A stretch of DNA of 64,000 nt, from positions 27,075 through 91,074 of the forward strand of contig JAGLPV010000015.1 in the NCBI GenBank assembly GCA_023137195.1. The letters run 5' to 3'. The notes beneath the pieces are model-generated. The model was given only the letters and a program-made list of their open reading frames with translations. It ran no database searches and was not told the origin of the DNA. Shown piece by piece: positions 1 to 64,000 of this stretch. How positions within the stretch are numbered: position 1 is the first letter of the stretch; the number at the start of each line of letters is the position of its first letter. Source of the stretch: Candidatus Aenigmatarchaeota archaeon. GTDB lineage: Archaea; EX4484-52. The position numbers were made by a program, and so were the translations under genes.

Positions 1-727
1 GCTGACCTTTGATCAAACTCGTCGGTGCGCTACCAACAGAACATTTGCCTCCTGATATTTCCTGGCTTGTGCACTCACATACGCTATTGGCAGAGGTGCC
101 ACTACTCTTGATGTATGTACATAGCTCCTCATTCTGGCAAGTCTTGTATTTCTGTCCAGACCCAGTTATTCCATCACTGCAAAACAACCCTTCTGCGCAA
201 TCCTCTGTGGCTGTGCACACTACTCCCTCCTTTAATTTATTCCTGTCCTCTGCATCACTGCCTACAATATAGACTGCCCTGACAAACACAGCGCTTATTT
301 TTCCATCCGGATATTTTATGTTTGCGTATTTCCATACTACAAATTTTTCTTCTTCGGGAGCTATCTTAAAACTTGCGTCAAGAGGAATATAATTTTTAAA
401 ATCCCATTGTTTGCCTGTCTGAGTATCTACAATATGTATATGATATCGCGTAGTACCTATATCATAACCGGACGCATTTTTATCTTTTTGAAGAAGAGCA
501 TCTGTTAATTTATCAGCATCGAACATGAAATTTTCCGGCTCTCCCTTGGAGTTTTCTACCACAAGCCCCGGAAGATGCATGAGCTGGACAAGAAGTGCGT
601 CCTTGTATCCTTTCATTTCATGGAACTGCATCTCGGTATTTGCTACACTAAAGTGCAGAGCTGTGAAAATGCCAATAAATGTAGAGAAAAAGAGTATGCA
701 CAATATTTTTTCAATTGTTGATGACAT
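1..727 (-). CDS. Secreted or membrane-anchored Cys-rich hypothetical protein (partial, 3' end off window)
   Basis: Own translation of the minus strand from the ATG at 725-727 gives MSSTIEKILCILFFSTFIGIFTALHF... and stays open to position 1. It has an N-terminal hydrophobic anchor and a distal Cys-rich stretch (VCTATEDCAEGLFC..KTCQNEELC). It is absent from the ORF track because it has no in-window stop. Plus-strand ORFs 9..272 and 525..755 are antisense shadows. Confidence 0.55.
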   Translation of the reverse strand, partial: MSSTIEKILCILFFSTFIGIFTALHFSVANTEMQFHEMKGYKDALLVQLMHLPGLVVENSKGEPENFMFDADKLTDALLQKDKNASGYDIGTTRYHIHIVDTQTGKQWDFKNYIPLDASFKIAPEEEKFVVWKYANIKYPDGKISAVFVRAVYIVGSDAEDRNKLKEGVVCTATEDCAEGLFCSDGITGSGQKYKTCQNEELCTYIKSSGTSANSVCECTSQEISGGKCSVGSAPTSLIKGQ

Positions 728-790
728 TACAAATTCTCCCATAACAATTATTTAGACAAAAATATATAAATATGAGCCGCCCTCTTTTTT

Positions 791-1597
791 ATGCATTTAT
801 ATACTGAAGAGACAAATCTGATTAAAGAGAGTGCCGGAACACGCGCAAATACGCCTGTTACTATCCTGGGGGTTCCTTTTGACAGCACAGAGACTACATT
901 ATCTGGTCAAAGGAAAGCTCCTGATTCCATTAGGAACGCGTTTTTAAATATAGAGACAGGAGATGTTTTTGATAAACTAACAGATGCCGGGAATTTGATG
1001 GTTGTACACGGCAGTGCTTCCAAGACATTGTCTCGACTGGAGCAGACAATTGATGATTTGTTTTCCGGCAACAAAGAGGTAATTCCTGTTCTCCTGGGGG
1101 GAGAGCATACAGTAACGCTCGGGGCAGTAAAATCAATGATTAAGAGGCATGGAGAATTTGATATTTTGTGTTTTGATGCGCATTATGACTTGAAAAACAA
1201 CTGGCAGACAGAAAAACTCAATCATTCAACTGTTATGAGAAGGATATATGAGTTGAATAAAAATATAGGGTTTATTGGAGTAAGAGAATATAGTTGTGAA
1301 GAGAAAGATTTTTTTAAGAAAAATGGTATTGGTAGGAATTTGGATAAAATTAAGCGTTCGGGGAAGCCATTGTATGTTTCTGTTGATGTTGATGTTTTTG
1401 ATACTTCTGTTATGCCGGGGGTTTCTGATAGCGTTCCTGGTGGGATTAGAGTAAAAGAATTTTTTGATGTGATGAAGCTGTTTAAAAAAAGAAAAATAAT
1501 CGGGATGGATATTGTTGAATTTAATCCTCTTGTGGAAGAATATAGCACTGCAAGGAATATTGCTTATGTTTTGAGGGAATTGGTTAATTTATTGTAA
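791..1597 (+). CDS. speB: Agmatinase (arginase/ureohydrolase family)
   Basis: Ureohydrolase Mn-site motifs in the translation: GGEHTVTLG, FDAHYDL, SVDVDVFD. 268 aa with an ATG start. Confidence 0.85.
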   Translation: MHLYTEETNLIKESAGTRANTPVTILGVPFDSTETTLSGQRKAPDSIRNAFLNIETGDVFDKLTDAGNLMVVHGSASKTLSRLEQTIDDLFSGNKEVIPVLLGGEHTVTLGAVKSMIKRHGEFDILCFDAHYDLKNNWQTEKLNHSTVMRRIYELNKNIGFIGVREYSCEEKDFFKKNGIGRNLDKIKRSGKPLYVSVDVDVFDTSVMPGVSDSVPGGIRVKEFFDVMKLFKKRKIIGMDIVEFNPLVEEYSTARNIAYVLRELVNLL

Positions 1598-1607
1598 TTG
1601 TTTATGT

Positions 1608-3134
1608 TTAATTTAAGAGGTTCTCTATCTTTCTTTTCAATTCCTTGATGGTTTTTTCCAGCTCGTTTTTATTTGCTGTTGACATATCCTTATTTTCAAC
1701 CACAATAGGAACAGGTTTTGGTTGTTTTCCAATAACAGTTCTTTTGTTTTTTTCAACTGTGGTCAAATCAACACCAGGCATTTGTTCTTTTATCTCTTTT
1801 ATTAATTTTTCAAACATAGCTATTGATTTTTTATCATCTTTGCGATACTTGTAAAGCAACTCACTTATTTGTATTGTCAACCCATATATATATTTTATTG
1901 ATTCCCTGGATGGTTTTGTTATCTGGCTTGTCGTATATAAAATCAGATTCAAGAAAGCGCATACAGTTTCTGTATCTCTGTGTTCTATTACAAAAGAAGC
2001 CATTTTCCGGAAATCTCTGTTGAGCAGATAACTTTGGATAAATGAATTAATGATATTTTCATCTACATATAATTTTAACTCCTCACACATACGAATATCC
2101 TTTATTTCTCCATAAAACAATTTTTTGGTTATTCCTTTTTTTCCCGGAGTGTGTTCGCTATCAGAAAAATCAATAATTTTCCATAGCCCTTTATTGGTCA
2201 GCATAATATTTTTAGAATTCAAATCACGATGAATAAAATTACTATTATGCATAACTGAGATGATTTTACCCAGTTCTGCAATAAGATTAGCTTTTATTGT
2301 TTTTTCTTTCAGAATAACTTCTAATGTCTTGCCTTCTATCTTTTCCATTATAATATGGTTATTTTTATCATACCTATATATTCTGGGGCTGTTTTTTTTA
2401 AGAATTTTTTTAGCTTTAAGTATTTTGCCGTACTCTATCGCACTAACAATCTTTAATATTTTATTCATAAGGGGGTTCAGAATAGGTGCATCAGAAAGCT
2501 TTTTGGTGGACTTTACAGCAAACTCCATCGCAGATCCCTTTTTTTCAACAGAAACGCCATCTACGTATCCTCTACGCCCACTTCCTATTCTTTCTTTAGT
2601 AATTATAGTTTCATCTGGTTTTTTTATAATCTCATCAATTGTACTATTTCCGGACTTTTCGTCATTTTTTATTATCGCGTCAACCGCCTCTGTTGTCGGA
2701 ACAACAGTTTCATAAAAATCATTTATCAAACGCGGATTTGTAGTTTCTCCCTTCTTTTTTTCATCTCGGTATTCTTTGCTTTCTCTTATGTTGTGAATGG
2801 CATCTCCATCGTTTTCCAAAAAATCAGATAATTCTCCCTCTGCTTTTTCTTTCTCAACTCGTTGTTTTTCCTCTTTGTTTTTTAACATCCCTGAAATTAT
2901 TGGCAATTTATGCAAAATTCCTTTTAATGTAGGACGTCCTTTTGCTAATTTCCGAAGTGCTTTTTTTTCAGCAATTTCAGCATTTTCTATTGACTCGTCA
3001 AGTACTTCTATTATTGGAGATTCTGAAGGCAGTCTGTATTTTAGTCTTTTAAGTTGTTTTTTTAGTTTCTCAACTTTTTTGAGTTTTTCAAATAGTTCTT
3101 TATCCTGCATATTATTATTCTCTCCTGCTGGCAT
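1608..3134 (-). CDS. Atypical protein kinase (Bud32/RIO-like core) with coiled-coil extensions; paralog of 5192..6466
   Basis: Gly-loop IGSGRRGYV, Lys motif FAVKS, hinge IMEKIEG, catalytic loop HRDLNSKNIML, metal-binding WKIIDFSDS. Lys/Glu-rich coiled-coil N and C termini. ATG at 3134; an alternative ATG lies at 3110. Confidence 0.7.
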   Translation of the reverse strand: MPAGENNNMQDKELFEKLKKVEKLKKQLKRLKYRLPSESPIIEVLDESIENAEIAEKKALRKLAKGRPTLKGILHKLPIISGMLKNKEEKQRVEKEKAEGELSDFLENDGDAIHNIRESKEYRDEKKKGETTNPRLINDFYETVVPTTEAVDAIIKNDEKSGNSTIDEIIKKPDETIITKERIGSGRRGYVDGVSVEKKGSAMEFAVKSTKKLSDAPILNPLMNKILKIVSAIEYGKILKAKKILKKNSPRIYRYDKNNHIIMEKIEGKTLEVILKEKTIKANLIAELGKIISVMHNSNFIHRDLNSKNIMLTNKGLWKIIDFSDSEHTPGKKGITKKLFYGEIKDIRMCEELKLYVDENIINSFIQSYLLNRDFRKMASFVIEHRDTETVCAFLNLILYTTSQITKPSRESIKYIYGLTIQISELLYKYRKDDKKSIAMFEKLIKEIKEQMPGVDLTTVEKNKRTVIGKQPKPVPIVVENKDMSTANKNELEKTIKELKRKIENLLN

Positions 3135-5184
3135 TATTCAACTCTCCAGTTGCTTTGTTTAATTCGTCCACGATTCCTAATACCTCTTGTTCGCGTGTCA
3201 GTTTATCTATTTTGTTTTTTAAGTTCTTCTTCTTTTCAACCCAATCCTTTCGTTCTCTGGGCGACATTGAAGGAGAGTATTGACTATTCAATATCCTGAG
3301 CTCTTCTTTTGCATTATCCAACTTCCATTTGGTTAATAGTGGTTTTCCTTGTGGTTTTGTTTCTGGTGGTTTTTCGGCTTTTCTTTGCACTCTTAGTTTT
3401 TCTATTATAGCTGCTTCATAAAATTCCTTTATCAACTGGTAATTATTTTTATGTTCTTCTGCAATTCTCCGGTATTTTGGATGATTTAACATATAATGAA
3501 GTCGCTTTCTGTGTTCTAAATATTCTCTCTCTTCAGCAGGGTTTTTCCATTTTTTATTTGATGCATTGTGCGGTTCTTTTATCATTTCAGGATTTTCATG
3601 AATCTTTGCCGTTTCATGATTTTGTGCGTGTTGTTGATAGGTTATATCTTTACATAGATAATTGTCGTTTATACAGATATTTCCTTCGGGTCTCATCAAT
3701 TTAAGAATGGTGTTGTAGAATTCTGTTAAATCAATTTTCGGGGGAGTTGTTTTGGCTGAAGCCAAAGGTATGTTTTTATAATCCCTGTCTTTAATCTCGA
3801 ATTCCTTCGAGTAGATATAAAAAGAAGGCAGTTTATTGCTGGATATGCCTTCGTATTTTGAATAATACTGCTGTATTGTCGGGTCATAATAGGCATCATC
3901 TATCTTTAACAAAATATGGCTCCATCCACTTTCAGTATCCCTAACCACCCTCTTATCCCCTATATGTAAAATACATCTGTTTTCTTTACCATCATCCAAA
4001 GATATTGTTTTTTCCAGACTATTTTGTTTCTTCCCCTTCACATATATTTTTTCAACATTATTTTTACAAATACAGCAAATAACAATAACTCTTGCATTTA
4101 CTAGTTTGATTCTTTTCGGTTCTATAAATTCCAGACACTTTTCTATCATTTCATATGTCGCCAATCCACAGGCATTGAAATTGTATTTTTCAAAAGCTGT
4201 TTTTTTAATCTCTTCGAAAATTTTTTTAATCCTCTCTGGTTGATTCTCTTTTCTTTCAAACAGGTTATTTTCTTCAATAAGTCCCTTTTTCAGATAAATT
4301 ATTTTTTCCAGGATGTTTTCATACTTCTTTTTTTCAAGAGGATTTTTTTTAATATTTTCTTCAAGTGCAGATATTTTTTGGTTCAAAACAAGTTCTATCA
4401 AACCTATTTTGCTGTTTTTTTTTATTCTCACGAGTTCTTTTACTGCTTTTATTTTATCATCTGCGCTTTTTGAATCGACATAATCAATGACTATCGAAAG
4501 TATCTTTTGCTTATTTGATTTCTCTTCATCTTGCGGGTTTTCTTTTTTTATGCCGTATTTGTTTTGCAATTCTCTTATCTGGCTGTCGCCGAATCCCATT
4601 ATTTCCAGTAGAGGACAAACATACTCTATCTTGATTTTCTTTCTTTCTACTAACGTCATTATGTTGTCCAAAGCGGGTTTTCCGATATTTGAAAGTGTGG
4701 TTAAAGCCTTGTTGCGCACATTATAGTTTTTGTCTTCGAGTTCTTTTATTAGGATATACATTGTTGTCAATGTTTTTTTAATTGTTTCTCCCTTTATTTT
4801 TTTTATTTTATCTCGTGCCCCACCTATCAATTTACTAATCTCTTCTACTTCTTCTTTACTTAATTCTACCTTCTCTCCATCATCTTCAAATTCCATTGAA
4901 CTTGTCCCTGACTTAAAATTATTTATGTGATATTTCCACATCAATCGACGGAATGCACCACGATATTTTTTTCCGGCATCCTCAAAAAACTCATCTGGTT
5001 TTTCTATAGAAAACAGGTCACAAACATTGTCTAATGTTGCCTCTTTCTTGTCTCGAAAATGGATCTTGTCGATAACAAAATACTTTATGTCTGCACCTAA
5101 AATCAGGAAAGCCTCATTTGCAGTCATCTTGCCAGAGTTAATTTTAGTGTCTCTTAAAAATTTTGTGTGGTTTGTTTTTACCAT
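3115..5184 (-). CDS. HEAT-like repeat plus transglutaminase-like (Cys-His-Asp) domain protein; paralog of 6482..7879
   Basis: NACGLATYEMIEKCLE ... RIKLVNARVIV ... SHILLKIDDAYYDPTIQ matches the order and spacing of the transglutaminase-like cysteine peptidase core. There is an upstream HEAT-like segment (NVRNKALTTLSNIGKPALDNIM). The track ORF starts at TTG 5211; the first ATG is at 5184. Confidence 0.55.
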   Translation of the reverse strand: MVKTNHTKFLRDTKINSGKMTANEAFLILGADIKYFVIDKIHFRDKKEATLDNVCDLFSIEKPDEFFEDAGKKYRGAFRRLMWKYHINNFKSGTSSMEFEDDGEKVELSKEEVEEISKLIGGARDKIKKIKGETIKKTLTTMYILIKELEDKNYNVRNKALTTLSNIGKPALDNIMTLVERKKIKIEYVCPLLEIMGFGDSQIRELQNKYGIKKENPQDEEKSNKQKILSIVIDYVDSKSADDKIKAVKELVRIKKNSKIGLIELVLNQKISALEENIKKNPLEKKKYENILEKIIYLKKGLIEENNLFERKENQPERIKKIFEEIKKTAFEKYNFNACGLATYEMIEKCLEFIEPKRIKLVNARVIVICCICKNNVEKIYVKGKKQNSLEKTISLDDGKENRCILHIGDKRVVRDTESGWSHILLKIDDAYYDPTIQQYYSKYEGISSNKLPSFYIYSKEFEIKDRDYKNIPLASAKTTPPKIDLTEFYNTILKLMRPEGNICINDNYLCKDITYQQHAQNHETAKIHENPEMIKEPHNASNKKWKNPAEEREYLEHRKRLHYMLNHPKYRRIAEEHKNNYQLIKEFYEAAIIEKLRVQRKAEKPPETKPQGKPLLTKWKLDNAKEELRILNSQYSPSMSPRERKDWVEKKKNLKNKIDKLTREQEVLGIVDELNKATGELNNASRRE

Positions 5185-5191
5185 ATTGTTT

Positions 5192-6466
5192 TTATTTATT
5201 TTCTCCAACAATTTGATTTATTAACTTTATTATTTCTTCTTTCGTTTGATTCATTTGATTTTCACATATACCGTTTTTGTGTTTTAAGTTCTCAAATAAA
5301 GATAAATCAATATTTGGATTTTTAAGAAGACGTTCTTTAAGCTTCATTCGAAGAATATGATGTTTAAGTTTTCTTAATTCCTTTGCTTCTTGAACTTCGC
5401 ATTTATCCAAACGCTTTTCCTGTGTTAAATTTTCAATTTTGAGCAAAAACATAGAAAGATATTTATTTACTTCATTGGAAGGAAGATTAATATTTTCTAC
5501 GATATATTTTATAAATTCAAATAAACCATATCCTGCTTCATAATCAATTGGTCTTTGATTATATATTCCATCAATATAAGTTATTAAATTTCTATTAATT
5601 AAATAATTTTGAAAGAAAATATTTTTTATTTTTTTATCAGGACACTTTTTCATTACTTTATATACGTCTCGTCCTTGACGATGGATTTTACCTCTAAAAT
5701 CAAGATTTTTTTCTAACTCAATAAGTTTTTCTAACTTAATGTTTTTTTCATTACTACTATTTGGATTCCTGCCCCCAAAATCAATTATTTTCCATATTCC
5801 CTGTTCATCTAAAATAACATTATTGGAATGTAAATCTCCGTGAATGAAATCCTGATTGTGCATGACTGCAATTATTTTTCCTAACCGAGTAATTAGTTCT
5901 GGTTTTTCTAATAATATTTCTAATGGAATATCCCTTAGCTGAAATCCTTCAATTGGTTCCATAAGCAATTTTTGGGTCATTTCATTATTATAATACTCAT
6001 AAACTTTAGGTATATTATTTGGATGAATGCATCCAAAAATACGCATTCTTTTATATTCTTCCTCTTTTATTTCTTTTCCCATCAAAGGTATCTTTACAGC
6101 AATATTATGGCTATGTCCTTCTTTATCTTCAGCAGAAATACCAATCACTTCCCCTCTGCTTCCAGTCCCCAATTTGTTCGGTGGCTTAATAATATATTCT
6201 CCCCATTCTATATCCTCTTGGTCATTTTTCTGATTTAATGGTATTTCTCCGTTTTTTATTCCATAAACCAATTCTGTTATTTTTGAACCGCCCTGTAGAA
6301 AGTTTCCAAGCCACGTACCTTGCTCTTCTGTTTTTTTAGTCTTGTTTTCCTTTTTTTCTTTCAATAGTTTAAAAGTTTCAAAGACCCTTTCTTTAAATTC
6401 ATTTTCACTGTCTGGCAGGCTTTCAGTCAATTCAATAATTTTCATTTCTATTTCTTCCTTCCTCAT
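5192..6466 (-). CDS. Atypical protein kinase (Bud32/RIO-like core); paralog of 1608..3134
   Basis: LGTGSRGEV, IAVKI, LMEPIEG, IHGDLHSNNVIL, WKIIDFGG, in the same order as the other kinase. It shares C-terminal region motifs with it (NYLINRN versus SYLLNRD). Confidence 0.7.
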   Translation of the reverse strand: MRKEEIEMKIIELTESLPDSENEFKERVFETFKLLKEKKENKTKKTEEQGTWLGNFLQGGSKITELVYGIKNGEIPLNQKNDQEDIEWGEYIIKPPNKLGTGSRGEVIGISAEDKEGHSHNIAVKIPLMGKEIKEEEYKRMRIFGCIHPNNIPKVYEYYNNEMTQKLLMEPIEGFQLRDIPLEILLEKPELITRLGKIIAVMHNQDFIHGDLHSNNVILDEQGIWKIIDFGGRNPNSSNEKNIKLEKLIELEKNLDFRGKIHRQGRDVYKVMKKCPDKKIKNIFFQNYLINRNLITYIDGIYNQRPIDYEAGYGLFEFIKYIVENINLPSNEVNKYLSMFLLKIENLTQEKRLDKCEVQEAKELRKLKHHILRMKLKERLLKNPNIDLSLFENLKHKNGICENQMNQTKEEIIKLINQIVGENK

Positions 6467-6481
6467 ATTATTCTTGATGTT

Positions 6482-7879
6482 TTAATCGTCTGCTCCTTTA
6501 TATTTTTTAATAAGTTTAATTATTTCTTCTTCTGTTTTTTTTATTTCTTTTGGAGACATTGCCGCATCTACTGCTCTCTGATTTTCTTCATCCTGTTCGT
6601 CTATCTTTTTTTTATTATCTATTGCCCATTCATACCTATTTTTTACCAGTTTCTCATTACTTTCTATGGGCTTTACTTTTTCTTCATACGCAGATGGATT
6701 TATCCTCCTTAAATAATCCAATCGTTCAAGATGTTCTGGATTTATAGATGAATCTTCAAAATTACTCAAATCTCTGCATACATAATTGTCGTTTACAATA
6801 ATATTTGAATTTTCTTTTTTCAACAGAAATACAACATCATTGCGCAACAGTATTTTCCTTTTTTCTTCTGATGTATTTTCTGTTAATGCAACCGGCGCAT
6901 GTTCGCGATCTTTTTTTCTGATTTGATCTTCTACTGCATGGACATAATAATAAGGCAATTTATGTTCGTATATTCCTCTTGCTTTCGAATAATAGCGCTG
7001 TATTGTAGGATCATAATACGTGTCATCTATTTTCAGGAGGCTATGGTTGCGACCCATATCCTCATCAACAAGTATTTTTTCATCTCTAACAGACAAGATG
7101 TCTTTCCCCCTGTGGATTATCTCATCCATAGAAGACGTTGTCTTTTCCGGGTTGTCTATTTTTATTGTTTTTTTCTCTCCATCTCTTCTTCTTATTAGGT
7201 AAACTGCCTTAACCGAGTCTGTACAAATAAGTTTAGAAACAATTACTCTCGCATTGACAAATTTTATTCTTTTTGAATTTATGCCTTTTTCCAGGCATCT
7301 ATTTATCATTTCCTCTATTATTTCATTGCAGGGAATATCAATTTTCGATGCCTGTTTTTGAATATCCAATAATATTACGCTTATTTTTCCTTTATTCCCA
7401 CTGTTTCTCCCTGAACTGTTTTCGGCATTTGTTGGAATTGGTGGATTTTTTCCAGTAAGACTTTTCGAAGATGGTCTGAATTTTCCAGATAAGATATCCC
7501 CAATATTGGGACTTTTTTTCTCCAACTCCCGCGCCGCATCAGGATCTTTTTCTTTTAGTTCATTTAGTGAATGCTTAATTTTCTTATTCAATTCATTTAA
7601 TTTGTTAACATCTTTGGCTTTTTCCTTTTGTATGTTCTTAATATATTCATTTAATTGTTCTACTAGTTCTAGATGGTCTTTGAGAAATAGTTTTTTAACA
7701 GCAGGATATTCATTTATAATATGCACTGCATACATCGGATCTTTTTTTACAAGCGTTGCTGCCAGTCCAGAATCGTTTTTAAAAGCAGAGAGAATTGCTT
7801 TTTCTGCTGCCGGTTTGTCATCTGTCTTTAACGCCCCATTCTTTAACGCCAATTCTTCTATCATTTGCAATGAGTTCAT
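6482..7879 (-). CDS. Transglutaminase-like (Cys-His-Asp) domain protein with coiled-coil N-terminus
   Basis: IPCNEIIEEMINRCLE ... RIKFVNARVIV ... NHSLLKIDDTYYDPTIQRYYSK ... IVNDNYVCRDL is collinear with the C-terminal half of 3115..5184. Confidence 0.55.
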   Translation of the reverse strand: MNSLQMIEELALKNGALKTDDKPAAEKAILSAFKNDSGLAATLVKKDPMYAVHIINEYPAVKKLFLKDHLELVEQLNEYIKNIQKEKAKDVNKLNELNKKIKHSLNELKEKDPDAARELEKKSPNIGDILSGKFRPSSKSLTGKNPPIPTNAENSSGRNSGNKGKISVILLDIQKQASKIDIPCNEIIEEMINRCLEKGINSKRIKFVNARVIVSKLICTDSVKAVYLIRRRDGEKKTIKIDNPEKTTSSMDEIIHRGKDILSVRDEKILVDEDMGRNHSLLKIDDTYYDPTIQRYYSKARGIYEHKLPYYYVHAVEDQIRKKDREHAPVALTENTSEEKRKILLRNDVVFLLKKENSNIIVNDNYVCRDLSNFEDSSINPEHLERLDYLRRINPSAYEEKVKPIESNEKLVKNRYEWAIDNKKKIDEQDEENQRAVDAAMSPKEIKKTEEEIIKLIKKYKGADD

Positions 7880-7902
7880 AGTATTTTAATTACTGATTAA
7901 AT

Positions 7903-8006
7903 ATATCGCGGCACAAGTAATGCATGTATGTGGCGTGATATACTAGCAAAATACATAAATACTATATAAATACGGATTATCCTTTGTATTATTTATGTGT
8001 TTTGCT
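7903..8006 (+). repeat. Two-hairpin intergenic element, family 1, copy a
   Basis: Hairpin 1 pairs atatcgcggcac (7903-7914) with gtggcgtgatat (7930-7941). Hairpin 2 pairs agcaaaatacataaata (7945-7961) with tatttatgtgttttgct (7990-8006). A second copy lies at 42325..42512. Confidence 0.6.
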
Positions 8007-8190
8007 ATAATATATTTCTTAATTGTAAATAAATTATATATAATTATACAAAAATTATTTATACTCTCTATCCTAATTGAAACACTCTCACATCCTGATT
8101 TCCGACAGCACCATCAAACATAAAAATATAAACTACTTTTCTCGCATTTCATTTAACTCATCGAATTTTCAGAAAACATTATCTTTTCTT

Positions 8191-8261
8191 GTGCATTCCG
8201 TGCGTCATTCAACAAAGTTGAATGTGCAAAAAAGCAGAGCTTTTTTCGCATCCGGTGGATT
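8191..8261. repeat. Intergenic hairpin element, family 2, copy a
   Basis: Hairpins cattcaac-aaa-gttgaatg (8206-8224) and aaaaaagc-aga-gctttttt (8228-8246), ending in cgcatccggtggatt. An inverted homologous copy lies at 30561..30642. Confidence 0.5.
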
Positions 8262-8315
8262 AAAATAAGTTCCTCTTTTTATTCACATTTAAAAATATAA
8301 ATTATATAATCTTGT

Positions 8316-9692
8316 ATGGATATTTTGAATAACACAATAAAAAAAATAAGCCCATCACAAAAAGAAACAGACGAACTAAACTATTTGTTCCGGGAAATAA
8401 AAAAATACATCCTGTCTAAATACAATATAAATGCCGAATTAATGGGTTCTGTCGCAAAAAACACTTTTTTGAAAAACAACAACGACCTAGATATATTTAT
8501 CTTTTTTGACAAGTCGACTTCTCTTGATGATTTAGAAAAAGAAGCTCTTCAAATAGGCAAAGATGCATTTGAACATTTCGATGGCAGTTGGCAGATAGAC
8601 TATGCATCCCACCCATACACAAAAGGGAAAATAAGAAATTACAAAGTAGAGATAGTTCCCTGCTATAAGATAAAGTCCATAAAAGAGATGATTTCGGCGG
8701 TGGACAGGACTCCTTTCCATACAAAATACATCATAAAAAACTTAGAACCTGCCAGAAGAAAAGACGTGCTTTTATTAAAGCAGTTCTTAAAAACAATAAA
8801 CTGCTATGGCTCTGACCTAAAGACAAAAGGCTTTGCCGGATATTTGTGCGAATTGCTGATTATAAAATATAAGACATTTGAAGGCGTATTAAATGAGTTT
8901 TCAGACCTAAAGAGAAATACAATAATATCTCTGTCGAACTCTTTAAACAACACCAAAAAAATCATTGAAAAATTCGATGCTCCGTTTATCTTCCTGGACC
9001 CTGTTGACAAGAACAGGAATGTTGCTGCATCTCTTAGCATTGACGTTCTTTTAAGGACAAAATACTACAGCCAACAATACCTGCAAAACCCGGGCGAAAT
9101 ATATTTCAACCCAACAAAATTTGAAAAGAAAACCGCTTCAAAAAAATCGCTAAAATCCCTCCTGGAAAATCGTCATTTTTATGTGCTGTGCTTTGAAAAG
9201 CCGGATTTAATCGAAGATATATTATATCCGCAATTAGAAAGGTTCAAGAATTCCCTTGAAAAATATGTTTTATCTAAAGAATTTCATCTGAATGATTGCT
9301 TTTTTGACTGCTGCCCAGAAAGTAATTTGTGCATAATTGGATTTGATTTTTTGACAGATGATTTGTCCTGCTTTTGTCACAGGAGAGGACCGGATATTTT
9401 TGCCCAGAAAGAAAAGACAGAAGGGTTCTTAAATAAGCATAAAAATGCATATTTATCCAACGGTAATTATATGTGCTTTGAAAAAAGAAAAATAACAAAT
9501 GCATGTGATTTAATCAATTCTGTAAAGAAAAAGGAAGCGCAAAAACAGATTGCAATCCCTAAAGAGATAGAAAAAACATTAAATAAAAGTTTTTGCGTCC
9601 TGGACATCAAAAGAATAGAAGAATATGTGAAATCCAATAAAATCAGTTCTAATGTCATTTGCAGGAATATTGCTGGCGGAAAAACAATCTGA
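8316..9692 (+). CDS. cca: CCA-adding enzyme (archaeal class I tRNA nucleotidyltransferase)
   Basis: Class I nucleotidyltransferase motif GSVAKNTFLKNNNDLDIFIFF, then RTPFHTKYI. 458 aa, typical of the archaeal enzyme. Confidence 0.85.
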   Translation: MDILNNTIKKISPSQKETDELNYLFREIKKYILSKYNINAELMGSVAKNTFLKNNNDLDIFIFFDKSTSLDDLEKEALQIGKDAFEHFDGSWQIDYASHPYTKGKIRNYKVEIVPCYKIKSIKEMISAVDRTPFHTKYIIKNLEPARRKDVLLLKQFLKTINCYGSDLKTKGFAGYLCELLIIKYKTFEGVLNEFSDLKRNTIISLSNSLNNTKKIIEKFDAPFIFLDPVDKNRNVAASLSIDVLLRTKYYSQQYLQNPGEIYFNPTKFEKKTASKKSLKSLLENRHFYVLCFEKPDLIEDILYPQLERFKNSLEKYVLSKEFHLNDCFFDCCPESNLCIIGFDFLTDDLSCFCHRRGPDIFAQKEKTEGFLNKHKNAYLSNGNYMCFEKRKITNACDLINSVKKKEAQKQIAIPKEIEKTLNKSFCVLDIKRIEEYVKSNKISSNVICRNIAGGKTI

Positions 9693-9696
9693 CCTC

Positions 9697-10848
9697 TTAG
9701 AGCAATCCAAGCAGGTACGGCAGTGCGATGAATGTAGCGATAGAACTTCCGATATTGGCAAATAAGACAACCAAAAGAATTCTTGAAATCCTGTTTTTCC
9801 AAAAACCACCCACACTTGTTAGTTGACTGAGTTTCTCAAAGTCCTTGACCTTTGGTTCTCTTAGTCTTGCCTCGACATATCCTCCAACAATGCCTGCAGC
9901 TATTGTAGGATTGAGGGACGTGAACGGAGCGGCAAAGAAGACAGCTATTATTGTGAGTGGATGTGGGAGGCTGAAAGATACTGCCAATGCACTAAGCACA
10001 CCATTGATAATAAACCAGTACCATATCATCGAGAGAGCAACATCTGTTGATTTGCCGAAAGCAAAACCAGCCAATATTATTCCAATGACTATTGCAGGAA
10101 TCAAATAATTTATTGTCTTTAATAATTTCGATTTTTTTGGGATTTTTTCAAGCGGTTTTATGTCCTGTTTTTTTTTCAGGTGTTTTTTTATGCCTTTTAT
10201 ATGCCCTGCCCCGACTACTGCAACTATTTTTTTGCCTTTTGAGTCAAGTATTTTGTTTGCGATGTAGATATCTCTTTCATCAATTAGAACTTTTTTTGCA
10301 TCAGGCATTTGTTTCCCTAGTTCCTCTACCATGTGACTCATCATGTCTTTTGCTTTCATTTCCTCAATTGTTTTTTCATCCACTTCTTCTGAAATGATGA
10401 GTCCTTCCATAAGCCCGTAGAATAATTTTGCTTTTTCAGTAAATTTTGCTTTTGACCATGCTCTCTTTAGGGTAATCTGGATGTCCCTGTCGAGCAGGGC
10501 AATTTTTGCCTTTTGCTTTTTTGCGGCATTGATTGCCTCAATCATCTCTGCCCCGGGTATCACTTCAACATTTGCGCCCATTCTTTTTTGAAATATTCCA
10601 AGAAGCAGGTTTGTCAAAAATAAGTATGTCTTGCCTTCTTTAATGATTTGCGTGATTTTTGTGTTCTGCCATTTCTTCTTGTCTGTCAATGTCTTGTACC
10701 TGTTTTCGCACAGTTCTACTCCAACAACATCCGGCTTTTCCTTTTTAATTGTTTCATTGACGAGTTCTACGCTTTTTTTTGAGATATGGGCAGTCCCAAC
10801 CAGGATTATTTCCTTGTCCTTTAGTTTTATCCTGTCGATATTATTCAT
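9697..10848 (-). CDS. TraB/PrgY-family protein with C-terminal membrane domain
   Basis: N-terminal ILVGTAHISKKSVELV...PDVVGVELCENR is the TraB family signature. The C-terminal part is hydrophobic with several TM segments. Confidence 0.8.
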   Translation of the reverse strand: MNNIDRIKLKDKEIILVGTAHISKKSVELVNETIKKEKPDVVGVELCENRYKTLTDKKKWQNTKITQIIKEGKTYLFLTNLLLGIFQKRMGANVEVIPGAEMIEAINAAKKQKAKIALLDRDIQITLKRAWSKAKFTEKAKLFYGLMEGLIISEEVDEKTIEEMKAKDMMSHMVEELGKQMPDAKKVLIDERDIYIANKILDSKGKKIVAVVGAGHIKGIKKHLKKKQDIKPLEKIPKKSKLLKTINYLIPAIVIGIILAGFAFGKSTDVALSMIWYWFIINGVLSALAVSFSLPHPLTIIAVFFAAPFTSLNPTIAAGIVGGYVEARLREPKVKDFEKLSQLTSVGGFWKNRISRILLVVLFANIGSSIATFIALPYLLGLL

Positions 10849-10879
10849 ATTCTTTTAAATCTAATTTGTTTAAAAATAT

Positions 10880-11866
10880 ATGCAAATAAAATGTCTGGGG
10901 ATTGAGTCTACTGCACATACATTCGGAGCAGGCGTGGTGTCTTTTAACGGCGAGGATAAATTCGAGATTTTATCGAGTCAAAAGGCCTGCTACTTTGAAA
11001 AAGAAGGTATCCGACCTACCCTGGCAGCCCAGCACCATACGCAAAAAGCGCCGGAGACAATAAAGGTTGCATTGAAAGAAGCAGACATGAAAATGACAGA
11101 TATAGATATAATTGCTTATTCAATCGGTCCGGGAATGACCCCGTGCCTGATTGTCGGTTCAACAGCAGCCAAGATTCTGGCATTAAAGCACAAAAAGCCA
11201 TTGGTGGCTGTGAATCATTGTGTCGCCCACATAGATATTGCAAAAGAAATGACCGAATGCAAAGAGGCATTTGTCGCTGTTTTTGTCTCAGGAGGAAATT
11301 CCCAGATACTCTCGAAAACAGAAGGCAGATACAGGATTTTCGGGGAGACGCAGGATATTGCTGTTGGAAATGCAATAGACAAGTTTGCAAGAAGTGTTGA
11401 TTTAGGATTTCCCGGCGGTCCGGTAGTGGAAAAATTAGCAAAAGACGGCAAATACATAGGACTGCCTTATTCAGTAAAAGGTTGCGATTTCTCATTCGCC
11501 GGCATTGAGACCCAGGCAGAAAGGACATTAAAGACCAATAGAATTGAGGATGTATGCTATTCTATGCAGGAAGTTATGTTCTCTGCTATTTGCGAGAGTG
11601 CAGAGCGGGTTCTGGGACATTTAAAACTAAAGACTCTTGTTTTATGCGGCGGCGTTGCAAGAAACAAGACACTACAGGAAAAATTAAAGATAATGACCTC
11701 TGAGCGGGATGCAAAAGTGTTTTGTGTCCCTGGTGAATATGCGGGCGACAATGGGGCGATGATTGCAATTACCGGGATTAAAAATTATCTAAAGAAAATA
11801 AATTGTTTTGATAAAAAAGATATTCGCAAAACAGCAGTAATTCCAAAAATAAGGATTGACCAGTGA
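10880..11866 (+). CDS. kae1: tRNA N6-adenosine threonylcarbamoyltransferase Kae1 (stand-alone, not fused to Bud32)
   Basis: CLGIESTAHTFGAGVV, VNHCVAHI (His pair), SGGNSQ and GDNGAMIA motifs. 328 aa. Confidence 0.9.
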   Translation: MQIKCLGIESTAHTFGAGVVSFNGEDKFEILSSQKACYFEKEGIRPTLAAQHHTQKAPETIKVALKEADMKMTDIDIIAYSIGPGMTPCLIVGSTAAKILALKHKKPLVAVNHCVAHIDIAKEMTECKEAFVAVFVSGGNSQILSKTEGRYRIFGETQDIAVGNAIDKFARSVDLGFPGGPVVEKLAKDGKYIGLPYSVKGCDFSFAGIETQAERTLKTNRIEDVCYSMQEVMFSAICESAERVLGHLKLKTLVLCGGVARNKTLQEKLKIMTSERDAKVFCVPGEYAGDNGAMIAITGIKNYLKKINCFDKKDIRKTAVIPKIRIDQ

Positions 11867-11879
11867 AATGAGTTTGTTT

Positions 11880-12278
11880 TTATTTTTTACCGACTGTTTC
11901 TCTTAGTTCCTTTTGCATATCTATGACTTTTTGCCTTAGTTCAGAATACATTTTTTTGATGGACTCTTCCTGTTTGGTTAGTTGTTTTTGTCTCAGGGTT
12001 ATTTTATCCTTTTCTTCTTCAAGCTCTGTCTTAATTTCATCAAATGGTTTTTTCAACAGAATCATGCCGTAGAATCGATATACTTCTTTTGGCTTTTTTT
12101 TCAACTCTTCCATGGAAATTTCTATTCCTTTCATGTCAAGATTCATCTTCTCGTTTGTATACATTATATTTGAGAGCATCTTTTCATATTTTTGCAAAGC
12201 AACGATATTTTCCCTCAATTGGGATTCGCATTGTTTGGCTTCTGCCTGGTTTGTTTTTATGTGAATATCTTGTTCCAT
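11880..12278 (-). CDS. pfdB: Prefoldin beta subunit-like coiled-coil protein
   Basis: 132 aa with two heptad-rich helices flanking EVYRFYGMILLKKPFDEIKTELEE, which fits the beta-hairpin region of prefoldin beta. Confidence 0.6.
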   Translation of the reverse strand: MEQDIHIKTNQAEAKQCESQLRENIVALQKYEKMLSNIMYTNEKMNLDMKGIEISMEELKKKPKEVYRFYGMILLKKPFDEIKTELEEEKDKITLRQKQLTKQEESIKKMYSELRQKVIDMQKELRETVGKK

Positions 12279-12308
12279 AGACTAATATAATCAAAGAATA
12301 ATTTAAAT

Positions 12309-13331
12309 TTATCCATTTAGGTAATCTTTCCTTCTTGCAAATAGAGACAAAAACATTAGTCCTACAGATAAAAACATTACCGGGAACTCAGGAATTATCG
12401 TTAAGGGAAGAAAATCTATATTGTCTCCTCCACTTATATTGTGGGGTATTTCGCCAAATCCATCGCCGTCTGTGTCAGGATATGGATAATCCGAGAAGTA
12501 ATTTCCTCCAATGTATGGTCCCCCGATTATGTTTGGTCCTGTTGAGTTTGTTGTGTTCCAGGAATTGCTTCCTGTATCTATTGCATTGCATGTATTGTTG
12601 GCAAAGATATTGTTGAATATAAGATTAGAGTTGCAGTTTGATGTAAGGTAAACCCCTTTGAATGCATTATATGATACCTTGTTGTCATTCACTTCATTAT
12701 TGTCTGAAGAACTCTGGAATTTTATCCCCTGCATATTGTTGTAGATGGTGTTGTATTCTATGTCATTGTTATTGCTTTCTCCAACAAAAATACCGTCAAG
12801 AGTATTGTGGTGTATTTCATTATTATAGATGTGTCCTTGGTTTGTTTGCCAGAACTTGATGCCGTATCCAAACAGGTGATAATATATTTCATTGTCATAT
12901 ATTTTGGTATTTGTACTTCCAGTGAATAAAACGCCCGTCATTTTATTGTGGTATATTTCGTTATTGTGTATGGCTGCGTTGTTTGTATTATGGAATTCAA
13001 TAGCATAATCCCACATTTTGATTTCGCAGTTCTTTACAGTACTGTTTTCCATCTCAGAATATACAGCTGCGCTTATTACTGTGGTTAATTTGCCTTGTAT
13101 AGAATAATTGGCGGGGTCATAGAGCATATATCCTTTGCAGTCAAAGGTTACATTGTCTGCCTGTATATCTATGCATTTTCTTATAGGTCCTGTGATTATA
13201 TCTCCAGTCATGTAATATTCTCCAGGAGTAGTTATTGTTGTACAGCCGGTAATCGCTGTAGCAGCACTTGCCGTCTGCAAAAGCATAGAACTGATTATCA
13301 AAATAGTTAGAATAAATATTGTTTTTTTCAT
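12309..13331 (-). CDS. Secreted right-handed beta-helix (NosD/PbH1-like) protein with PEF-CTERM-like tail, paralog 1
   Basis: Signal peptide MKKTIFILTILIISSMLLQTASA. Repetitive N-rich beta-helix turns (NNEIYHN.., YNNEIHHN..). GPNIIGGPYIGGNYFSDY..DTDGDGFGE, then PEFPVMFLSVGLMFLSLFARRK. The track start 13340 is GTG; the ATG is at 13331. Confidence 0.75.
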   Translation of the reverse strand: MKKTIFILTILIISSMLLQTASAATAITGCTTITTPGEYYMTGDIITGPIRKCIDIQADNVTFDCKGYMLYDPANYSIQGKLTTVISAAVYSEMENSTVKNCEIKMWDYAIEFHNTNNAAIHNNEIYHNKMTGVLFTGSTNTKIYDNEIYYHLFGYGIKFWQTNQGHIYNNEIHHNTLDGIFVGESNNNDIEYNTIYNNMQGIKFQSSSDNNEVNDNKVSYNAFKGVYLTSNCNSNLIFNNIFANNTCNAIDTGSNSWNTTNSTGPNIIGGPYIGGNYFSDYPYPDTDGDGFGEIPHNISGGDNIDFLPLTIIPEFPVMFLSVGLMFLSLFARRKDYLNG

Positions 13332-13381
13332 AGATACCACTTATTGTTACCATTATTAGGTAGTAAATTATAAAAAGATAA

Positions 13382-14584
13382 TCATTTGAAGGAACAGCAT
13401 CCATTTGCTCTTCTTGCAAACAAAGACAAAAACACAATCCCGAATGATAAAAATATTGTCGGAACTTCAGGAATCAGAGGAAGATTATCCTGGCTGTATC
13501 CTCCCTCAATATCATAATGTGTTTCTCCGAAGCCGTCTCCATCTGTATCATTGCCGGGATAGTCCGAAAAGTAATTTCCTCCAATGTATGGTCCCCCGAT
13601 TATGTTTGGTCCGCTCTGGTTTACAGCATTCCATGTATTGGCACTCAGGTACTCTTTAGTATTGTTTACATTGTCAAAGTAATTGTTGTAAATCAGGTTG
13701 TTATTTGATCTATCTATGTGTATGCCATTCCACCCGTTGTTTTGCACGATATTGCTTCTTATTGTATTATCTTCACTTTCCTGTTTGACATATATTCCTT
13801 TCTTTATGTTATTTTTGACGATATTGCTTTTCACAAGATTGTTGGTGCAATAATTTTGCAGTATGATTCCGTATTGGTTTTCTGATGCGTTGTTGTCTAT
13901 CACGCTGTTTTGATTGTTTGAAGAAAATAAATATATTCCATTGTAATTGTCATACACTGTATTGTTTGATACTATGTTGTGAGTGGATAAGGTCAGGTAA
14001 ATGCCCTCGTCGTTATCATATACATCATTAGCCGATATGTTGTTGTTGCCGCAGTAAGACATATATATGCCTTTTTCGTTCAATAGCATAGTATTGTCTT
14101 TCACTATGCAGTTTTGTGAATATCCCATGCATATACCTTTGTTGTTTGATTCAACATTGTTGTTTTTTACCATTAGATTATCTGAATGCCATGTGTGGAT
14201 TCCAAAGTAGTTGTCTGAAACATTGTTGTCTGTCAATGTATTGTTGTCTGCGTTATTTAGGTATATTCCATATCTCCAGTCAGTGACTACGCAGTTTTTT
14301 ATTGTGATGTTTGTATCTGTTGCAGATGTTCTGTCAATGAGTATTCCTTTTGTCGTATAACTGTCGACCCCGTCAATTATATTGTTCTGGCAGTCCAGGA
14401 CGACGTTATTTGCTGTTATGTCAATACATACTGTATTTCCGGAATTAATTATATTACTGCTTAAGTAATATTCCCCGGGAGAAGTTATTGTTGTGCATGA
14501 AGTAATCGCTGTAGCAGCACTTGCTGTCTGCAAAAGCATAGAACTGATTATCAAAACAGTCAGAATAAATATTGTTTTTTTCAT
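13382..14584 (-). CDS. Secreted beta-helix protein with PEx-CTERM-like tail, paralog 2
   Basis: Near-identical signal peptide and first beta-helix turn, a longer repeat core, and the same GPNIIGGPYIGGNYFSDYPGNDTDGDGFGE block. The tail is PEVPTIFLSFGIVFLSLFARR. Confidence 0.75.
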   Translation of the reverse strand: MKKTIFILTVLIISSMLLQTASAATAITSCTTITSPGEYYLSSNIINSGNTVCIDITANNVVLDCQNNIIDGVDSYTTKGILIDRTSATDTNITIKNCVVTDWRYGIYLNNADNNTLTDNNVSDNYFGIHTWHSDNLMVKNNNVESNNKGICMGYSQNCIVKDNTMLLNEKGIYMSYCGNNNISANDVYDNDEGIYLTLSTHNIVSNNTVYDNYNGIYLFSSNNQNSVIDNNASENQYGIILQNYCTNNLVKSNIVKNNIKKGIYVKQESEDNTIRSNIVQNNGWNGIHIDRSNNNLIYNNYFDNVNNTKEYLSANTWNAVNQSGPNIIGGPYIGGNYFSDYPGNDTDGDGFGETHYDIEGGYSQDNLPLIPEVPTIFLSFGIVFLSLFARRANGCCSFK

Positions 14585-14650
14585 TGTATTACTCCTTATT
14601 GTTACTATTATAGGGTGGTAAATTATAAAAAGATGAGGGTATTGAAGCCA

Positions 14651-15505
14651 TTAAATAAGATTTCTTCTTGCAAACAGGGACAAAAACATTAGTCCTACGG
14701 ATAAAAACATTGCCGGGAATTCGGGAATAACCAGCGGAAGATAATCCCTGTTTTGTCCGCCAATATTATCATAAGGTGTTTCTCCAAATCCATCTCCGTT
14801 TTCGTCAACTCCATCATAGTCAGAGTAGTAATTTCCCCCGATATAAGGACCGCCTATTATATTTGGTCCTGTTGAGTTTGTTGTGTTCCAGAAGTTGTTT
14901 CCCTTTCCTGCATCCTTCCCGTCATGGTTATTGCCGGCAAGATAGTTGTTGTAGATTAGGTTTGAAAAGCAATTGCTTTCAACATAAATCCCGTTAATTT
15001 TATTGTAGGTTGCAATATTGTTTTTTATCTCATTTTCATTGGAATTATCGTTAAGTTTTATTCCATACTGGTTGTAGCTTGCGTTGTTGTCCGACAGGAC
15101 GTTGTATTTGCTTTCTTTCAAAAGAATGCCGCTTGCCTTATTTGAATATGGTTCATTGTTGTGGATTGTTCCGTTGTTTGCATTGTAAAAGACGATGCCG
15201 TTATTCCAGTCGCTGACAATGCAGTTTTTTATAGTAGTCATATTCTGGTTTGAATATATGCCATAAGTATTTGATTTGCCTGTTCCGTCAATAACATTAT
15301 CTCCACAGTCCAGAGTAATATTTTTTGCCGTTATTTCAATGCATTTTCCTGCACCAGAGTTATCAATTATGCTCTCATTCAAATAATAATGCTCGTTTTC
15401 TACATTGAGTGTTTGGCATTTGTTGATATTTTCCAAAGCATCAACATTTTGCAAAAGCAAAAGACTCATCATTAAGACACATGCGAGAAACGTCTTTTTA
15501 TTCAT
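14651..15505 (-). CDS. Secreted beta-helix protein with PEF-CTERM-like tail, paralog 3
   Basis: Divergent signal peptide (MNKKTFLACVLMMSLLLLQNVDA) but the same C-terminal block and PEFPAMFLSVGLMFLSLFARR. Its ATG overlaps the stop of the upstream paralog (ATGA at 15502-15505). Confidence 0.75.
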   Translation of the reverse strand: MNKKTFLACVLMMSLLLLQNVDALENINKCQTLNVENEHYYLNESIIDNSGAGKCIEITAKNITLDCGDNVIDGTGKSNTYGIYSNQNMTTIKNCIVSDWNNGIVFYNANNGTIHNNEPYSNKASGILLKESKYNVLSDNNASYNQYGIKLNDNSNENEIKNNIATYNKINGIYVESNCFSNLIYNNYLAGNNHDGKDAGKGNNFWNTTNSTGPNIIGGPYIGGNYYSDYDGVDENGDGFGETPYDNIGGQNRDYLPLVIPEFPAMFLSVGLMFLSLFARRNLI

Positions 15506-16500
15506 AATAAACCATTTTTTCTTCTTACAAACAGAGACAAAAATATTAGTCCTACTGATAAAAACATTACAGGGAACTCGGGAATTACCAGAGGAAGATA
15601 ATCGCTGTTACATCCCCATTTAATTTTATATGGTGTTTCTCCAAAACCATCTCCATTTGTATCATTGCCGGTATAATCCGAGAAATAATTTCCCCCGATG
15701 TATGGTCCGCCAATTATGTTTGGTCCTGTCTGGTTTGTGGTATTCCATGAGTTTTTCCCATAGCTACGGTCAGAAGCACTATATGTATTGTTGGCCACAT
15801 AGTTGTTGAATATCCTGTTACTTATCGAATCACAGGATATGTGAATCCCGTTCAAAGCATTAAAAGAGATATTATTATTCCTGATTTCATTTTTGTCGGA
15901 ATCTGTTTGAACTGATATTCCATTTTCGTTATTGTGGATTGTGTTGTTTTTTACATTGTTCTGGTTGCTCCGGGATAAATAAATGCCGCTTCCTTCGTTA
16001 GAATGCATTTCATTGTCATATATATTTCCCCAATATGTCTTCCATAAATCAAGACCATGAGCTATTGTAGACCCGTGTATTTCATTATCATGTATATTCG
16101 GATATGTGCATTCCACCAGACGAATACCTGACATTTTGCAATAAAGTATATCATTATAGCTTATATTTGCGTTCTCTGTTCCACCTAAAGTAATCCCGGA
16201 AGACCATCCCCGGATAACGCAATTGGTGATAGTAACATCATCTTTTTCGGAAAATATCCCTGTGGTGGTGGAAAAGAACCCATTATAACGAATCATGTGA
16301 CCTTCGCAGTTTAATGTAACATTGTCTGCATTTATTTCAATGCATTTTTGCACACAGTTTGTGGTTATATCTCCTGACAGGTAATATTCTCCCGGAGAAG
16401 TTATTTTAGTACATGAAGTAATTGCTGTGGCGGCACTTGCCGTCTGCAAAAGCATAGAACTGATTATCATAACAGTCATAACAAATATTGTTTTTTTCAT
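15502..16500 (-). CDS. Secreted beta-helix protein with PEF-CTERM-like tail, paralog 4
   Basis: MKKTIFVMTVMIISSMLLQTASAATAITSC..., a beta-helix core, GPNIIGGPYIGGNYFSDYTGNDTNGDGFGE and PEFPVMFLSVGLIFLSLFVRRK. Confidence 0.75.
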   Translation of the reverse strand: MKKTIFVMTVMIISSMLLQTASAATAITSCTKITSPGEYYLSGDITTNCVQKCIEINADNVTLNCEGHMIRYNGFFSTTTGIFSEKDDVTITNCVIRGWSSGITLGGTENANISYNDILYCKMSGIRLVECTYPNIHDNEIHGSTIAHGLDLWKTYWGNIYDNEMHSNEGSGIYLSRSNQNNVKNNTIHNNENGISVQTDSDKNEIRNNNISFNALNGIHISCDSISNRIFNNYVANNTYSASDRSYGKNSWNTTNQTGPNIIGGPYIGGNYFSDYTGNDTNGDGFGETPYKIKWGCNSDYLPLVIPEFPVMFLSVGLIFLSLFVRRKNGLL

Positions 16501-16630
16501 TGTTATTCACCTTATATTCTGATACAATATTAAAAATTCTGCACAATAGCAGGAGTTTTATTGTAAATACCATTTATTGTTACTATTATATGGTGGTAAA
16601 TTATAAAAACATTCCTACCCGCGGACATAA

Positions 16631-16640
16631 TATTTATATA
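16631..16640 (+). promoter_or_regulatory. Candidate TATA box for purE
   Basis: tatttatata lies about 25 nt upstream of the ATG at 16662, which fits an archaeal short-leader promoter. Confidence 0.35.
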
Positions 16641-16661
16641 CTTTCTTTTTCTATTCCAATT

Positions 16662-17081
16662 ATGGATAATATAATTGCAATAATAATGGGCTCTGAGGGC
16701 GACAGGGATTTTGTAAAAAAGATAGAAGATGAATTGAAAGGATTTGATGCGGCTTTCCAGACGAAAGTGGCTTCTGCGCACAAGACGCCTGCTCTTGTAT
16801 TGAAGACAATTGCAGAATATGATAAAAAATATGATAATGTCGTCTATATAACTGTCGCGGGACTTTCAAATGGTCTTAGTGGTGTTGTTGCTGCCAATAC
16901 GAAAAATCCTGTGATTGCATGTCCTCCGTTGAATGACCAGAATTATATGATTGATGTTCATTCTACTCTTAGGATGCCTTCCAAAGTGCCTTCTATGTGC
17001 GTGCTGAATCCTAAAAACGCGGCTCTTGCGGCTGTAAGAATCCTTGCAATAGAAGATAAAAAGTTGAAAGAAAAATTATAA
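16662..17081 (+). CDS. purE: PurE-family (N5-)carboxyaminoimidazole ribonucleotide mutase/carboxylase
   Basis: IAIIMGSEGDRDF, ASAHKTPALV and ITVAGLSNGLSGVVAANTKNPVIACPP are PurE signatures. The track ORF start 16488 adds 58 aa of implausible AT-rich leader, so I use the internal ATG at 16662. Confidence 0.75.
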   Translation: MDNIIAIIMGSEGDRDFVKKIEDELKGFDAAFQTKVASAHKTPALVLKTIAEYDKKYDNVVYITVAGLSNGLSGVVAANTKNPVIACPPLNDQNYMIDVHSTLRMPSKVPSMCVLNPKNAALAAVRILAIEDKKLKEKL

Positions 17082-17483
17082 CCCAATCAAAACAACAGCC
17101 ACCGCACCAAACACAACCCCTAACCCCTGCGTAAAGCTTATTTTCTCTGCAAGGAAAAGCACCGCAATTATTGTTGTTATCAAAAAACTTAAACCCCTCA
17201 ATGTTGTTGCGACGCTTATTTTGCCAAGAGTGACAGAAGAAACAAACGCGATAAAAGCAAGACCTGCAATGACCCCGGCAATTGCCGAATATTCAAAACC
17301 TTTCATGGCGATATATTTTTGCCTGTAAAACACCCAGAAAAGAAAGATAGTAAATGTCATAAAACACGATACGACCAGGGTCAATGATACAGAATCAATG
17401 GACGGGCTTGCAAGCTTGTAAATGATGGCAGTTACGCCATAACCAATCATTGCAATAATGCCCAGTATAAAATATAGTTCCAT
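17076..17483 (-). CDS. Small EamA/DMT-type membrane protein
   Basis: 135 aa with four to five hydrophobic helices and a single EamA-like half-transporter layout. It converges on and overlaps purE by 6 nt. Confidence 0.5.
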   Translation of the reverse strand: MELYFILGIIAMIGYGVTAIIYKLASPSIDSVSLTLVVSCFMTFTIFLFWVFYRQKYIAMKGFEYSAIAGVIAGLAFIAFVSSVTLGKISVATTLRGLSFLITTIIAVLFLAEKISFTQGLGVVFGAVAVVLIGL

Positions 17484-17505
17484 TTTCTTGGTTGTTTACA
17501 AAATA

Positions 17506-18468
17506 TTATAAATTTGCTTTTTCGTTATTGCAGGAATAATACATAACCCCTTGCTTAGTTCTCGTGCTTACCTGCCCTTTCTCAACAAAATCATCTATCA
17601 TTTCCTCAAGATTTCCTTTCCCGAACCGGGTAATCAAATCTTCTTTTGTGCATGGTCTGCGCTTCAGTAAATCCAGGACATCTTTTTCTTCTGTTTTAGA
17701 CCTTTCGCCCCCAACAACAACAGGTCTGTTTTTCTTATAATAAACAACCTGAATTTTTGTTTCTCTATTTATCTGTCCTGCGATTTCTTCCAGCCTCTCG
17801 GGAGGCAATGCCATTAGTTTTTCACTGCCTGATGGTCTGTAGGCAGTTCCAAGGAATATTTCTATAGGTTTTACTTCGTTTATTTTTTTATAAATCTCTA
17901 TTAATGATTTGATACTTTCCTCATCTGCATTGGTTAACTTTTTGAATGAAAATAATAATGTCTGTATTGCGACCCGTGTATGTATCTCTTTAATGCCTTC
18001 AACTATGTTGTTTAAGTTAATTCCCCGGCATGGTTGATTTATTTTTCCAAATAATTTTTGTGTGCCTGCATCTATTTTTGCTATCACCAGATCGCATTTG
18101 TTCAGACCTCTTCTTACTTCTTTGTTTGGAATAAGAGAACTATTGGTCAGGACAGCAAGAGGAATGTCTGTCATCTGTTTTATTTTGTCCGCCACGCGCC
18201 CCAAGGTTAGGTTGAGTGTTGGTTCTCCCTGACCTGAAAAAGTTATGTAATCTGGCTTTGTCTGTTTTATTTTTGTTTTTAAAACATCAAACTCATGTTC
18301 GGCAATATCCATATGTTTCGGGTGTATGGTTCTAAACGCATTGTGACCTAACTGGCAATAAAGGCAGTCGTAGGAACATATTTTCGAGTAACTTTTTGGT
18401 GGTTCTACTAAGTCAACGCCCAATGAATTTCCAAGTCTCCATGAAGGGACAGGTCCGTAAATTTTCAT
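17506..18468 (-). CDS. Radical SAM protein (housekeeping-type, unknown substrate)
   Basis: N-terminal GPVPSWRLGNSLGVDL followed by CSYDCLYCQ (Cx3Cx2C) and SGQGEPTL. 320 aa. Confidence 0.75.
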   Translation of the reverse strand: MKIYGPVPSWRLGNSLGVDLVEPPKSYSKICSYDCLYCQLGHNAFRTIHPKHMDIAEHEFDVLKTKIKQTKPDYITFSGQGEPTLNLTLGRVADKIKQMTDIPLAVLTNSSLIPNKEVRRGLNKCDLVIAKIDAGTQKLFGKINQPCRGINLNNIVEGIKEIHTRVAIQTLLFSFKKLTNADEESIKSLIEIYKKINEVKPIEIFLGTAYRPSGSEKLMALPPERLEEIAGQINRETKIQVVYYKKNRPVVVGGERSKTEEKDVLDLLKRRPCTKEDLITRFGKGNLEEMIDDFVEKGQVSTRTKQGVMYYSCNNEKANL

Positions 18469-18538
18469 GTATGTATAATAAATAAAATTTTATATTTCTT
18501 GGGTATCTTTATATATTTTTATATGTATTAAAGATATT

Positions 18539-19657
18539 ATGATTTTATCTGCTGGTGAAGAAGAAAAAGACACCCTGACGAATATTGAAGCAGAAAAAAT
18601 ACTAAGTGATGTCCAGAACCAGATAAATGACATAAAATATGCTCATGTCAAGGAAGAGATAGTTCACGATGAAGAGCTTGTCTCTGCCGGCAACATTGTT
18701 GAAATAAACAATATTTTTGAGAATTCCCTTGTTAAAAAAGAGACTTTTAATCATCTGAACAGTGTGCTGGAGCGTTTGCATGAAACAGTGAGGCAAAAAA
18801 AGAATCTGCTTGAGATGGAGGAGAATATAGATGAAGCAGAAGATGGAACAATAGATAATATAGGGTCCTTTTTGGATATTGAAGAGAAAAACAAGGAAGC
18901 GAAGAAAAACATAGATTCATTAAAAAAATTCCGGGAGGAGGGCGTTCTGTCCAAACCGGCGTATGATAAATTAAGTGAAAAAATAAGCAATACTCCTGAA
19001 GGGCAGGTTATAGGGAAGGTGGAAACTGTTTTTGATAAATTCAAGAATAATGAATTGTCCAATGCGGGCAAAGGTCTGCTCTTTACAGACAGTAGTGAAT
19101 TGGAGACTGTTTTGGAAGAGATAAAAAAACCAAAAATAGAGGAGAAAGAAGTTGAAGAGGAAAAAGAACCAGAGGAAGAAGAAGTAGAGGAAGTTAAGAA
19201 GGACGAGGATGGTTTTCTTAAAAAGCTAAGAGGAAAGTTTTCGAAGATAAAGCCCCCTGCTTTTGTTTCAAAGATTGTAGACAAGATTCCTTTCATAAAG
19301 CACAAGAAAAAAGAAGTCGAGGAAACCGAGAGTAGTGGCAACAAAGACGAAGAAAAAGAGGAATATGATAACATACTAAAACTGCCTGATTTGAGAAGAA
19401 AAACAATGAATCTAAAATTGTTTGTAAAAAAGAAAGTTCTGAAAAAAATAAAGATAGATAGCCAGATGACAAATGCTGTATTTAAGGAACACGTAAATTC
19501 AGCCAGGATAGATGAAAACCTGCGCGATGAGATAAATGTGTATTTTGGAGACTATGGTATTTCTGAGTACATGGGTCATTTCAGTCAGACAGAGGAGGGT
19601 ATTAAAAAGCTGGAGAAGGATACAAAGGCATTTCTTAGGAAGCTAGATAGTTATTAG
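18539..19657 (+). CDS. Acidic coiled-coil hypothetical protein
   Basis: Long ORF (372 aa) rich in Glu/Lys with an EEEVEEVKKDED tract. No recognisable motif. Coding is supported only by length and by the antisense ORF being low-complexity Ser/Phe. Confidence 0.4.
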   Translation: MILSAGEEEKDTLTNIEAEKILSDVQNQINDIKYAHVKEEIVHDEELVSAGNIVEINNIFENSLVKKETFNHLNSVLERLHETVRQKKNLLEMEENIDEAEDGTIDNIGSFLDIEEKNKEAKKNIDSLKKFREEGVLSKPAYDKLSEKISNTPEGQVIGKVETVFDKFKNNELSNAGKGLLFTDSSELETVLEEIKKPKIEEKEVEEEKEPEEEEVEEVKKDEDGFLKKLRGKFSKIKPPAFVSKIVDKIPFIKHKKKEVEETESSGNKDEEKEEYDNILKLPDLRRKTMNLKLFVKKKVLKKIKIDSQMTNAVFKEHVNSARIDENLRDEINVYFGDYGISEYMGHFSQTEEGIKKLEKDTKAFLRKLDSY

Positions 19658-19876
19658 ATGATACTAAAAGTTATGTTCTTGGCAGACATTATTTGTGCTA
19701 TTTTACCATAAATTTAGCATCAACATATGCGATTAAGAGAGTTTCGGCAAAGCTGAAATTTGGGCGATGCCGAATGCAACAAAGCCCTCTTAATTGCTGT
19801 TTGTTTCTCTGACCCTATAAAGTGGGGTCGGATTGCGTCCGCGAAGTCACGAGAACGCCGTCTCGAAGAAGCAAGT

Positions 19877-19886
19877 TTTATATAAT
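19877..19886 (+). promoter_or_regulatory. Candidate TATA box for the cupin gene
   Basis: tttatataat is centred about 27 nt upstream of the ATG at 19908. Confidence 0.35.
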
Positions 19887-19907
19887 ACCTGTGTTATTAT
19901 AGTATTT

Positions 19908-20234
19908 ATGGTATTCAAGAATTTAAAAGATATTGAACAAAGGGAATTGATTCCGGGATATAAGGTAAGATTTATCCATTCTAAAAATATGACTTTTGCA
20001 TATTGGGATATTGAGGAAGGAGCGCCTTTACCAGAACATTCTCATCCACATGAGCAAGTGGCAACTATGATTGAAGGGGAATTTGAATTAACTGTTGAGA
20101 GCGAGACAAAAAGAGTACAAAAGGGAGATGTTGCAGTTATTCCACCTAACGCAAAACATTCCGGCAAAGCGATAACAGATTGTAAAATTCTTGATGTATT
20201 CTATCCCATTAGAGAAGATTACCTGAATAAGTAA
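19908..20234 (+). CDS. Cupin-domain protein
   Basis: EHSHPHEQVATMIEGEFEL...GDVAVIPPNAKHSG matches the two-motif cupin metal site. The track start 19833 lies in a GC-rich structured region upstream of the TATA box, so I use the ATG at 19908. Confidence 0.7.
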   Translation: MVFKNLKDIEQRELIPGYKVRFIHSKNMTFAYWDIEEGAPLPEHSHPHEQVATMIEGEFELTVESETKRVQKGDVAVIPPNAKHSGKAITDCKILDVFYPIREDYLNK

Positions 20235-20294
20235 ATGCGTTCTCGTGATTGAAATTAACAACAATTATTTATATTCTCTTTCCACTAATATCTC

Positions 20295-20930
20295 ATGAGC
20301 ATCGACAAAATCTATTCAATACTTGAATCTGAATTCAAAAAATACCCGATGCCTGTTGTTGATTTGATTACAATTCAGACAAAAGACCCGTATAAAATTC
20401 TGGTTGCAACAATACTTTCTGCAAGGACCAAGGACAAGACCACGAAAGAAGCGGCAGAAAGATTATTTAAACAGGCAGATTCTCTTGTATCTCTGTCAAA
20501 ATTATCTATAGAGAAAATAGAGGAATTAATATATCCTGTTGGATTTTACAAGAATAAATCAGAATATCTCCATGAACTGCCAAAAGAAATACAAATGAGA
20601 TTCTCGGGAGTAATCCCGTCCACAATTGATAATCTGGTAAGACTTCCTGGTGTTGGTAGAAAAACTGCCAACTTAGTTGTTTCAATGGCATTTAACAAGC
20701 CAGGGATATGCGTTGATGTTCATGTTCACAGGATTTGCAACCGTTTAGGGTATGTGAAGACGAATAAACCTTATGATACAGAGATGGCTTTGAGAAAAAA
20801 GCTTCCGAAAAAATACTGGACTTATTTTAATTCGTATCTGGTATCATTTGGACAGCATCTGTGCAGACCGGTTGGTCCGAAGTGTATTGAATGTCCGATA
20901 AAGGAGTATTGCGAGAAAAGATTATTTTAA
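20295..20930 (+). CDS. nth: Endonuclease III (HhH-GPD DNA glycosylase with 4Fe-4S cluster)
   Basis: HhH motif LPGVGRKTANLV and C-terminal CRPVGPKCIECPIKEYC (Cx6Cx2Cx5C). Confidence 0.9.
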   Translation: MSIDKIYSILESEFKKYPMPVVDLITIQTKDPYKILVATILSARTKDKTTKEAAERLFKQADSLVSLSKLSIEKIEELIYPVGFYKNKSEYLHELPKEIQMRFSGVIPSTIDNLVRLPGVGRKTANLVVSMAFNKPGICVDVHVHRICNRLGYVKTNKPYDTEMALRKKLPKKYWTYFNSYLVSFGQHLCRPVGPKCIECPIKEYCEKRLF

Positions 20931-22847
20931 AAATTCCTTTATTTGTTCAATGTGAGGATAATTTCTTTCTTTTAGTATTCTTATGATTTCATTTTTGTCT
21001 TCTATTGCTTCAGGAACATTTTTTGCTCCATTTTTTCTCAAATATTCTACAAAGATTTTATCATTTATTATTGCATCTTTGAAATTTGTGTTTTTTACTT
21101 TTAAACCAGAATATTCTTGTACATTCAACATAACCGCTTTCGTCAGATCCATTATAGATAAATCTATATTATGCAATATTGTTCCAGACAGATTACCACT
21201 CATTCCATCCATTAACTCAACAGATGACAAATCAGCCATGAAAAAATTAGCTTCAAATAAATTGGCATTGTATAATGAGGCACCATTCAAACTAGCACCA
21301 GATAAATTAACTTGAGTTAAATCAGCATCATTTAAATAAGCCCCAGATAAATCTGCTCTGGATAAATCTGCGCAGTATAAACTAGCCCCGTTTAAATCAG
21401 CATTGGATAAATCAGCCCCACTCAAATTGGTTTTGGGCAAATAACTATTCCTTAAATTAGCATCCATTAATCTGGATTCAGATAAATTGGATTTTGTTAA
21501 AATGGCTTCACTTAAATCAATTTCGTATAAGTCAAGTCCAGATAAATCAACTTCATTTAAATCAACTGTTTTTACTTCTTTTCTCAATTCATTAAATTCA
21601 TCAACTTTTCCTGTTTTTAGGAGTTGAATAAAAGTTTCTTTATTGGGCGTTACATTAATTTCTTTTGGAACAGTTATTATTATTTTTTTGTACTTCGACA
21701 ATTTATCGTCATCAAGAGGCGTTATTTTATCAATTATTCTATCGTCTTTTTTATTTTTATTGAGGAATTTACTTAAATTTCTATTATCTTTGAATTTATC
21801 GAGACGTTCTCCAAACTGACCATTTGAGTTCGCCATAAAGTCTTTTTTTAATTTTTTGCGATTTTCTTTTTTAAAAATATGATTATAAAAATCATTCCAT
21901 TTAAATCTCATGATTGTTAAAATTAGATGCACCTCTATATCAAGTTCGGTCTTTTCTGCTTTCAAAAGTTCGTAACCTAAAATATACACATTTATGAATC
22001 TTTTAATATCTCTTGGCGTTCCGGTAATTGTTTCTGAAATAATATCTTTGTATTCTCTTAATACTGCATATTCTTTTCCTTCTTCATTTGTTATTTCTTT
22101 CAGATATTTTTTGAATTCATCATTATCCCACTCTGGCATTAAGACGGGTATTTGAATTATTTTTTCAAGATAATTGTCGCCCTTAATTTCCAAATCTTTA
22201 TATTTTTCCTCTATTGCTTTTTCAACAATATCCTTACTCATAGCTATTACATAAACAAATCCCTTGATGTCGAGAAAAACCTTAAATGATTCAATGATTT
22301 CAATAACTTTGTCTGGTCTACACCTATCGAGGTCATCAATAAAAACAACTATTTTTTTATTTTTTAGATTATTTTCAATTTTCTTTAAACTATCATAATA
22401 TTGACTTTCTATTTCTTCAAGTTTTGTTACATCTGGTTTTTTATCCCTATTGGAGATACCAATACTACCCTTGGCAAGACCCATATTTCCTTCAAGCCCA
22501 CATTTTAGTTCAATTGAATTTAAAAAATTAGAAAGAGCCGATACAATCTTTTCTAATTTCTCGTCTTTTTTAATTGTATGAATTATTGTCCCCAAAAGAG
22601 GAATTAATGCAAATGTTTTTTCCTGCTGACATCTCCACGCATCAAACCAGACAATTACAGGAGGATTGCTCTTTTTGTGTTCCAATTTACTAATTATATT
22701 TTTCATTAAACTGGTTTTGCCAGTTCCCCATTCTCCTAATATGCCAATAGTAAAGGGAGAATCCGAATCTATAATTATATTGGATAAAGCTTCAGCATAT
22801 TCCTTAAATGCATCTTCTGCTGGAATATCAGTAATTATTTTTGCCAT
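20922..22847 (-). CDS. KAP-family P-loop NTPase fused to a C-terminal pentapeptide-repeat domain
   Basis: GILGEWGTGKTSLMKNI (Walker A), FDAWRCQ and VVFIDDLDRC (Walker B) are typical of KAP NTPases. The C-terminus is a long run of A(D/N)LSx pentapeptides (DLSGADLSNADLNGASLYCADLSRADLSGAYLNDADL...). Confidence 0.75.
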   Translation of the reverse strand: MAKIITDIPAEDAFKEYAEALSNIIIDSDSPFTIGILGEWGTGKTSLMKNIISKLEHKKSNPPVIVWFDAWRCQQEKTFALIPLLGTIIHTIKKDEKLEKIVSALSNFLNSIELKCGLEGNMGLAKGSIGISNRDKKPDVTKLEEIESQYYDSLKKIENNLKNKKIVVFIDDLDRCRPDKVIEIIESFKVFLDIKGFVYVIAMSKDIVEKAIEEKYKDLEIKGDNYLEKIIQIPVLMPEWDNDEFKKYLKEITNEEGKEYAVLREYKDIISETITGTPRDIKRFINVYILGYELLKAEKTELDIEVHLILTIMRFKWNDFYNHIFKKENRKKLKKDFMANSNGQFGERLDKFKDNRNLSKFLNKNKKDDRIIDKITPLDDDKLSKYKKIIITVPKEINVTPNKETFIQLLKTGKVDEFNELRKEVKTVDLNEVDLSGLDLYEIDLSEAILTKSNLSESRLMDANLRNSYLPKTNLSGADLSNADLNGASLYCADLSRADLSGAYLNDADLTQVNLSGASLNGASLYNANLFEANFFMADLSSVELMDGMSGNLSGTILHNIDLSIMDLTKAVMLNVQEYSGLKVKNTNFKDAIINDKIFVEYLRKNGAKNVPEAIEDKNEIIRILKERNYPHIEQIKEFLK

Positions 22848-22873
22848 AATTAGTTTTCCTTCTTACTTCGCTA

Positions 22874-23926
22874 TTAAACAGACAAATCCCTCTGCTCCAT
22901 CCATTCCCTGGTCTTTCCAACAACAACCACAGGAACTTTCTTTAATTCCTCTAGATTTTTAGCTCCACACAAAAACATTGCTGTCTTTAATTCCTCTGCC
23001 ATGATATTTATTTTTTCAATCACAGCTTCCGGGCTTTTCATCGCTGGTTTTAGTAACGGAAGAGCAAAACCAGTATAAGAAGCCCCGAGGCGTATTAATT
23101 TTGCGCATTCTATCCCGTTCCTCACTCCGCCCGAAGCAATTGTTTGGACGTTGCAGGAGTTTGCTTCCATCACAGAAAGAGGTGTAGGAACACCCCAGTC
23201 CTTAAAGCATTCTCCAAACCTGTCTTTTCTTCTCAATGTTTCTATGTAAGTAAAGGAAGTCCCGCAGTTTCCTCCAACATCAATTAAATCAACGCCGGAT
23301 TTTGAAATTTTTTTGCAGTCTTCTTTAATCATCCCGCATCCTGTTTCTTTTGCAATTACAGGAACTTTTGAAACAGAAACTATTCTTTTCAAAATCTCAA
23401 AACCGTTTTGAAAATTCACATCTCCTTCTTTTTGCAGTGCCTCCTGCGCAGGATTTAAATGAATTGCAATTGCATCAGTATTGATTGAACTGCTTATTTT
23501 ATTTACTATATTCTCTTCATATTCACCGGAACAAAACTGAACCAGACCTATATTGGCAATTAATACAGGAATCCCTGGGGCAAATTTCTTTAAAGCATAT
23601 GTTCGCATTTGTTTTTCATCCTTGATCATTGCTCTTTGAGAACCGACACCAATAGGGATATTTAATTTTTCCGCGGCAATTGCCAGGTTTCTATTGATTT
23701 TTTCTCCCAGTTTACAGCCGCCTGTCATTGCCTCAATCACAAAAGGATAATCTATTTTTCTGCCTAAAAATTGTGTCGACAAGTCAATTTCGTTTTTGTC
23801 AATTTCAGGCATTGTCCTGTGAAGAAGAAGAATATCATTATACCATGAAGTATTACCTGTCTGGACATCTTGTTTGATGCATAAATCAATATGCTCTTCT
23901 TTTCTTTTTTCCACTTCTGAAATCAT
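22874..23926 (-). CDS. fni: Type 2 isopentenyl-diphosphate delta-isomerase (FMN-dependent)
   Basis: RKEEHIDLC near the N-terminus, GVGSQRA and ASGGVRNG motifs. 350 aa with TIM-barrel pattern. Confidence 0.85.
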   Translation of the reverse strand: MISEVEKRKEEHIDLCIKQDVQTGNTSWYNDILLLHRTMPEIDKNEIDLSTQFLGRKIDYPFVIEAMTGGCKLGEKINRNLAIAAEKLNIPIGVGSQRAMIKDEKQMRTYALKKFAPGIPVLIANIGLVQFCSGEYEENIVNKISSSINTDAIAIHLNPAQEALQKEGDVNFQNGFEILKRIVSVSKVPVIAKETGCGMIKEDCKKISKSGVDLIDVGGNCGTSFTYIETLRRKDRFGECFKDWGVPTPLSVMEANSCNVQTIASGGVRNGIECAKLIRLGASYTGFALPLLKPAMKSPEAVIEKINIMAEELKTAMFLCGAKNLEELKKVPVVVVGKTREWMEQRDLSV

Positions 23927-24030
23927 ATATCTTGATAGGGGCGTTCAATAATAAAAACATTGCGGGTTCAACTTAATTTTAGAAAACAGATTAAGAAACA
24001 TTTATAAATATTGCCTCGTTTATAATACAC

Positions 24031-27015
24031 ATGAGAAGGGGGTTTGCGGAAGTATTCTTGTTTTGCCTGATTTTAACTTCTTTTATTGCATTTAGTTCCA
24101 TAGATACTTTTTCGTGCCAGCAGATAAGTACCTCTGCTGTTTCTAATGTGACAAAATCAGGAACAACTTCCCTTTATAATTTTTCAGTAGTTACGACAGG
24201 CAATTTTACTGCCCTTAATCTGACAATACCTACGGCATTTACTTACATTGAAAATTCTTCGAATAGTACATTATATCCAAACTGGACATGTTCTAATGTA
24301 ACAAGCAATGTTGTTAATTGCTCCTGTCTTACATGCAATGTTTCGGTCAACGAGACAACATCCATTTACGTGTGGTTTAATGCGACATCTCCTTCGGGTG
24401 ATAGTGAAACAGCATATAATTTTACTGCTTTTGTCTGGGCAAACCAGACCAATAATGCCACAGCCAATACAACCATCGGCAATGATGGCAATATCACAAT
24501 TATAAGCTATGTCAATGGCGTTACAAACGACACAATTGTCCAGAACCAAAACATAACAATTATTGCATTGGTTCAGGATGCATTTTCAGGAATAAATTTA
24601 TCCCTGGAAAACTCTGTGCAGGTTCTTTTGCTGGATTATACGACCGGAGTTGTAAACAAGACATACAATATGACAAACACCACGTCCTCCGGTACAAACG
24701 GGCAAAACAATTACTCTGCCACATTTGATACAGGCATCCTGACAGATGGCGCATACAATATATCTATTTATGCAACAGACCAAGTTGGAAATTATAATTA
24801 TTCAAACACATCTTATTACTTTACTGTAACCCCTCAACCGGATTTGATAATTGAGTCAGTTAACTGGACTTCTGTTTACGGCGACTCACATCCATTTATG
24901 TCATATAATGGAAGTTATACCAATTTTACAATCAATGTCAGTGTAAAAAATAACGGGACTGCAAATATAGTTAATTTAACGAAAATGATATTTAAATGGG
25001 ACAGCTACACAGTAACGAGAAATTTGACTTTATTATCTGTTGGTGCAACCCAAAATTTCAATTACTCTATTGTGGGAGATTCTACTAATGTAAGTCGCGG
25101 AAACCATGCAATAAACATAACATTAGATACTCTTTCCAACCAGACAGAAAAAAGCGAAACTAACAACAATTATGTAGAAAATATATATGTCGGATACAAT
25201 GTCAGTGTTTTGGGGATAAGTCCGTCTTCTGTTGTGCCGGGAGGAGTAATAAATATAACGGTAAAACTGCTTTATGGTAACGGTAGTGCGGTAACAGGAC
25301 TTTCTAATAAAGATAACTTTACAATATTTGACCGATGGGGAAGTGGGAATTATATTGATTACGGGAGCGGGAAATTTTCATTATATTCTTCATTAAATGC
25401 ATCGGGAATTTACAATCTTAGCTATACTGTAAACTCTTCTTTATTCTCTGCCACAAAAGTCGCTCAATATGGAGTTCATGATATTCGCGTCGGTGTTGAA
25501 AACGGAAATTATTCCGGGTGGATAAATAGCACGGATAATGATTATGTAATTACTGCACCGAATCTGGACATAAGATTCTATGGCGTAGATACAACACTTA
25601 CTAAAAACACCCAGGAAGATGCATTCCAGATAAAGTACGAGAATACAGGAAATGCAGCAATAAGCAATATTACTCTAAGAATACAGACAAATAGTAGTAA
25701 TATAAAAATAGCAACCACTGCGGGAGGAACATACAGCCAGACATATACTTGTAATGTATATTGGGGATCGGGACAGTCTTTGAGTTCCGCTAATGGAGAA
25801 CAGGCATGCTCTACAATATACCTGAAAGGGACATCGACAGGTACATACAAATTATATTATATTTATGCTTTTGGAGCAGCAACGACAGACGGCACGAAAT
25901 ACAACAGCACCAGTCTGCCTTACAATACAATTACTGTAGCCGACCCTCCTGCTGATGAAGATGATAGTAGTAGCAGTAGCACCAATACATACACCCCTAC
26001 CACTACCACAACATATGAATGCACATTAGATTCAAACTGCTCAAGCAATGAGTTTTGCAATTCCTCAAAAAAATGCCAAAAGAGAACATGCAGTTCAGAC
26101 CAGTTAATTTCAAATCACAAATGCGTAACCATTAACATCAATACAATATACAATTCTACTTACAATATAAAACAAGGAAGCAGCATAACCATTCCTTTTT
26201 ATTTAAATTCAACAAGATATAAAGTCACAAGCGTTTATTTGAAAGCGACAAAACCAGCAGATTTCAACGGGACAATTTCCATCACTCCTTCTTCACATAC
26301 ACTGATAAAAAACACACTTAAGCAGTACAATATTACTTTCACAATGCCGGCAAATGCCCATTTTAAAAAAGAATACATTATTTCCCTGGCAGTAAAAAAA
26401 GGAACAACCAAGACATTTGCAACAGCAAACATAACCCTTGTGGCTTCAGGTGGAAACGCTACTAAAATAGAAATTTCTGAAAGCATAAACGCATACGGAG
26501 AAAACTTAAAAAAATATCTGGATGATCTTGAAAAAATAAAATCAAAATTAGATGATGAAGACCAGAGTTCTATAGATGCAAGGACATCCAAAGTGAATAG
26601 ATTAATAGAAGAAATATCCGGATTGATTGAAAACGAAGAGTACCTTAGGGCTGATGAAAAAATCACAGAACTGAATACAGAAATGCAAAATCTCAATAAT
26701 TCAATCAATGAATTGACAGAAAAGACAAAGAAAAAACAAAGGAATTTCAGGATATTTTTGTTTGTAATCTTTATTTTTGCAGGGATAGGGGCTCTTACTT
26801 ATTATATGTTGCTTCCGGATGAGGCAGGATATATTCCAAACAAGGGATTTGTGAAGAAAGGCAAGAAACAGGAAACTAAAGAAACGCTCCTTGAGATGAT
26901 TGAAGAAGCAAAAGACGAAATGAAGAAAATCTTTAATAAAAAAAAAGACAAAAACCCCCTCAAAAAAAGGGCTTATAATTATAAAAAAACAGTATTGAAA
27001 AGAGCGGTGCGATAA
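24031..27015 (+). CDS. Giant sequon-rich cell-surface glycoprotein (CARDB-like domain, C-terminal TM anchor)
   Basis: Signal peptide and dozens of N-x-S/T sequons. PDLIIESVNWTS...NVSVKNNGTANIVN is CARDB-like. There is a Thr/Ser linker, a Cys knot (ECTLDSNCSSNEFCNSSKKC), a coiled coil, TM segment FRIFLFVIFIFAGIGALTYYMLL and a Lys-rich tail. Confidence 0.6.
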   Translation: MRRGFAEVFLFCLILTSFIAFSSIDTFSCQQISTSAVSNVTKSGTTSLYNFSVVTTGNFTALNLTIPTAFTYIENSSNSTLYPNWTCSNVTSNVVNCSCLTCNVSVNETTSIYVWFNATSPSGDSETAYNFTAFVWANQTNNATANTTIGNDGNITIISYVNGVTNDTIVQNQNITIIALVQDAFSGINLSLENSVQVLLLDYTTGVVNKTYNMTNTTSSGTNGQNNYSATFDTGILTDGAYNISIYATDQVGNYNYSNTSYYFTVTPQPDLIIESVNWTSVYGDSHPFMSYNGSYTNFTINVSVKNNGTANIVNLTKMIFKWDSYTVTRNLTLLSVGATQNFNYSIVGDSTNVSRGNHAINITLDTLSNQTEKSETNNNYVENIYVGYNVSVLGISPSSVVPGGVINITVKLLYGNGSAVTGLSNKDNFTIFDRWGSGNYIDYGSGKFSLYSSLNASGIYNLSYTVNSSLFSATKVAQYGVHDIRVGVENGNYSGWINSTDNDYVITAPNLDIRFYGVDTTLTKNTQEDAFQIKYENTGNAAISNITLRIQTNSSNIKIATTAGGTYSQTYTCNVYWGSGQSLSSANGEQACSTIYLKGTSTGTYKLYYIYAFGAATTDGTKYNSTSLPYNTITVADPPADEDDSSSSSTNTYTPTTTTTYECTLDSNCSSNEFCNSSKKCQKRTCSSDQLISNHKCVTININTIYNSTYNIKQGSSITIPFYLNSTRYKVTSVYLKATKPADFNGTISITPSSHTLIKNTLKQYNITFTMPANAHFKKEYIISLAVKKGTTKTFATANITLVASGGNATKIEISESINAYGENLKKYLDDLEKIKSKLDDEDQSSIDARTSKVNRLIEEISGLIENEEYLRADEKITELNTEMQNLNNSINELTEKTKKKQRNFRIFLFVIFIFAGIGALTYYMLLPDEAGYIPNKGFVKKGKKQETKETLLEMIEEAKDEMKKIFNKKKDKNPLKKRAYNYKKTVLKRAVR

Positions 27016-27159
27016 TTTTGCTTGTTTCAATCCGCAGAACCCATGAGAACTGATTTAAAGTAGTATTTAGTGTAAGGAATAGTTATAGTTTTATTTTCTA
27101 TTATCCTGGATAAGAAAGAATAATTACTTTTAAAAAAACTGTATTTATTATATATTCTT

Positions 27160-27861
27160 ATGGATAAGAACGCGGCACATGTGGTGTCTCTTGAAGATAT
27201 TGAAAAGAGTGTAAATATTTCTGATAATTTCAAAAAATGCTTTGTAACGCCGACTGGTGTTGAACTTGAAGAAGTTAATGTCATTGGTGTTGTTGCTGAC
27301 TCTCCTTCTAATGAAAAAGAGTACCTGCTTGTAAAAGACAAAACCGGCGAGTGTTATATAAAAATGATATGGCAAAATCAAACCAAAGAAATAAAGGAAG
27401 GAACTATCCTGCATGTAATTGGATTTCTTAATTTCAATGGACAGAAAAAATACATCAATCCTTATATTGTGAAAAAAATAGAAGAAAACCCAGAAGAAAG
27501 GCAAAAGTTAAGAGAACTTGAAATAATTGAATTCTGCAATTATATTGACAAGAATAAGGAAAAATTCTCTTCAAATACAGAAAAATACAAATATGTGTTG
27601 GAGAAAATTATGAAAGGAAAAAAAGATGAAAAGGCAGAAACTATAGAACATAAGGAGAATGGGGATGAAAAAGAAATTACAGAAATCAATATTATTGATA
27701 TCATAAAACAGTTGGACAAGGAAGATAAAGGAGTTTCTTATGTTGATGTTCTTGATAAATTCAGTGATGAGCAAAGAGAGGCAGTGGAAACTGTGATTGA
27801 TTCTTTGCTTGATGAGGGATTATGCTATGAGCCAATAGCGGGAAAAATAAAAGTTCTTTAA
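27160..27861 (+). CDS. OB-fold plus C-terminal winged-helix protein (RPA32/Stn1-like architecture)
   Basis: VNVIGVVADS...LVKDKTGECYIKMIWQ resembles an OB-fold ssDNA-binding core. The C-terminal VSYVDVLDKFSDEQREAVETVIDSLLDEGLCYE resembles a wH domain. The assignment is by pattern only. Confidence 0.4.
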   Translation: MDKNAAHVVSLEDIEKSVNISDNFKKCFVTPTGVELEEVNVIGVVADSPSNEKEYLLVKDKTGECYIKMIWQNQTKEIKEGTILHVIGFLNFNGQKKYINPYIVKKIEENPEERQKLRELEIIEFCNYIDKNKEKFSSNTEKYKYVLEKIMKGKKDEKAETIEHKENGDEKEITEINIIDIIKQLDKEDKGVSYVDVLDKFSDEQREAVETVIDSLLDEGLCYEPIAGKIKVL

Positions 27862-28114
27862 CCATTACGTTTTATCTTAATTTTTGCACAATAAAAGAGT
27901 CTTGCGAAAGTTGCTTCTTTTAATGCATAGAAATCATTATACGCTAATTACATAATTTCCAGATAACAAGCATATTTTTTAACGAAAAATATGGGTAAAC
28001 TTTCATGAAAGTGTCTGAATTTGTACGCAAGATACAATATATACACAATATACACAATGATAAATAGATAATTATAAATAGTTAAAAAATAATAATTCAT
28101 TAAGTGAATAAATT

Positions 28115-30535
28115 ATGAATAGAAAAGATGAATTAATTTTATGGTTTGATCAATTAGGGATTGATGATGTTCCTGTTGTTGGGGGCAAAAATGCCTCCTT
28201 GGGAGAAATGTACAGTAATCTTACAAAAGAGGGAGTGAATATTCCAAACGGCTATGCTGTCACATCTCATTCTTATGAGTTGCTTCTTGATGAAAGCAAC
28301 GCAAAAAACAGGATAAAAGAAATCCTTAAAGATTTAGATACAAAAGACATAAATAATCTTCAGCAAAGGGGAAGGAAAGTAAGAGAAGTGCTTTTGTCAC
28401 TTGAATTCCCGGGAGAATTAAAGCGGGCAATTACAGAAGCATATCACCACCTGGAAAAGCAATATAGCGAAGGTGTTGATGTTGCTGTCAGAAGTTCTGC
28501 TACAGCAGAAGACCTGCCTGATGCATCTTTTGCAGGACAGCAGGAAACTTACCTGAATATTAGCGGAGAGGTATCTCTCTTGGATGCATGCAGGAAATGC
28601 TATGCCTCATTGTTTACTGACAGGGCTATATCCTATCGTGAAGACAAGAATTTTGATCATTTTAACATCGCTCTTTCTATTGGCGTACAGAAGATGGTAA
28701 GAAGCGATATGGCTTCAAGCGGGGTTATGTTTTCTATTGATACAGAGACTGGATTCAACAATGTCGCATTTGTGACCTCTTCTTATGGTCTTGGAGAAAA
28801 TGTTGTTCAGGGTGCTGTCAACCCGGACGAGTTCTATGTGTTCAAGCCAACATTAAAAGAAGGGAAAAAACCGATTATCATGAAAAAAGTCGGCTCGAAA
28901 AAGATAAAAATGATTTACACAAACGACCTAAAACATCCTGTGATAAATGTGCCTACCCCAAAAGCAGACAGGCAAAAATATTCTCTTGATGATGATGAAA
29001 TATTGACGCTTGCAAAATGGGCGTGCATCATTGAAGACCATTACAGCAAAAAGGCAGGCTATCTAAAGCCCATGGACATGGAATGGGCAAAAGACGGTCA
29101 GACCAATGAATTATTTATTGTGCAGGCAAGACCCGAAACAGTCCAGTCAAGAAAAGACGCAAATGTTTATGAAGAATATCATTTAAAAGAAAAAGGCACT
29201 GTCCTTGTGAAAGGATTAAGTGTCGGGGAAAAGATAAGCACAGGCAAATCCCATATAATAAATGATGTAAAAAACATCAACCAGTTCAAGGCAGGAGCAG
29301 TGCTTGTAACAGATATGACTGACCCCGACTGGGAGCCTATAATGAAAATTGCATCTGCTATCGTCACAAACCGCGGCGGGCGTACATGCCATGCGGCAAT
29401 CATCTCAAGGGAACTTGGGATTCCATGCGTTGTCGGGTGCGGCGATGCGACAGAAAAAATAAAAAATAACAAGCCCTTAACTGTCTCCTGCACTTCCGGA
29501 GAAGAAGGAACTGTCTATGACGGAACGCTAAAATATACTGTTGAAAAAATAAACTTGGGCGACATTCCTGAAACAAAGACAAAAATAATGCTTAATCTTG
29601 GATCGCCAGATCAGGCATTCAAATTCTCCTTCCTGCCACAGGAAGGAGTCGGTCTTGCAAGAGAAGAATTTATCATCAATTCTTACATAAAAATCCATCC
29701 TATGGCTTTAATGAATTTCAAAAGCATAAAGAAAGATGAAAAGCACAGGAAACTAGTAGAAAAAATAGAGAAATTGACTATCGGCTATGCTGATAAAAAA
29801 CAATATTTTATTGACAAGCTTGCAGAAGGTGTGAGTACAATTGCTGCTGCATTTTATCCAAAGCCGGTTATTGTACGCCTGTCTGATTTCAAGAGCAATG
29901 AATATGCGAACCTGATTGGAGGAACTCTTTACGAGCCGACAGAAGACAATCCTATGATTGGATGGAGAGGGGCTTCAAGATATTATGATAAAAACTACAG
30001 GGATGCATTTTCTCTTGAATGCCGGGCTCTTAAAAAAGCAAGAGAAGATTTTGGTCTGACAAATATCAAAATAATGATTCCATTCTGCAGGACGGTTGAG
30101 GAAGGAAAAAAAGTGCTTAAAGAAATGGAAAAGAACGGTCTGAAAAAGGGAGAGAATAATTTACAGGTTTATGTAATGTGTGAGATACCTGCTAATGTCA
30201 TACTTGCTGATGAATTTTTGGATGTGTTTGACGGATTTTCAATTGGTTCTAATGATTTGACGCAACTTACACTTGGGCTAGACAGAGACTCTGAACTTGT
30301 AGCTCATATATACGATGAGCGGAATGATGCTGTAAAAAAACTGATAAGAAATGTAATTGAAGTTGCAAACTCCAAGGGCAAATACATCGGAATATGCGGT
30401 CAGGCACCGTCGGATTTCCCTGATTTCGCGGAGTTCCTTGTTGAATGCGGCATAAAGACAATGTCTTTGAACCCGGATACAATTGTCAAGACAAGGATGC
30501 TTGTTGCTGAAAAAGAGAAGAAAATCAATAGATGA
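28115..30535 (+). CDS. ppsA: Phosphoenolpyruvate synthase (pyruvate, water dikinase)
   Basis: 806 aa. Phosphohistidine swivel motif TNRGGRTCHAAIISRELGIPCVVG and a C-terminal PEP-utilising TIM motif (GFSIGSNDLTQ). Confidence 0.92.
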   Translation: MNRKDELILWFDQLGIDDVPVVGGKNASLGEMYSNLTKEGVNIPNGYAVTSHSYELLLDESNAKNRIKEILKDLDTKDINNLQQRGRKVREVLLSLEFPGELKRAITEAYHHLEKQYSEGVDVAVRSSATAEDLPDASFAGQQETYLNISGEVSLLDACRKCYASLFTDRAISYREDKNFDHFNIALSIGVQKMVRSDMASSGVMFSIDTETGFNNVAFVTSSYGLGENVVQGAVNPDEFYVFKPTLKEGKKPIIMKKVGSKKIKMIYTNDLKHPVINVPTPKADRQKYSLDDDEILTLAKWACIIEDHYSKKAGYLKPMDMEWAKDGQTNELFIVQARPETVQSRKDANVYEEYHLKEKGTVLVKGLSVGEKISTGKSHIINDVKNINQFKAGAVLVTDMTDPDWEPIMKIASAIVTNRGGRTCHAAIISRELGIPCVVGCGDATEKIKNNKPLTVSCTSGEEGTVYDGTLKYTVEKINLGDIPETKTKIMLNLGSPDQAFKFSFLPQEGVGLAREEFIINSYIKIHPMALMNFKSIKKDEKHRKLVEKIEKLTIGYADKKQYFIDKLAEGVSTIAAAFYPKPVIVRLSDFKSNEYANLIGGTLYEPTEDNPMIGWRGASRYYDKNYRDAFSLECRALKKAREDFGLTNIKIMIPFCRTVEEGKKVLKEMEKNGLKKGENNLQVYVMCEIPANVILADEFLDVFDGFSIGSNDLTQLTLGLDRDSELVAHIYDERNDAVKKLIRNVIEVANSKGKYIGICGQAPSDFPDFAEFLVECGIKTMSLNPDTIVKTRMLVAEKEKKINR

Positions 30536-30560
30536 TTGTTTGTTTAGCAAACACAAAATT

Positions 30561-30642
30561 AATCCACGGATGCGGGAATGCAGGAAAATCTCTATGATTT
30601 TTTGTACATTCAATTTCATTGAATGACATATGAGAATCCACG
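30561..30642. repeat. Intergenic hairpin element, family 2, copy b (inverted relative to copy a)
   Basis: aatccacggatgcg ... ttttttgtacattcaat-ttc-attgaatgac ... gaatccacg aligns with the reverse complement of 8191..8261. Confidence 0.5.
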
Positions 30643-30660
30643 AGAAATCAATTGTTTTTA

Positions 30661-31827
30661 TTAGCTATATGAGCAATTCGCCATGAGATAAATCAGGCTG
30701 CTGTATCCTCCTTTTGCAATCCCATAAGGGATGTTTAGCCACCAGAAAAGTGTTTTGTTCTCTCCTGTTGAAAGAGGAATATTATCGTAGTTGAGTTTTT
30801 GCCAGGATTCAGACATATTTCTTGCCGTGGCAACTGTGTTGTAAATGTTCCATTTTAGTTCATAGACAGGGATGTAATATACTACGCCATCATCGTTTAG
30901 AATCCCGTCGTCATTTGTCAGGTTTTCTCCTTTTATCCACAGATATTCTGCTTCCCCGGAATTTGAGTCAACACTAATGTTGTAGTAGTAATTATTGTTT
31001 TGAGGTGCCGCGATGCCGGAATCTCCCGGGTCATTAAGACCAAAGTCTACCTCATCAAAATGAGTTGTTATTGTGATGATGATTGCTGACTCAACTGTTG
31101 AGTCTGCTGTGTTGTTGTCTGGTATGCTGGCATTAGTTGATTCAAATATAACATCTATTTCATAAGTCTTATGCAAATCTGCTGTTGTATTGACAGTCCA
31201 GTTAATATAGCAGATTTCGTCTTTTTCAAGAGGGTTATTTGAACAGTTTTGGGCGTTTGTTCCGGAGGGCAGGTAGAATGGTTTGGCTCCTGTTGTGGTG
31301 TTGATGTCTTCATCGGGAAGAGATGTTGTTTTGTTGTATCTTACTCTTGCAGAAACATTTGAGCAGTTGGCATACATGCATACAACACTTGCATTTACAA
31401 CAAAAGTCCTGTTCTGGGGAACGCTGGTGGTGTCCTCAGGGATAATAATGGTTGGAAAAATACGAGGGTATTTTGTTGTATTTATTGTAATGAATTGCCT
31501 CTGGCTCTGGTTGGAGTTTCCTGTCGTGTTTTGAGCCCAAACAGTATAATTATAGGTGTGATCAGATAAACCAGTCATGTTTATATACCAGTTCGTTGTT
31601 GAAGAATTATCCATTGTGATATTTGTAAATCCGGATGCGTTGCCCCATTCGATTAATGCCTGATTTAACGGTTCGTCAGATGTTATATTAATGTAGGTAT
31701 ACTTATCGTTTGTTGTCGTTCCATTATTTTCTGTAGGTAGGACAAAAGTGACCGTCGGGATGGCGTAAGAAAAAGGAATAATAACAGCAATCAAGAGTCC
31801 CAAGTACAATAAAATACCTTTTATCAT
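30661..31827 (-). CDS. Secreted sequon-rich hypothetical surface protein
   Basis: N-terminal signal/anchor MIKGILLYLGLLIAVIIPFSYA and many N-x-S/T sites. No catalytic motif recognised. Confidence 0.5.
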   Translation of the reverse strand: MIKGILLYLGLLIAVIIPFSYAIPTVTFVLPTENNGTTTNDKYTYINITSDEPLNQALIEWGNASGFTNITMDNSSTTNWYINMTGLSDHTYNYTVWAQNTTGNSNQSQRQFITINTTKYPRIFPTIIIPEDTTSVPQNRTFVVNASVVCMYANCSNVSARVRYNKTTSLPDEDINTTTGAKPFYLPSGTNAQNCSNNPLEKDEICYINWTVNTTADLHKTYEIDVIFESTNASIPDNNTADSTVESAIIITITTHFDEVDFGLNDPGDSGIAAPQNNNYYYNISVDSNSGEAEYLWIKGENLTNDDGILNDDGVVYYIPVYELKWNIYNTVATARNMSESWQKLNYDNIPLSTGENKTLFWWLNIPYGIAKGGYSSLIYLMANCSYS

Positions 31828-31828
31828 A

Positions 31829-33043
31829 TTATCTCTTTATATTTTCTTTTACCATGCTATTGGGCATAACTCTTGCGTTTGACTCTATCAAAACACCAGG
31901 CATAAAATTTACATTTGTCCCGACGTCAATATCATCCCCGCATATTATTCCAAGACTTGTAATTCCTGTATTTATGTGCTTCTTTTTTGCTTCGATAAAG
32001 CACTGGATTTGAGGACGTATGCCTTGTTTTCTAAACAGGCGGTTTGAAGTTATGCATCCTGCCCCAAACCTACAGTTTTGTCCTATTACTGAGTCGCCGA
32101 TATAACTTCTGTGAATTGAAGTACCCGAATAAATAACTGAATTCTTGATTTCGCTGTGTGCCCCGACTACAACATCATCTTCTACATTTGTATAATCCCT
32201 TACAACTGAATGATTTCCGATAACGCAGTTGTCCCCAACATAGACATTGTTTTTTACAATAGCCCCTTCCATCAGGATTGTGTTTTTTCCTATATAAACA
32301 TTTTTGCCGATTATCGCGGATTTGGCTATCTTCGCGCTTTTGCTGATGCCGGGTTTTAAAAAAGAATCAAAAATACTGTTTTTTATCGCAAGAAGATGGA
32401 AAGGATATTTTATGGAATTTAATTCTTCTTTGATTATTTTTACCTCCACCTTATTACTTTCAAGAAGGATGTTGAGAGCTTCTTCAAAATTATATTCTGA
32501 TGGTTTTTGATTATCCAGAATATTGAGAAATTCTTTTGACAAATGATAGAGACCTACTATCCTGGTATCTGACGGCTCTTTTCCTTTCGCGGGTTTTTCA
32601 ACTATTTTTTTGGGCTTGTTGTTTTTGAATTCAAAGATACCGTATAATTGAGGGGTGGTTGTTTTTTTCCCAAGCAAGACGTCTTTGTTGTCGAGCATTT
32701 TTTTCATTAATGTGTCGCAGGCAAAGTGGTTTGGGAAAACAAGAAAAAAATCATCATTTATCTGCTTTTTGGCGCAAAGTAGTGCATTTCCCATCCCGCC
32801 GGGATTTTTTTGCTCTGCAAAACTAATGTGTATTTCTTTTTTCCTGTATTTTTCAAAATCAATTGCTTTTTCGTTGAAGTCCGGTCTTTTTACTATTATT
32901 ATGTCTTTTGTGATTTTTGAAGCTGAGTCTATTGTGTATTCCAGCAGGGTTTTGCCGCATATTTTGCTGAATGACTTGTGTTTGTCCTGTCCAAGTGGCC
33001 AGAATCTTGATGAATTCCCGCCGCATAAAATTACTGTCTGCAT
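31829..33043 (-). CDS. Bifunctional sugar-1-phosphate nucleotidyltransferase / left-handed beta-helix acyltransferase (GlmU-like)
   Basis: N-terminal ILCGGNSSRFWPLG nucleotidyltransferase loop. C-terminal hexapeptide repeats (IGKNVYIGKNTIL..VGDNCVIGNHSVV..VGAHSEIKNSVI). Confidence 0.75.
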   Translation of the reverse strand: MQTVILCGGNSSRFWPLGQDKHKSFSKICGKTLLEYTIDSASKITKDIIIVKRPDFNEKAIDFEKYRKKEIHISFAEQKNPGGMGNALLCAKKQINDDFFLVFPNHFACDTLMKKMLDNKDVLLGKKTTTPQLYGIFEFKNNKPKKIVEKPAKGKEPSDTRIVGLYHLSKEFLNILDNQKPSEYNFEEALNILLESNKVEVKIIKEELNSIKYPFHLLAIKNSIFDSFLKPGISKSAKIAKSAIIGKNVYIGKNTILMEGAIVKNNVYVGDNCVIGNHSVVRDYTNVEDDVVVGAHSEIKNSVIYSGTSIHRSYIGDSVIGQNCRFGAGCITSNRLFRKQGIRPQIQCFIEAKKKHINTGITSLGIICGDDIDVGTNVNFMPGVLIESNARVMPNSMVKENIKR

Positions 33044-33044
33044 A

Positions 33045-33404
33045 TTATTTCCTGGTTTTGATATTTAAAAATGTATTAAACTTCTTCTGCGTTCCGCTTA
33101 CTTCCCGGATATTTATTATTATTTTGCAATTGTTCAGTTCTTTTATGTTTGCAAGTGCAAATTCTACCTGCTCTACATGATTGTAGTTGCACATCACGAT
33201 AAAATAAACTTCTTTATTTTGCTCTTTTACCTGGATTATTTTTGCATTTGTTTTTGCTGAGCCGATATCGCCGTATAAAGAAAAAATTTGTTTTGATAGA
33301 GTTATCCTAATTTCTTTGCCTGCGTCCATGCCTTCTTTTTTTTCGACATTTATCAGCCTGCATAGGAGATATCTTTTTTTGTCTCGCATGGATTTTGGAA
33401 GCAT
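33045..33404 (-). CDS. rnp2: RNase P protein component 2 (Pop5 homolog)
   Basis: MLPKSMRDKKRYLLCRL start and a 119-aa size match archaeal Pop5/Rnp2. Confidence 0.7.
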   Translation of the reverse strand: MLPKSMRDKKRYLLCRLINVEKKEGMDAGKEIRITLSKQIFSLYGDIGSAKTNAKIIQVKEQNKEVYFIVMCNYNHVEQVEFALANIKELNNCKIIINIREVSGTQKKFNTFLNIKTRK

Positions 33405-33453
33405 AAGGACACTTTGCTTTTAAGTTTAAATATATAATGATTTATATATTCTT

Positions 33454-36400
33454 ATGAGAAAAGCTCAAGTTTTACCCCTTAGTCTAATCGTGATAACGTT
33501 AATTCTTACTATTTATTATGTCGGCGGGACATTTTTCAAGGATGTCTCTCTCACAAAACAAGAAACAATGAATTATTATGTGGAAAATGCAAATGAAAAC
33601 GTGCAATTGATTAAACAGGCATTTGAAAAAACGGCATTATTCTGGGGGGTTATGAAAACTGCGGATGAGTTGGCTGAGAGCGGGGGAATTAGCAGTGCTG
33701 ACCTTGCCCTCGGTGCTGCAGACTCTGATAATTTCTGCCCACGGATGAACACTTCTTTAATAGGAGGAGAGAATATACTATACTGGGCATTGGCAGGAAA
33801 CAAGAGGATTGTAAAAAGAGTGCCTTTTATATATTATCTTGACAAAGAAACAACCGCCTATGATGTTACATTTCCTCTCCTTAATAAAGCCCAGCACGAG
33901 CAATATCTGAAAGATGTATCTAATAAGGTTTACAATTTGTCTATGACTATCCAGGTGTTATTCCTGAAACATGGAACAGTCAACATCACTTTTAACCAGG
34001 ATACGAGATATGCCACGTATATTATTGATGATACAGAAAAAGACGGGATTTATGAAATAAATTTCTTAAATGATAGTTTTATTCGCTCAACAAATGATGT
34101 TGATATAAGCATTAGAGGGGAAGATACAGCAGGAAACGTTGAAAAAATCGCAAAAATAAAGCAGATTGTCGTCTCAATATATAATGGGACTGTTGTTTTT
34201 GGACCTAATTCAATATTAAACAGTCACCTTACTGCCCCTGTAGCAAACCTTAATACAGAACTTGGCATAAATGCAGACGAAGAGATAAAAATATCTGTAG
34301 GCACTTTTGATGGTTCTTTTTCAAGAAAAACAACAAGTCCTAACAGTCCGGTATCTTCGCTTATGTGGGCAAGTGATGTGGGAATTGTCGCTACAATGAA
34401 AGATCCTTTTGATGATTCTGTTGATGCAGTCAAGATCAGGAGTAGGGGTCTTGTTGATGAAGATGTGTATATTCGGTACTGGTACCTGTACGATGCAGGG
34501 ATTTATTTTATAAACAATCTCGATGGATTGGTCAAGGCAAGGATTTGGGATAGGTTAAATACACTTGAGGATTATTATACAGACGTAGGTGATCAAGTTT
34601 GTGGGAAACCCGGGTGTCAAGTCAATGATAGTAGCACACGATCTTATTCAGAAGAGGATATTTATGATGAAATAGATGCCGGTCTTTCAGCATTAACTAC
34701 TCGTCTAAATAATGCGTATAGTTCTGCGGGCATAGAGTGGAGTGTATCTGCACCAAGAGCAATGCTTGATGATACGTCATTAGATACCAATTATAAGCAT
34801 ATGTGCAGTTCTTCTGTTGAAACAAATAGAACTGGCAATATAGTATATAAAGACAGTTACTTGAGCAAATGCACTCAAGACGGGACGTTATGTGGTGGGA
34901 AAACATGCATTAGAAGGAAGTCCTGTCCTACTTGTTATTACACTGTTGGGTGGCAGAATAAAAAATATAATACATGCACTTATTATTATGGTCATATATA
35001 TATTGTAAAAAATATCCCTGTCCTTGTAGAAATAACAGACACAAAATATCAAATTACTGACTCAAACGGGAATCAAAAAAATCCTACGATTAAATTCTTT
35101 GCAGAGATAGATAAAGTACAAGACAATTGCTGCAATAGCGGCAATACAGTATGCAGTTCATTAAGAAACAGCCATTGTTCAAATCCGTATGGGAAAATAA
35201 CTCCTGTTGCGCCTCCAGAGGTAAATCTTCCTCTTAATATTACCGATGTATTTGTATCTGATATAAATGAAAACAATGTGACAATAAACTGGCAATCAAC
35301 AAAGGATGCCACTTCTGTGCTCGTGGTTAAAAATTCATTGGGTGCTACTGTCTATTCCCATGCATATTCTTTAGATACTTTATTTGACCAAATAGTGACT
35401 GGTCTTGCAGAGGATCAGGTGTATACTTACGATATCACTGTAACTTCCGGGGCAGTAACAGATTCCTATTCTGATACGTTCACAACACATAAGACAGATA
35501 CTCCTCCTTCACCCGATCCTTTTTGCACCATAACAATAAATCCTCCTGTTGGTGGAGCTATCCTTTCGGGAACTGTAACTATAACTGCAACAGTAACCTG
35601 TCCTCCGGCCATAGGCAATATAGTTGCGGCAGATAATGTTTCATTTATGCTGGAGCAAGATTACGCACCAACCAGTTCTGCCTTGGCAGGACTAACAGCG
35701 ACATATAATCTAAATTGGGACTCTGAAGTAATATTAGAGGATGGATGGAAAAATATAAGCGCAAAATTCACAAAAACTGGGAAAAGTGTAAATGATAGAA
35801 TTCTTGTGATATTGAACAACGGTCAGGTTACATTGAATGTCAATGATATTGAAATAATACAGATGTCACTCACAACAGTAGATGTTATCGTTGACTTAAA
35901 CAAAGGCAGTCCGATGGTGACAACTCCTAAGCTTCTGAACCCAGATGATACAGACACGGGCATAATCCCTACTGAATCGCCTGCCAATACATATACATTT
36001 AGTCTTGCTGGTCTTAGTCCAGACACACACTATCCTACCACCGGAGCTAATGATAATTATACTTTTTATGCAACTGATGGAGCAGATATAGTGGAGAGGA
36101 ATATTTCATTTACAACAAACCCAAAAATTACCATTTCTACACTGGATACAACAGCAGAGGTTGTTGTTGAGACTACCCGGTCTGCATTAACCATGAAATT
36201 AGAAGATCATAATGGTGTTGGTGCAGGACCGCCGAACCAGATAGGAAACATATATACTTTCAATCTTAATGGGCTCAGCGCAGACACTCGCTATCCTCAC
36301 CCAACAGATATGACAAAATTTTATACTCTTAAAATAAATGATGCCGGAACAATAGAGGAATGTGATAGTCTTTGGTTCCAGACAAAGACATCATGCAAAA

Positions 36401-36690
36401 TAGAGATAATAACGCCTTCTTCCGGGATTGTTAAAGGAATAAAGACAATACAAGTAGATGTAACGGAATGTCCTAATGATATTACGGAAAATGTTAATGT
36501 TATTGTTAATGGTGGGGTTTTTTCAACAGTGATTAGTCCATCTTTTACTGGTCCAGACCACACGAAATCAGAATACATAACTTCATGGAATACCGCTATG
36601 GATGTAAATGGAACTTATGATCTTGATGCTTCTTTTACAAAGTTAGGCAAAACAATAACCGATAGTATAATTGTAACAATAGACAATTGA
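33454..36690 (+). CDS. Giant extracellular protein with FN3/Ig-like repeats
   Basis: N-terminal hydrophobic anchor. An FN3-like segment (NITDVFVSDINENNVTINWQSTKDATSVLVV). Two related Cys-bracketed Ig-like modules (CTITINPPVGGAILSGTVTITATVTC and CKIEIITPSSGIVKGIKTIQVDVTEC). Confidence 0.55.
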   Translation: MRKAQVLPLSLIVITLILTIYYVGGTFFKDVSLTKQETMNYYVENANENVQLIKQAFEKTALFWGVMKTADELAESGGISSADLALGAADSDNFCPRMNTSLIGGENILYWALAGNKRIVKRVPFIYYLDKETTAYDVTFPLLNKAQHEQYLKDVSNKVYNLSMTIQVLFLKHGTVNITFNQDTRYATYIIDDTEKDGIYEINFLNDSFIRSTNDVDISIRGEDTAGNVEKIAKIKQIVVSIYNGTVVFGPNSILNSHLTAPVANLNTELGINADEEIKISVGTFDGSFSRKTTSPNSPVSSLMWASDVGIVATMKDPFDDSVDAVKIRSRGLVDEDVYIRYWYLYDAGIYFINNLDGLVKARIWDRLNTLEDYYTDVGDQVCGKPGCQVNDSSTRSYSEEDIYDEIDAGLSALTTRLNNAYSSAGIEWSVSAPRAMLDDTSLDTNYKHMCSSSVETNRTGNIVYKDSYLSKCTQDGTLCGGKTCIRRKSCPTCYYTVGWQNKKYNTCTYYYGHIYIVKNIPVLVEITDTKYQITDSNGNQKNPTIKFFAEIDKVQDNCCNSGNTVCSSLRNSHCSNPYGKITPVAPPEVNLPLNITDVFVSDINENNVTINWQSTKDATSVLVVKNSLGATVYSHAYSLDTLFDQIVTGLAEDQVYTYDITVTSGAVTDSYSDTFTTHKTDTPPSPDPFCTITINPPVGGAILSGTVTITATVTCPPAIGNIVAADNVSFMLEQDYAPTSSALAGLTATYNLNWDSEVILEDGWKNISAKFTKTGKSVNDRILVILNNGQVTLNVNDIEIIQMSLTTVDVIVDLNKGSPMVTTPKLLNPDDTDTGIIPTESPANTYTFSLAGLSPDTHYPTTGANDNYTFYATDGADIVERNISFTTNPKITISTLDTTAEVVVETTRSALTMKLEDHNGVGAGPPNQIGNIYTFNLNGLSADTRYPHPTDMTKFYTLKINDAGTIEECDSLWFQTKTSCKIEIITPSSGIVKGIKTIQVDVTECPNDITENVNVIVNGGVFSTVISPSFTGPDHTKSEYITSWNTAMDVNGTYDLDASFTKLGKTITDSIIVTIDN

Positions 36691-36691
36691 A

Positions 36692-37567
36692 TCAGACAAA
36701 ACAAGATAGGATGAGTCCCAGAACCACGAAAACAGACAGATTAATTGTTTTTTGTATCTTTAATGTATCAATACCACCTGCTTTTAATTTTTCAATATCC
36801 TGGTGTGTTATTGGTCGAAAAGGAGAGATGACCTCTTTTTTATTCATGTAATTGTTCATCATCTTCTGACGGAAAATTGAATTTATGAACATTGGAATAT
36901 TCTGCCTCGTGAATTTTTCTTTTGTTCGGATTACAAACTCCGCGGGAATCATGCCGGCTCGCAACTGGTTTGTCGGGCACCATATTGAAAAAGAATCTGT
37001 GATTACATTAAATGCGAAAACAGCAAATAGCAAGACCAGGGAATTTTCCAGTGAAGCAATTGAATTCAATGCAATGAAAAAATACATATCTGCAAGGAAA
37101 TAAAGCAGCATTTTGTTTTTATTCAACAATTTCATTGTTTTGTTTTTGCCCATCCTGTTCAAAAAAACCTCTATGCAGAAGAATAAAAGGGCAGATAAAA
37201 TAAAGGAGATTCTTTGGTTTTTCAATACGACCATGAAAAGGGAATTGTAAAAGAACATTGCAAGAAAAAAAGAATAATAATATTCTATCTGCTTTCTTGT
37301 TTTGCTGGGGTATTTTACCTGCTCCTCTTCTTTGTAGAATATTGTTTTTTTGGAAAGAGAGTATAGAAATACATAAGCAAAATACAAAATTACTGTGTTT
37401 TTAAGTACGCTTTCTGCGATGTATGGGTTTGGGTTAAAGAAGAACAAAACCAAGACTCCGGTAAAATAAAGGGTTGCTGTCTTTCTGCCCATTACTTTTA
37501 GAAAAACCAAAATCAGGCAAATCAATATTAATTTTGCCATGACAATAAATAATGGTGGTATAATCAT
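36692..37567 (-). CDS. Polytopic membrane protein, last gene of the radical-SAM peptide operon
   Basis: 291 aa with about 7 hydrophobic helices and a soluble basic insert before the last helix. Its ATG lies 3 nt after the stop of the upstream rSAM gene. No family motif recognised. Confidence 0.5.
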   Translation of the reverse strand: MIIPPLFIVMAKLILICLILVFLKVMGRKTATLYFTGVLVLFFFNPNPYIAESVLKNTVILYFAYVFLYSLSKKTIFYKEEEQVKYPSKTRKQIEYYYSFFLAMFFYNSLFMVVLKNQRISFILSALLFFCIEVFLNRMGKNKTMKLLNKNKMLLYFLADMYFFIALNSIASLENSLVLLFAVFAFNVITDSFSIWCPTNQLRAGMIPAEFVIRTKEKFTRQNIPMFINSIFRQKMMNNYMNKKEVISPFRPITHQDIEKLKAGGIDTLKIQKTINLSVFVVLGLILSCFV

Positions 37568-37570
37568 AAT

Positions 37571-38956
37571 CTATTCTTCTGTCTTCAATATTGCCTTAAA
37601 ATAGTCAATATATTTTTTATCATTTAGTCTTTTGAACAGGTAATCCAGTATGACTTTATTTACATAACAGTCGAAATCGCCCGGTGTTTTTGCGACAAAA
37701 CTCCCGTAAGTGGCATAAGTCATGACAGCACAGTTTCCGCAGAAATTATTGTATGCGCATGTGTCGCACAATGGCTGGAATTCCTGTGTGCGTGTTCTCA
37801 AATCCAGAGTATCCATTACAATCTGGCTGAAGGTTGTTGTCTTTATATTCCCTACTTTCAATTCAGGTATGCTTCTTGCAATGTCGCAGGGATAAATATC
37901 TCCGTTTGGCGTAATGGAAACCTGGGTCATTGCCGCTCCGCAGGGCATTCTCATACACATATATCTTTTTACAGGAAAGATTATGTTTTTTATAAATGTA
38001 GTTATGTTTCGGTCTGCCATCAGGTATTTTTTTTCGTTGAATAAAAAGACGCAATACTCAAATGAGTCTTTCAAAAAGTCTGCAAATTCTTTTTTGCCCG
38101 GGGTCAAATAAGTGTTTTTTTTGCCCCTGCCCAGCTCATTTACGGCGCGCAGATAAATGCCGTTTCTTCCCAGTTTTATGTACTCGTCAATTATTGCCCT
38201 TGCGCCAACATCAATTGATTTTTTTGTGATTGTGGGCATTGTGCCCACTGTTCTTTTTCTTTTTTCAAAATAATCGCACCACTTCACTACTGCATCATAA
38301 CTGCCTCTTCCGTCAATAAAACTTCTTTGGGCATCATGAAGTTCTCTTGGACCGTCAAGGGATGAAGAAAGACCTATGTTGTTTTCCAGGATGTAATCTG
38401 CTATTTCTAGGTTCATCAGGGTGAGATTGGATACGATTGTTGCGCTTGCAAGGGTCTTGTTGTATTTTTTTTTCCTTTTGTTGAATTCTTCCAGGATATA
38501 TTTTATTTTGTCAAACCTCAGCAATGGCTCTCCGCCCTGGAATTCAATTGTTATGTTCTTGTGGGGGAGATTTAGGATAAAATCAAGATATGCCTCAATT
38601 GTCCTGTCGTCCATGTCCAGATTCTCTTCTTCCCTGGTTCCGGCATTTGCATGGCAATAAAGGCAACCCAAATTGCACCTGTGTGTGAGATTGACAATGC
38701 AATTCATAAATATGGATTTGTTCTGCATGTATTGCATACCAGTAAGAGCAATAACATCTTTTGTGTTTTGTGTGTCAAGTAAAATCTTGTTTTCGACTAG
38801 CTTTTTTGTCCAGTTCTTATTTTGCCTGTATTGACCATTATTTAATGCCCTATACTCTTTTTCAGACAGCAATGCATAAGTTCCGCATCTGGTTGTTACC
38901 AAAAACAGGTCTTTGTCTATTTTCCTTGAAAAATACTCGTTTAGTACTGGTTCCAT
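37571..38956 (-). CDS. Radical SAM / SPASM-domain peptide-maturase-like protein
   Basis: CNLGCLYC (Cx3Cx2C) and EFQGGEPLL. C-terminal PCGAA...NGDIYPCD and CDTCAYNNFCGNC (SPASM CxxCx5Cx3C). About 85 aa precede the cluster motif and could be a peptide-binding domain. Confidence 0.8.
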   Translation of the reverse strand: MEPVLNEYFSRKIDKDLFLVTTRCGTYALLSEKEYRALNNGQYRQNKNWTKKLVENKILLDTQNTKDVIALTGMQYMQNKSIFMNCIVNLTHRCNLGCLYCHANAGTREEENLDMDDRTIEAYLDFILNLPHKNITIEFQGGEPLLRFDKIKYILEEFNKRKKKYNKTLASATIVSNLTLMNLEIADYILENNIGLSSSLDGPRELHDAQRSFIDGRGSYDAVVKWCDYFEKRKRTVGTMPTITKKSIDVGARAIIDEYIKLGRNGIYLRAVNELGRGKKNTYLTPGKKEFADFLKDSFEYCVFLFNEKKYLMADRNITTFIKNIIFPVKRYMCMRMPCGAAMTQVSITPNGDIYPCDIARSIPELKVGNIKTTTFSQIVMDTLDLRTRTQEFQPLCDTCAYNNFCGNCAVMTYATYGSFVAKTPGDFDCYVNKVILDYLFKRLNDKKYIDYFKAILKTEE

Positions 38957-38969
38957 ATTGCATCATTTG

Positions 38970-40736
38970 TCATTGTCTGGGGTTAAACTCACCTATCCCA
39001 TATTCTTTTATGTAGTTTGACCAGACGCCGTCGCATTTAGTCCTGTAAAATGAACAGGTTTTGCATATGTTGTTGTTTGCAGCTTCCTGGCTTTCTCTAT
39101 CATACAAAGGCATTCTTTTTTGCCTCAATGAATTTATGTTTTTGTAATTTTTTAAAACACAGATAGGGAACATGTCTACCTGACAATTTATTTTTTTTGA
39201 TTTTGCAAAGTTTATTGCAGAATCCATGTAAGGGGCTACTTTGCCTGCTTTTATAGAAAGTATTTTCTTGTTTCTTATTGCAGAGCCGTTTATACTTAGG
39301 AAACTAAAAATAATGCTTGTTTTGCCGGGGAATCTCGTGTGTAGAAAATCCACTATGTCTTTTAGATATATGTAATTCATCTTATGCATGACTATCTTTA
39401 TTATTATGGCGCAATTGTTGTTTACTAAGTTCTCAATGCCATTTAGTGTTTCGTTGAAACTTCCCTTTCTTTGTGTGATTTTGTCATGCAGTTCTGCATT
39501 GTGCCCGTGAATATCAATGCAAAAACGAGTTATTCCTGCTTGAATTATATTTTTCGCAAAAATATCATCCTTTAATTTTCTGCCATTTGTAGTTATGGAG
39601 ACATTGTCTGTGTATTTTTTTATGTGTTTTATCAAAGGAATTATGTCCTTAAATATTGTCGGCTCTCCGCCCATCAATACAATAGAATCCTGTTTTCTTA
39701 ATTTAAGCAAATCAATCTTTTCCTTTATTTTTTCCGGGGTCTTGTCGTTGGATGGGTTGTTTCCGTTTTCAGAGCAAAAAAGACAGTCATTATTGCATGC
39801 GCCGCATACATCAAAAACGATTGTTTTCTTATTTTCTTTTTTTTCCTGCTTTAATTCGCCTGTTCCAAACGCATCATAATAGCTGGACCATGTGCCATAG
39901 CATTTTTTGTTCAAATCGCATGAATAACATTCCGGGGCAGCTCCATGTTCATCTGTTTTATTCTGCACTTCCTTTGAAGGTGACCTATATAGGGAAACTG
40001 TGTCTGGCTGCTGCCCGGCATAATTCCGATATTCCTTACTAAGAACGCACAAAGGAATAGAATACAAAACCATGTTGATATTATATTTATTTGCGATATC
40101 TATTGCCTTATAGACATAAGGAATATAATCTGTAAAGGAAACTGCAACTTTGTCTTTAGATGCCAGTGCCATCCCCCTGATATCCAGCCCGTTTATTGAC
40201 ATATTCTTTACTGAAGGGAAATTCTTTGCGACAAACTCGACAATCTGCGGCATGTCTTTATAATTTAGCTTTGTGACTATTATTTTTACAGTTACAGGAA
40301 CATTTAGTTGGGATAAATTTTTTATTCCCTGGTGGGTCTCTCTAAAACTCCCTTTTACCTGTGTGAGTTCATCGTGTTTTTCCTCTTTCCAGTGATGCAA
40401 TGCAGTAATGACGCTTCTTATATTGTATCCTGAAAATTCTCCGGCAAATGCAAAATTGCAAAATCTCCTGCCGTTTGTAAGCAGAGAGTAATGCAAATAA
40501 GGATATTTTTGACCCAGGTATGATAAAATATACAAAAAATCTTCTCTTACTGTCGGCTCACCACCAGAAAGTTCAATAAGCCCAATGTCCTTGTTTTTTT
40601 CCAGGCGATTATTAAAGAAATCCAAAACTTCTTTTTTTGTCATATTCTTATTCCTGTTGGAATGCGCATCCACAACACAAATAAGACAATTATTATTGCA
40701 CCTGTATCCGAGCGCGCAATAGCATTTTGTAAACAT
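38970..40736 (-). CDS. Fused tandem double radical SAM protein
   Basis: There are two homologous halves. Half 1 has YRCNNNCLIC, LSGGEPTV, LTNGRRF, HDELTQVKGSFRETHQGIKNL and CYSCDLNKKCYGTWSSYY. Half 2 has CGACNNDCLFC, LMGGEPTI, TTNGRKL, HDKITQRKGSFNETLNGIENL and CKTCSFYRTKCDGVWSNY. Confidence 0.8.
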   Translation of the reverse strand: MFTKCYCALGYRCNNNCLICVVDAHSNRNKNMTKKEVLDFFNNRLEKNKDIGLIELSGGEPTVREDFLYILSYLGQKYPYLHYSLLTNGRRFCNFAFAGEFSGYNIRSVITALHHWKEEKHDELTQVKGSFRETHQGIKNLSQLNVPVTVKIIVTKLNYKDMPQIVEFVAKNFPSVKNMSINGLDIRGMALASKDKVAVSFTDYIPYVYKAIDIANKYNINMVLYSIPLCVLSKEYRNYAGQQPDTVSLYRSPSKEVQNKTDEHGAAPECYSCDLNKKCYGTWSSYYDAFGTGELKQEKKENKKTIVFDVCGACNNDCLFCSENGNNPSNDKTPEKIKEKIDLLKLRKQDSIVLMGGEPTIFKDIIPLIKHIKKYTDNVSITTNGRKLKDDIFAKNIIQAGITRFCIDIHGHNAELHDKITQRKGSFNETLNGIENLVNNNCAIIIKIVMHKMNYIYLKDIVDFLHTRFPGKTSIIFSFLSINGSAIRNKKILSIKAGKVAPYMDSAINFAKSKKINCQVDMFPICVLKNYKNINSLRQKRMPLYDRESQEAANNNICKTCSFYRTKCDGVWSNYIKEYGIGEFNPRQ

Positions 40737-40739
40737 AGC

Positions 40740-41072
40740 CTATAACCACCTAAGAGACCATGTATTGGAATGCCTGGTCCAGTTGCACCAGTCGCTCCAG
40801 TCGCACCAGTCACACCACTGCGCCCAGTTACTCCATCCAGCATGATGCGTGTTTTTTACAGAAGGGTTTGTGCTATTATTCCACCCGGAAACGCAGGTTG
40901 ATGCCTCTGCCTCCGGTGAGCTGGAAAGCAGATATCCTGCTGCTGCACCTAAAAGGACAAGCCCTGTAATAACTCCTGTTTTTTCATCATTACTCAGGTA
41001 ATTCAGAGAAAACATAGCTTTCTTGTTTTCAAGCTTGTTTTTTATCTTTTTTATTTTATCTGCAAAAGCCAT
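40740..41072 (-). CDS. Candidate precursor peptide with a C-terminal (W-x-x)7 Trp/Cys ladder
   Basis: 110 aa with an ATG start, and its stop lies 3 nt before the rSAM gene ATG. It has a Lys-rich N-terminus, a hydrophobic segment GVITGLVLLGAAAGYLL, the AEAS motif, then ...HHAGWSNWAQWCDWCDWSDWCNWTRHSNTWSLRWL. Confidence 0.6.
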   Translation of the reverse strand: MAFADKIKKIKNKLENKKAMFSLNYLSNDEKTGVITGLVLLGAAAGYLLSSSPEAEASTCVSGWNNSTNPSVKNTHHAGWSNWAQWCDWCDWSDWCNWTRHSNTWSLRWL

Positions 41073-41121
41073 ATAAAAGCATAATATTTAATTATTTAAA
41101 TTTAATTCATTCAATATACTT

Positions 41122-42276
41122 ATGAAAATTGCAATAATAGGAACAGGACTTACTAATTTTGGAGAACATTGGGACAAAAACCTCTCTGATTTAGCATTTG
41201 AAGCAGGAATACAGGCAATAACAGATGCAGAAATTACCAGCAAGGATATTGACTCAATGTACCTGGGGAATATGAGTGCCGGAAGATTCACAGGACAGGA
41301 TCATCTCGGGGCATTTTTTGCAGATAAAATCGGATTGACTGTTCCTTCCACCCGTATTGAAGGTGCATGTGCCTCTGGTGCTCTTGCACTTCGATGCGGT
41401 ATAAATTCTATACTTGCCGGTGAATCAAAGGTTGTAATGGTGGGTGGTGCGGAAAAAATGACGGATGTTTCCACTGCCAATGTCACAACAGGGCTCATGG
41501 GTGCAGGAGATGAAGAATGGGAAGGTGAAGTCGGCGCAACGTTTCCTTCTCTTTATGCTCTGATGGCTCAAAGATACATCCATGAGTTTGGTGCAAAAAA
41601 AGAGTATATTTCTTATGCAGCGGTAAAAAATCATTATCATGCTTCTATGAATCCTACTGCCCAGTTTCCAAAAGAAATCACGCTGGATACTGTTATGAAT
41701 GCTACTATGGTAGCAGACCCGCTAACTTTATTTGACTGTTCTCCTATTACTGACGGCGCAGCAGCAGTAATTATTGCAGATGAGGCGACCGCAAAAAAAT
41801 ATACGGATTCTCCCATATATATTACTGCCTCTACACAGGCACAGGACACTTTAGCCCTCCATAACAGGAAAAGCCTGACGACATTGAATGCAACTGTGAT
41901 GGCAGGGAAAAAAGCATTGGCTCAGTCAAACAAGACAATAAAAGATATTGATTTGTGCGAAGTCCATGACTGCTTTACGATAGCAGAAATCCTTGCAATA
42001 GAGGACTTGGGCTTCTTTGAGAAAGGAAAAGGTGCTCTTGCAACATACAATAAAGAAACTACGCTAAACCATGGAGAAGTAACAATAAACTCTTCCGGTG
42101 GACTTAAAGCATGCGGACATCCTGTGGGGGCAACCGGAATAAAGCAGATTGTTGAAGTTGTAGAACAATTGAAAGGAACCTGTGGGAAGAGACAGGTAAA
42201 GGATGCAGAAGTCGGCATGACACACAATGTCGGCGGAAGCGGGGCAACTGCGGTTGTTCATGTTCTTGAAAAATAA
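41122..42276 (+). CDS. Thiolase (acetyl-CoA C-acetyltransferase, archaeal type)
   Basis: Active-site RIEGACASGALAL. C-terminal GHPVGATG and NVGGSGAT motifs. 384 aa. Confidence 0.85.
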   Translation: MKIAIIGTGLTNFGEHWDKNLSDLAFEAGIQAITDAEITSKDIDSMYLGNMSAGRFTGQDHLGAFFADKIGLTVPSTRIEGACASGALALRCGINSILAGESKVVMVGGAEKMTDVSTANVTTGLMGAGDEEWEGEVGATFPSLYALMAQRYIHEFGAKKEYISYAAVKNHYHASMNPTAQFPKEITLDTVMNATMVADPLTLFDCSPITDGAAAVIIADEATAKKYTDSPIYITASTQAQDTLALHNRKSLTTLNATVMAGKKALAQSNKTIKDIDLCEVHDCFTIAEILAIEDLGFFEKGKGALATYNKETTLNHGEVTINSSGGLKACGHPVGATGIKQIVEVVEQLKGTCGKRQVKDAEVGMTHNVGGSGATAVVHVLEK

Positions 42277-42324
42277 TCCCCTAAGAAGTGATTTGTTTGG
42301 GTTTGTGCGTACTGTCTCCTAACT

Positions 42325-42512
42325 ATATCGCGGCACAAAAGTAATCATGGAAGTTTCCTTGAGATATGCAATACTTCCAAGATTTTTTTCTTGTTTTCTT
42401 ACGATTATGCAACAACAAAAAAATGCAAGTATTGTGGCGTGATATACTAGCAGAATACATAAATACTATCAAATACCAATTATATTTTTTTGCATTATTT
42501 ATGTGTTCTGCT
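42325..42512 (+). repeat. Two-hairpin intergenic element, family 1, copy b (expanded first loop)
   Basis: It has the same stems as 7903..8006: atatcgcggcac with gtggcgtgatat, and agcagaatacataaata with tatttatgtgttctgct. About 80 extra nt sit in loop 1, and one A-U to G-C compensatory change is in stem 2. Confidence 0.6.
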
Positions 42513-42530
42513 ATATTCTTTTGTGTAATC

Positions 42531-43625
42531 CTAAATTAGCAAACAATATAAATAATTCAAAAGCAGGATTATTATAAAACTGGCAACAAATGCCTTGAGC
42601 AAATCCTCTTTTTGGGCATATTCCTGCTTGTTGTAATAAATTAGTGCAATTAGAGCCGAAGCGAAAATTATCCAAAACCAGTATGTACTGCATGTTTTAG
42701 CAGAAACATCTTTTGATATTATGTTGTCTCCATCCTCTGTTGCTATTCCTGCCGGTGAAATATCAGAAGTCACAATAATAAATCCGGTTTTGTATATTTT
42801 TTTTCCCCTTACATCAAGTGCTATTTTTACCTTGTATTTCCCGTCCTTTATTTCCTCTCTGTCCCTCCACAATACTGTGCTTTTTCTTAGGTCACTATCT
42901 CCCAATAACATTGTTCCTAAATTTTCCTTTTCAAAAATAATATCATCATACTCATCATATATTTTTATTGCTTTTGCTTCAAAAGGCACTGTGATTGTTC
43001 CTGTGTTTTTAACATGATAATCCACATATACGGAATTCTTGTTTGTTCTTCGCCCTTCTATCTGGGAAATTTCTCCATCTATTGAAACTTTTCCCGGGAC
43101 CCTGAATATTATCGATGGTCTTGTAAGGGCAACCAAATTAACGGTTGGTCTTCCTATCTTTTTGGGTAAATTTGAACTCATAGAAATGGATAACACATGA
43201 ATTCCCGGCTCTGCATCCAATGGAACAGATATTTTTACAGGGATGACTGCATTTGGGTCGAGGTTATATTCTTTAGGAACAGGAATACTAACTGATGAGG
43301 AAGAACTAAATTTTATATTGTCTTTTATTTCCACCCACGAAGATACATCTTCAAATGAAAGTTCCATAGGATCGTATTTGAATTTTTCCCCTGTTCCGGA
43401 CTCCATAAATATATTATGGTGGGGTTGAATATAACTGGTGCTTAAAACTATCTTTTCCTCAGAATCTGTAGCTACAAATATATAATTCGTTATAATTTCT
43501 CCTTTTGAGATTGTCCCGAAATTTGAAATGAGAGGCGTTGCACCCACAGAATAGCCGGATGCATCAAAAGAAAATAAATACATTGCTGTAATGGCAAAAT
43601 AAATAAAAAACTTTGATTTAAACAT
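42531..43625 (-). CDS. Secreted hypothetical protein with C-terminal TM anchor
   Basis: MFKSKFFIYFAITAMYLFSFDASG signal and C-terminal YWFWIIFASALIALIYY anchor. The track start 43643 is TTG; the first ATG is at 43625. Confidence 0.5.
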   Translation of the reverse strand: MFKSKFFIYFAITAMYLFSFDASGYSVGATPLISNFGTISKGEIITNYIFVATDSEEKIVLSTSYIQPHHNIFMESGTGEKFKYDPMELSFEDVSSWVEIKDNIKFSSSSSVSIPVPKEYNLDPNAVIPVKISVPLDAEPGIHVLSISMSSNLPKKIGRPTVNLVALTRPSIIFRVPGKVSIDGEISQIEGRRTNKNSVYVDYHVKNTGTITVPFEAKAIKIYDEYDDIIFEKENLGTMLLGDSDLRKSTVLWRDREEIKDGKYKVKIALDVRGKKIYKTGFIIVTSDISPAGIATEDGDNIISKDVSAKTCSTYWFWIIFASALIALIYYNKQEYAQKEDLLKAFVASFIIILLLNYLYCLLI

Positions 43626-43654
43626 AGATACTAAAAGAACCAATGTTTTTATAA

Positions 43655-44065
43655 TTATCCGGTATTATCCGGCTCTGTGTCTGGTTCAATTAATTTTATT
43701 TTGAAAAACCGCTCCAGCTTGCTTATTGTTGAATCATCAGGAGTAAATTCCCCATGCTCTATTTTTTTCATAATGCTTTCTTTGATGTTGAGCTTATTGG
43801 CAAGATCCTTTATTGTAAGTCCCTGCTGCTGGCGTTTTTTCTGAATCAATAGGTTAAAATTGCCTTTCAATTCTCTTTCATTTTCAGAAAAAATATCCTC
43901 TTTGTCTTCTGATTGTTTTTCAAAAACATATGGTTTGCTTTCCGGCTCTTTTTCTATTACTTTGCCCCGATTAGCACAATTTGGGCACACATACATAGAA
44001 CTTCCTTCAATTTCACAATTAATTAATTCCCTGCATTCCTTACTACAAATTTCACACTCTTCCAT
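43655..44065 (-). CDS. mbf1: Archaeal multiprotein-bridging factor 1 (Zn-ribbon plus XRE-type HTH)
   Basis: N-terminal CEICSKEC...CPNCANRG zinc ribbon. C-terminal HTH QQGLTIKDLANKLNIKESIMKKIEHG. Confidence 0.8.
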   Translation of the reverse strand: MEECEICSKECRELINCEIEGSSMYVCPNCANRGKVIEKEPESKPYVFEKQSEDKEDIFSENERELKGNFNLLIQKKRQQQGLTIKDLANKLNIKESIMKKIEHGEFTPDDSTISKLERFFKIKLIEPDTEPDNTG

Positions 44066-44078
44066 AAAAACACCTTTA

Positions 44079-44153
44079 TGGTCTGAGTGAGACTTGAACT
44101 CACGACTTCTGCGTTATCAGCGCAGCGCTCTAACCAAACTGAGCCACCAGACC
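44079..44153 (-). tRNA. tRNA-Ile (anticodon GAU)
   Basis: Hand-folded cloverleaf: GGTCTGG TG GCTC AGTTTGGTTA GAGC G CTGCG CTGATAA CGCAG AAGTC GTGAG TTCAAGT CTCAC TCAGACC A. All four stems pair, with one G-U in the acceptor stem. Confidence 0.9.
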
Positions 44154-44327
44154 GTTTTTTGGCAGTGTATGCTAATTCAATCCCCCTATGTATTTTTTGC
44201 ATGAGTAGAGGTTGTGAAAAAAGATTCCCCTACTGACCAACTGAGCTACAAGACGGTTTTATTGCTTTAACTACCAAGTGATTAATTAAGAATTATAATT
44301 TTAAATAATTACTTTTATCTGATTGAT

Positions 44328-45071
44328 ATGGATAAAATCTACGATTTACTTGTCTGCCCGGAAAATACCACTAAAGAAGAACTTGACAAATTCGTCGAAA
44401 TTGGACAGGAACTGAACCTATCCGGGTTGTGTTTTTGTTTTAAAGGAGAATCAATAAAAGAAGCAGATAATATGAAATCTATTGTTGAAACAATGAAGAG
44501 AAGCAAAAAAACAAAGATGGAAATTTTCTTTGGAATCATAATCTCTGAGGCAAAAAAAGAAAAGATGATTCAAAAAATAAATTTATTTAGAAATATGGCG
44601 GACATAATCGCAGTAAAAGCACTCAACTCTCCAATGCAAAGAGCAATATGTGAAAATAAAAAAACAGATTTGCTTATCCGGAATTATGTTGTTGCGCCTG
44701 AATCACATAAAGAAGGGTATTTTGACAAAATCATGACGGATTTATGCAAAAAAAACAATGTCGCAAATACCATATTGTTTTCTGATTTAATAACATTTTA
44801 TAAAACAAAAAGAGCAAATTACATTAAATTCGTAAAAAGTGATTTGATGCTATTTAATAAAAGAAAAGCACCTTTTGTTGTTGTGAGTGCCGCAAAGACT
44901 CCTTCTGAATTAAGAGATGCTTATTCTTTGCTGTCCATTGTAAAAATATTTGAAAAGGACAATGAATACAGGAAAACTATAGGGAATAACTCAGTCAACA
45001 TAATAGAAAAAATAAAAGCGAAAATGAGTGAAAATTACATCTCAGAAGGAATAAATACTAAAAATATATAA
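44328..45071 (+). CDS. rnp3: RNase P protein component 3 (Rpp30 homolog)
   Basis: 247 aa. It follows the pattern of the archaeal Rpp30 TIM-barrel (..DIIAVKALNS.., ..FDKIMTDLCKKNNVANTILFSDL.., ..RANYIKFVKSDLMLFNKRKAPFVVVSAAKTPSELRD..). Assigned by similarity recalled from Pyrococcus Rpp30. Confidence 0.6.
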   Translation: MDKIYDLLVCPENTTKEELDKFVEIGQELNLSGLCFCFKGESIKEADNMKSIVETMKRSKKTKMEIFFGIIISEAKKEKMIQKINLFRNMADIIAVKALNSPMQRAICENKKTDLLIRNYVVAPESHKEGYFDKIMTDLCKKNNVANTILFSDLITFYKTKRANYIKFVKSDLMLFNKRKAPFVVVSAAKTPSELRDAYSLLSIVKIFEKDNEYRKTIGNNSVNIIEKIKAKMSENYISEGINTKNI

Positions 45072-45092
45072 ATGTAAACAAATAATAAGATT

Positions 45093-45683
45093 ATGGTGCC
45101 GCATTTAAAAGGAATTCTGGATCAAATTATAGATATATCTAATTTAAAACTTGGGATTTACCAGTCTAAAACAAAATATATCGCGGAATTCGGCTTTTAT
45201 TCCATGATTGCTTATTTTACGCCTATTCTTTTTATGCATCATCAGTTGTACACAGGTGTACTTGTAAATTCTATGCTTATTGCTGGTGCGCTATATATGA
45301 AAGGGAAAAATCTGATTCCTCTGATAGTACTTCCGAGCGTGGGTGCCTTGTCACAAGGGTATTTGTTTGGCTCTCTTGGTGTTTACCTGTTTTATATGCT
45401 GCCTTTTATATGGGTCGGCAATGCACTCCTTATATTTTTAATAAAAACAGTTTACCTGAAAAAGAAAAAACATTTCGTCTCAGGGATATTATTTGGAAGC
45501 GCATTGAAAAGCGTTTTTTTATTTGGTTGTGCTTTTGCCTTATTTTCTGCAGGTATGGTGCCAAAAATGTTCCTTGTTGCATTTGGAACTATGCAATTCA
45601 CAACTGCCTTTTTTGCAGGAATGGTCATATGGCCATTGAATGAATTGCGCTTAAAGCTAAATAAAAAAGCATTATCCGGATAA
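45093..45683 (+). CDS. Polytopic membrane protein (unknown function)
   Basis: 196 aa with five to six hydrophobic helices. No motif recognised. Confidence 0.45.
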   Translation: MVPHLKGILDQIIDISNLKLGIYQSKTKYIAEFGFYSMIAYFTPILFMHHQLYTGVLVNSMLIAGALYMKGKNLIPLIVLPSVGALSQGYLFGSLGVYLFYMLPFIWVGNALLIFLIKTVYLKKKKHFVSGILFGSALKSVFLFGCAFALFSAGMVPKMFLVAFGTMQFTTAFFAGMVIWPLNELRLKLNKKALSG

Positions 45684-45685
45684 TT

Positions 45686-46114
45686 ATGAAGAAAACTACT
45701 ATAAAAAAAACAATTGGTTGTGTTGAAATAATAACCCTAAAAGGGACTCTTTGTTCAAAAAAAGTTGTTGCTCTTATCGATACCGGCGCAACATACACAT
45801 GCATCGACAAAAAAATAGCAGAAGAAATCGGATTTGAAAAAATTACAAGGCACATAAAAATTAAATTAAAAGCATCTGAAGAAAATTTCGTGAGGCGACC
45901 GGTCATAAAAACATGTGTGGGGCTGGATGGAGCTGTCTTTGATGTAGAAGCAAATATTGAAGACCGGTCTAATATGACCTTTCCTGTAATTGTCGGGAGA
46001 AATGTATTGTACAATCATTTCCTTGTTGATGTTGAAAAAAACAATACTTCATTTATTATAACTGAACAAAAAGATTCCTTTGGGGAAAAAATCAAGGATT
46101 TGACTGAAAATTAA
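45686..46114 (+). CDS. Retropepsin-like aspartic peptidase-fold protein
   Basis: VALIDTGATYTCI (D-T-G-A) and a later VIVGRNVL motif. 142 aa. The start lies 3 nt after the upstream stop. Confidence 0.6.
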   Translation: MKKTTIKKTIGCVEIITLKGTLCSKKVVALIDTGATYTCIDKKIAEEIGFEKITRHIKIKLKASEENFVRRPVIKTCVGLDGAVFDVEANIEDRSNMTFPVIVGRNVLYNHFLVDVEKNNTSFIITEQKDSFGEKIKDLTEN

Positions 46115-46181
46115 GATTAAATAAATTCCAAAAGTATATAATATCAATATGTACTTATATTTATAGGGAAATGTGAATCAT

Positions 46182-46550
46182 ATGTCAAATAAATGTGTTA
46201 AGTGTGGAAAATTGCATCCTGACGATGCAAAATATTTGATTAATGGGTGTGATGTGTGTGGCGCAAAGTTCTTTTTTTATGTTAATGAAAATGATGAGAA
46301 AAAAGCAGAAAAACTATCTGCAAATTTGACTAAAAAACAAATTACTGAAATGGAGAGGGATGTTCGCGCTATCATCAAAAATAAAAAAAATGATATTCTT
46401 GTGTTGAGTATTGAAGCAGTAAGGGTTTTGTCGCCGGGAAAATATGAATTGGATTTAATTAATTTGTTTAATCAAAAACCTCTTGTTATTAAAATAGGCG
46501 AGGGGAAATATCGGATTGATATGACGGAAATACCTCGAAAAGAGAGATGA
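46182..46550 (+). CDS. Zn-ribbon protein (unknown function)
   Basis: CVKCGK...CDVCGAKFFF is a four-Cys ribbon at the N-terminus. The track start 46173 is GTG; the ATG is at 46182. Confidence 0.5.
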   Translation: MSNKCVKCGKLHPDDAKYLINGCDVCGAKFFFYVNENDEKKAEKLSANLTKKQITEMERDVRAIIKNKKNDILVLSIEAVRVLSPGKYELDLINLFNQKPLVIKIGEGKYRIDMTEIPRKER

Positions 46551-46578
46551 AATGTTTGTTTATTGGGATTAGGAGTGG

Positions 46579-46656
46579 TTTCTGTAGTCTTACGGAAATT
46601 GTTGGAAATTGTGTTCCTTATGCTTACGACATTTTTCTGCAGTCTTACGGAAATTG
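46579..46656 (+). repeat. Two 23-nt direct repeats spaced 55 nt apart
   Basis: tttctgtagtcttacggaaattg (46579-46601) and tttctgcagtcttacggaaattg (46634-46656) differ by one mismatch. Degenerate cttacg cores occur at 46623 and 46688. Confidence 0.5.
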
Positions 46657-46774
46657 CGTGCAGAAAAATACCATGAAAATCGCTGGGCTTACGGTGTTAC
46701 CGCGCTTTTCAAGGTTAAAAAGGGTTCACTGCGGAATTCACTCCTAGGTGAATTCCTTTGTTACTCCTTTTTAA

Positions 46775-46892
46775 TCCCGTCGCCCGGACTTGAACCGGGA
46801 ACAACTCGGTTACTGCTAACCAAATGCCTGCTGGCAAAAAGCGCAATGCACTCTTCTACAGCCGAGCACTCTACCAATTGAGTTACAACGGG
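46775..46892 (-). tRNA. tRNA-Tyr (anticodon GUA) with a 45-nt canonical-position intron
   Basis: Exon 1 (46892-46856) is CCCGTTG TA ACTC AATTGGTA GAGT G CTCGG CTGTAG. The intron is 46855-46811. Exon 2 (46810-46775) is A CCGAG TTGTT CCCGG TTCAAGT CCGGG CGACGGG A. The C1-G72 pair is the archaeal/eukaryal Tyr identity element. Confidence 0.85.
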
Positions 46893-46947
46893 GTATGTAT
46901 ATAATAGGTGTTAATTTTTAAAACATAATCTATCGTTATAAATATAT

Positions 46948-47280
46948 ATGAGATACAAAACAATTGTAAAAAATAAAAAAGAGCAGTCCATCATTGCAAA
47001 AACAAGGATTGAGCTTTTATATGCGCTGGCTTTGGATTCCTTGAGAAAAAAAGATATTGTTTTGGCAAGAAACAGTATAAAAAACATGATAAAAATCTCA
47101 AGAAAAAATAAGATTTCATTGAAAGATTACAACTGGTTTTTCTGCAAAAAATGCTTTGAGCCTTATGGTGTGGATACGATTGATATTTCTACAAATAAAC
47201 ATACGAAAACGCTAGATGTTCTTTGTAAAAATTGCGGATATGTCCGGAGAAAGCCATTGCAAAAAAATATTAATTCATAG
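46948..47280 (+). CDS. rnp4: RNase P protein component 4 (Rpp21 homolog)
   Basis: 110 aa. N-terminal helical IAKTRIELLYALA... and C-terminal zinc ribbon CKKCFEP...CKNCGYVRR. Confidence 0.7.
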   Translation: MRYKTIVKNKKEQSIIAKTRIELLYALALDSLRKKDIVLARNSIKNMIKISRKNKISLKDYNWFFCKKCFEPYGVDTIDISTNKHTKTLDVLCKNCGYVRRKPLQKNINS

Positions 47281-48229
47281 GGCTTCTTTTAACGGCTTGT
47301 ATAAAACATACGCTCGTGGATAAATCCCCGTTAGAAATATCCTTAAATTTTACTGTAAGTTTCTTTCTTTGGATTCCTGAATTTAGTGTTGTTTTAATAT
47401 CACGTATAATTTTAAAACCATTTTTATTTAAAAGATGCATATGGGTGGAATGCGGTGCTCTGTTTATTAAAAATTTTTTTCTTCCTGTTATGAATTTCCA
47501 TTCAAAATCAGAATAAGTCCAATGTCCATTCCATCTTCCTGATGTTCCGTGAGATTTAAAATCAATAGTATGGCTCATAAAACCATTTGGCTTCAACCAT
47601 TTATACATACTTTCATAACTATGATTTAATTCAGTTACATGTTCCATAACTGCCTGAGAATATATCATGTCCACTGATTCTGGAATTATTACATTTGTAT
47701 CATTCCAAGGTATAAAATATTTAATGACTATTTTTCCTTTGTCCTCATTTGGGTTTACAAGTGCATTTCTTATGGAATCTAATCTTTTTGAATTTAACAT
47801 TTTTTTAAGATGTTTTTCTGTTAAAATTTGTATTGGAAACTCATAATTATCTAAGTCTGGTTTGACTCGAGGATATTCATCTGGACCAGGTATATTTTCT
47901 TTTTTTTTAAACAAGTCCGCTAATTCTTCAAATATCTTAATGTTTTTCTCCTTATTCCAGTATTTTACTACATCAAGAGCATAATATTTATCTGCTCCGC
48001 AAATTAAAGCTGCAATTCCAACGCCCAATGAATCGCCCGGTCCAAGTTCTGCAATAGTTGAAGGAATTTTAAAACCGTTTTTATGGGCCAAACAAAGATG
48101 TCTTAGCCAAATAGAGTAACAATATCTTGCTTCATCAGTACCGCCTGTACTTTTATGTAAATTTATAATTTTTTCTATACCAGGTATATTTTTTATTATT
48201 GATTTTATTAATAATTTAAACCCAATCAT
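47270..48229 (-). CDS. Class I SAM-dependent methyltransferase
   Basis: Motif I IAELGPGDSLGVGIAALICGA followed by an acidic loop YYALDV. 319 aa. Confidence 0.65.
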   Translation of the reverse strand: MIGFKLLIKSIIKNIPGIEKIINLHKSTGGTDEARYCYSIWLRHLCLAHKNGFKIPSTIAELGPGDSLGVGIAALICGADKYYALDVVKYWNKEKNIKIFEELADLFKKKENIPGPDEYPRVKPDLDNYEFPIQILTEKHLKKMLNSKRLDSIRNALVNPNEDKGKIVIKYFIPWNDTNVIIPESVDMIYSQAVMEHVTELNHSYESMYKWLKPNGFMSHTIDFKSHGTSGRWNGHWTYSDFEWKFITGRKKFLINRAPHSTHMHLLNKNGFKIIRDIKTTLNSGIQRKKLTVKFKDISNGDLSTSVCFIQAVKRSPMN

Positions 48230-48396
48230 TATCTAAAATTAGTATATGCAATTAAATAATTATTCTTTCTTCCTTGATATTTTTGAGCATTATTGTTAAC
48301 ATTTCAACAAATAAATCTGCAAAACCCCAGAATATCCTATGTAAAAACTACAGATATGCCAAAATAAAAACCCCTTGCAAACACGATTTTACTGAT

Positions 48397-50895
48397 TTAA
48401 TAACTATAAAGTGACGTTTCTTCTGACTCATCCAAAATACTTGTTTTTTCTGATTCAGTATTGTTGTCGATATTATTTTCTTTTATTAACTTAAATATCT
48501 TTATTTCTTCATTGTCAAAGACTTTTTCCAAAAAAGGAATATTGTGACCATCAAAAATATACAACCTTGCAAAATTTGAAATCCCGGGAGTTTTTGTCGG
48601 ATATGGAATGTATGTGCCGTATTTTGAAAACAGCATGCAGAAATCAGCTACATTGCTTGTTTCGTTCGGAGCTAAATCAACAAGACCATCTTGAGTGCAT
48701 AAGTATTTTATTTTCATATTTTGCATTCCCTGCGTCAGCATTATATTTCCCATCAAACCGCCGTTTTCATTCAAAGGAACCGAAATGATGCCTCCTCCGA
48801 AATTAAATATTGCAACAGTTATGTTGTTTTTCTTTTCCAGTTGTGGTTGAGGTAATGGCGAAAAATAATTCTCTGGCTTCTTGAATAAGTTGTCCTCTTC
48901 ATAATAGTCGTTCTGTCCGGCATAATGACCTATCCTGCTCATCATAGGGTACTTTCCAATTAATGTCCTGTCTACTACCATATAGTCTGCCTGGTACTCT
49001 ATCATCAAATCTTTTATGTGAGTTATGTTTGTATCTGTAAACATTTGTGCAAGATGCTCATTTACTGTATTATTAGCATTCATTCCATCTGCTGTACTTC
49101 TTCTGTTACCTGCCGTCTGGAACCAATATCCATAATCCCACCAACTCATGATTGCCGCATCTTCGGGCGTATTGTGTTTCATCCACTTCATTGATTCCTG
49201 CCATTTTGAATCAAATGTAAGCCCTGTGTATTTGTTTACAACATAAGCAGAAGAAATATTTACAGAGATAAAACACACGGCGATAAAAATAACAGCAATT
49301 GCTTTTGCAAAGGGAATTATATTAATTGTCTCATCCTCTTCATTTTGAACATCTTCTTTTTTTGAAGAAGAACGTTCTTTTATTTTTTCAAAAAAATCAA
49401 TTGTTTTTTGGTTTTTAATTAAACTCCGGCTTCCCTCATATAAATATGAAGCACCCATCCCTGCCATTATACAAAAAGGAGCTCCCAGAATAAACATGAC
49501 TCTTATGTACTTTAATGATCCGTGGATGGATGAAGCCATCCATAAAACAATTAAAATGATGCCAATATTTGTACTGTAAAATGAGATAAAAAACACAAAA
49601 GCAATCAGACCGTAATAAAAATTAAAGTAACCTAAAAGAGGAACAGCAATCAATGCAAGATAAAAGATATCTTTATTTTTATATTCTCCTCTCTTTTTAT
49701 ACAACTCATAAAATATAAATATCAAAAATATCCATAATAGAGAAGTTACGCTAAAATAAGACAGGATTGTTCCTGGTATGTTGTAGGACTTGTCCTGATT
49801 GAACAAAGGAGTATTCAAAACCTGTTGCATATAGCTTATTCCTGAAGCAACACTAAATTGATTTTCTATTTGCGCAAGAGATCCAGGGGCATTTTCTGCA
49901 ACAGTCGTGGTAGACACACCCTTTTCTAAAGCCACAAGCCCTGTTACTGACTTAATTAAACCAGCACATGAAGGAATAAAAAAAGAGCCGATAAATACCA
50001 TAAAAATAACGCCCGTTATTGACACAGGAATAATGTATTTGTGCATGGATTTGTCTTTTACTTTCTTCTGGGCAAAATAAACAAAACAAATCAACGCGGA
50101 TAATCCTAAAAGCAATTGTCCATTTGCATATAATGGAGAAACTGAAATTCTTTTAAATCCCAGCAAAAAAGGAAGAATAACTCCCATAACGGCAATTGGA
50201 ATCTGTGATTTTAAAAGTAAAGAAATATTCTTTTTTTTAAACAGGAGAAGAATAAAATAAAATCCAATAATCAAAAGCATAATTGGATTTGCAAGACCGC
50301 TTATTACATTTAAAAAACAAAAACACATTCCTCCAAGCATTGAATTGAAAATGGTGTCCTTCTTAAATGATTTTACAATATAATACATTGTCATTATTAT
50401 AAAAATACCTGCCAGAGGCTCTTTTTCGATAAACCCCGCAGATGTTCTGTATAATATGGCTGGAGTTGTCGCATAAAGAAATGCGGCGAAAAGCCCTGTT
50501 TTTTTATTCCTCAGTTGGGATGCCAGCAAATAAATCGCCAGAACCTGCAATGTTCCCATAAGCGCCGGGTAAATCCATGCAAATTTATAATATGTAAAAA
50601 AGAATTTGAAAAAAACAGAATACAAAATTGCAGGAATATAATATGTCAATGCCAGGTTTTCATGAGGATCTCTTCCATTAGGATAATACTGCATCAAATC
50701 ATTATCCGGTAGATGAAATTCATTTTCAATTAAATGCAAACTTATCCTGTACATATAAAATGGATCTAATGCACGAAAGCAATCTACTCCTTCAACACAC
50801 GTATCCATTAAATCCATCGGTATGAGTCTAATCCATAAAGAAACAAGCAAAACAAAAACAAGAAGCCCGACATAGAGATATTTGTTTTTATTCAT
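48397..50895 (-). CDS. aglB: Archaeal oligosaccharyltransferase AglB (STT3 family)
   Basis: A multi-TM N-terminal half and the WWDYGYW motif (MSWWDYGYWF) at the start of the soluble C-terminal domain. 832 aa. Confidence 0.9.
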   Translation of the reverse strand: MNKNKYLYVGLLVFVLLVSLWIRLIPMDLMDTCVEGVDCFRALDPFYMYRISLHLIENEFHLPDNDLMQYYPNGRDPHENLALTYYIPAILYSVFFKFFFTYYKFAWIYPALMGTLQVLAIYLLASQLRNKKTGLFAAFLYATTPAILYRTSAGFIEKEPLAGIFIIMTMYYIVKSFKKDTIFNSMLGGMCFCFLNVISGLANPIMLLIIGFYFILLLFKKKNISLLLKSQIPIAVMGVILPFLLGFKRISVSPLYANGQLLLGLSALICFVYFAQKKVKDKSMHKYIIPVSITGVIFMVFIGSFFIPSCAGLIKSVTGLVALEKGVSTTTVAENAPGSLAQIENQFSVASGISYMQQVLNTPLFNQDKSYNIPGTILSYFSVTSLLWIFLIFIFYELYKKRGEYKNKDIFYLALIAVPLLGYFNFYYGLIAFVFFISFYSTNIGIILIVLWMASSIHGSLKYIRVMFILGAPFCIMAGMGASYLYEGSRSLIKNQKTIDFFEKIKERSSSKKEDVQNEEDETINIIPFAKAIAVIFIAVCFISVNISSAYVVNKYTGLTFDSKWQESMKWMKHNTPEDAAIMSWWDYGYWFQTAGNRRSTADGMNANNTVNEHLAQMFTDTNITHIKDLMIEYQADYMVVDRTLIGKYPMMSRIGHYAGQNDYYEEDNLFKKPENYFSPLPQPQLEKKNNITVAIFNFGGGIISVPLNENGGLMGNIMLTQGMQNMKIKYLCTQDGLVDLAPNETSNVADFCMLFSKYGTYIPYPTKTPGISNFARLYIFDGHNIPFLEKVFDNEEIKIFKLIKENNIDNNTESEKTSILDESEETSLYSY

Positions 50896-50929
50896 ATTTG
50901 TTTACCTGTTATAATTTTAAATAGTTAAT

Positions 50930-52390
50930 TTATTCGTCTTTTAATTTATACCTGTGCACCCAATCGTAATGGATGCCCCCGTCCCTTGAAAAAATGCGAC
51001 CTTCTTCGCTTAATTTTGTGAAATATTGTTCTGACCTTTTTTCTGTCCAGTTCATGAGCTCCACTATGTTTGCAATGATATCCTCTTTTGTTTTATCTGA
51101 GATTAAAATCGCTCTTCTGATATCCAATGGGATTTCGACCTTCCATTCCCTTTCTTTTAGATTGTATTTTTTTTCTTCATCAATCTTTTCTATGACCTGG
51201 GTTATATTTTTCTCAAAAGTATTGATTACATTTTTTTGTATTTTTTGATTATTCTTTTCAAAGGCAGTATAATAAGAAGTTATTCTTGCGCATTGTATTT
51301 CAATCAAATCCATGTCGTAAATGTTATTAAATATTATTTCTTCTGTTTTGTTCATCCATGAGCTGATTTTTAATATTGAAGAATCAAGAACCTGATTGAA
51401 TGATTTTGAAGTTAGTTGCTTATCTCCCAAACAGCCGTAATATATCAAAGAATTTTGCAGGGCGGTATTGTTCGCGATGTCCTTTTCTCCATAAACATTA
51501 ATCCCGTCTATTGCATATTTGTATTCAGATTCCCGGATATTGTTGTCTTTTATTTTTGAAGCAACATTCCATGATAAGACATTGTAGTTCTTTAAGATTT
51601 CCCTGTTTTTTCGCATGGATTCAAATTCCTTTATTGTCCCGTTTAATTCATTTAAAATGCCTACATGCTCAAGAGTAATTCCATAATCTGAATTATTCAA
51701 ATACTTGTCAAAAACATCCACATCTTTTTTTGTCCGGGAATCGTATATATAAGAAGCTCCTAATCCATCTACATACGTCTTTCTATCCAAAATATCCGAG
51801 CCAATGTAAGGAGATAAAAGGGAATCTGAGACATGGTTGTCTCTCATGCTTAATGAAGATATTTCTGTAATGCTTTTTTGCATCTCTTTTAGCGTCAGGA
51901 CAGGATACTTTGGGTTGTTGTCTTTTGAAATTTTTAATGTGGTCGCCTCCGGCTTACTCATAAGGGAAAATAATTCATAATAGTTTTTATTGTGTTCTAG
52001 TTTACTGCCTGTTATTTTTTTTATTTTAATAGAATAAGGTATGTCTGAATCCAATTTTGTTTCATACGGGGCGATTATTATTGTCATTAAATCATTCCTA
52101 GATAATTCTGCATAAAAATTATATAACTTAAAACCACTATCTGATTCCATGCATTTGTTTCTTTTAAATATAAACTGTATTTTTTTAATTAGTAGTTTTG
52201 AAGGTTTTTTTATCAATTCCAGATATCCTTCTATTGCCTTGATTTTTTTTCCGGATCTTAATTTTGCATTTGCCTGCGAATAGAGCTTTTGATTTAGAGG
52301 TAGTTTTTTGATTGCTGTGGAATCATAATTTTCATAAAAATTCTTTTTTCCTGAATATCCTATTTCTTCAATTAATTCTTCAAATGACAT
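50930..52390 (-). CDS. Hypothetical protein translationally coupled to mcm
   Basis: 486 aa with no recognisable motif. Its ATG (52388-52390) sits 1 nt after the mcm stop codon (52392-52394). Confidence 0.5.
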   Translation of the reverse strand: MSFEELIEEIGYSGKKNFYENYDSTAIKKLPLNQKLYSQANAKLRSGKKIKAIEGYLELIKKPSKLLIKKIQFIFKRNKCMESDSGFKLYNFYAELSRNDLMTIIIAPYETKLDSDIPYSIKIKKITGSKLEHNKNYYELFSLMSKPEATTLKISKDNNPKYPVLTLKEMQKSITEISSLSMRDNHVSDSLLSPYIGSDILDRKTYVDGLGASYIYDSRTKKDVDVFDKYLNNSDYGITLEHVGILNELNGTIKEFESMRKNREILKNYNVLSWNVASKIKDNNIRESEYKYAIDGINVYGEKDIANNTALQNSLIYYGCLGDKQLTSKSFNQVLDSSILKISSWMNKTEEIIFNNIYDMDLIEIQCARITSYYTAFEKNNQKIQKNVINTFEKNITQVIEKIDEEKKYNLKEREWKVEIPLDIRRAILISDKTKEDIIANIVELMNWTEKRSEQYFTKLSEEGRIFSRDGGIHYDWVHRYKLKDE

Positions 52391-52391
52391 A

Positions 52392-54443
52392 TTACAACCT
52401 CTTTATTTTGCCTACACTTGGCTCGTAGATATCGCCGCTTTGTTTTAGTTTGGATATAAATATCTCGGCATCAACGCGACTTATTTTTTCGTTTTCTGCC
52501 TGCTCTATCACATCATCCATAAGAGCAACAGATTGTGGACTTGAGCCCTGTAGTTCCTCGATTATTTTTAGCATCATGTATAGTTTATTTCTCTGGGCAC
52601 TGGATGTTCTTCCTTCCATCCTGTCTATGTCTATTTCTCCTGTTTCAGGGTCCACGCCGATTTGCGTCAGGCAATATCTCACTATTTTTATTGCCTGCTT
52701 TGCATCCTCCTTCGTCACTTCCTCAGACAGTCGTATCTTTGCAGAAGCCTCAGAAAGACGGATTAGTGCTTCCAACTGTCTTGCGCCGATAGGAACGATA
52801 TTTTTATCTTCAGAAGCGTATTTGTTTCTTAGAGTTACATAAAACTTTTCAATTTCTACCATAGCATCCTTCATGAGTTTTGGGCGCATATGGATTTTTG
52901 CGTAAGCGATATATTTTCTCAACAGTTCCCGCTCTATTGGTGTTTCTTCTTCTACTTCTTCTTCATGTATCCTTAAAATATGCTTTACGAGCTTTGAATC
53001 TCTTTTTTTGTCAGGAATATCTCTTATGGCGAATATTAAATCAAAACGGGAAAGCAGAGTGTCCGGGATGTCTATCTGCTCTACAATGGAGCTGTTGGGG
53101 TCAAATCTTCCGAATTTTGGATTCGCGGCTGCAAGAACTGTTGTCTGGGCTTGAAGTGTTGCCTGGATGTTTGCTTTTGAAATGGTTATAGTCTGTTGTT
53201 CCAGCGCTTCGTGCATTGCAGAACGGTCTTCCTTGCTCATCTTGTCCAGTTCATCAATAAGCGCCATCCCTTTGTTTGCAAGAACCAATGCACCTGCTTC
53301 CAGTGCCCACCCTCGCATAAATTCATCCTTTACGACAGTCGCTGTAATTCCTGCTCCTGTAGTTGATTTTCCCACGATGTATCTTGCCTTTGGAGCCAAC
53401 TTTGACACATATTTAAGTATCTGTGATTTACCTCCGCCTGGGTCTCCTACAAGAAATATATGGATGTCTCCCCTGCTTGTGACTCCGTCAGATCTTTCCT
53501 TTCTTGAACCGCCAAACAGCTGGTACATAATCGCTTCTTTTATTTTTTCATGACCGTATATGGATGGAGCTATGGATTTTACTATATTTGCATAGACTTC
53601 CGGGTCAGCGGCGTATTCTTTTATTTTCTTTTCTTCTTCTTTGCTTATTTCAATATCTTCAAATTCATGTTCTATTATAAATAAGTAATTTGCTTCCAGA
53701 AAAATGTCTCTCCTTCTTGTCTCTTTGCCCTCCTCCACTCGCATAGGCATATCTCTTAAAATTCCGGTCAGGTTGACCTTGGAACCAGGGACTACGCTTC
53801 TCTGAAAAAGAGGATCTACTAAATCATCTCTTAAAAACACGCCCAGTTTTCTTGGCTGTGCGCCACCTTCTAATTTTTCCGGTAGTTCTTCTATTTCCAG
53901 CCGCTGGACATCCCTTAATTTTCTCATTGTCTGGGTAAATCCTCTCTTGTTTCCGCATTCGCAAACATAGGGCTTTTTTAGATAGGTGTCTTCCTGTATG
54001 ACTGTTGTCTTGGCGTTACAGGCAGGACAGGTAAATGTTATGAAAATGATTTCCGGTCTTACTTCAGATGCCTGTTTTATTATTCCTTCAAACGAGACAA
54101 ATTTTTTGAGGTGCTCACTTCTTAAGTTCTTTATTTTCAGGACTTTGTGTTCAGGGAGATTAAATACTCTTACTGTTTTTTTACCCTCTATGTCTAAATC
54201 AACCTTGTTTATTGCTTCCTCTACGTACTCGAACCATTCGTCCGGGCGGTTGATGAGGGCGTCTGATAATTTTGTGCTGTATTTGTCCAAGTCTGCAAAA
54301 TCAACGAGAAGGGGTTTTCCGGCAGAAAAACTCTTCCGGGCTTTTTTTAAGTATTTTTTTTCAAAAAAAGAAGTGAGTTGTTCTACTAATTCGTCATCGT
54401 ATGCATTTTCTTCCTCAGAAAATAGATTTTGTTCACTACCCAT
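52392..54443 (-). CDS. mcm: Replicative MCM helicase
   Basis: Zn finger CPACNAK...CECGN, Walker A GDPGGGKSQ, Walker B ALIDELDKM, arginine finger SRFDLIF, and a C-terminal wH. 683 aa. Confidence 0.92.
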   Translation of the reverse strand: MGSEQNLFSEEENAYDDELVEQLTSFFEKKYLKKARKSFSAGKPLLVDFADLDKYSTKLSDALINRPDEWFEYVEEAINKVDLDIEGKKTVRVFNLPEHKVLKIKNLRSEHLKKFVSFEGIIKQASEVRPEIIFITFTCPACNAKTTVIQEDTYLKKPYVCECGNKRGFTQTMRKLRDVQRLEIEELPEKLEGGAQPRKLGVFLRDDLVDPLFQRSVVPGSKVNLTGILRDMPMRVEEGKETRRRDIFLEANYLFIIEHEFEDIEISKEEEKKIKEYAADPEVYANIVKSIAPSIYGHEKIKEAIMYQLFGGSRKERSDGVTSRGDIHIFLVGDPGGGKSQILKYVSKLAPKARYIVGKSTTGAGITATVVKDEFMRGWALEAGALVLANKGMALIDELDKMSKEDRSAMHEALEQQTITISKANIQATLQAQTTVLAAANPKFGRFDPNSSIVEQIDIPDTLLSRFDLIFAIRDIPDKKRDSKLVKHILRIHEEEVEEETPIERELLRKYIAYAKIHMRPKLMKDAMVEIEKFYVTLRNKYASEDKNIVPIGARQLEALIRLSEASAKIRLSEEVTKEDAKQAIKIVRYCLTQIGVDPETGEIDIDRMEGRTSSAQRNKLYMMLKIIEELQGSSPQSVALMDDVIEQAENEKISRVDAEIFISKLKQSGDIYEPSVGKIKRL

Positions 54444-54469
54444 ACTACAAAAATAAAATTTATTAAATC

Positions 54470-55249
54470 TTATTTTTTTAAATCACCTCCACTCAAATAG
54501 ATATAATTTGCTTCTAAATATAAGTCCCTTAGTGTTGTTTCTTTATTATTTTCTGATGATTTGTCGCGTAATATTCCTGTTAAATATATTTCTTTGCCAA
54601 TATTCTGCTCAAATAAAGGATTGACCAAATCACCATTTAACTCAATATCAATATCTTTTTTTTTAATCCCTATTTTATTGTTTTTATAAGTCATTTGCCC
54701 TTTTAGATTTTGAGTATTTCTATATTTTTTCATTTCTTGTGTGAAACCACGCTTGTTTCCACATTCGCACATAAATGGCTTTTTTACGAACATTTCATCC
54801 TGTATTACTATTTTTTTAGCGTTGCAGGCGGGACAGACGAATGTTATGTAAATAATGCGGGGTTTGACTCCATATACTTTCTTTATTGTCCCTTCAAACG
54901 AGACAAATTTATTCAAGTTCTCGCATATTAAGTCCTTTATTTTCAGGATTTTGTGCTTAGGGAGATTAAATGCCATTACTGCTCTTTTTCCATCAACTCC
55001 AAAATCAATTTTCTCCAGCGCACCATTACTGCATTCAAACCAATCCTCTGGTCGGTTGATGAGGGCGTCTGACAATTTTGTGCTATACTTGTCTAAGTCT
55101 GCAAAATCAACGAGAAGGGGTTTTCCGGCAGAAAAACTCTTCCGGGCTTTTTTTAAGTATTTTTTTTCAAAAAAAGAAGTGAGCTGTTCTACTAATTCGT
55201 CATCGTATGCATTTTCTTCCTCAGAAAATAGATTTGACTCAGCCCCCAT
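54470..55249 (-). CDS. Stand-alone MCM N-terminal domain protein (no AAA+ module)
   Basis: The first ~67 aa are almost identical to MCM. The remainder is collinear but diverged through the Zn finger (CPACNAK..CECGN) and the OB region up to LEANY, where the ORF stops. The track start 55252 is GTG; the ATG is at 55249. Confidence 0.7.
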   Translation of the reverse strand: MGAESNLFSEEENAYDDELVEQLTSFFEKKYLKKARKSFSAGKPLLVDFADLDKYSTKLSDALINRPEDWFECSNGALEKIDFGVDGKRAVMAFNLPKHKILKIKDLICENLNKFVSFEGTIKKVYGVKPRIIYITFVCPACNAKKIVIQDEMFVKKPFMCECGNKRGFTQEMKKYRNTQNLKGQMTYKNNKIGIKKKDIDIELNGDLVNPLFEQNIGKEIYLTGILRDKSSENNKETTLRDLYLEANYIYLSGGDLKK

Positions 55250-55332
55250 CACAATATATAGATATTAAGATTAAAAAATTAGTGTTTTGTTACAATGTCC
55301 GGCCTATAATTATTATTGACCAAGAGACTTCT

Positions 55333-56649
55333 TTAATCTTTCAAATTTTTCATAAACGTAAAAAACTTTTCAATTATGTAACTCAACTGTTCTTCTTTCA
55401 AGCCAGGATAGACGCCAATCCAAAACATATCCTTCATAATGGTGTCTGTATTGGATAAATCACCATGTGTCCGATATTTTATATTTTCAAAACAAGGGTG
55501 TCTTGTAATATTTCCTGCAAAAAGCATTCGTGTTGCAATTTTATTCTCTTCCAGATATTTTACAATCTCATCTCTTGTAAAACCTACGTCTTTTCTCACA
55601 GTAATAGGAAATCCAAACCAACTTGGTTCGGCTTCAGGTTCTGTTTTTGGCAAGATAAAGTATTTTTCATATTTCTTTAAACTCTCGTATATCCTTTTAT
55701 AATTGTCCTTTCGTGCTTGTATAAAAGATGGCAATTTTTTAAGTTGTTCTACTCCTATTGCCGCCTGCATATCTGTAATTTTCAGATTATAGCCTATATG
55801 CGAATAAATATACTTGTGGTCATATCCATAAGGCAATGTTCCTAACTTCTGGCTGAATCTTTTATTACATGTATTGTCGTGCCCTGGCTCACACCAACAA
55901 TCCCTCCCCCAATCTCTAAAAGACTTTATCAATCTCTTTAATTGACTGTCATTTGTTACTAATGCGCCTCCTTCGCCCATGGTCATATGATGGGCAGGGA
56001 AAAAACTGGATGTGGCTATATGCCCAAAAGTACCGGTGTATTTTCCGTTGTATTTTGATCCTAACGAATCGCAGTTATCTTCCACCACCCAAAGATTGTG
56101 TTTTTGAGCTATTTCCATTACTTTTTTTATGTCAAATGGGTTGCCCAGAGTATGAGCTAAAAAAATAGCCTTGGTTTTTTCAGAGATTGCACTTTCAATT
56201 TTATCTGCCTGTATATTATAAGTTCCAATGTCTATATCCAGAAAAACCGGAACCAGATTATTCTGTATGATTGGATTTACGGTAGTGGGAAAGGCGCAGG
56301 CTATTGTTATGACCTCATCGCCGGGTTTTAGTCTTTTTTCTCCTAATTTGGGTGATGTCAAAGCGGATATGGCCAAAAGATTTGCAGAAGAACCGGAGTT
56401 TGTCAAAATGCAATGTTTTGTCCCTAAAAATTTAGCAAATTCTTCCTCAAATTGATTTGCAAATCTCCCTGCGGTGAGCCAGAAATCCAAAGCCGAATCA
56501 ACAAGAGAAATCATTTCTTTATCGTCGTATACGCGACCAGCATAAGAAAGATATGTTTCACCAGAAATAAATTGCTTATTTTTGTGTTTTTCCCTATAAT
56601 ATTCAGATACGAGATTAAAAATCTCTTTTTTCAAGTCCTTATTTTCCAT
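55333..56649 (-). CDS. rfbH: RfbH/DdhC-like PLP/PMP-dependent CDP-4-keto-6-deoxyhexose 3-dehydrase (DegT family)
   Basis: LDFWLTAGRFANQFEEEFAKFLG, NSGSSANLLA, GDEVITIACAFPTTVNPIIQ, WVVEDNCDSLGS and FFPAHHMTMGEGGAL are collinear with RfbH. Confidence 0.8.
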   Translation of the reverse strand: MENKDLKKEIFNLVSEYYREKHKNKQFISGETYLSYAGRVYDDKEMISLVDSALDFWLTAGRFANQFEEEFAKFLGTKHCILTNSGSSANLLAISALTSPKLGEKRLKPGDEVITIACAFPTTVNPIIQNNLVPVFLDIDIGTYNIQADKIESAISEKTKAIFLAHTLGNPFDIKKVMEIAQKHNLWVVEDNCDSLGSKYNGKYTGTFGHIATSSFFPAHHMTMGEGGALVTNDSQLKRLIKSFRDWGRDCWCEPGHDNTCNKRFSQKLGTLPYGYDHKYIYSHIGYNLKITDMQAAIGVEQLKKLPSFIQARKDNYKRIYESLKKYEKYFILPKTEPEAEPSWFGFPITVRKDVGFTRDEIVKYLEENKIATRMLFAGNITRHPCFENIKYRTHGDLSNTDTIMKDMFWIGVYPGLKEEQLSYIIEKFFTFMKNLKD

Positions 56650-57991
56650 AATTTAATCCAACTCCTTTGTATTTTTTATAATGTTTTTTATTTAATTTTC
56701 TTCGTCCATCAATAATCAATGGCTGTTTTTCTAATTTATTTAACGAAATATGCAAATCATCAAATTCATCCCAATGTGTGATTAAAATTACTACATCAAC
56801 ACAATCTAAACTTTCATCCAGTGTCTTAGTATATTTTATGTTTGTTGTACCCAATATTTTTTTTGCTTCTTCCATTGCTATTGGATCGTATGCCCGAACA
56901 TTAACTCCTTTTTGAATTAATGATTCGATAACCAGAAGTGCGGGTGACTCTCTCATATCATCGGTATTTGCTTTGAAAGCCAATCCCAATACTGCCACAT
57001 TTAAATTTTCAAAAGATTCAAAATGATCGTCAAGAATATCTATTAATTTTTTCGGTTGTTTTTTATTAATTTCTATGACGGATTTTAACAAAGCCGGCTT
57101 CTGTCCTTTAGATTCAGCATAACTAACAAGTGCTTTTATATCTTTTGGGAAACAACTTCCTCCAAATCCACAACCTGCTTCCAGATAACTTAAAAACGCG
57201 GGATTCACTCTTTCTCCTCCAGGCATTATAGTATTGAGACGTTTGTCTAAATGAACGCCTGCCATAACATCTTTTACATCCACTTCCTTTGTCAAAGCGC
57301 ATATATTTGCAATTTCATTTGAGAAACTTATAAATGTTGCCAGTAGACTGTTGGAGGCATATTTTATCATCTCTGCCGTTTTATTGTTTGTTAATATCAT
57401 ATCGACATCGTCGAAATTTTCATACAATTGCAATATATTTTTCATTGTCTCTTCATCTATTCCTCCAATTATAATGCGGTCAGGATTCATAAAATCTTTT
57501 ATGGCGCAACCTTCTCTTAAAAATTCAGGATTCATCCCGACGCCAAAATCAATCCCTGCTTTTTTCTTTGAATGTTTTTCAAGAGCAGGCACTATTACTT
57601 CATCTGTGGTTCCAGGAATGACTGTGCTCTTTACAACCACAGTATGATAGGATTGCTTCTCTTTTAACGTGGCTCCTATCTGCTCTGATGCCTTTTTTAT
57701 AAAAGTTAAATCAATATTTTTTCCGTCAAATGGCGTGCCAACAGCAATAATTGAAATATCGCTTTCCAGTACTGCTCTTTTTAAGTCTGTAGTTGCGACA
57801 AGGTGCTTGTTTTTTATATTTTTTCCTAATAATTCTTCCAAGCCGTTCTCAAATATCGGCGGAATGCAGTTATTTATTTTTTCAATTTTTTCTTTATCTA
57901 TATCTATGCAAACAACAGAATGTCCTTTTTCAGCCAAGCATACTCCTGAAACCAGTCCTACATACCCTGTTCCTATTATAGATACTCTCAT
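56639..57991 (-). CDS. ugd: UDP-glucose/GDP-mannose 6-dehydrogenase family enzyme
   Basis: MRVSIIGTGYVGLVSGVCLAEKGH Rossmann start and catalytic GFGGSCFPKD. The track start 58027 is TTG. The ATG at 57991 forms an ATGA overlap with the upstream stop. Confidence 0.85.
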   Translation of the reverse strand: MRVSIIGTGYVGLVSGVCLAEKGHSVVCIDIDKEKIEKINNCIPPIFENGLEELLGKNIKNKHLVATTDLKRAVLESDISIIAVGTPFDGKNIDLTFIKKASEQIGATLKEKQSYHTVVVKSTVIPGTTDEVIVPALEKHSKKKAGIDFGVGMNPEFLREGCAIKDFMNPDRIIIGGIDEETMKNILQLYENFDDVDMILTNNKTAEMIKYASNSLLATFISFSNEIANICALTKEVDVKDVMAGVHLDKRLNTIMPGGERVNPAFLSYLEAGCGFGGSCFPKDIKALVSYAESKGQKPALLKSVIEINKKQPKKLIDILDDHFESFENLNVAVLGLAFKANTDDMRESPALLVIESLIQKGVNVRAYDPIAMEEAKKILGTTNIKYTKTLDESLDCVDVVILITHWDEFDDLHISLNKLEKQPLIIDGRRKLNKKHYKKYKGVGLNYGK

Positions 57992-59100
57992 TTTTTCGCC
58001 TTCTTTGTAAAATTTTCGCTGTACCAATACATTGTTCTTAGTAAGCCTTCATCAATGTCCACTGATGGACAATAGCCAATATGCTCTATGGCTTTGCTGA
58101 TATCCGGACATCTGCGGTTCGGAGAATCTGTGAGATATTCTTCATCCTTACTGTCTTTATAGATTATTTCGCCAGTATATCCAAAATGCCTTTTTCCAAT
58201 ATCCACTAATCTTTTTGCAAGATCCAGCATAGATATTTCCGGCTCCATCACACCAATATTGTATGATTCTCCATGTCGCCCCTTTATCAATATCTTATAA
58301 TATCCTACAACAGCATCAGATACATAACAAAAGGTTCTTGTCGGGGATCCGTCAGAAAGCATTACAATATCTTCGCCGGAAAGTATATTTCTCGCAAAAT
58401 CAGGTATTACTCTTTTGTCATTTATGTTTAACCCCGGACCATAATTGTTGAATGGGCGTGCTATTTTGACAGGAAGCCTGTGCTGTTTTGCAAAATTGAT
58501 GCATAATGTTTCTCCATATCTTTTCGATTCATCATAACATGCCCTGGGTCCTATACATGAAACATTTCCCCTGTATGTCTCAGGAGTAGGAATATTATCA
58601 TGCGTAGGATCCCCGTAAATCTCACTGCTGGAGAAAAATAAAAAACCTTCTATTGGTTTGTTGTTGTTCTTTTGTCTTACTGCATATTCCAGCAAATGTC
58701 GCAGTCCGTCAACATTGGCATGCATGGTCTCCAAAGGGTATATCCTATAGTAATGAGGAGACGCAATTGAAGCGGCATGAATAATATAATGAAAATTAGC
58801 CTCTGTTTGAGTAATTGGTTTTGTGATGTCTTTATCTATAATTTTTATGTCTTCTCTTTTTTTTAGTTCTGTAATCCATTCCGGAATCCCTCGCGAAAAA
58901 TTATCATACACCCATATTTTAATCGGTTTTTTATTTTTATTAGTATCATTCCAGTGCAATACAGAGTTAATCAGGTAATGACCCAAAAAACCAGCCCCTC
59001 CTGTAATCAGTAAATTCTTACCAGACATTTTGTTAAATTCTTCTTTAGCATTGTCTGCAATATATTTCATGTCTTTTTCTACAATTTTATTTTTTTCCAT
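57988..59100 (-). CDS. Extended SDR, UDP-glucuronate decarboxylase (UXS)-like
   Basis: LLITGGAGFLGHYL, SSSEIYG, YDESKRYGE (YxxxK) and RPFNNYGP. It lies directly upstream of ugd. Confidence 0.7.
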   Translation of the reverse strand: MEKNKIVEKDMKYIADNAKEEFNKMSGKNLLITGGAGFLGHYLINSVLHWNDTNKNKKPIKIWVYDNFSRGIPEWITELKKREDIKIIDKDITKPITQTEANFHYIIHAASIASPHYYRIYPLETMHANVDGLRHLLEYAVRQKNNNKPIEGFLFFSSSEIYGDPTHDNIPTPETYRGNVSCIGPRACYDESKRYGETLCINFAKQHRLPVKIARPFNNYGPGLNINDKRVIPDFARNILSGEDIVMLSDGSPTRTFCYVSDAVVGYYKILIKGRHGESYNIGVMEPEISMLDLAKRLVDIGKRHFGYTGEIIYKDSKDEEYLTDSPNRRCPDISKAIEHIGYCPSVDIDEGLLRTMYWYSENFTKKAKK

Positions 59101-60040
59101 GATAATTCAACATTTTTTTTATTCCTTCTTCCAAAGAGGTTTTCGGTTTCCATCCAAGCAATGTTTCTGCTTTTTTTATATTTGCCTCCATATACATCAT
59201 TTCATTGGATCTGTATGGCAATGCTCCAAATTGAAGGAGATTTTTATCTGCGCCAATTTGCTTTGCTATTATTAAAGCAATATCTTTTAATAATATTCCT
59301 TTGCCCGACCCAATGTTTATGATTTCTGCTTTTTTTTCTAAAGAAACATTTGATGCCAGAACATAAGCATCAATGATGTCTTCTACATATATGCAATCTC
59401 TTTTTTGTTCTCCACCAGTCATTTTTATTTCCTGATTTTTGCTTAATTTATCAATCATTTGCGGGAAAAACCTGTGCTGTCCTTCAGAATCCCCGAATGC
59501 ACCAAATAGTCTAAGAACGATTAGATTTCCTGTTTCTATTTGCTTTGCCATAGAAACCAACAATTGGACTGAAGAAGCTTTTGTTATGTTGTAGATACCT
59601 ATTGGTTCGAGAGAATCGCTTTCAGATATAGGTGTGTTTTTAGCTCCATATTCAAAGCAACTTCCTGTGTGTATAAATCGAGCGCCTTTGTTTTTAATAA
59701 ATGCTTCAAATAAATTGACACTGGCTTTGATATTTATATCTATTGCCTGTTGTATGTTTTGCTGTCTATAATCCGTTCCATATGCGGCCAGATGAAAAAT
59801 AACATCCGGCTTTATTTTACTGATTAAAACTTTTACAGATTCAAAATCAGTCAAATCAATTACATGGTTATTATAACTTTCTTTAATGTCTTTAATTCTC
59901 TCCAAAATGCTGTTTTTTCTTGTCAGGATATGCACCTGACAATTTTCCTTTAACAAACGCTTCAATAAATTAGAACCAATGAATCCTGTGGCTCCAGTCA
60001 TTAAAACATTCCTGTTTTGCATAATCACCAAATTTTCCAT
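59087..60040 (-). CDS. NAD-dependent sugar epimerase/dehydratase/reductase (extended SDR)
   Basis: VLMTGATGFIGSNL and YNITKAS (YxxxK). The track start 60058 is GTG. ATG candidates are at 60040 and 60022, so the start is ambiguous. Confidence 0.65.
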   Translation of the reverse strand: MENLVIMQNRNVLMTGATGFIGSNLLKRLLKENCQVHILTRKNSILERIKDIKESYNNHVIDLTDFESVKVLISKIKPDVIFHLAAYGTDYRQQNIQQAIDINIKASVNLFEAFIKNKGARFIHTGSCFEYGAKNTPISESDSLEPIGIYNITKASSVQLLVSMAKQIETGNLIVLRLFGAFGDSEGQHRFFPQMIDKLSKNQEIKMTGGEQKRDCIYVEDIIDAYVLASNVSLEKKAEIINIGSGKGILLKDIALIIAKQIGADKNLLQFGALPYRSNEMMYMEANIKKAETLLGWKPKTSLEEGIKKMLNYHGKK

Positions 60041-60792
60041 TCTGGTTTTTCTGCCCACATTTTATTTAGTTGTTTAAAATGCTTGTATGTATCCATACAA
60101 TGCCAAAATCCTTCATGTTTGTATAGTGCCACTTCTCCTTTTTCTGCTAATTTAGGCAATGTTGTATCTTCCAGCATACAATCCTCATCCTTTTTTATGA
60201 AATTAAATATTTCTTTATTAAAGACCATAAATCCGCCATTTATTAGGTCTTTAAGAATGGGTTTTTCCCTGAATTTTGTGACAACTCCTTCAGATACATC
60301 CAGAACACCATATTTTGAAAACGGGTTGAGTCCTGTTATGGTGCACATTTTTCCCATTTTTTTATGGAACTTTAACAAGTCATTTATGTTTATATTTGCC
60401 AGACCATCCCCGTAAGTTGCCATAAAAACATCTTCGTCCTTCAGGTAGTCTTCACACCTTTTTAGTCTTTTTGCAGTCAATGATTTTATCCCTGTATCCA
60501 CAAAGCTTATTTTCCAGTCTTCTATTTTTTCAAATTCATGATATTCTATTTTTTTATGTTTTAAATCCAGAGTAAAATCTGTTCTTGTTTTATAATTAAG
60601 AAAATAATCTTTAATCATATCTCCTTTATACCCCAACGGAAGGATAAATTCTTTATGACCATAATAATCATATATTTTCATAATGTGCCATATGATTGGT
60701 CTGTTCCCTACCAGAACCATTGGCTTGGGTTTGTATTCTGTTTCTTCTTTCAGTCGAGTGCCAATACCTCCGCAAAAAATAACTGTTTTCAT
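60025..60792 (-). CDS. rfbF: Glucose-1-phosphate cytidylyltransferase
   Basis: MKTVIFCGGIGTRLKEETEYKPKPMVLVGNRPIIWHIMKIYDYYGHKEFILPLGYKG is the RfbF/DdhA N-terminus. 255 aa. Confidence 0.85.
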   Translation of the reverse strand: MKTVIFCGGIGTRLKEETEYKPKPMVLVGNRPIIWHIMKIYDYYGHKEFILPLGYKGDMIKDYFLNYKTRTDFTLDLKHKKIEYHEFEKIEDWKISFVDTGIKSLTAKRLKRCEDYLKDEDVFMATYGDGLANININDLLKFHKKMGKMCTITGLNPFSKYGVLDVSEGVVTKFREKPILKDLINGGFMVFNKEIFNFIKKDEDCMLEDTTLPKLAEKGEVALYKHEGFWHCMDTYKHFKQLNKMWAEKPEWKIW

Positions 60793-60849
60793 ATCTTGTA
60801 TTATTAGTGAGAGTTTTAAATGTTTTTTCTTCTTTGTTATCCTAAATAA

Positions 60850-61566
60850 TCAGGCATTTGTTTTTATGCTTTTGAAAGTTTTCACCTGATCGTAGATAAA
60901 TATCAATGGATAGGTACTGCCATAAAATAAAATATATCTATAAAGTAGGTATTGTATTTCTATGCCGAATACAAAAGAAATGCAGATAGAGAATACTAAT
61001 ACTATATTTAAAAATACCAAACCATAGAGACATTTGATACCGGAAGAGATAAGAGGAGTTTTTTTTGTTTTTAACTCAATTTTTAGTTTTTCCAGAGACT
61101 CACGCGATGCAAATATCATCATCTTTGTCGTAACTGCACTTAGACATAAAAACAAGATAGATAATTCATTGTAATACTTGTATAGCCCTAAAAAAAGACC
61201 TCCTATTATTACCGGGGTAACAACATAATGAGACACCAAATCAAGATATTCTCCTTTTACTGAGGTTTGCTTCCTGAAACGGGCAACTTCTCCATCAACA
61301 CTATCTGAAATATAATAGAGATTAAAAAAAATAAATGCAGATATGTAATTTTGAAAAAATAATGCAACTCCGGATAAAATACCGAAAATCATCGAGGAAA
61401 AGGTTACCTGATTAGCGGTGACATCAGTGTGTTTTACAAGAAAGCTAGAGATATATACTGAAACTTTTCGCGAGATATAAGTCGCGTAAAGTGTCTGGGG
61501 CGCAGTAATCTGACTGCGTATTTCTTTTATAGTATTTTTTTTTTTTGCTTTTGCCAAACTGTACAC
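60850..61566 (-). CDS. CDP-alcohol phosphatidyltransferase-family membrane protein
   Basis: DSVDGEVARFRKQTSVKGEYLD matches DG(x)2AR(x)8G(x)3D, but the final conserved Asp is replaced (DLVSH). It is multi-TM. The only in-frame start near the 5' end is GTG at 61566. Confidence 0.55.
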   Translation of the reverse strand: MYSLAKAKKKNTIKEIRSQITAPQTLYATYISRKVSVYISSFLVKHTDVTANQVTFSSMIFGILSGVALFFQNYISAFIFFNLYYISDSVDGEVARFRKQTSVKGEYLDLVSHYVVTPVIIGGLFLGLYKYYNELSILFLCLSAVTTKMMIFASRESLEKLKIELKTKKTPLISSGIKCLYGLVFLNIVLVFSICISFVFGIEIQYLLYRYILFYGSTYPLIFIYDQVKTFKSIKTNA

Positions 61567-61575
61567 CTTGCTATG

Positions 61576-62718
61576 TTATTTTCCGAATATATTAAATACT
61601 TTATCTGTATTTTTTTCCAAGTCATATTCTTCATATATTCTCTGCTTTGCTTTTCGTCCTAATTCTTTAGCTATCTCCTTATGTTTTAGCAAATAAATAA
61701 TTTTTTCTGCCATAATTTCCGGATTTTTTGGCTCAATTAAAATGCCGCAACTGTTGTTCATATAATAAGAAACACCGCCTGTGTTTGTCGCAATGCATGG
61801 GATTCCCATCGCCATTGCCTCCATAAGTGATTTTGGAGAAGGATCATATCTTGAAGAACATATATAAATATCTGCTTTTTTTAAAACCCCTGCGACATTG
61901 CTTATTCTCCCCAGGTAATGCACTCCATTATCGCTTATTTTTTTGCATTCCTGCATTAGAGGTCCATCTCCGCAAATGATTAAATTCAAATCAGGGATTG
62001 TTTTTTTTGCTATTTTGTATGCTTTAATTAAGGTCATCGGGTCCTTCATCGGAACAATGCGCCCTACAAAAACAATAGAAGGTCCTCTTATTTTTTCATA
62101 AATTTTATGCAGTTTTATACTTTTATTAAATCCGTCTGTCCGGATTGCTTTTTTAATAGGCAAAATTTTTGACTTGTCTTTGATATATTTTTCAACAGCC
62201 GGGTCTCCCACAATAAAATAATCAACAAAATTTACAAGAAATTTTTCAAGAATCAATACAATGAGTGCCATGACTTTGTTTTTCTTTAATATTTCGTAAA
62301 AAGAATCGTCTCTCCTGTCCTCTTTGTAAATGGCATGCCAGAGATAATTATAATCCATTAGTATTTTCGTATTTGTAAGTTTATTCACCATAAAAACATT
62401 GGGTAAAACAGGACTCCTTATTGCTCGCAGATGCTGTATCTTGTATTTTTTTGCATAATGGGCAATTACAATCCAACCAAATAAAATGTAAAATAATTTA
62501 TTTTTAATAATTATATGAATGGCATTCTTTGGTAGGATGTGGCTATATTTTTTTTTATCGCACGAAAAAACAAATACTTTATCATATTTTTTTGAATATT
62601 TTTCAATTAAAAAAAATTCATTTATGCGGTTTATATCTCCACCATATATTTTCAGTGCCAGTTCCAATCCCCCATGATACCCGAAAATAAAGCCAGCCGT
62701 ATTTGAATTTTTAATCAT
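61576..62718 (-). CDS. GT-B glycosyltransferase (GT4-like)
   Basis: C-terminal E(x)7E-type region DPSPKSLMEAMAMGIPCIATNTGG. 380 aa. Confidence 0.75.
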   Translation of the reverse strand: MIKNSNTAGFIFGYHGGLELALKIYGGDINRINEFFLIEKYSKKYDKVFVFSCDKKKYSHILPKNAIHIIIKNKLFYILFGWIVIAHYAKKYKIQHLRAIRSPVLPNVFMVNKLTNTKILMDYNYLWHAIYKEDRRDDSFYEILKKNKVMALIVLILEKFLVNFVDYFIVGDPAVEKYIKDKSKILPIKKAIRTDGFNKSIKLHKIYEKIRGPSIVFVGRIVPMKDPMTLIKAYKIAKKTIPDLNLIICGDGPLMQECKKISDNGVHYLGRISNVAGVLKKADIYICSSRYDPSPKSLMEAMAMGIPCIATNTGGVSYYMNNSCGILIEPKNPEIMAEKIIYLLKHKEIAKELGRKAKQRIYEEYDLEKNTDKVFNIFGK

Positions 62719-62749
62719 ATTTATAAAAATATATCAATTATTTATAGCT

Positions 62750-64000
62750 ATGTGCGGGATAAGCGGATTCAACTGGTGCGACAAAATCCTAGTAAAAAAT
62801 ATGAACAAATCTATAAAGCACAGGGGTCCGGATGGAGATGGTTTTTTTCTGGACGACAATATTAGTTTGGGTCATGTGAGATTGTCTATTCTTGATTTGT
62901 CTGAAAAAGGAAAACAGCCGATGAAGGACGAGGAAGGAGAACTCATTGTTACATTCAACGGCGAAATATATAATTTTGAGGAAATCAAAAAAATACTTGA
63001 AAAAAAGGGCTATTCTTTTAACTCAGGCACAGATACTGAAGTGATAATATATGCTTACAAAGAATGGGGGACTAAGTGCGTAGAAAAATTCAATGGGATG
63101 TGGGCGTTCTGCCTTTATGACTCTGCTAAAAAGAAACTATTCTTGTCTCGTGACAGGATGGGTAAGAAACCAATATACTACTATATTGATGAAGATAAAT
63201 TCATATTCTGCTCTGAAATTAAAGGGATTTTAAAACATCCTGTAAAAAGAAAACTGAACAGGAATCAGCTTGCGACATATCTTACTTATCATTTTACTCC
63301 CGGAGAGGATACTTTGATTAAAAAAATAAAGAAAGTTCCTGCTTCGCACAATATGATTTTTGACTTAAAAACAAAAAAACTAAAACTGGAAAAGTACTGG
63401 GATATTGAAAAAGATGATATTAAATACGAAAATTTTGAAGAAGCAAAAGATAAACTGGATGAGTTATTGAATGATGCAGTTAAAAAACGCATCATAAGTG
63501 ATGTGCCTGTTGGAAGTTTCCTCTCGGGCGGACTGGATTCATCTATTGTTACGGCGATTTATTCAAAATATTATGATAAAGAAATGCACACCTTTTCCGT
63601 GGGGTTTGACGAGGGTATAGAAAACGAGTTTAAATATGCAAAAATAGTGGCAGACGAATTAGGAACAAACCATCATGAATTTATTGTGGATGGAGATATG
63701 TTTTCTAAAAGATTTGATGAAATGGTTTTGCATTATGATGATCCTCTTGCAGAAGCAGGATTCATCCCTAATTATTTCCTAAGCCAGTATGCGAAAAAAT
63801 ACGTCTCTGTTGCCTTGGCAGGAGAAGGTGGTGATGAGGTTTTTGCAGGGTATGAGTGGTATGGATTATTGAGATACACAAATATGATGTCAAAATTTCC
63901 TTTTAATTATTTCAAACCTATATTTTGCGACCTTGCAAAAATTATACCTCCTTCGAGAATGCTCAAGGGAGTGGAACTGCTTGCAAATGCCGGAAATTAT
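62750..64000 (+). CDS. asnB: Asparagine synthase (glutamine-hydrolysing), partial, runs off window
   Basis: Own translation from the ATG at 62750 gives MCGISGFNWCDK..HRGPDGDGFF (Ntn Cys2 amidotransferase). The PP-loop FLSGGLDSSIV follows later. The frame is open to 64000. It is absent from the ORF track because it has no stop. Confidence 0.88.
   Translation, partial: MCGISGFNWCDKILVKNMNKSIKHRGPDGDGFFLDDNISLGHVRLSILDLSEKGKQPMKDEEGELIVTFNGEIYNFEEIKKILEKKGYSFNSGTDTEVIIYAYKEWGTKCVEKFNGMWAFCLYDSAKKKLFLSRDRMGKKPIYYYIDEDKFIFCSEIKGILKHPVKRKLNRNQLATYLTYHFTPGEDTLIKKIKKVPASHNMIFDLKTKKLKLEKYWDIEKDDIKYENFEEAKDKLDELLNDAVKKRIISDVPVGSFLSGGLDSSIVTAIYSKYYDKEMHTFSVGFDEGIENEFKYAKIVADELGTNHHEFIVDGDMFSKRFDEMVLHYDDPLAEAGFIPNYFLSQYAKKYVSVALAGEGGDEVFAGYEWYGLLRYTNMMSKFPFNYFKPIFCDLAKIIPPSRMLKGVELLANAGNY

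What the first reader, a model, noticed from the sequence alone, without database searches (positions are those of the whole stretch)
38970..40736. Internal duplication: one polypeptide carrying two complete radical-SAM modules
Residues ~1-295 and ~300-588 align motif for motif. The matches are CNNNCLIC/CNNDCLFC, LSGGEPTV/LMGGEPTI, LTNGRRF/TTNGRKL, HDELTQVKGSFRETHQGIKNL/HDKITQRKGSFNETLNGIENL, and CYSCDLNKKCYGTWSSYY/CKTCSFYRTKCDGVWSNY. Each half keeps its own SAM-cluster cysteines and a short auxiliary-cluster-like tail. That suggests two active sites acting on the same repetitive substrate. Tandem rSAM-rSAM fusions are uncommon.
Basis: seen in the sequence. Interest (0 to 1): 0.6.

Follow-up and report, generated by a model that had tools for sequence, protein, structure and literature searches.

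The report
Fused double HxsC radical-SAM maturase
One archaeal gene really does encode two complete radical-SAM enzymes in a single chain; they are two old HxsC-type paralogues, separate genes in some relatives, in an undescribed tryptophan-repeat version of the HXS peptide-maturation system.

Summary
ORF 38970-40736 (-) encodes 588 aa, and its halves align at 32% identity over 286 residues (E=3e-42). Each half has CxxxCxxC, GGEPT and four further cysteines. All seven cysteines per half are invariant in eight orthologues and align with the cluster cysteines of E. coli HxsC.

It is not an assembly artefact. Contigs from three independent cold-seep samples cross the junction without indels, and full-length orthologues (39-67% identity) occur in other DPANN archaeal MAGs.

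Both halves match HxsC (TIGR03977) best, but neither reaches that model's cutoff alone.

This is not a recent internal duplication. N-halves form a clade with free-standing HxsC genes of related cassettes (support 98/99). C-halves form a clade with a second free-standing paralogue (99/97). Some relatives encode the two as separate genes flanking the precursor gene, and others have only the N-type.

The operon is: Trp-x-x repeat precursor, HxsC::HxsC, HxsB-like rSAM/SPASM enzyme, membrane protein. No HxsD lies in the window.

Fusions are not rare in this family: 95 of the 150 best cluster representatives carry 2-4 HxsC-like modules.

The chemistry and the biological role are unknown. I class this as a new variant of a known kind, of moderate interest.

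The parts
38970..40736 (-). Fused two-module HxsC-type radical SAM protein (588 aa, P0001)
   Evidence: ORF and translation. TIGR03977 HxsC scores 300.6 bits over two stretches. Full-length orthologues of 586-608 aa occur in DPANN MAGs.
39852..40736 (-). N-type HxsC module (residues 1-295)
   Evidence: Scores 171.1 bits to TIGR03977 alone, below the 267.9 cutoff. It forms a clade with free-standing HxsC genes of Trp-repeat cassettes, support 98/99. It is more conserved than the C module in 28 of 28 orthologue pairs, 53% against 43% mean identity.
40677..40700 (-). Radical-SAM cluster motif of the N module, CNNNCLIC (C13, C17, C20)
   Evidence: Invariant in 8 orthologues. Aligns with E. coli HxsC C101/C105/C108.
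39900..40049 (-). Four-cysteine auxiliary-cluster motif of the N module (C230 in PLCVL; C270, C273, C279 in CYSCDLNKKC)
   Evidence: Invariant columns. Aligns with E. coli HxsC C317/C342/C345/C351. The C342A/C345A mutant lowers function in E. coli (PMC13128918).
39825..39851 (-). Lys/Glu-rich inter-module linker KQEKKENKK (residues 296-304)
   Evidence: Variable in length and sequence among orthologues. Low pLDDT at 300-303. Translation.
38973..39824 (-). C-type HxsC-like module (residues 305-588)
   Evidence: Scores 140.8 bits to TIGR03977 and 122 bits to NF038332 HxsC4, both below cutoff. It forms a clade with the free-standing C-type genes of split cassettes L034 and L036, support 99/97.
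39774..39797 (-). Radical-SAM cluster motif of the C module, CNNDCLFC (C314, C318, C321)
   Evidence: Invariant in 8 orthologues. Aligned with E. coli HxsC.
39033..39161 (-). Four-cysteine auxiliary-cluster motif of the C module (C526 in PICVL; C558, C561, C568 in CKTCSFYRTKC)
   Evidence: Invariant columns. Alignment.
40740..41072 (-). Candidate substrate (110 aa, P0003): basic N-terminus, hydrophobic helix, AEA-S site, then a C-terminal Trp-x-x ladder (WSN WAQ WCD WCD WSD WCN WTR at 40773-40835)
   Evidence: Translation. Its stop lies 4 nt before the rSAM start. Homologous Trp-ladder peptides precede the rSAM gene in L001, L002, L004, L005, L006, L012, L014, L034 and L036.
37571..38956 (-). 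HxsB-like radical SAM/SPASM enzyme (461 aa, P0002)
   Evidence: Best NCBIfam hit is TIGR03978 HxsB at 299.7 bits (cutoff 370). Pfam finds Radical_SAM plus SPASM. It is conserved directly downstream in all complete cassettes.
36692..37567 (-). Conserved 291-aa polytopic membrane protein (P0004), last gene of the cassette
   Evidence: Present in L001, L002, L003, L004, L012, L034 and L036. It has an invariant L..GM.PAE motif and only a weak Arc_PepC hit, E=0.0094. No PDB fold match.

Best explanation
The gene encodes a natural fusion of two paralogous HxsC-type radical SAM enzymes, an N-type and a C-type module joined by a 9-residue linker. Each module keeps a full catalytic set: a CxxxCxxC site for the SAM-cleaving [4Fe-4S] cluster, a GGE SAM-binding motif, and four cysteines for one auxiliary cluster in a short twitch-like tail.

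Shown: the fusion is real and conserved. The two modules belong to two separate old clades. Relatives encode the same two paralogues as separate genes in the same cassette, or carry the N-type alone.

Inferred: the fused protein works in the cytoplasm together with the downstream HxsB-like rSAM/SPASM enzyme. Their target is the small protein encoded just upstream, whose C-terminal Trp-x-x ladder is the likely site of modification. The two modules probably install different radical-mediated modifications, or act on different positions of the repeat. Fusion would fix a 1:1 ratio of two partners that otherwise assemble as a hetero-oligomer. The modified peptide is then exported through its signal-like N-terminus, possibly helped by the conserved membrane protein.

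The system is an archaeal (DPANN) relative of the bacterial HXS (HxsABCD) system. Whether it serves antiviral defence, as in E. coli, or a cell-surface role is open.
For: Internal similarity at E=3e-42. HxsC is by far the best family for both halves. Seven cysteines per module are invariant in 8 orthologues. They align with E. coli HxsC C101/C105/C108 and C317/C342/C345/C351, and mutating these abolishes or lowers HxsA maturation (PMC13128918). Independent contigs cross the junction, and a strain variant has 13 silent against 6 replacement changes. Full-length orthologues at 39-67% identity occur in at least 8 metagenomic contigs and 3 GTDB species genomes. The N-type clade has support 98/99 and the C-type clade 99/97. 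Split cassettes L034 and L036 read HxsD-FeS, C-type, precursor, N-type, HxsB, membrane protein. One-module cassettes L012 and L014 also exist. The Trp-ladder precursor sits directly upstream in every cassette that could be read at that position. The AF2 model gives two partial TIM-barrel rSAM folds, and the nearest solved structure is the twitch-type RiPP maturase SkfB.
Against: There is no biochemical data on any HxsC-type enzyme's reaction. Even for E. coli only a '+8 Da' change and N-terminal processing are reported. Neither half reaches the TIGR03977 cutoff alone. The C module evolves faster, so a regulatory or scaffold role cannot be excluded. HxsD, the partner that binds HxsC in E. coli, is absent from the 64-kb window and from the flanks of the closest orthologues. 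The AF2 inter-module geometry is unreliable (pTM 0.54). No RNA data were found. Substrate assignment rests on gene order only.
Confidence: 0.75

Rival explanations
1. The second (C-type) module is not a working enzyme. It would be a structural or recognition partner: a cluster-bearing scaffold or chaperone that presents the peptide to the N module, perhaps standing in for the missing HxsD.
For: The C module is less conserved than the N module in 28 of 28 pairs. One orthologue has SGEEPT in place of GGEPT. HxsD is absent near the window's clade. In split cassettes the C-type gene overlaps the HxsD gene by 32 nt. One-module cassettes show that the N-type alone can suffice.
Against: All three SAM-cluster cysteines, the GGE motif and all four auxiliary cysteines are kept in 8 fused and 2 free-standing C-type proteins. 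That pattern is what purifying selection on catalysis would produce. L002 and L004 carry both HxsD and the fused protein, so the C module does not simply replace HxsD.
Confidence: 0.15
2. The two modules act on different substrates. For example, one acts on the Trp-ladder peptide and the other on another protein of the neighbourhood, such as the conserved large surface protein or a cofactor. The fusion would then reflect co-regulation only.
For: A homologous large N-terminally anchored protein lies next to every cassette. Cassettes with a single module exist.
Against: In split cassettes both paralogues directly flank the precursor gene. Multi-HxsC loci in CPR bacteria also centre on one repeat peptide.
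Confidence: 0.08
3. The fusion is an assembly or sequencing artefact, or a recent in-gene tandem duplication with no functional meaning.
For: One run (X2) has a unitig break at 39830-39833, inside the low-complexity linker.
Against: Contigs of three other samples cross the junction without indels. Eight orthologues from different studies share the same architecture. The halves are only 32% identical and fall in separate old clades.
Confidence: 0.01

Closest known systems
HxsC of the His-Xaa-Ser (HXS) system (TIGR03977; E. coli HxsABCD antiphage system, Li et al., Nat Commun 2026, PMC13128918)
   Same: It is the best-scoring family for both modules. The 3+4 cysteine pattern aligns residue for residue. 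It is paired with an HxsB-type rSAM/SPASM enzyme and an exported protein carrying a three-residue repeat.
   Different: Two modules sit in one chain instead of one. The ~100-residue N-terminal extension of E. coli HxsC is missing: the SAM motif starts at residue 13 rather than 101. Each module scores below the family cutoff. The substrate repeat is Trp-x-x, not His-x-Ser. No HxsD lies in the window. Gene order is A-CC-B-membrane protein instead of D-B-C-A. The host is an archaeon, whereas the paper places 99.7% of HXS systems in Pseudomonadota.
NF038332 'radical SAM protein HxsC4' (NCBIfam exception model)
   Same: It is the second-best family for the C module, at 122 bits.
   Different: The score is far below the model's cutoff of 500, so this is not a member. 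I could not read the model's description.
Split and single-module Trp-repeat cassettes of other DPANN archaea (loci L034, L036, L012, L014; unnamed)
   Same: They have the same precursor family, HxsB-like enzyme, membrane protein and flanking large surface protein. The N-type and C-type modules are orthologous.
   Different: The modules are separate genes on either side of the precursor gene, or only the N-type is present. HxsD is present, and in the split cassettes it is fused to an FeS domain.
SkfB and other twitch-domain radical SAM RiPP maturases (PDB 6efn)
   Same: SkfB is the closest solved structure by sequence and by fold. It has a partial TIM barrel plus a short C-terminal auxiliary-cluster domain and acts on a peptide.
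   Different: Identity is only about 17%. SkfB is a single module. The auxiliary cysteine spacing differs. The chemistry here is unknown.
Three-residue cyclophane-forming rSAM/SPASM enzymes (triceptides; e.g. PMC11499958)
   Same: Their substrate logic is an aromatic residue repeated every third position (my own knowledge of the class).
   Different: This is an analogy only. The HxsB-like enzyme scores just 64-65 bits to the cyclophane-synthase models GrrM/OscB and YhhB. HxsC-type modules lack a SPASM domain.

Membership tests
HxsC (TIGR03977 equivalog) | Score at or above the curated cutoff (267.9 bits) for one enzyme module | tested here: not met
   N half 171.1 bits and C half 140.8 bits when scanned alone. 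The whole protein passes at 300.6 bits only because two stretches add up. The E. coli HxsC control scores 404.1.
HxsC (TIGR03977 equivalog) | CxxxCxxC radical-SAM site plus GGE motif | tested here: met
   Both modules have them, invariant in 8 orthologues.
HxsC (TIGR03977 equivalog) | C-terminal second cluster site (E. coli C342/C345 region) | tested here: met
   C230/C270/C273/C279 and C526/C558/C561/C568 align with E. coli C317/C342/C345/C351.
HXS system (HxsA-D) | Adjacent HxsB (TIGR03978) rSAM/SPASM partner | tested here: inconclusive
   P0002's best hit is TIGR03978 over its full length, at 299.7 bits against a cutoff of 370. It is an HxsB-like relative but is not certified as an equivalog.
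HXS system (HxsA-D) | HxsD (TIGR03976 / PF27806) partner protein | tested here: not met
   No HxsD lies in the 64-kb window by tblastn or by a six-frame HMM search (best E=1.6). None lies in the flanks of L001, L005, L006, L009 or L010. It is present in L002, L004, L007, L012, L014, L034 and L036. The rest of the genome could not be searched.
HXS system (HxsA-D) | Effector with His-Xaa-Ser repeats | tested here: not met
   The upstream protein has Trp-x-x repeats with a single HSN after them. CPR loci L018 and L025 do carry H-x-S repeats.
HXS system (HxsA-D) | Antiphage activity by blocking DNA entry | not testable with these tools
   The PADLOC scan gives only generic viperin-like rSAM hits. 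The neighbours are housekeeping genes, not a defence island.
SPASM-domain radical SAM enzymes | SPASM domain (PF13186) with a seven-cysteine motif for two auxiliary clusters | tested here: not met
   P0001 has no SPASM hit and only four auxiliary cysteines per module. This fits a twitch-like single-cluster tail. The neighbour P0002 does have a SPASM domain.

The most novel reading that the evidence does not exclude
HxsC-type modules would form a large, unstudied class of modular radical-SAM enzymes, with 1-4 modules per chain and up to six or more per locus, acting in series on one repeat peptide. In this archaeon the N::C fusion would be a single-chain heterodimer that installs two different radical modifications on each Trp-x-x unit. 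The product would be a rigid, cross-linked tryptophan ladder exported to the surface of an ultra-small DPANN cell. This would be a new RiPP-like chemistry and possibly an archaeal counterpart of the HXS barrier to viral DNA entry.
Probability: 0.25. Interest if true: 0.8.

Novelty: new variant of a known kind. Interest (0 to 1): 0.55.

Why it matters
HxsC chemistry is unsolved. The only experimental paper reports a "+8 Da" change and could not reconstitute the enzymes (PMC13128918).

The fusion is Rosetta-stone evidence that two HxsC paralogues act together on one substrate. The split, fused and single-module cassettes form a natural series for working out what each module adds.

The fusion also gives a compact three-gene set (precursor, fused enzyme, HxsB-like enzyme) for heterologous expression.

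The survey shows that multi-module HxsC-like proteins are common in CPR and DPANN metagenomes. The paper that described HXS places 99.7% of HXS systems in Pseudomonadota and mentions no multi-module form.

Tried and rejected
- Assembly artefact: rejected.
- Recent in-gene duplication: rejected by the trees.
- HxsD in the window: sought by tblastn and by a six-frame HMM search, none found.
- Membrane protein P0004 as an A24 prepilin-type peptidase: the only evidence is a weak Arc_PepC hit (E=0.0094). There is no invariant Asp in the membrane part. The AF2 model (pLDDT 75) has no PDB match with E<0.1. Left unassigned.
- PADLOC: only generic viperin-like rSAM hits.
- RNA runs: none found.
- Literature search for tandem or two-domain radical SAM enzymes: nothing relevant. 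DPANN + radical SAM + RiPP: nothing relevant.
- AF2 of the fused protein: pTM 0.54 is too low to read the inter-module interface, and coordinates are not returned.
- A correlation between cysteine content of the Trp ladder and presence of the C-type module: none apparent by eye.

Full report
**1. Observation**

The minus-strand ORF 38970-40736 is open and encodes 588 residues. Residues 1-299 and 300-588 align at 32% identity and 50% similarity over 286 columns, with BLASTP E=3e-42. The internal repeat is therefore real.

Each half contains the following:
- a CxxxCxxC motif: C13/C17/C20 and C314/C318/C321
- a GGEPT motif
- a TNGR motif
- an HD..TQ.KGSF block
- a C-terminal CxxCx5-6C motif, preceded by a further conserved cysteine in P(L/I)CVL

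Pfam Radical_SAM matches twice, and no SPASM domain is found. The join between the halves is a 9-residue Lys/Glu linker, KQEKKENKK (39825-39851).

**2. Not an artefact**

The stretch is held by several cold-seep metagenome runs. Assembler contigs from three different samples cross the junction without any insertion or deletion. One is identical to the window. Two are strain variants. The more diverged variant has 19 substitutions in the ORF, only 6 of which change a residue, and its frame stays open.

One run has a unitig break inside the low-complexity linker. There, a 20-nt stretch is shared with an unrelated contig.

Independently, full-length orthologues of 586-608 aa at 39-67% identity and about 100% coverage occur on contigs from other studies. 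They also occur in GTDB species genomes labelled Nanohalarchaeota or Aenigmarchaeota, which are DPANN archaea.

**3. What the modules are**

Against NCBIfam the whole protein hits TIGR03977, the His-Xaa-Ser system maturase HxsC, at 300.6 bits over two stretches. Scanned separately, the N half scores 171.1 bits and the C half 140.8 bits. Both are far above any other family: the next best are HxsC4 at 78 and 122 bits and MoaA at 64 and 81 bits. Both are also below the curated cutoff of 267.9, which E. coli HxsC passes at 404. The modules are therefore HxsC-like relatives, not certified equivalogs.

In an alignment of the eight fused orthologues all seven cysteines of each module are invariant. 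They align one-to-one with E. coli HxsC C101/C105/C108 and C317/C342/C345/C351. In the 2026 study of the E. coli HXS antiphage system, C105A/C108A abolished maturation of HxsA and C342A/C345A reduced it (PMC13128918).

Each module starts about 12 residues before its SAM motif. Both therefore lack the ~100-residue N-terminal region of E. coli HxsC.

The AlphaFold2 model has mean pLDDT 76.6 and pTM 0.54. It shows two partial-barrel rSAM folds. The inter-module geometry is not reliable. The nearest solved structures are SkfB (a twitch-type peptide maturase), GDGT-MAS, NifB, viperin and MoaA.

**4. Fusion of two old paralogues, not an in-gene duplication**

In maximum-likelihood trees of single modules:
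- The eight N halves group with free-standing single-module genes from related archaeal cassettes (17 rows, support 98/99).
- The eight C halves group with two free-standing genes from L034 and L036 (10 rows, support 99/97, consistent).

E. coli HxsC falls outside both clades on a long branch. The N halves are more conserved than the C halves in all 28 orthologue pairs, at 53% against 43% mean identity.

Three architectures of the same cassette exist:
- One module: HxsD, precursor, HxsC (N-type), HxsB, membrane protein (L012, L014).
- Split: HxsD-FeS, C-type, precursor, N-type, HxsB, membrane protein (L034, L036). The HxsD and C-type genes overlap by 32 nt.
- Fused: [HxsD], precursor, N::C, HxsB, membrane protein (the window, L001, L002, L004, L005, L006). 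L007 has an additional N-type gene.

Some do, and some have only one half. The N-type is the core enzyme and the C-type is an added paralogue.

**5. The surrounding system**

Upstream of the fused gene lies a 110-aa ORF whose stop is four nucleotides before the fused gene's ATG. It has a basic N-terminus, a hydrophobic helix, an AEA-S site, and a C-terminal ladder WSN-WAQ-WCD-WCD-WSD-WCN-WTR followed by HSN. Homologous peptides with 4-10 in-register Trp-x-x units sit next to the HxsC-type gene in all related cassettes. By contrast, CPR bacterial loci with many HxsC genes carry long H-x-S repeat proteins.

Downstream of the fused gene:
- An HxsB-like rSAM/SPASM enzyme. TIGR03978 scores 299.7 bits against a cutoff of 370.
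- A conserved 291-aa membrane protein of unknown fold.

No HxsD is encoded in the 64-kb window or near the closest orthologues. The rest of the genome could not be searched because the genome tool was shut.

The neighbours are housekeeping genes: thiolase, an MBF1-like HTH protein, RNase P subunits, PEP synthase and AglB. This is not a defence island, and the placement is syntenic with L001.

**6. How common are such fusions?**

An exhaustive HMMER search of 1.84 billion cluster representatives gave 17,717 hits at E<=1e-3 and 350 at E<=1e-30. Among the 150 best, 80 carry two HxsC-like modules, 14 carry three and 1 carries four (motif counts). A two-module query favours two-module hits, so this fraction is inflated. 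The absolute number still shows that tandem fusion is recurrent in this family.

Examples from named genomes:
- a Cytophagia MAG: a 614-aa double among five modules
- Omnitrophota: 629 aa
- Nanoarchaeota: 767 aa and 1,678 aa

The published description of HXS finds 99.7% of systems in Pseudomonadota. It describes a four-gene D-B-C-A layout and mentions no multi-HxsC or archaeal forms. I found no paper on tandem HxsC or on this Trp-repeat variant.

**7. Mechanism**

Shown: there are two complete sets of cluster ligands and SAM motifs under purifying selection. The two paralogues co-occur whether fused or split. They are tightly linked to a Trp-ladder peptide and an HxsB-like enzyme.

Inferred: both modules are active radical SAM enzymes, and both act on the Trp-x-x core of the upstream peptide before its export. 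They would do different jobs, which would explain why both are retained. Fusion would enforce a 1:1 assembly.

The actual reaction is unknown. Cross-linking of the Trp side chains, as in three-residue cyclophane RiPPs, is an attractive analogy, but nothing tested here supports it.

The main rival is that the faster-evolving C module is a non-catalytic partner. It is weakened by the complete conservation of that module's catalytic motifs.

The biological role is open. I put antiviral defence, as in E. coli HXS, at roughly one in three. The housekeeping context and the invariably adjacent large surface protein fit a cell-envelope role equally well.

**8. Verdict**

The claims of rarity and of an "internal duplication" need correcting.

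This is a new variant of a known kind: an archaeal, Trp-repeat, HxsD-less HXS-type cassette with a fused pair of HxsC paralogues. Interest is moderate. It gives a clean handle on an enzyme family whose chemistry is unknown and whose modular expansion in ultra-small prokaryotes has not been described.

Earlier notes from this scan had independently reported the Trp ladder in this genome and HxsC arrays elsewhere. I reached the HXS assignment before reading them and re-tested the points I use.

Noticed in passing
window 33454-36690 (+): A 1,078-aa N-terminally anchored protein with no Pfam hit lies convergent with the cassette. Homologues (first ~590 aa, 25-53% identity) occupy the same position next to every related cassette, including the distant ones L002, L004, L034 and L036. 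This suggests a functional link. Its N-terminus, MRKAQ followed by a hydrophobic stretch, looks like a pilin-type (class III) signal, but that is only my impression.
   Followed up: partly
window 36692-37567 (-): The membrane protein that ends the cassette has an invariant L..GM.PAE motif. It has a weak hit to the C-terminal domain of archaeal A24 peptidases but no conserved Asp pair, and its AF2 model matches nothing in the PDB.
   Followed up: yes
L034 4394-5032 and L036 476-1177; also L007 3584-4201: In split cassettes HxsD is fused to a small four-cysteine 'FeS' domain (PF04060), and its gene overlaps the C-type rSAM gene by 32 nt. In cassettes with one module, or with the fused enzyme, HxsD lacks this domain or is absent.
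   Followed up: partly
L002 1-1439 and 2696-4438; L006 2426-4453; L007 502-2136: PMT_2-family glycosyltransferases recur beside the Trp-repeat cassettes in three unrelated contigs. L002 and L007 also have an extra rSAM gene. This may point to glycosylation of the peptide or of the surface protein.
   Followed up: no
L018 1714-2370; L025 11929-12294: Saccharibacteria loci with six or more separate HxsC-like genes encode long H-(A/G/S/T)-S repeat proteins with 20-40 repeats. The repeat type therefore tracks lineage: His-x-Ser in CPR bacteria and Trp-x-x in DPANN archaea.
   Followed up: partly
L020 885-5921: A Nanoarchaeota ORF of 1,678 aa contains three HxsC-like modules, and the next ORF (767 aa) contains two. 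Cluster representatives of up to 1,406 aa with four CxxxCxxC motifs were seen in the protein library.
   Followed up: no
window 39824-39843 and 41040-41057: Two ~20-nt A-rich stretches match one unrelated contig in opposite orientation, in each of two runs, and coincide with unitig breaks in run X2. This is probably low-complexity coincidence.
   Followed up: no
window 20922-22847 (-): A KAP-family P-loop NTPase is fused to a pentapeptide-repeat domain (Pfam hits). It is the only defence-like gene I saw in the window, and it lies 16 kb from the cassette.
   Followed up: no

What the first reader, a model, noticed from the sequence alone, without database searches (positions are those of the whole stretch)
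40773..40835. Seven in-register W-x-x triplets (WSN WAQ WCD WCD WSD WCN WTR) in the candidate precursor core
Translation of 40835 to 40773 on the minus strand gives Trp at every third residue for 21 residues. I verified the codons at the 3' end (tgg-acc-agg = W-T-R). The last ~53 aa contain 10 Trp and 4 Cys. The DNA shows the same periodicity (TGG TGY GAC ...). An aromatic-X-X repeat is the substrate motif of three-residue-cyclophane-forming rSAM/SPASM enzymes (the triceptide class, which includes His-Xaa-Ser systems with two rSAM maturases). The Cys at the x position in four triplets would equally suit thioether chemistry. The region ahead of the core is unusual. It has a Lys-rich head and then a hydrophobic stretch GVITGLVLLGAAAGYLL followed by AEAS. 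That resembles a signal peptide or TM anchor more than a soluble RiPP leader.
Basis: partly seen in the sequence, partly recalled or inferred. Interest (0 to 1): 0.85.

Follow-up and report, generated by a model that had tools for sequence, protein, structure and literature searches.

The report
Tryptophan-ladder peptide with radical-SAM maturases
A small archaeal gene encodes an export-type peptide with tryptophan at every third residue, sitting in an operon with three radical-SAM enzyme domains related to the bacterial His-Xaa-Ser (HXS) antiphage system; it looks like a rare, undescribed Trp version of that system.

Summary
Window 40835..40773 (-) reads WSN WAQ WCD WCD WSD WCN WTR, inside a 110-aa ORF (40740..41072). 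It is far beyond chance and is conserved in about 18 relatives. One slip: Cys sits in three triplets, not four.

The ORF heads a tight four-gene operon:
- precursor
- a 588-aa fusion of two HxsC-like radical-SAM domains
- a 461-aa HxsB-like rSAM/SPASM enzyme
- a 291-aa membrane protein, a catalytically dead relic of an A24 leader peptidase

Relatives occur only in a few DPANN archaeal MAGs. They keep a Lys-rich head, an EKTGVxxGLxLLGA hydrophobic segment, an A-x-A site, one invariant Cys, and a W-[S/G/C]-[N/D] ladder. Sister clades add HxsD. More distant tandem-HxsC loci in CPR bacteria and DPANN archaea carry His-Xaa-Ser precursors (NCBIfam HxsA4).

So this is a Trp-for-His variant of an Hxs-type system that no curated model captures. 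W-x-N/D is a proven triceptide motif (XncB, OscB), so Trp-to-Cβ cyclophanes are the best guess for the chemistry. Cys thioethers inside the ladder are not conserved. Chemistry and biological role remain inferred. I rate it a new variant of a known kind, interest about 0.7.

The parts
41093..41100 (-). TATA-like box (tttaaata), 21 nt upstream of the precursor ATG, in the 49-bp divergent spacer shared with the thiolase gene
   Evidence: Read directly from the sequence. That it acts as a promoter is inferred and not tested. It would imply a leaderless or very short 5' UTR.
40740..41072 (-). Precursor gene, 110 aa plus stop: leader followed by a Trp-ladder core
   Evidence: ORF. Eight homologues at 60-99% identity and more distant ones. 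Codon-position pattern supports this frame. It is called as a gene in the source assembly GCA_030639115.1.
40977..41072 (-). Residues 1-32: Lys-rich head (DKIKKIKNKL...) ending in the invariant E30 of E-K-T-G. Candidate recognition sequence for the maturases and positive n-region.
   Evidence: 8 Lys, net charge +4. The DK[IL]KKIK and EKTG motifs are conserved across 14 aligned sequences.
40926..40976 (-). Residues 33-49: hydrophobic segment GVITGLVLLGAAAGYLL (signal-peptide h-region or membrane anchor)
   Evidence: Highest hydropathy in the protein. G33, V34, G37 and L38 are invariant.
40902..40925 (-). Residues 50-57: SSSPEAEA, a polar c-region with a small-x-small (A-E-A) signal-peptidase-type site
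   Evidence: Read from the sequence. A-x-A-like motifs sit at the same place in all relatives (AEA, ADA, AAA, ASA). Cleavage itself is not shown.
40893..40895 (-). Cys60, the one invariant Cys of the family, between the A-x-A site and the ladder
   Evidence: Invariant column in A7. Also present in the precursors of L009, L086, L207 and L209.
40773..40835 (-). Trp ladder: WSN WAQ WCD WCD WSD WCN WTR, seven in-register W-x-x triplets. Family consensus is W-[S/G/C]-[N/D].
40743..40772 (-). C-terminal tail HSNTWSLRWL. The 'HSN' after the ladder is shared by the closest relatives.
   Evidence: Alignment A1.
39855..40736 (-). First HxsC-like radical-SAM domain of the 588-aa fusion (CNNNCLIC, GGEPT, C-terminal CxxCx5C...W cluster motif)
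   Evidence: TIGR03977 at 171.2 bits, best family but below the 267.9 cut-off. Conserved Cys columns in alignment A2. The gene starts 3 nt after the precursor stop.
38970..39854 (-). Second HxsC-like radical-SAM domain of the fusion (CNNDCLFC, GGEPT, CKTCx6C...W), plus stop
   Evidence: TIGR03977 at 141.2 bits and HxsC4 (NF038332) at 122.5 bits. 32% identical to the first half, E 4e-42.
37571..38956 (-). HxsB-like radical-SAM/SPASM peptide maturase, 461 aa
   Evidence: TIGR03978 at 299.7 bits (cut-off 370), followed by PapB, DynA and SCIFF maturases. Pfam Radical_SAM plus SPASM. Closest solved structure is the thioether maturase CteB, 5WGG, E 7e-30.
36692..37567 (-). 291-aa multi-pass membrane protein: a relic of an A24 (type IV leader) peptidase + Arc_PepC protein that has lost both catalytic Asp motifs
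   Evidence: jackhmmer links it to 360-408-aa proteins of HxS-type loci. One of these, L024 (363 aa), passes the Pfam thresholds for Peptidase_A24 and Arc_PepC. hhalign gives 96.9% probability, E 1.7e-10, but only over residues 48-288, the region after the AGDAKLF motif. The alignment shows no D...GDxK equivalents.
33454..36690 (+). 1078-aa Cys-rich secreted or anchored protein, convergent with the operon. Possible partner; not established as part of the system.
   Evidence: Found at the same position in every Trp-ladder locus with enough flank, at 28-53% identity, even where upstream synteny differs. No family hit. The AF2 model is unusable.

Best explanation
The 110-aa ORF is the substrate (the HxsA-equivalent) of an Hxs-type radical-SAM maturation cassette of a DPANN archaeon. 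In it, the usual His-Xaa-Ser repeats are replaced by a Trp-[Ser/Gly/Cys]-[Asn/Asp] ladder.

Proposed course of events:
1. The peptide is made with a long Lys-rich head and a conserved EKTGVxxGLxLLGA segment.
2. In the cytoplasm, the HxsB-like rSAM/SPASM enzyme and the two fused HxsC-like rSAM domains modify the repeat triplets one by one. The most likely product is a C-C bond from the Trp indole to Cβ of the Asn/Asp two residues on, giving a string of three-residue cyclophanes.
3. The invariant Cys60 is possibly also modified.
4. The hydrophobic segment then takes the roughly 50-aa modified core across, or into, the membrane. Cleavage probably occurs at the A-x-A site.
5. The core then acts at the cell envelope.

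What is shown: the gene content, order, tight spacing, family relationships and conservation pattern.
What is inferred: the modification chemistry, export and cleavage, and the role. An envelope defence like bacterial HXS, or a host-contact function, is the least certain step.
For: - The four genes lie on one strand, 3-13 nt apart.
- Best family for both halves of the 588-aa protein is HxsC, and for the 461-aa protein HxsB.
- The same precursor-CC-B(-membrane) order recurs in enzymes only 39-44% identical. There HxsD (PF27806) sits directly upstream.
- More distant tandem-HxsC loci in CPR bacteria and DPANN archaea carry long H-x-S repeat precursors. These have the same layout (Lys-rich head, E-E-G-K, hydrophobic stretch, A-x-A), and two of them pass the NCBIfam HxsA4 cut-off.
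- Ladder statistics over 15 sequences and 74 triplets: x3 is N or D in 74%, then R, Q, S; x2 is a small residue. One-residue register shifts are tolerated, so the unit is the local triplet rather than a global period.
- Trp-C6/C7 to Cβ of Asn/Asp/Arg is established 3-CyFE chemistry.
- Bacterial HxsA carries a signal peptide, is matured by HxsB/C/D and works outside the cytoplasm.
Against: - No HxsD was found anywhere in the 64-kb window or in the closest relatives' loci.
- All three rSAM domains score below the curated Hxs cut-offs.
- The HxsB-like enzyme is not close to any characterised triceptide synthase. Its closest solved relative makes thioethers.
- The only chemistry measured for an Hxs system is +8 Da, not -2 Da per ring.
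- Sequence homology between Trp-type and HxsA4-type leaders could not be shown (hhalign probability 14%).
- The ladder's net charge ranges from -10 to +3. The electrostatic DNA-trapping proposed for bacterial HxsA therefore cannot simply be transferred.
- The locus sits among housekeeping genes, not in a defence island.
- The membrane partner has lost its peptidase motifs and is missing from L009 and from the second cassette of L209.
Confidence: 0.6

Rival explanations
1. The radical-SAM enzymes make thioether (sacti/ranthi-type) bridges from Cys. The Trp residues are bystanders or structural.
For: The window's ladder has three Cys at x2 and one upstream Cys. After HxsB, the next-best NCBIfam families for the 461-aa enzyme are the PapB ranthipeptide (153 bits) and SCIFF thioether maturases. 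Its closest solved structure is CteB, 5WGG. Cys60 is invariant in the family.
Against: Cys fills only 15 of 74 ladder triplets. The L004/L006/L007/L207 sub-clade has 0-1 Cys in ladders of 9-13 Trp, whereas Trp and x3 = N/D are conserved. At most one conserved thioether, from Cys60, is possible. That cannot explain a conserved multi-copy W-x-[N/D] repeat or three rSAM domains.
Confidence: 0.12
2. The ladder is mainly a glycosylation target. After export, a GT-C glycosyltransferase (PMT_2) decorates it: O-glycosylation of the Ser/Thr at x2, or Trp C-glycosylation at W-x-x-W as eukaryotic DPY19 does. The rSAM enzymes do something else.
For: PMT_2 genes lie inside or next to the cassette in several relatives. 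They are on the same strand between two cassettes in L002 and L209, adjacent in L004 (two copies) and L208, and a partial PMT_2-like gene adjoins L007. Every ladder Trp but the last lies in a W-x-x-W motif. That W-x-x-W is the eukaryotic C-mannosylation consensus is my own background knowledge, not a tool result.
Against: No PMT_2 homologue was found in the 64-kb window, nor in L001, L008 or L006. PMT_2 also neighbours His-Xaa-Ser loci, which have no Trp. The background frequency of PMT_2 genes in these genomes was not measured. This would not explain three rSAM domains that are always present.
Confidence: 0.1
3. The Trp ladder is an unmodified structural or interfacial element: a Trp stripe on a 3-residue-per-turn extended helix that anchors at the membrane interface or binds glycans. 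The adjacent enzymes act on another substrate.
For: The N-terminal segment looks like a signal anchor. Trp at every third residue would line up on one face of a polyproline-II-like helix (inference). A large conserved secreted protein is always next door.
Against: The precursor is the first gene of a 3-nt-spaced operon with the maturases in every relative. One-residue insertions break the global register in L004, L006, L007, L207 and the P0130-P0134 group while local triplets persist. Position 3 is constrained to N/D. That is the residue 3-CyFE-type enzymes attack, and a Trp stripe has no need for it.
Confidence: 0.08

Closest known systems
Bacterial HXS antiphage system (HxsA/B/C/D; TIGR03979/03978/03977/03976; PMC13128918)
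   Same: - A short repeat-bearing protein with an N-terminal export signal, encoded next to one SPASM-type and one non-SPASM radical-SAM enzyme. These are the best family hits for the window's enzymes.
- Three-residue repeat unit.
- HxsD is present in the sister clades.
- In the bacterial system, maturation precedes export and is needed for periplasmic accumulation.
   Different: - The repeat is Trp-x-Asn/Asp, not His-x-Ser.
- No peptidoglycan-binding domain.
- The ladder is neutral to acidic rather than basic.
- HxsC is duplicated and fused.
- Gene order is A-CC-B-membrane instead of D-B-C-A.
- No HxsD in the window.
- An A24-peptidase-derived membrane protein is added.
- The host is a DPANN archaeon, whereas 99.7% of HXS systems are in Pseudomonadota.
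- All enzyme scores are below the curated cut-offs.
HxsA4/HxsC4-type His-Xaa-Ser systems of CPR bacteria and DPANN archaea (NCBIfam NF038313, NF038332; no experimental work found)
   Same: - Tandem or multiple HxsC-like domains, an HxsB-like enzyme and HxsD.
- A membrane protein of the same family as the window's 291-aa protein.
- A precursor with a Lys-rich head, hydrophobic stretch, A-x-A and flanking Cys.
- Frequent PMT_2 neighbours.
   Different: - Their repeats are H-[S/G/A/T]-S, often tens to more than a hundred copies.
- Their membrane partner keeps the A24 catalytic motifs (TxYED, AGDAKLF).
- The Trp precursors do not hit the HxsA4 model, and leader homology is not demonstrable.
Triceptides / three-residue cyclophane-forming rSAM-SPASM enzymes (XncB, OscB/GrrM, MscB, YxdB, HaaB, YhhB, HtkB, ChlB)
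   Same: - The substrate logic is an aromatic-X-X motif, often repeated.
- W-x-N, W-x-D and W-x-R are proven substrates (Trp C6/C7 to Cβ).
- A SPASM-domain rSAM is encoded beside the precursor.
   Different: - The HxsB-like enzyme is outside the curated 3-CyFE families (64-65 bits against cut-offs of 310 and 445).
- Two extra non-SPASM rSAM domains are present.
- The leader is a signal-peptide-like segment rather than a soluble leader.
- The host is archaeal.
- No chemistry has been measured.

Membership tests
His-Xaa-Ser (Hxs) system | HxsA: a small protein with tandem His-Xaa-Ser repeats (TIGR03979, or HxsA2/A3/A4 models) | tested here: not met
   The core is W-x-x. There was no NCBIfam hit even at E<=1, while HxS precursors from related loci hit HxsA4 and HxsA3.
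His-Xaa-Ser (Hxs) system | HxsC radical-SAM maturase (TIGR03977, cut-off 267.9 bits) | tested here: inconclusive
   The whole fusion scores 300.6 bits, but only as the sum of two domains. The halves alone score 171.2 and 141.2 bits. HxsC is the top family for each half.
His-Xaa-Ser (Hxs) system | HxsB radical-SAM/SPASM maturase (TIGR03978, cut-off 370 bits) | tested here: inconclusive
   299.7 bits over nearly the full length (residues 11-454). This is the top family by a wide margin but below the cut-off.
His-Xaa-Ser (Hxs) system | HxsD (TIGR03976 / PF27806) encoded in the cassette | tested here: not met
   tblastn and an HMM built from six archaeal HxsD sequences find nothing in the 64-kb window or in L001, L008 or L009. 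HxsD is present in the sister Trp-ladder clades. A copy elsewhere in the genome cannot be excluded.
His-Xaa-Ser (Hxs) system | Export signal on the repeat protein and extracytoplasmic action | not testable with these tools
   A signal-peptide-like n/h/c layout is visible. No signal-peptide predictor or experiment was available.
Triceptides (3-CyFE RiPPs) | Precursor with an aromatic-X-X motif | tested here: met
   Seven in-register W-x-x triplets. The family consensus is W-[S/G/C]-[N/D]. W-x-N/D/R are known substrates.
Triceptides (3-CyFE RiPPs) | Maturase belongs to a characterised 3-CyFE rSAM/SPASM family | tested here: not met
   GrrM/OscB (TIGR04261) scores 64.3 bits against a cut-off of 310. 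YhhB (NF041707) scores 65 bits against 445. ChlB (9GM3) is only a weak PDB hit, E 2e-7.
Triceptides (3-CyFE RiPPs) | Aromatic-carbon to Cβ(i+2) cross-link, -2 Da per ring | not testable with these tools
   Needs MS/MS and NMR on the modified peptide.
Sactipeptides / ranthipeptides | Conserved Cys donors for thioether bridges in the core | tested here: not met
   Ladder Cys are not conserved (15 of 74 triplets). Only Cys60 is invariant.
A24 type IV leader peptidases | Two catalytic Asp motifs (first-TM Asp and GxGDxK-like) | tested here: not met
   The 291-aa protein aligns only with the region after the AGDAKLF motif of its A24-containing relatives. Its N-terminus has no equivalent Asp.

The most novel reading that the evidence does not exclude
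The ladder is matured into a chain of up to seven consecutive Trp cyclophanes. This would be a poly-triceptide made by Hxs-type rather than classical 3-CyFE enzymes, possibly further glycosylated. It is then displayed on, or released from, the envelope of an ultrasmall DPANN archaeon. There it serves as an HXS-like barrier to viruses or as a host-contact factor. It would be the first archaeal member, and the first Trp-based chemistry, of the Hxs family. It would also give a handle on what HxsB and HxsC actually catalyse.
Probability: 0.3. Interest if true: 0.85.

Novelty: new variant of a known kind. Interest (0 to 1): 0.7.

Why it matters
- The chemistry of Hxs-type radical-SAM pairs is still unsolved. 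The only published data are a +8 Da shift and an antiphage phenotype in E. coli. A natural variant with Trp in place of His, in a motif already known to be cyclised by other rSAM enzymes, offers a clean comparison for working out what HxsB and HxsC each do.
- It would extend this system to archaea. Together with the many His-Xaa-Ser loci found here in CPR bacteria and DPANN archaea, it suggests that exported, rSAM-matured repeat peptides are a common envelope feature of ultrasmall symbiotic prokaryotes.
- A string of back-to-back Trp cyclophanes would be an unusual rigid peptide scaffold.

Tried and rejected
1. Leader homology. A profile-profile comparison of Trp-type and HxsA4-type leaders gave only 14% probability over 15 residues. 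I claim parallel architecture, not homology.
2. Viral W-ladder scan. I scanned viral contigs with the DNA pattern TGGNNNRAY x4. All 120 loci fetched were off-frame readings of other tandem (collagen-like) repeats, with no leader. This was a dead end. It also shows that gene callers can pick the wrong frame here, as happened to the L207 precursor.
3. Precursor profile against viral contigs: nothing found. Against JGI metagenomes: only two loci.
4. AlphaFold2 of the conserved 582-aa N-terminal part of the neighbouring 1078-aa protein, using 5 sequences, gave mean pLDDT 45.8. That is unusable, so I ran no fold search.
5. PADLOC gave only generic rSAM similarity to viperins.
6. HxsD was searched for in the window by tblastn and by HMM and not found.
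7. Lipobox reading of Cys60: rejected. About 10-13 polar residues separate the hydrophobic stretch from the Cys.
8. Bacterial sigma-70 promoter and terminator scans are uninformative for an archaeon.

Full report
**1. The observation**

The minus strand of 40835..40773 translates to WSNWAQWCDWCDWSDWCNWTR. This is the only run of four or more W-x-x triplets in any of the six frames of the window. It lies in a 110-aa ORF (40740..41072, minus strand):

MAFADKIKKIKNKLENKKAMFSLNYLSNDEKTGVITGLVLLGAAAGYLLSSSPEAEASTCVSGWNNSTNPSVKNTHHAGWSNWAQWCDWCDWSDWCNWTRHSNTWSLRWL

The ORF has 10 Trp and 4 Cys, all in the last 53 residues.

- Chance: Trp makes up 0.74% of residues in the window's long ORFs. A seven-fold in-register run is expected about 1.5e-10 times in the window. 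Even shuffles of the 53-aa core with its own 10 Trp reach seven in only 2e-5 of cases.
- DNA: Tandem Repeats Finder reports a 9-bp unit, 4.3 copies, at 40779-40817.
- Frame: against three orthologues, differences pile up at third codon positions (for example 51 versus 30 and 18), with 32 synonymous codon changes each. The Trp frame is therefore the coding one. The overlapping 'GVTGATGATG' ORF is a by-product.
- Correction: Cys is at the x position in three triplets, not four.

**2. The surroundings**

The ORF is the first gene of a tight minus-strand operon.

- Three nucleotides after its stop begins a 588-aa protein made of two radical-SAM domains. The halves are 32% identical (E 4e-42). Each has CxxxCxxC, GGEPT and a C-terminal CxxCx5C...W motif whose Cys are conserved in relatives. 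The best NCBIfam family for each half is HxsC, at 171.2 and 141.2 bits against a cut-off of 267.9. The second half also resembles HxsC4.
- Thirteen nucleotides further on starts a 461-aa rSAM/SPASM enzyme. Its best family by far is HxsB (299.7 bits, cut-off 370), followed by PapB, DynA and SCIFF maturases. Its closest solved structure is CteB, 5WGG.
- Three nucleotides after that starts a 291-aa membrane protein with no family hit above threshold.
- A TATA-like tttaaata sits 21 nt upstream of the precursor ATG, in the 49-bp spacer shared with a divergent thiolase gene. This is read and its promoter function is inferred.
- The window is contig DAOWDG010000010.1 of the MAG GCA_030639115.1.
- The closest relatives are MAGs labelled Candidatus Nanohalarchaeota or Aenigmarchaeota, including ex4484_52. 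These are DPANN archaea.

**3. Relatives of the precursor**

A word-indexed search of 5.8 billion proteins found eight homologues. An exhaustive HMM search of 1.84 billion representatives found only nine hits at E<=1e-3. A JGI metagenome scan found two loci. The family is rare: with loci read by hand it comes to about 18 sequences in three sub-clades.

- (i) Window type: ...EAEASTCVSGWNN...GWSNWGxWCxW...HSN.
- (ii) L004/L006/L007/L207 type: ...DEWGNWSDWTNSWNNWSDWTNWSDWSDWEHWGNWGNWGNWGN, with up to 13 Trp.
- (iii) P0130-P0134/L086 type, with W-x-N-H-C-W-W-D-H-x-W followed by a short ladder.

Invariant positions are E30, G33, V34, G37, L38 (leader), C60, W80, N82, W86 and W89.

Over 74 ladder triplets:

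| Position | Residue counts |
|---|---|
| 2 | S 22, G 17, C 15, N 7, T 4 |
| 3 | N 32, D 23, R 6, Q 4, S 4 |

One-residue insertions shift the global register in several members while the local triplets persist. The conserved unit is therefore W-small-[N/D], not a long-range period, and Cys in the ladder is dispensable.

**4. Relatives of the enzymes and what they sit next to**

- In enzymes 56-67% identical to the window's, the order precursor-tandem HxsC-HxsB-like is kept. The membrane protein follows in L001/L008 but is missing from L009 and from the second cassette of L209.
- In enzymes 39-44% identical, the order is HxsD (PF27806)-precursor-tandem HxsC-HxsB-like-membrane protein.
- Sub-clade (iii) has HxsD-precursor-single HxsC.
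- No HxsD exists in the 64-kb window or in the loci of its closest relatives.
- A scan of one genome per GTDB species with the tandem-HxsC alignment found 381 relatives. They occur mostly in CPR bacteria (Saccharibacteria, Paceibacterota, Falkowbacteria and others) and DPANN archaea, with some in Elusimicrobia and Myxococcota.
- A regex pass over those loci shows that, outside the small Trp clade, they carry long H-[S/G/A/T]-S repeat precursors. These have a Lys-rich head, an E-E-G-K-I-S-K-K element, a hydrophobic stretch and an A-x-A-H junction. Two of them pass the NCBIfam HxsA4 cut-off, and the Trp precursors hit nothing.
- The layout is thus parallel, but profile-profile comparison of the leaders was not significant.

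**5. The membrane protein**

- jackhmmer links the 291-aa protein to 360-408-aa proteins of the His-Xaa-Ser loci.
- One of those, L024 (363 aa), passes the Pfam thresholds for Peptidase_A24 and Arc_PepC. As a group they share the motifs TxYED...NK and WAAGDAKLF.
- hhalign gives 96.9% probability (E 1.7e-10), but only for residues 48-288. That region lies after the catalytic motifs.
- The Trp-clade proteins lack both Asp motifs. So this is a catalytically dead relic of a type IV leader peptidase. It may act as a scaffold or export helper.
- It is absent from L009 and from the second cassette of L209. The first cassette of L209 keeps only a fragment.

**6. What is known about the reference systems**

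- The bacterial HXS system (HxsD-B-C-A) is an antiphage defence. [quoted passage not shown] HxsB, HxsC and HxsD are all needed for an N-terminal cleavage, and a +8 Da change was mapped to SHRSS. The mature protein acts in the periplasm and binds DNA. 99.7% of systems are in Pseudomonadota (PMC13128918).
- Separately, three-residue cyclophane-forming rSAM/SPASM enzymes cross-link an aromatic residue to Cβ of residue i+2. XncB links Trp-C6 to Arg/Asn and OscB links Trp-C7 to Asn/Asp (PMC11002830; PMC11499958).
- The third-position spectrum of the ladder (N, D, then R) matches those substrates. However, the HxsB-like enzyme is far from the curated 3-CyFE families.
- I found no paper describing a Trp-repeat Hxs variant or an archaeal one.

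**7. Most likely mechanism**

Shown:
- an operon of one repeat peptide and three rSAM domains of Hxs type
- conservation of the leader, one Cys and the W-small-[N/D] triplets
- a signal-peptide-like n/h/c layout (net +4 head, 17-residue hydrophobic core, A-E-A)

Inferred:
- the cytoplasmic Fe-S enzymes modify each triplet before export, most plausibly as Trp-to-Cβ(N/D) cyclophanes
- Cys60 may get its own modification
- the hydrophobic segment then drives export, with cleavage near A-x-A
- the roughly 50-aa product acts at the envelope

Its role is the weakest link. The ladder's net charge runs from -10 to +3 among relatives, so the electrostatic DNA trapping proposed for HxsA is not a conserved property here. 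The locus also sits among housekeeping genes: thiolase, an MBF1-like HTH protein and RNase P subunits.

**8. Rivals**

- Thioethers from ladder Cys are contradicted by the lack of Cys conservation. A single Cys60 bridge remains possible.
- Glycosylation by neighbouring PMT_2 (GT-C) enzymes is suggested by their presence in or beside several relatives' cassettes. No PMT_2 homologue was found in the window, and PMT_2 also neighbours His-type loci.
- A purely structural, unmodified Trp stripe does not explain the operon, the tolerated register shifts or the N/D constraint.

**9. Verdict**

It is wrong on thioether parity, and it goes beyond the evidence in filing Hxs under triceptides.

It is best described as a Trp-x-Asn/Asp variant of an Hxs-type system, with a fused double HxsC, no local HxsD and a degenerate A24-peptidase partner, in a DPANN archaeon. 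That makes it a new variant of a known kind, rare and unannotated. It is of real interest because it could make the unsolved Hxs chemistry testable.

Noticed in passing
window 33454-36690 (+); also L001 12358-15336, L009 3557-6484, L004 9558-11369, L006 9167-10918, L007 6612-8351, and the called genes L207 8328-10073 and L209 8176-11145: A large (580-1080 aa) Cys-rich protein with an N-terminal hydrophobic anchor lies convergent to the cassette in every Trp-ladder locus with enough flank. Identity is 28-53% over about 570 aa where compared, even where the upstream genes differ. It has no family hit and may be a functional partner. For L207 and L209 only the position and size were seen; homology was not compared.
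   Followed up: partly
L002 1114-3147, L209 2426-4453, L004 1-439 and 1696-3438, L007 1-420 (partial), L208 502-2136; also about 10 His-Xaa-Ser loci (e.g. L064, L011, L021, L032): PMT_2-type GT-C glycosyltransferase genes recur inside or beside these cassettes. In L002 and L209 they sit on the same strand between two cassettes. No homologue was found in the window. Enrichment over the genomic background was not measured.
   Followed up: partly
L024, L036, L031, L052 and other loci: Many CPR/DPANN His-Xaa-Ser loci carry arrays of four to eight consecutive single HxsC-like radical-SAM genes, rather than one or a fused pair. Their precursors have tens to more than a hundred H-x-S repeats, in proteins up to about 520 aa.
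   Followed up: no
L207 3748-4074 versus the called gene 3917-5947: The gene caller missed the Trp-ladder precursor. It extended the tandem HxsC gene upstream through the off-frame 'GATGQTGQTAGATGETG' reading of the ladder. The same off-frame ORF exists in the window (40640-40843). Trp-ladder genes may therefore be under-annotated.
   Followed up: yes
L209 1-1508, 1835-2275 and 4514-8186; L002/L003: In one lineage the cassette is duplicated in tandem: ...HxsCC-HxsB-membrane fragment-PMT_2-precursor-HxsCC-HxsB. The first copy of the membrane gene is reduced to a 146-aa fragment.
   Followed up: partly
P0129 (5520 aa): A giant protein matched the precursor profile in 56 separate stretches (profile positions 36-74, the hydrophobic segment plus the junction). 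This is probably a low-complexity or repeat artefact and was not examined.
   Followed up: no
L208 3584-4201: An HxsD domain is fused to a Pfam FeS (PF04060) domain, directly upstream of a tandem HxsC. No Trp ladder is visible on the short contig.
   Followed up: no
L006 2667-3954, L207 1872-3177: A second module (a 466-474-aa rSAM, a second HxsD and a 283-287-aa protein) sits upstream of the Trp cassette in two relatives. The L006 283-aa protein has a weak DUF483 hit; the L207 287-aa protein has none.
   Followed up: no
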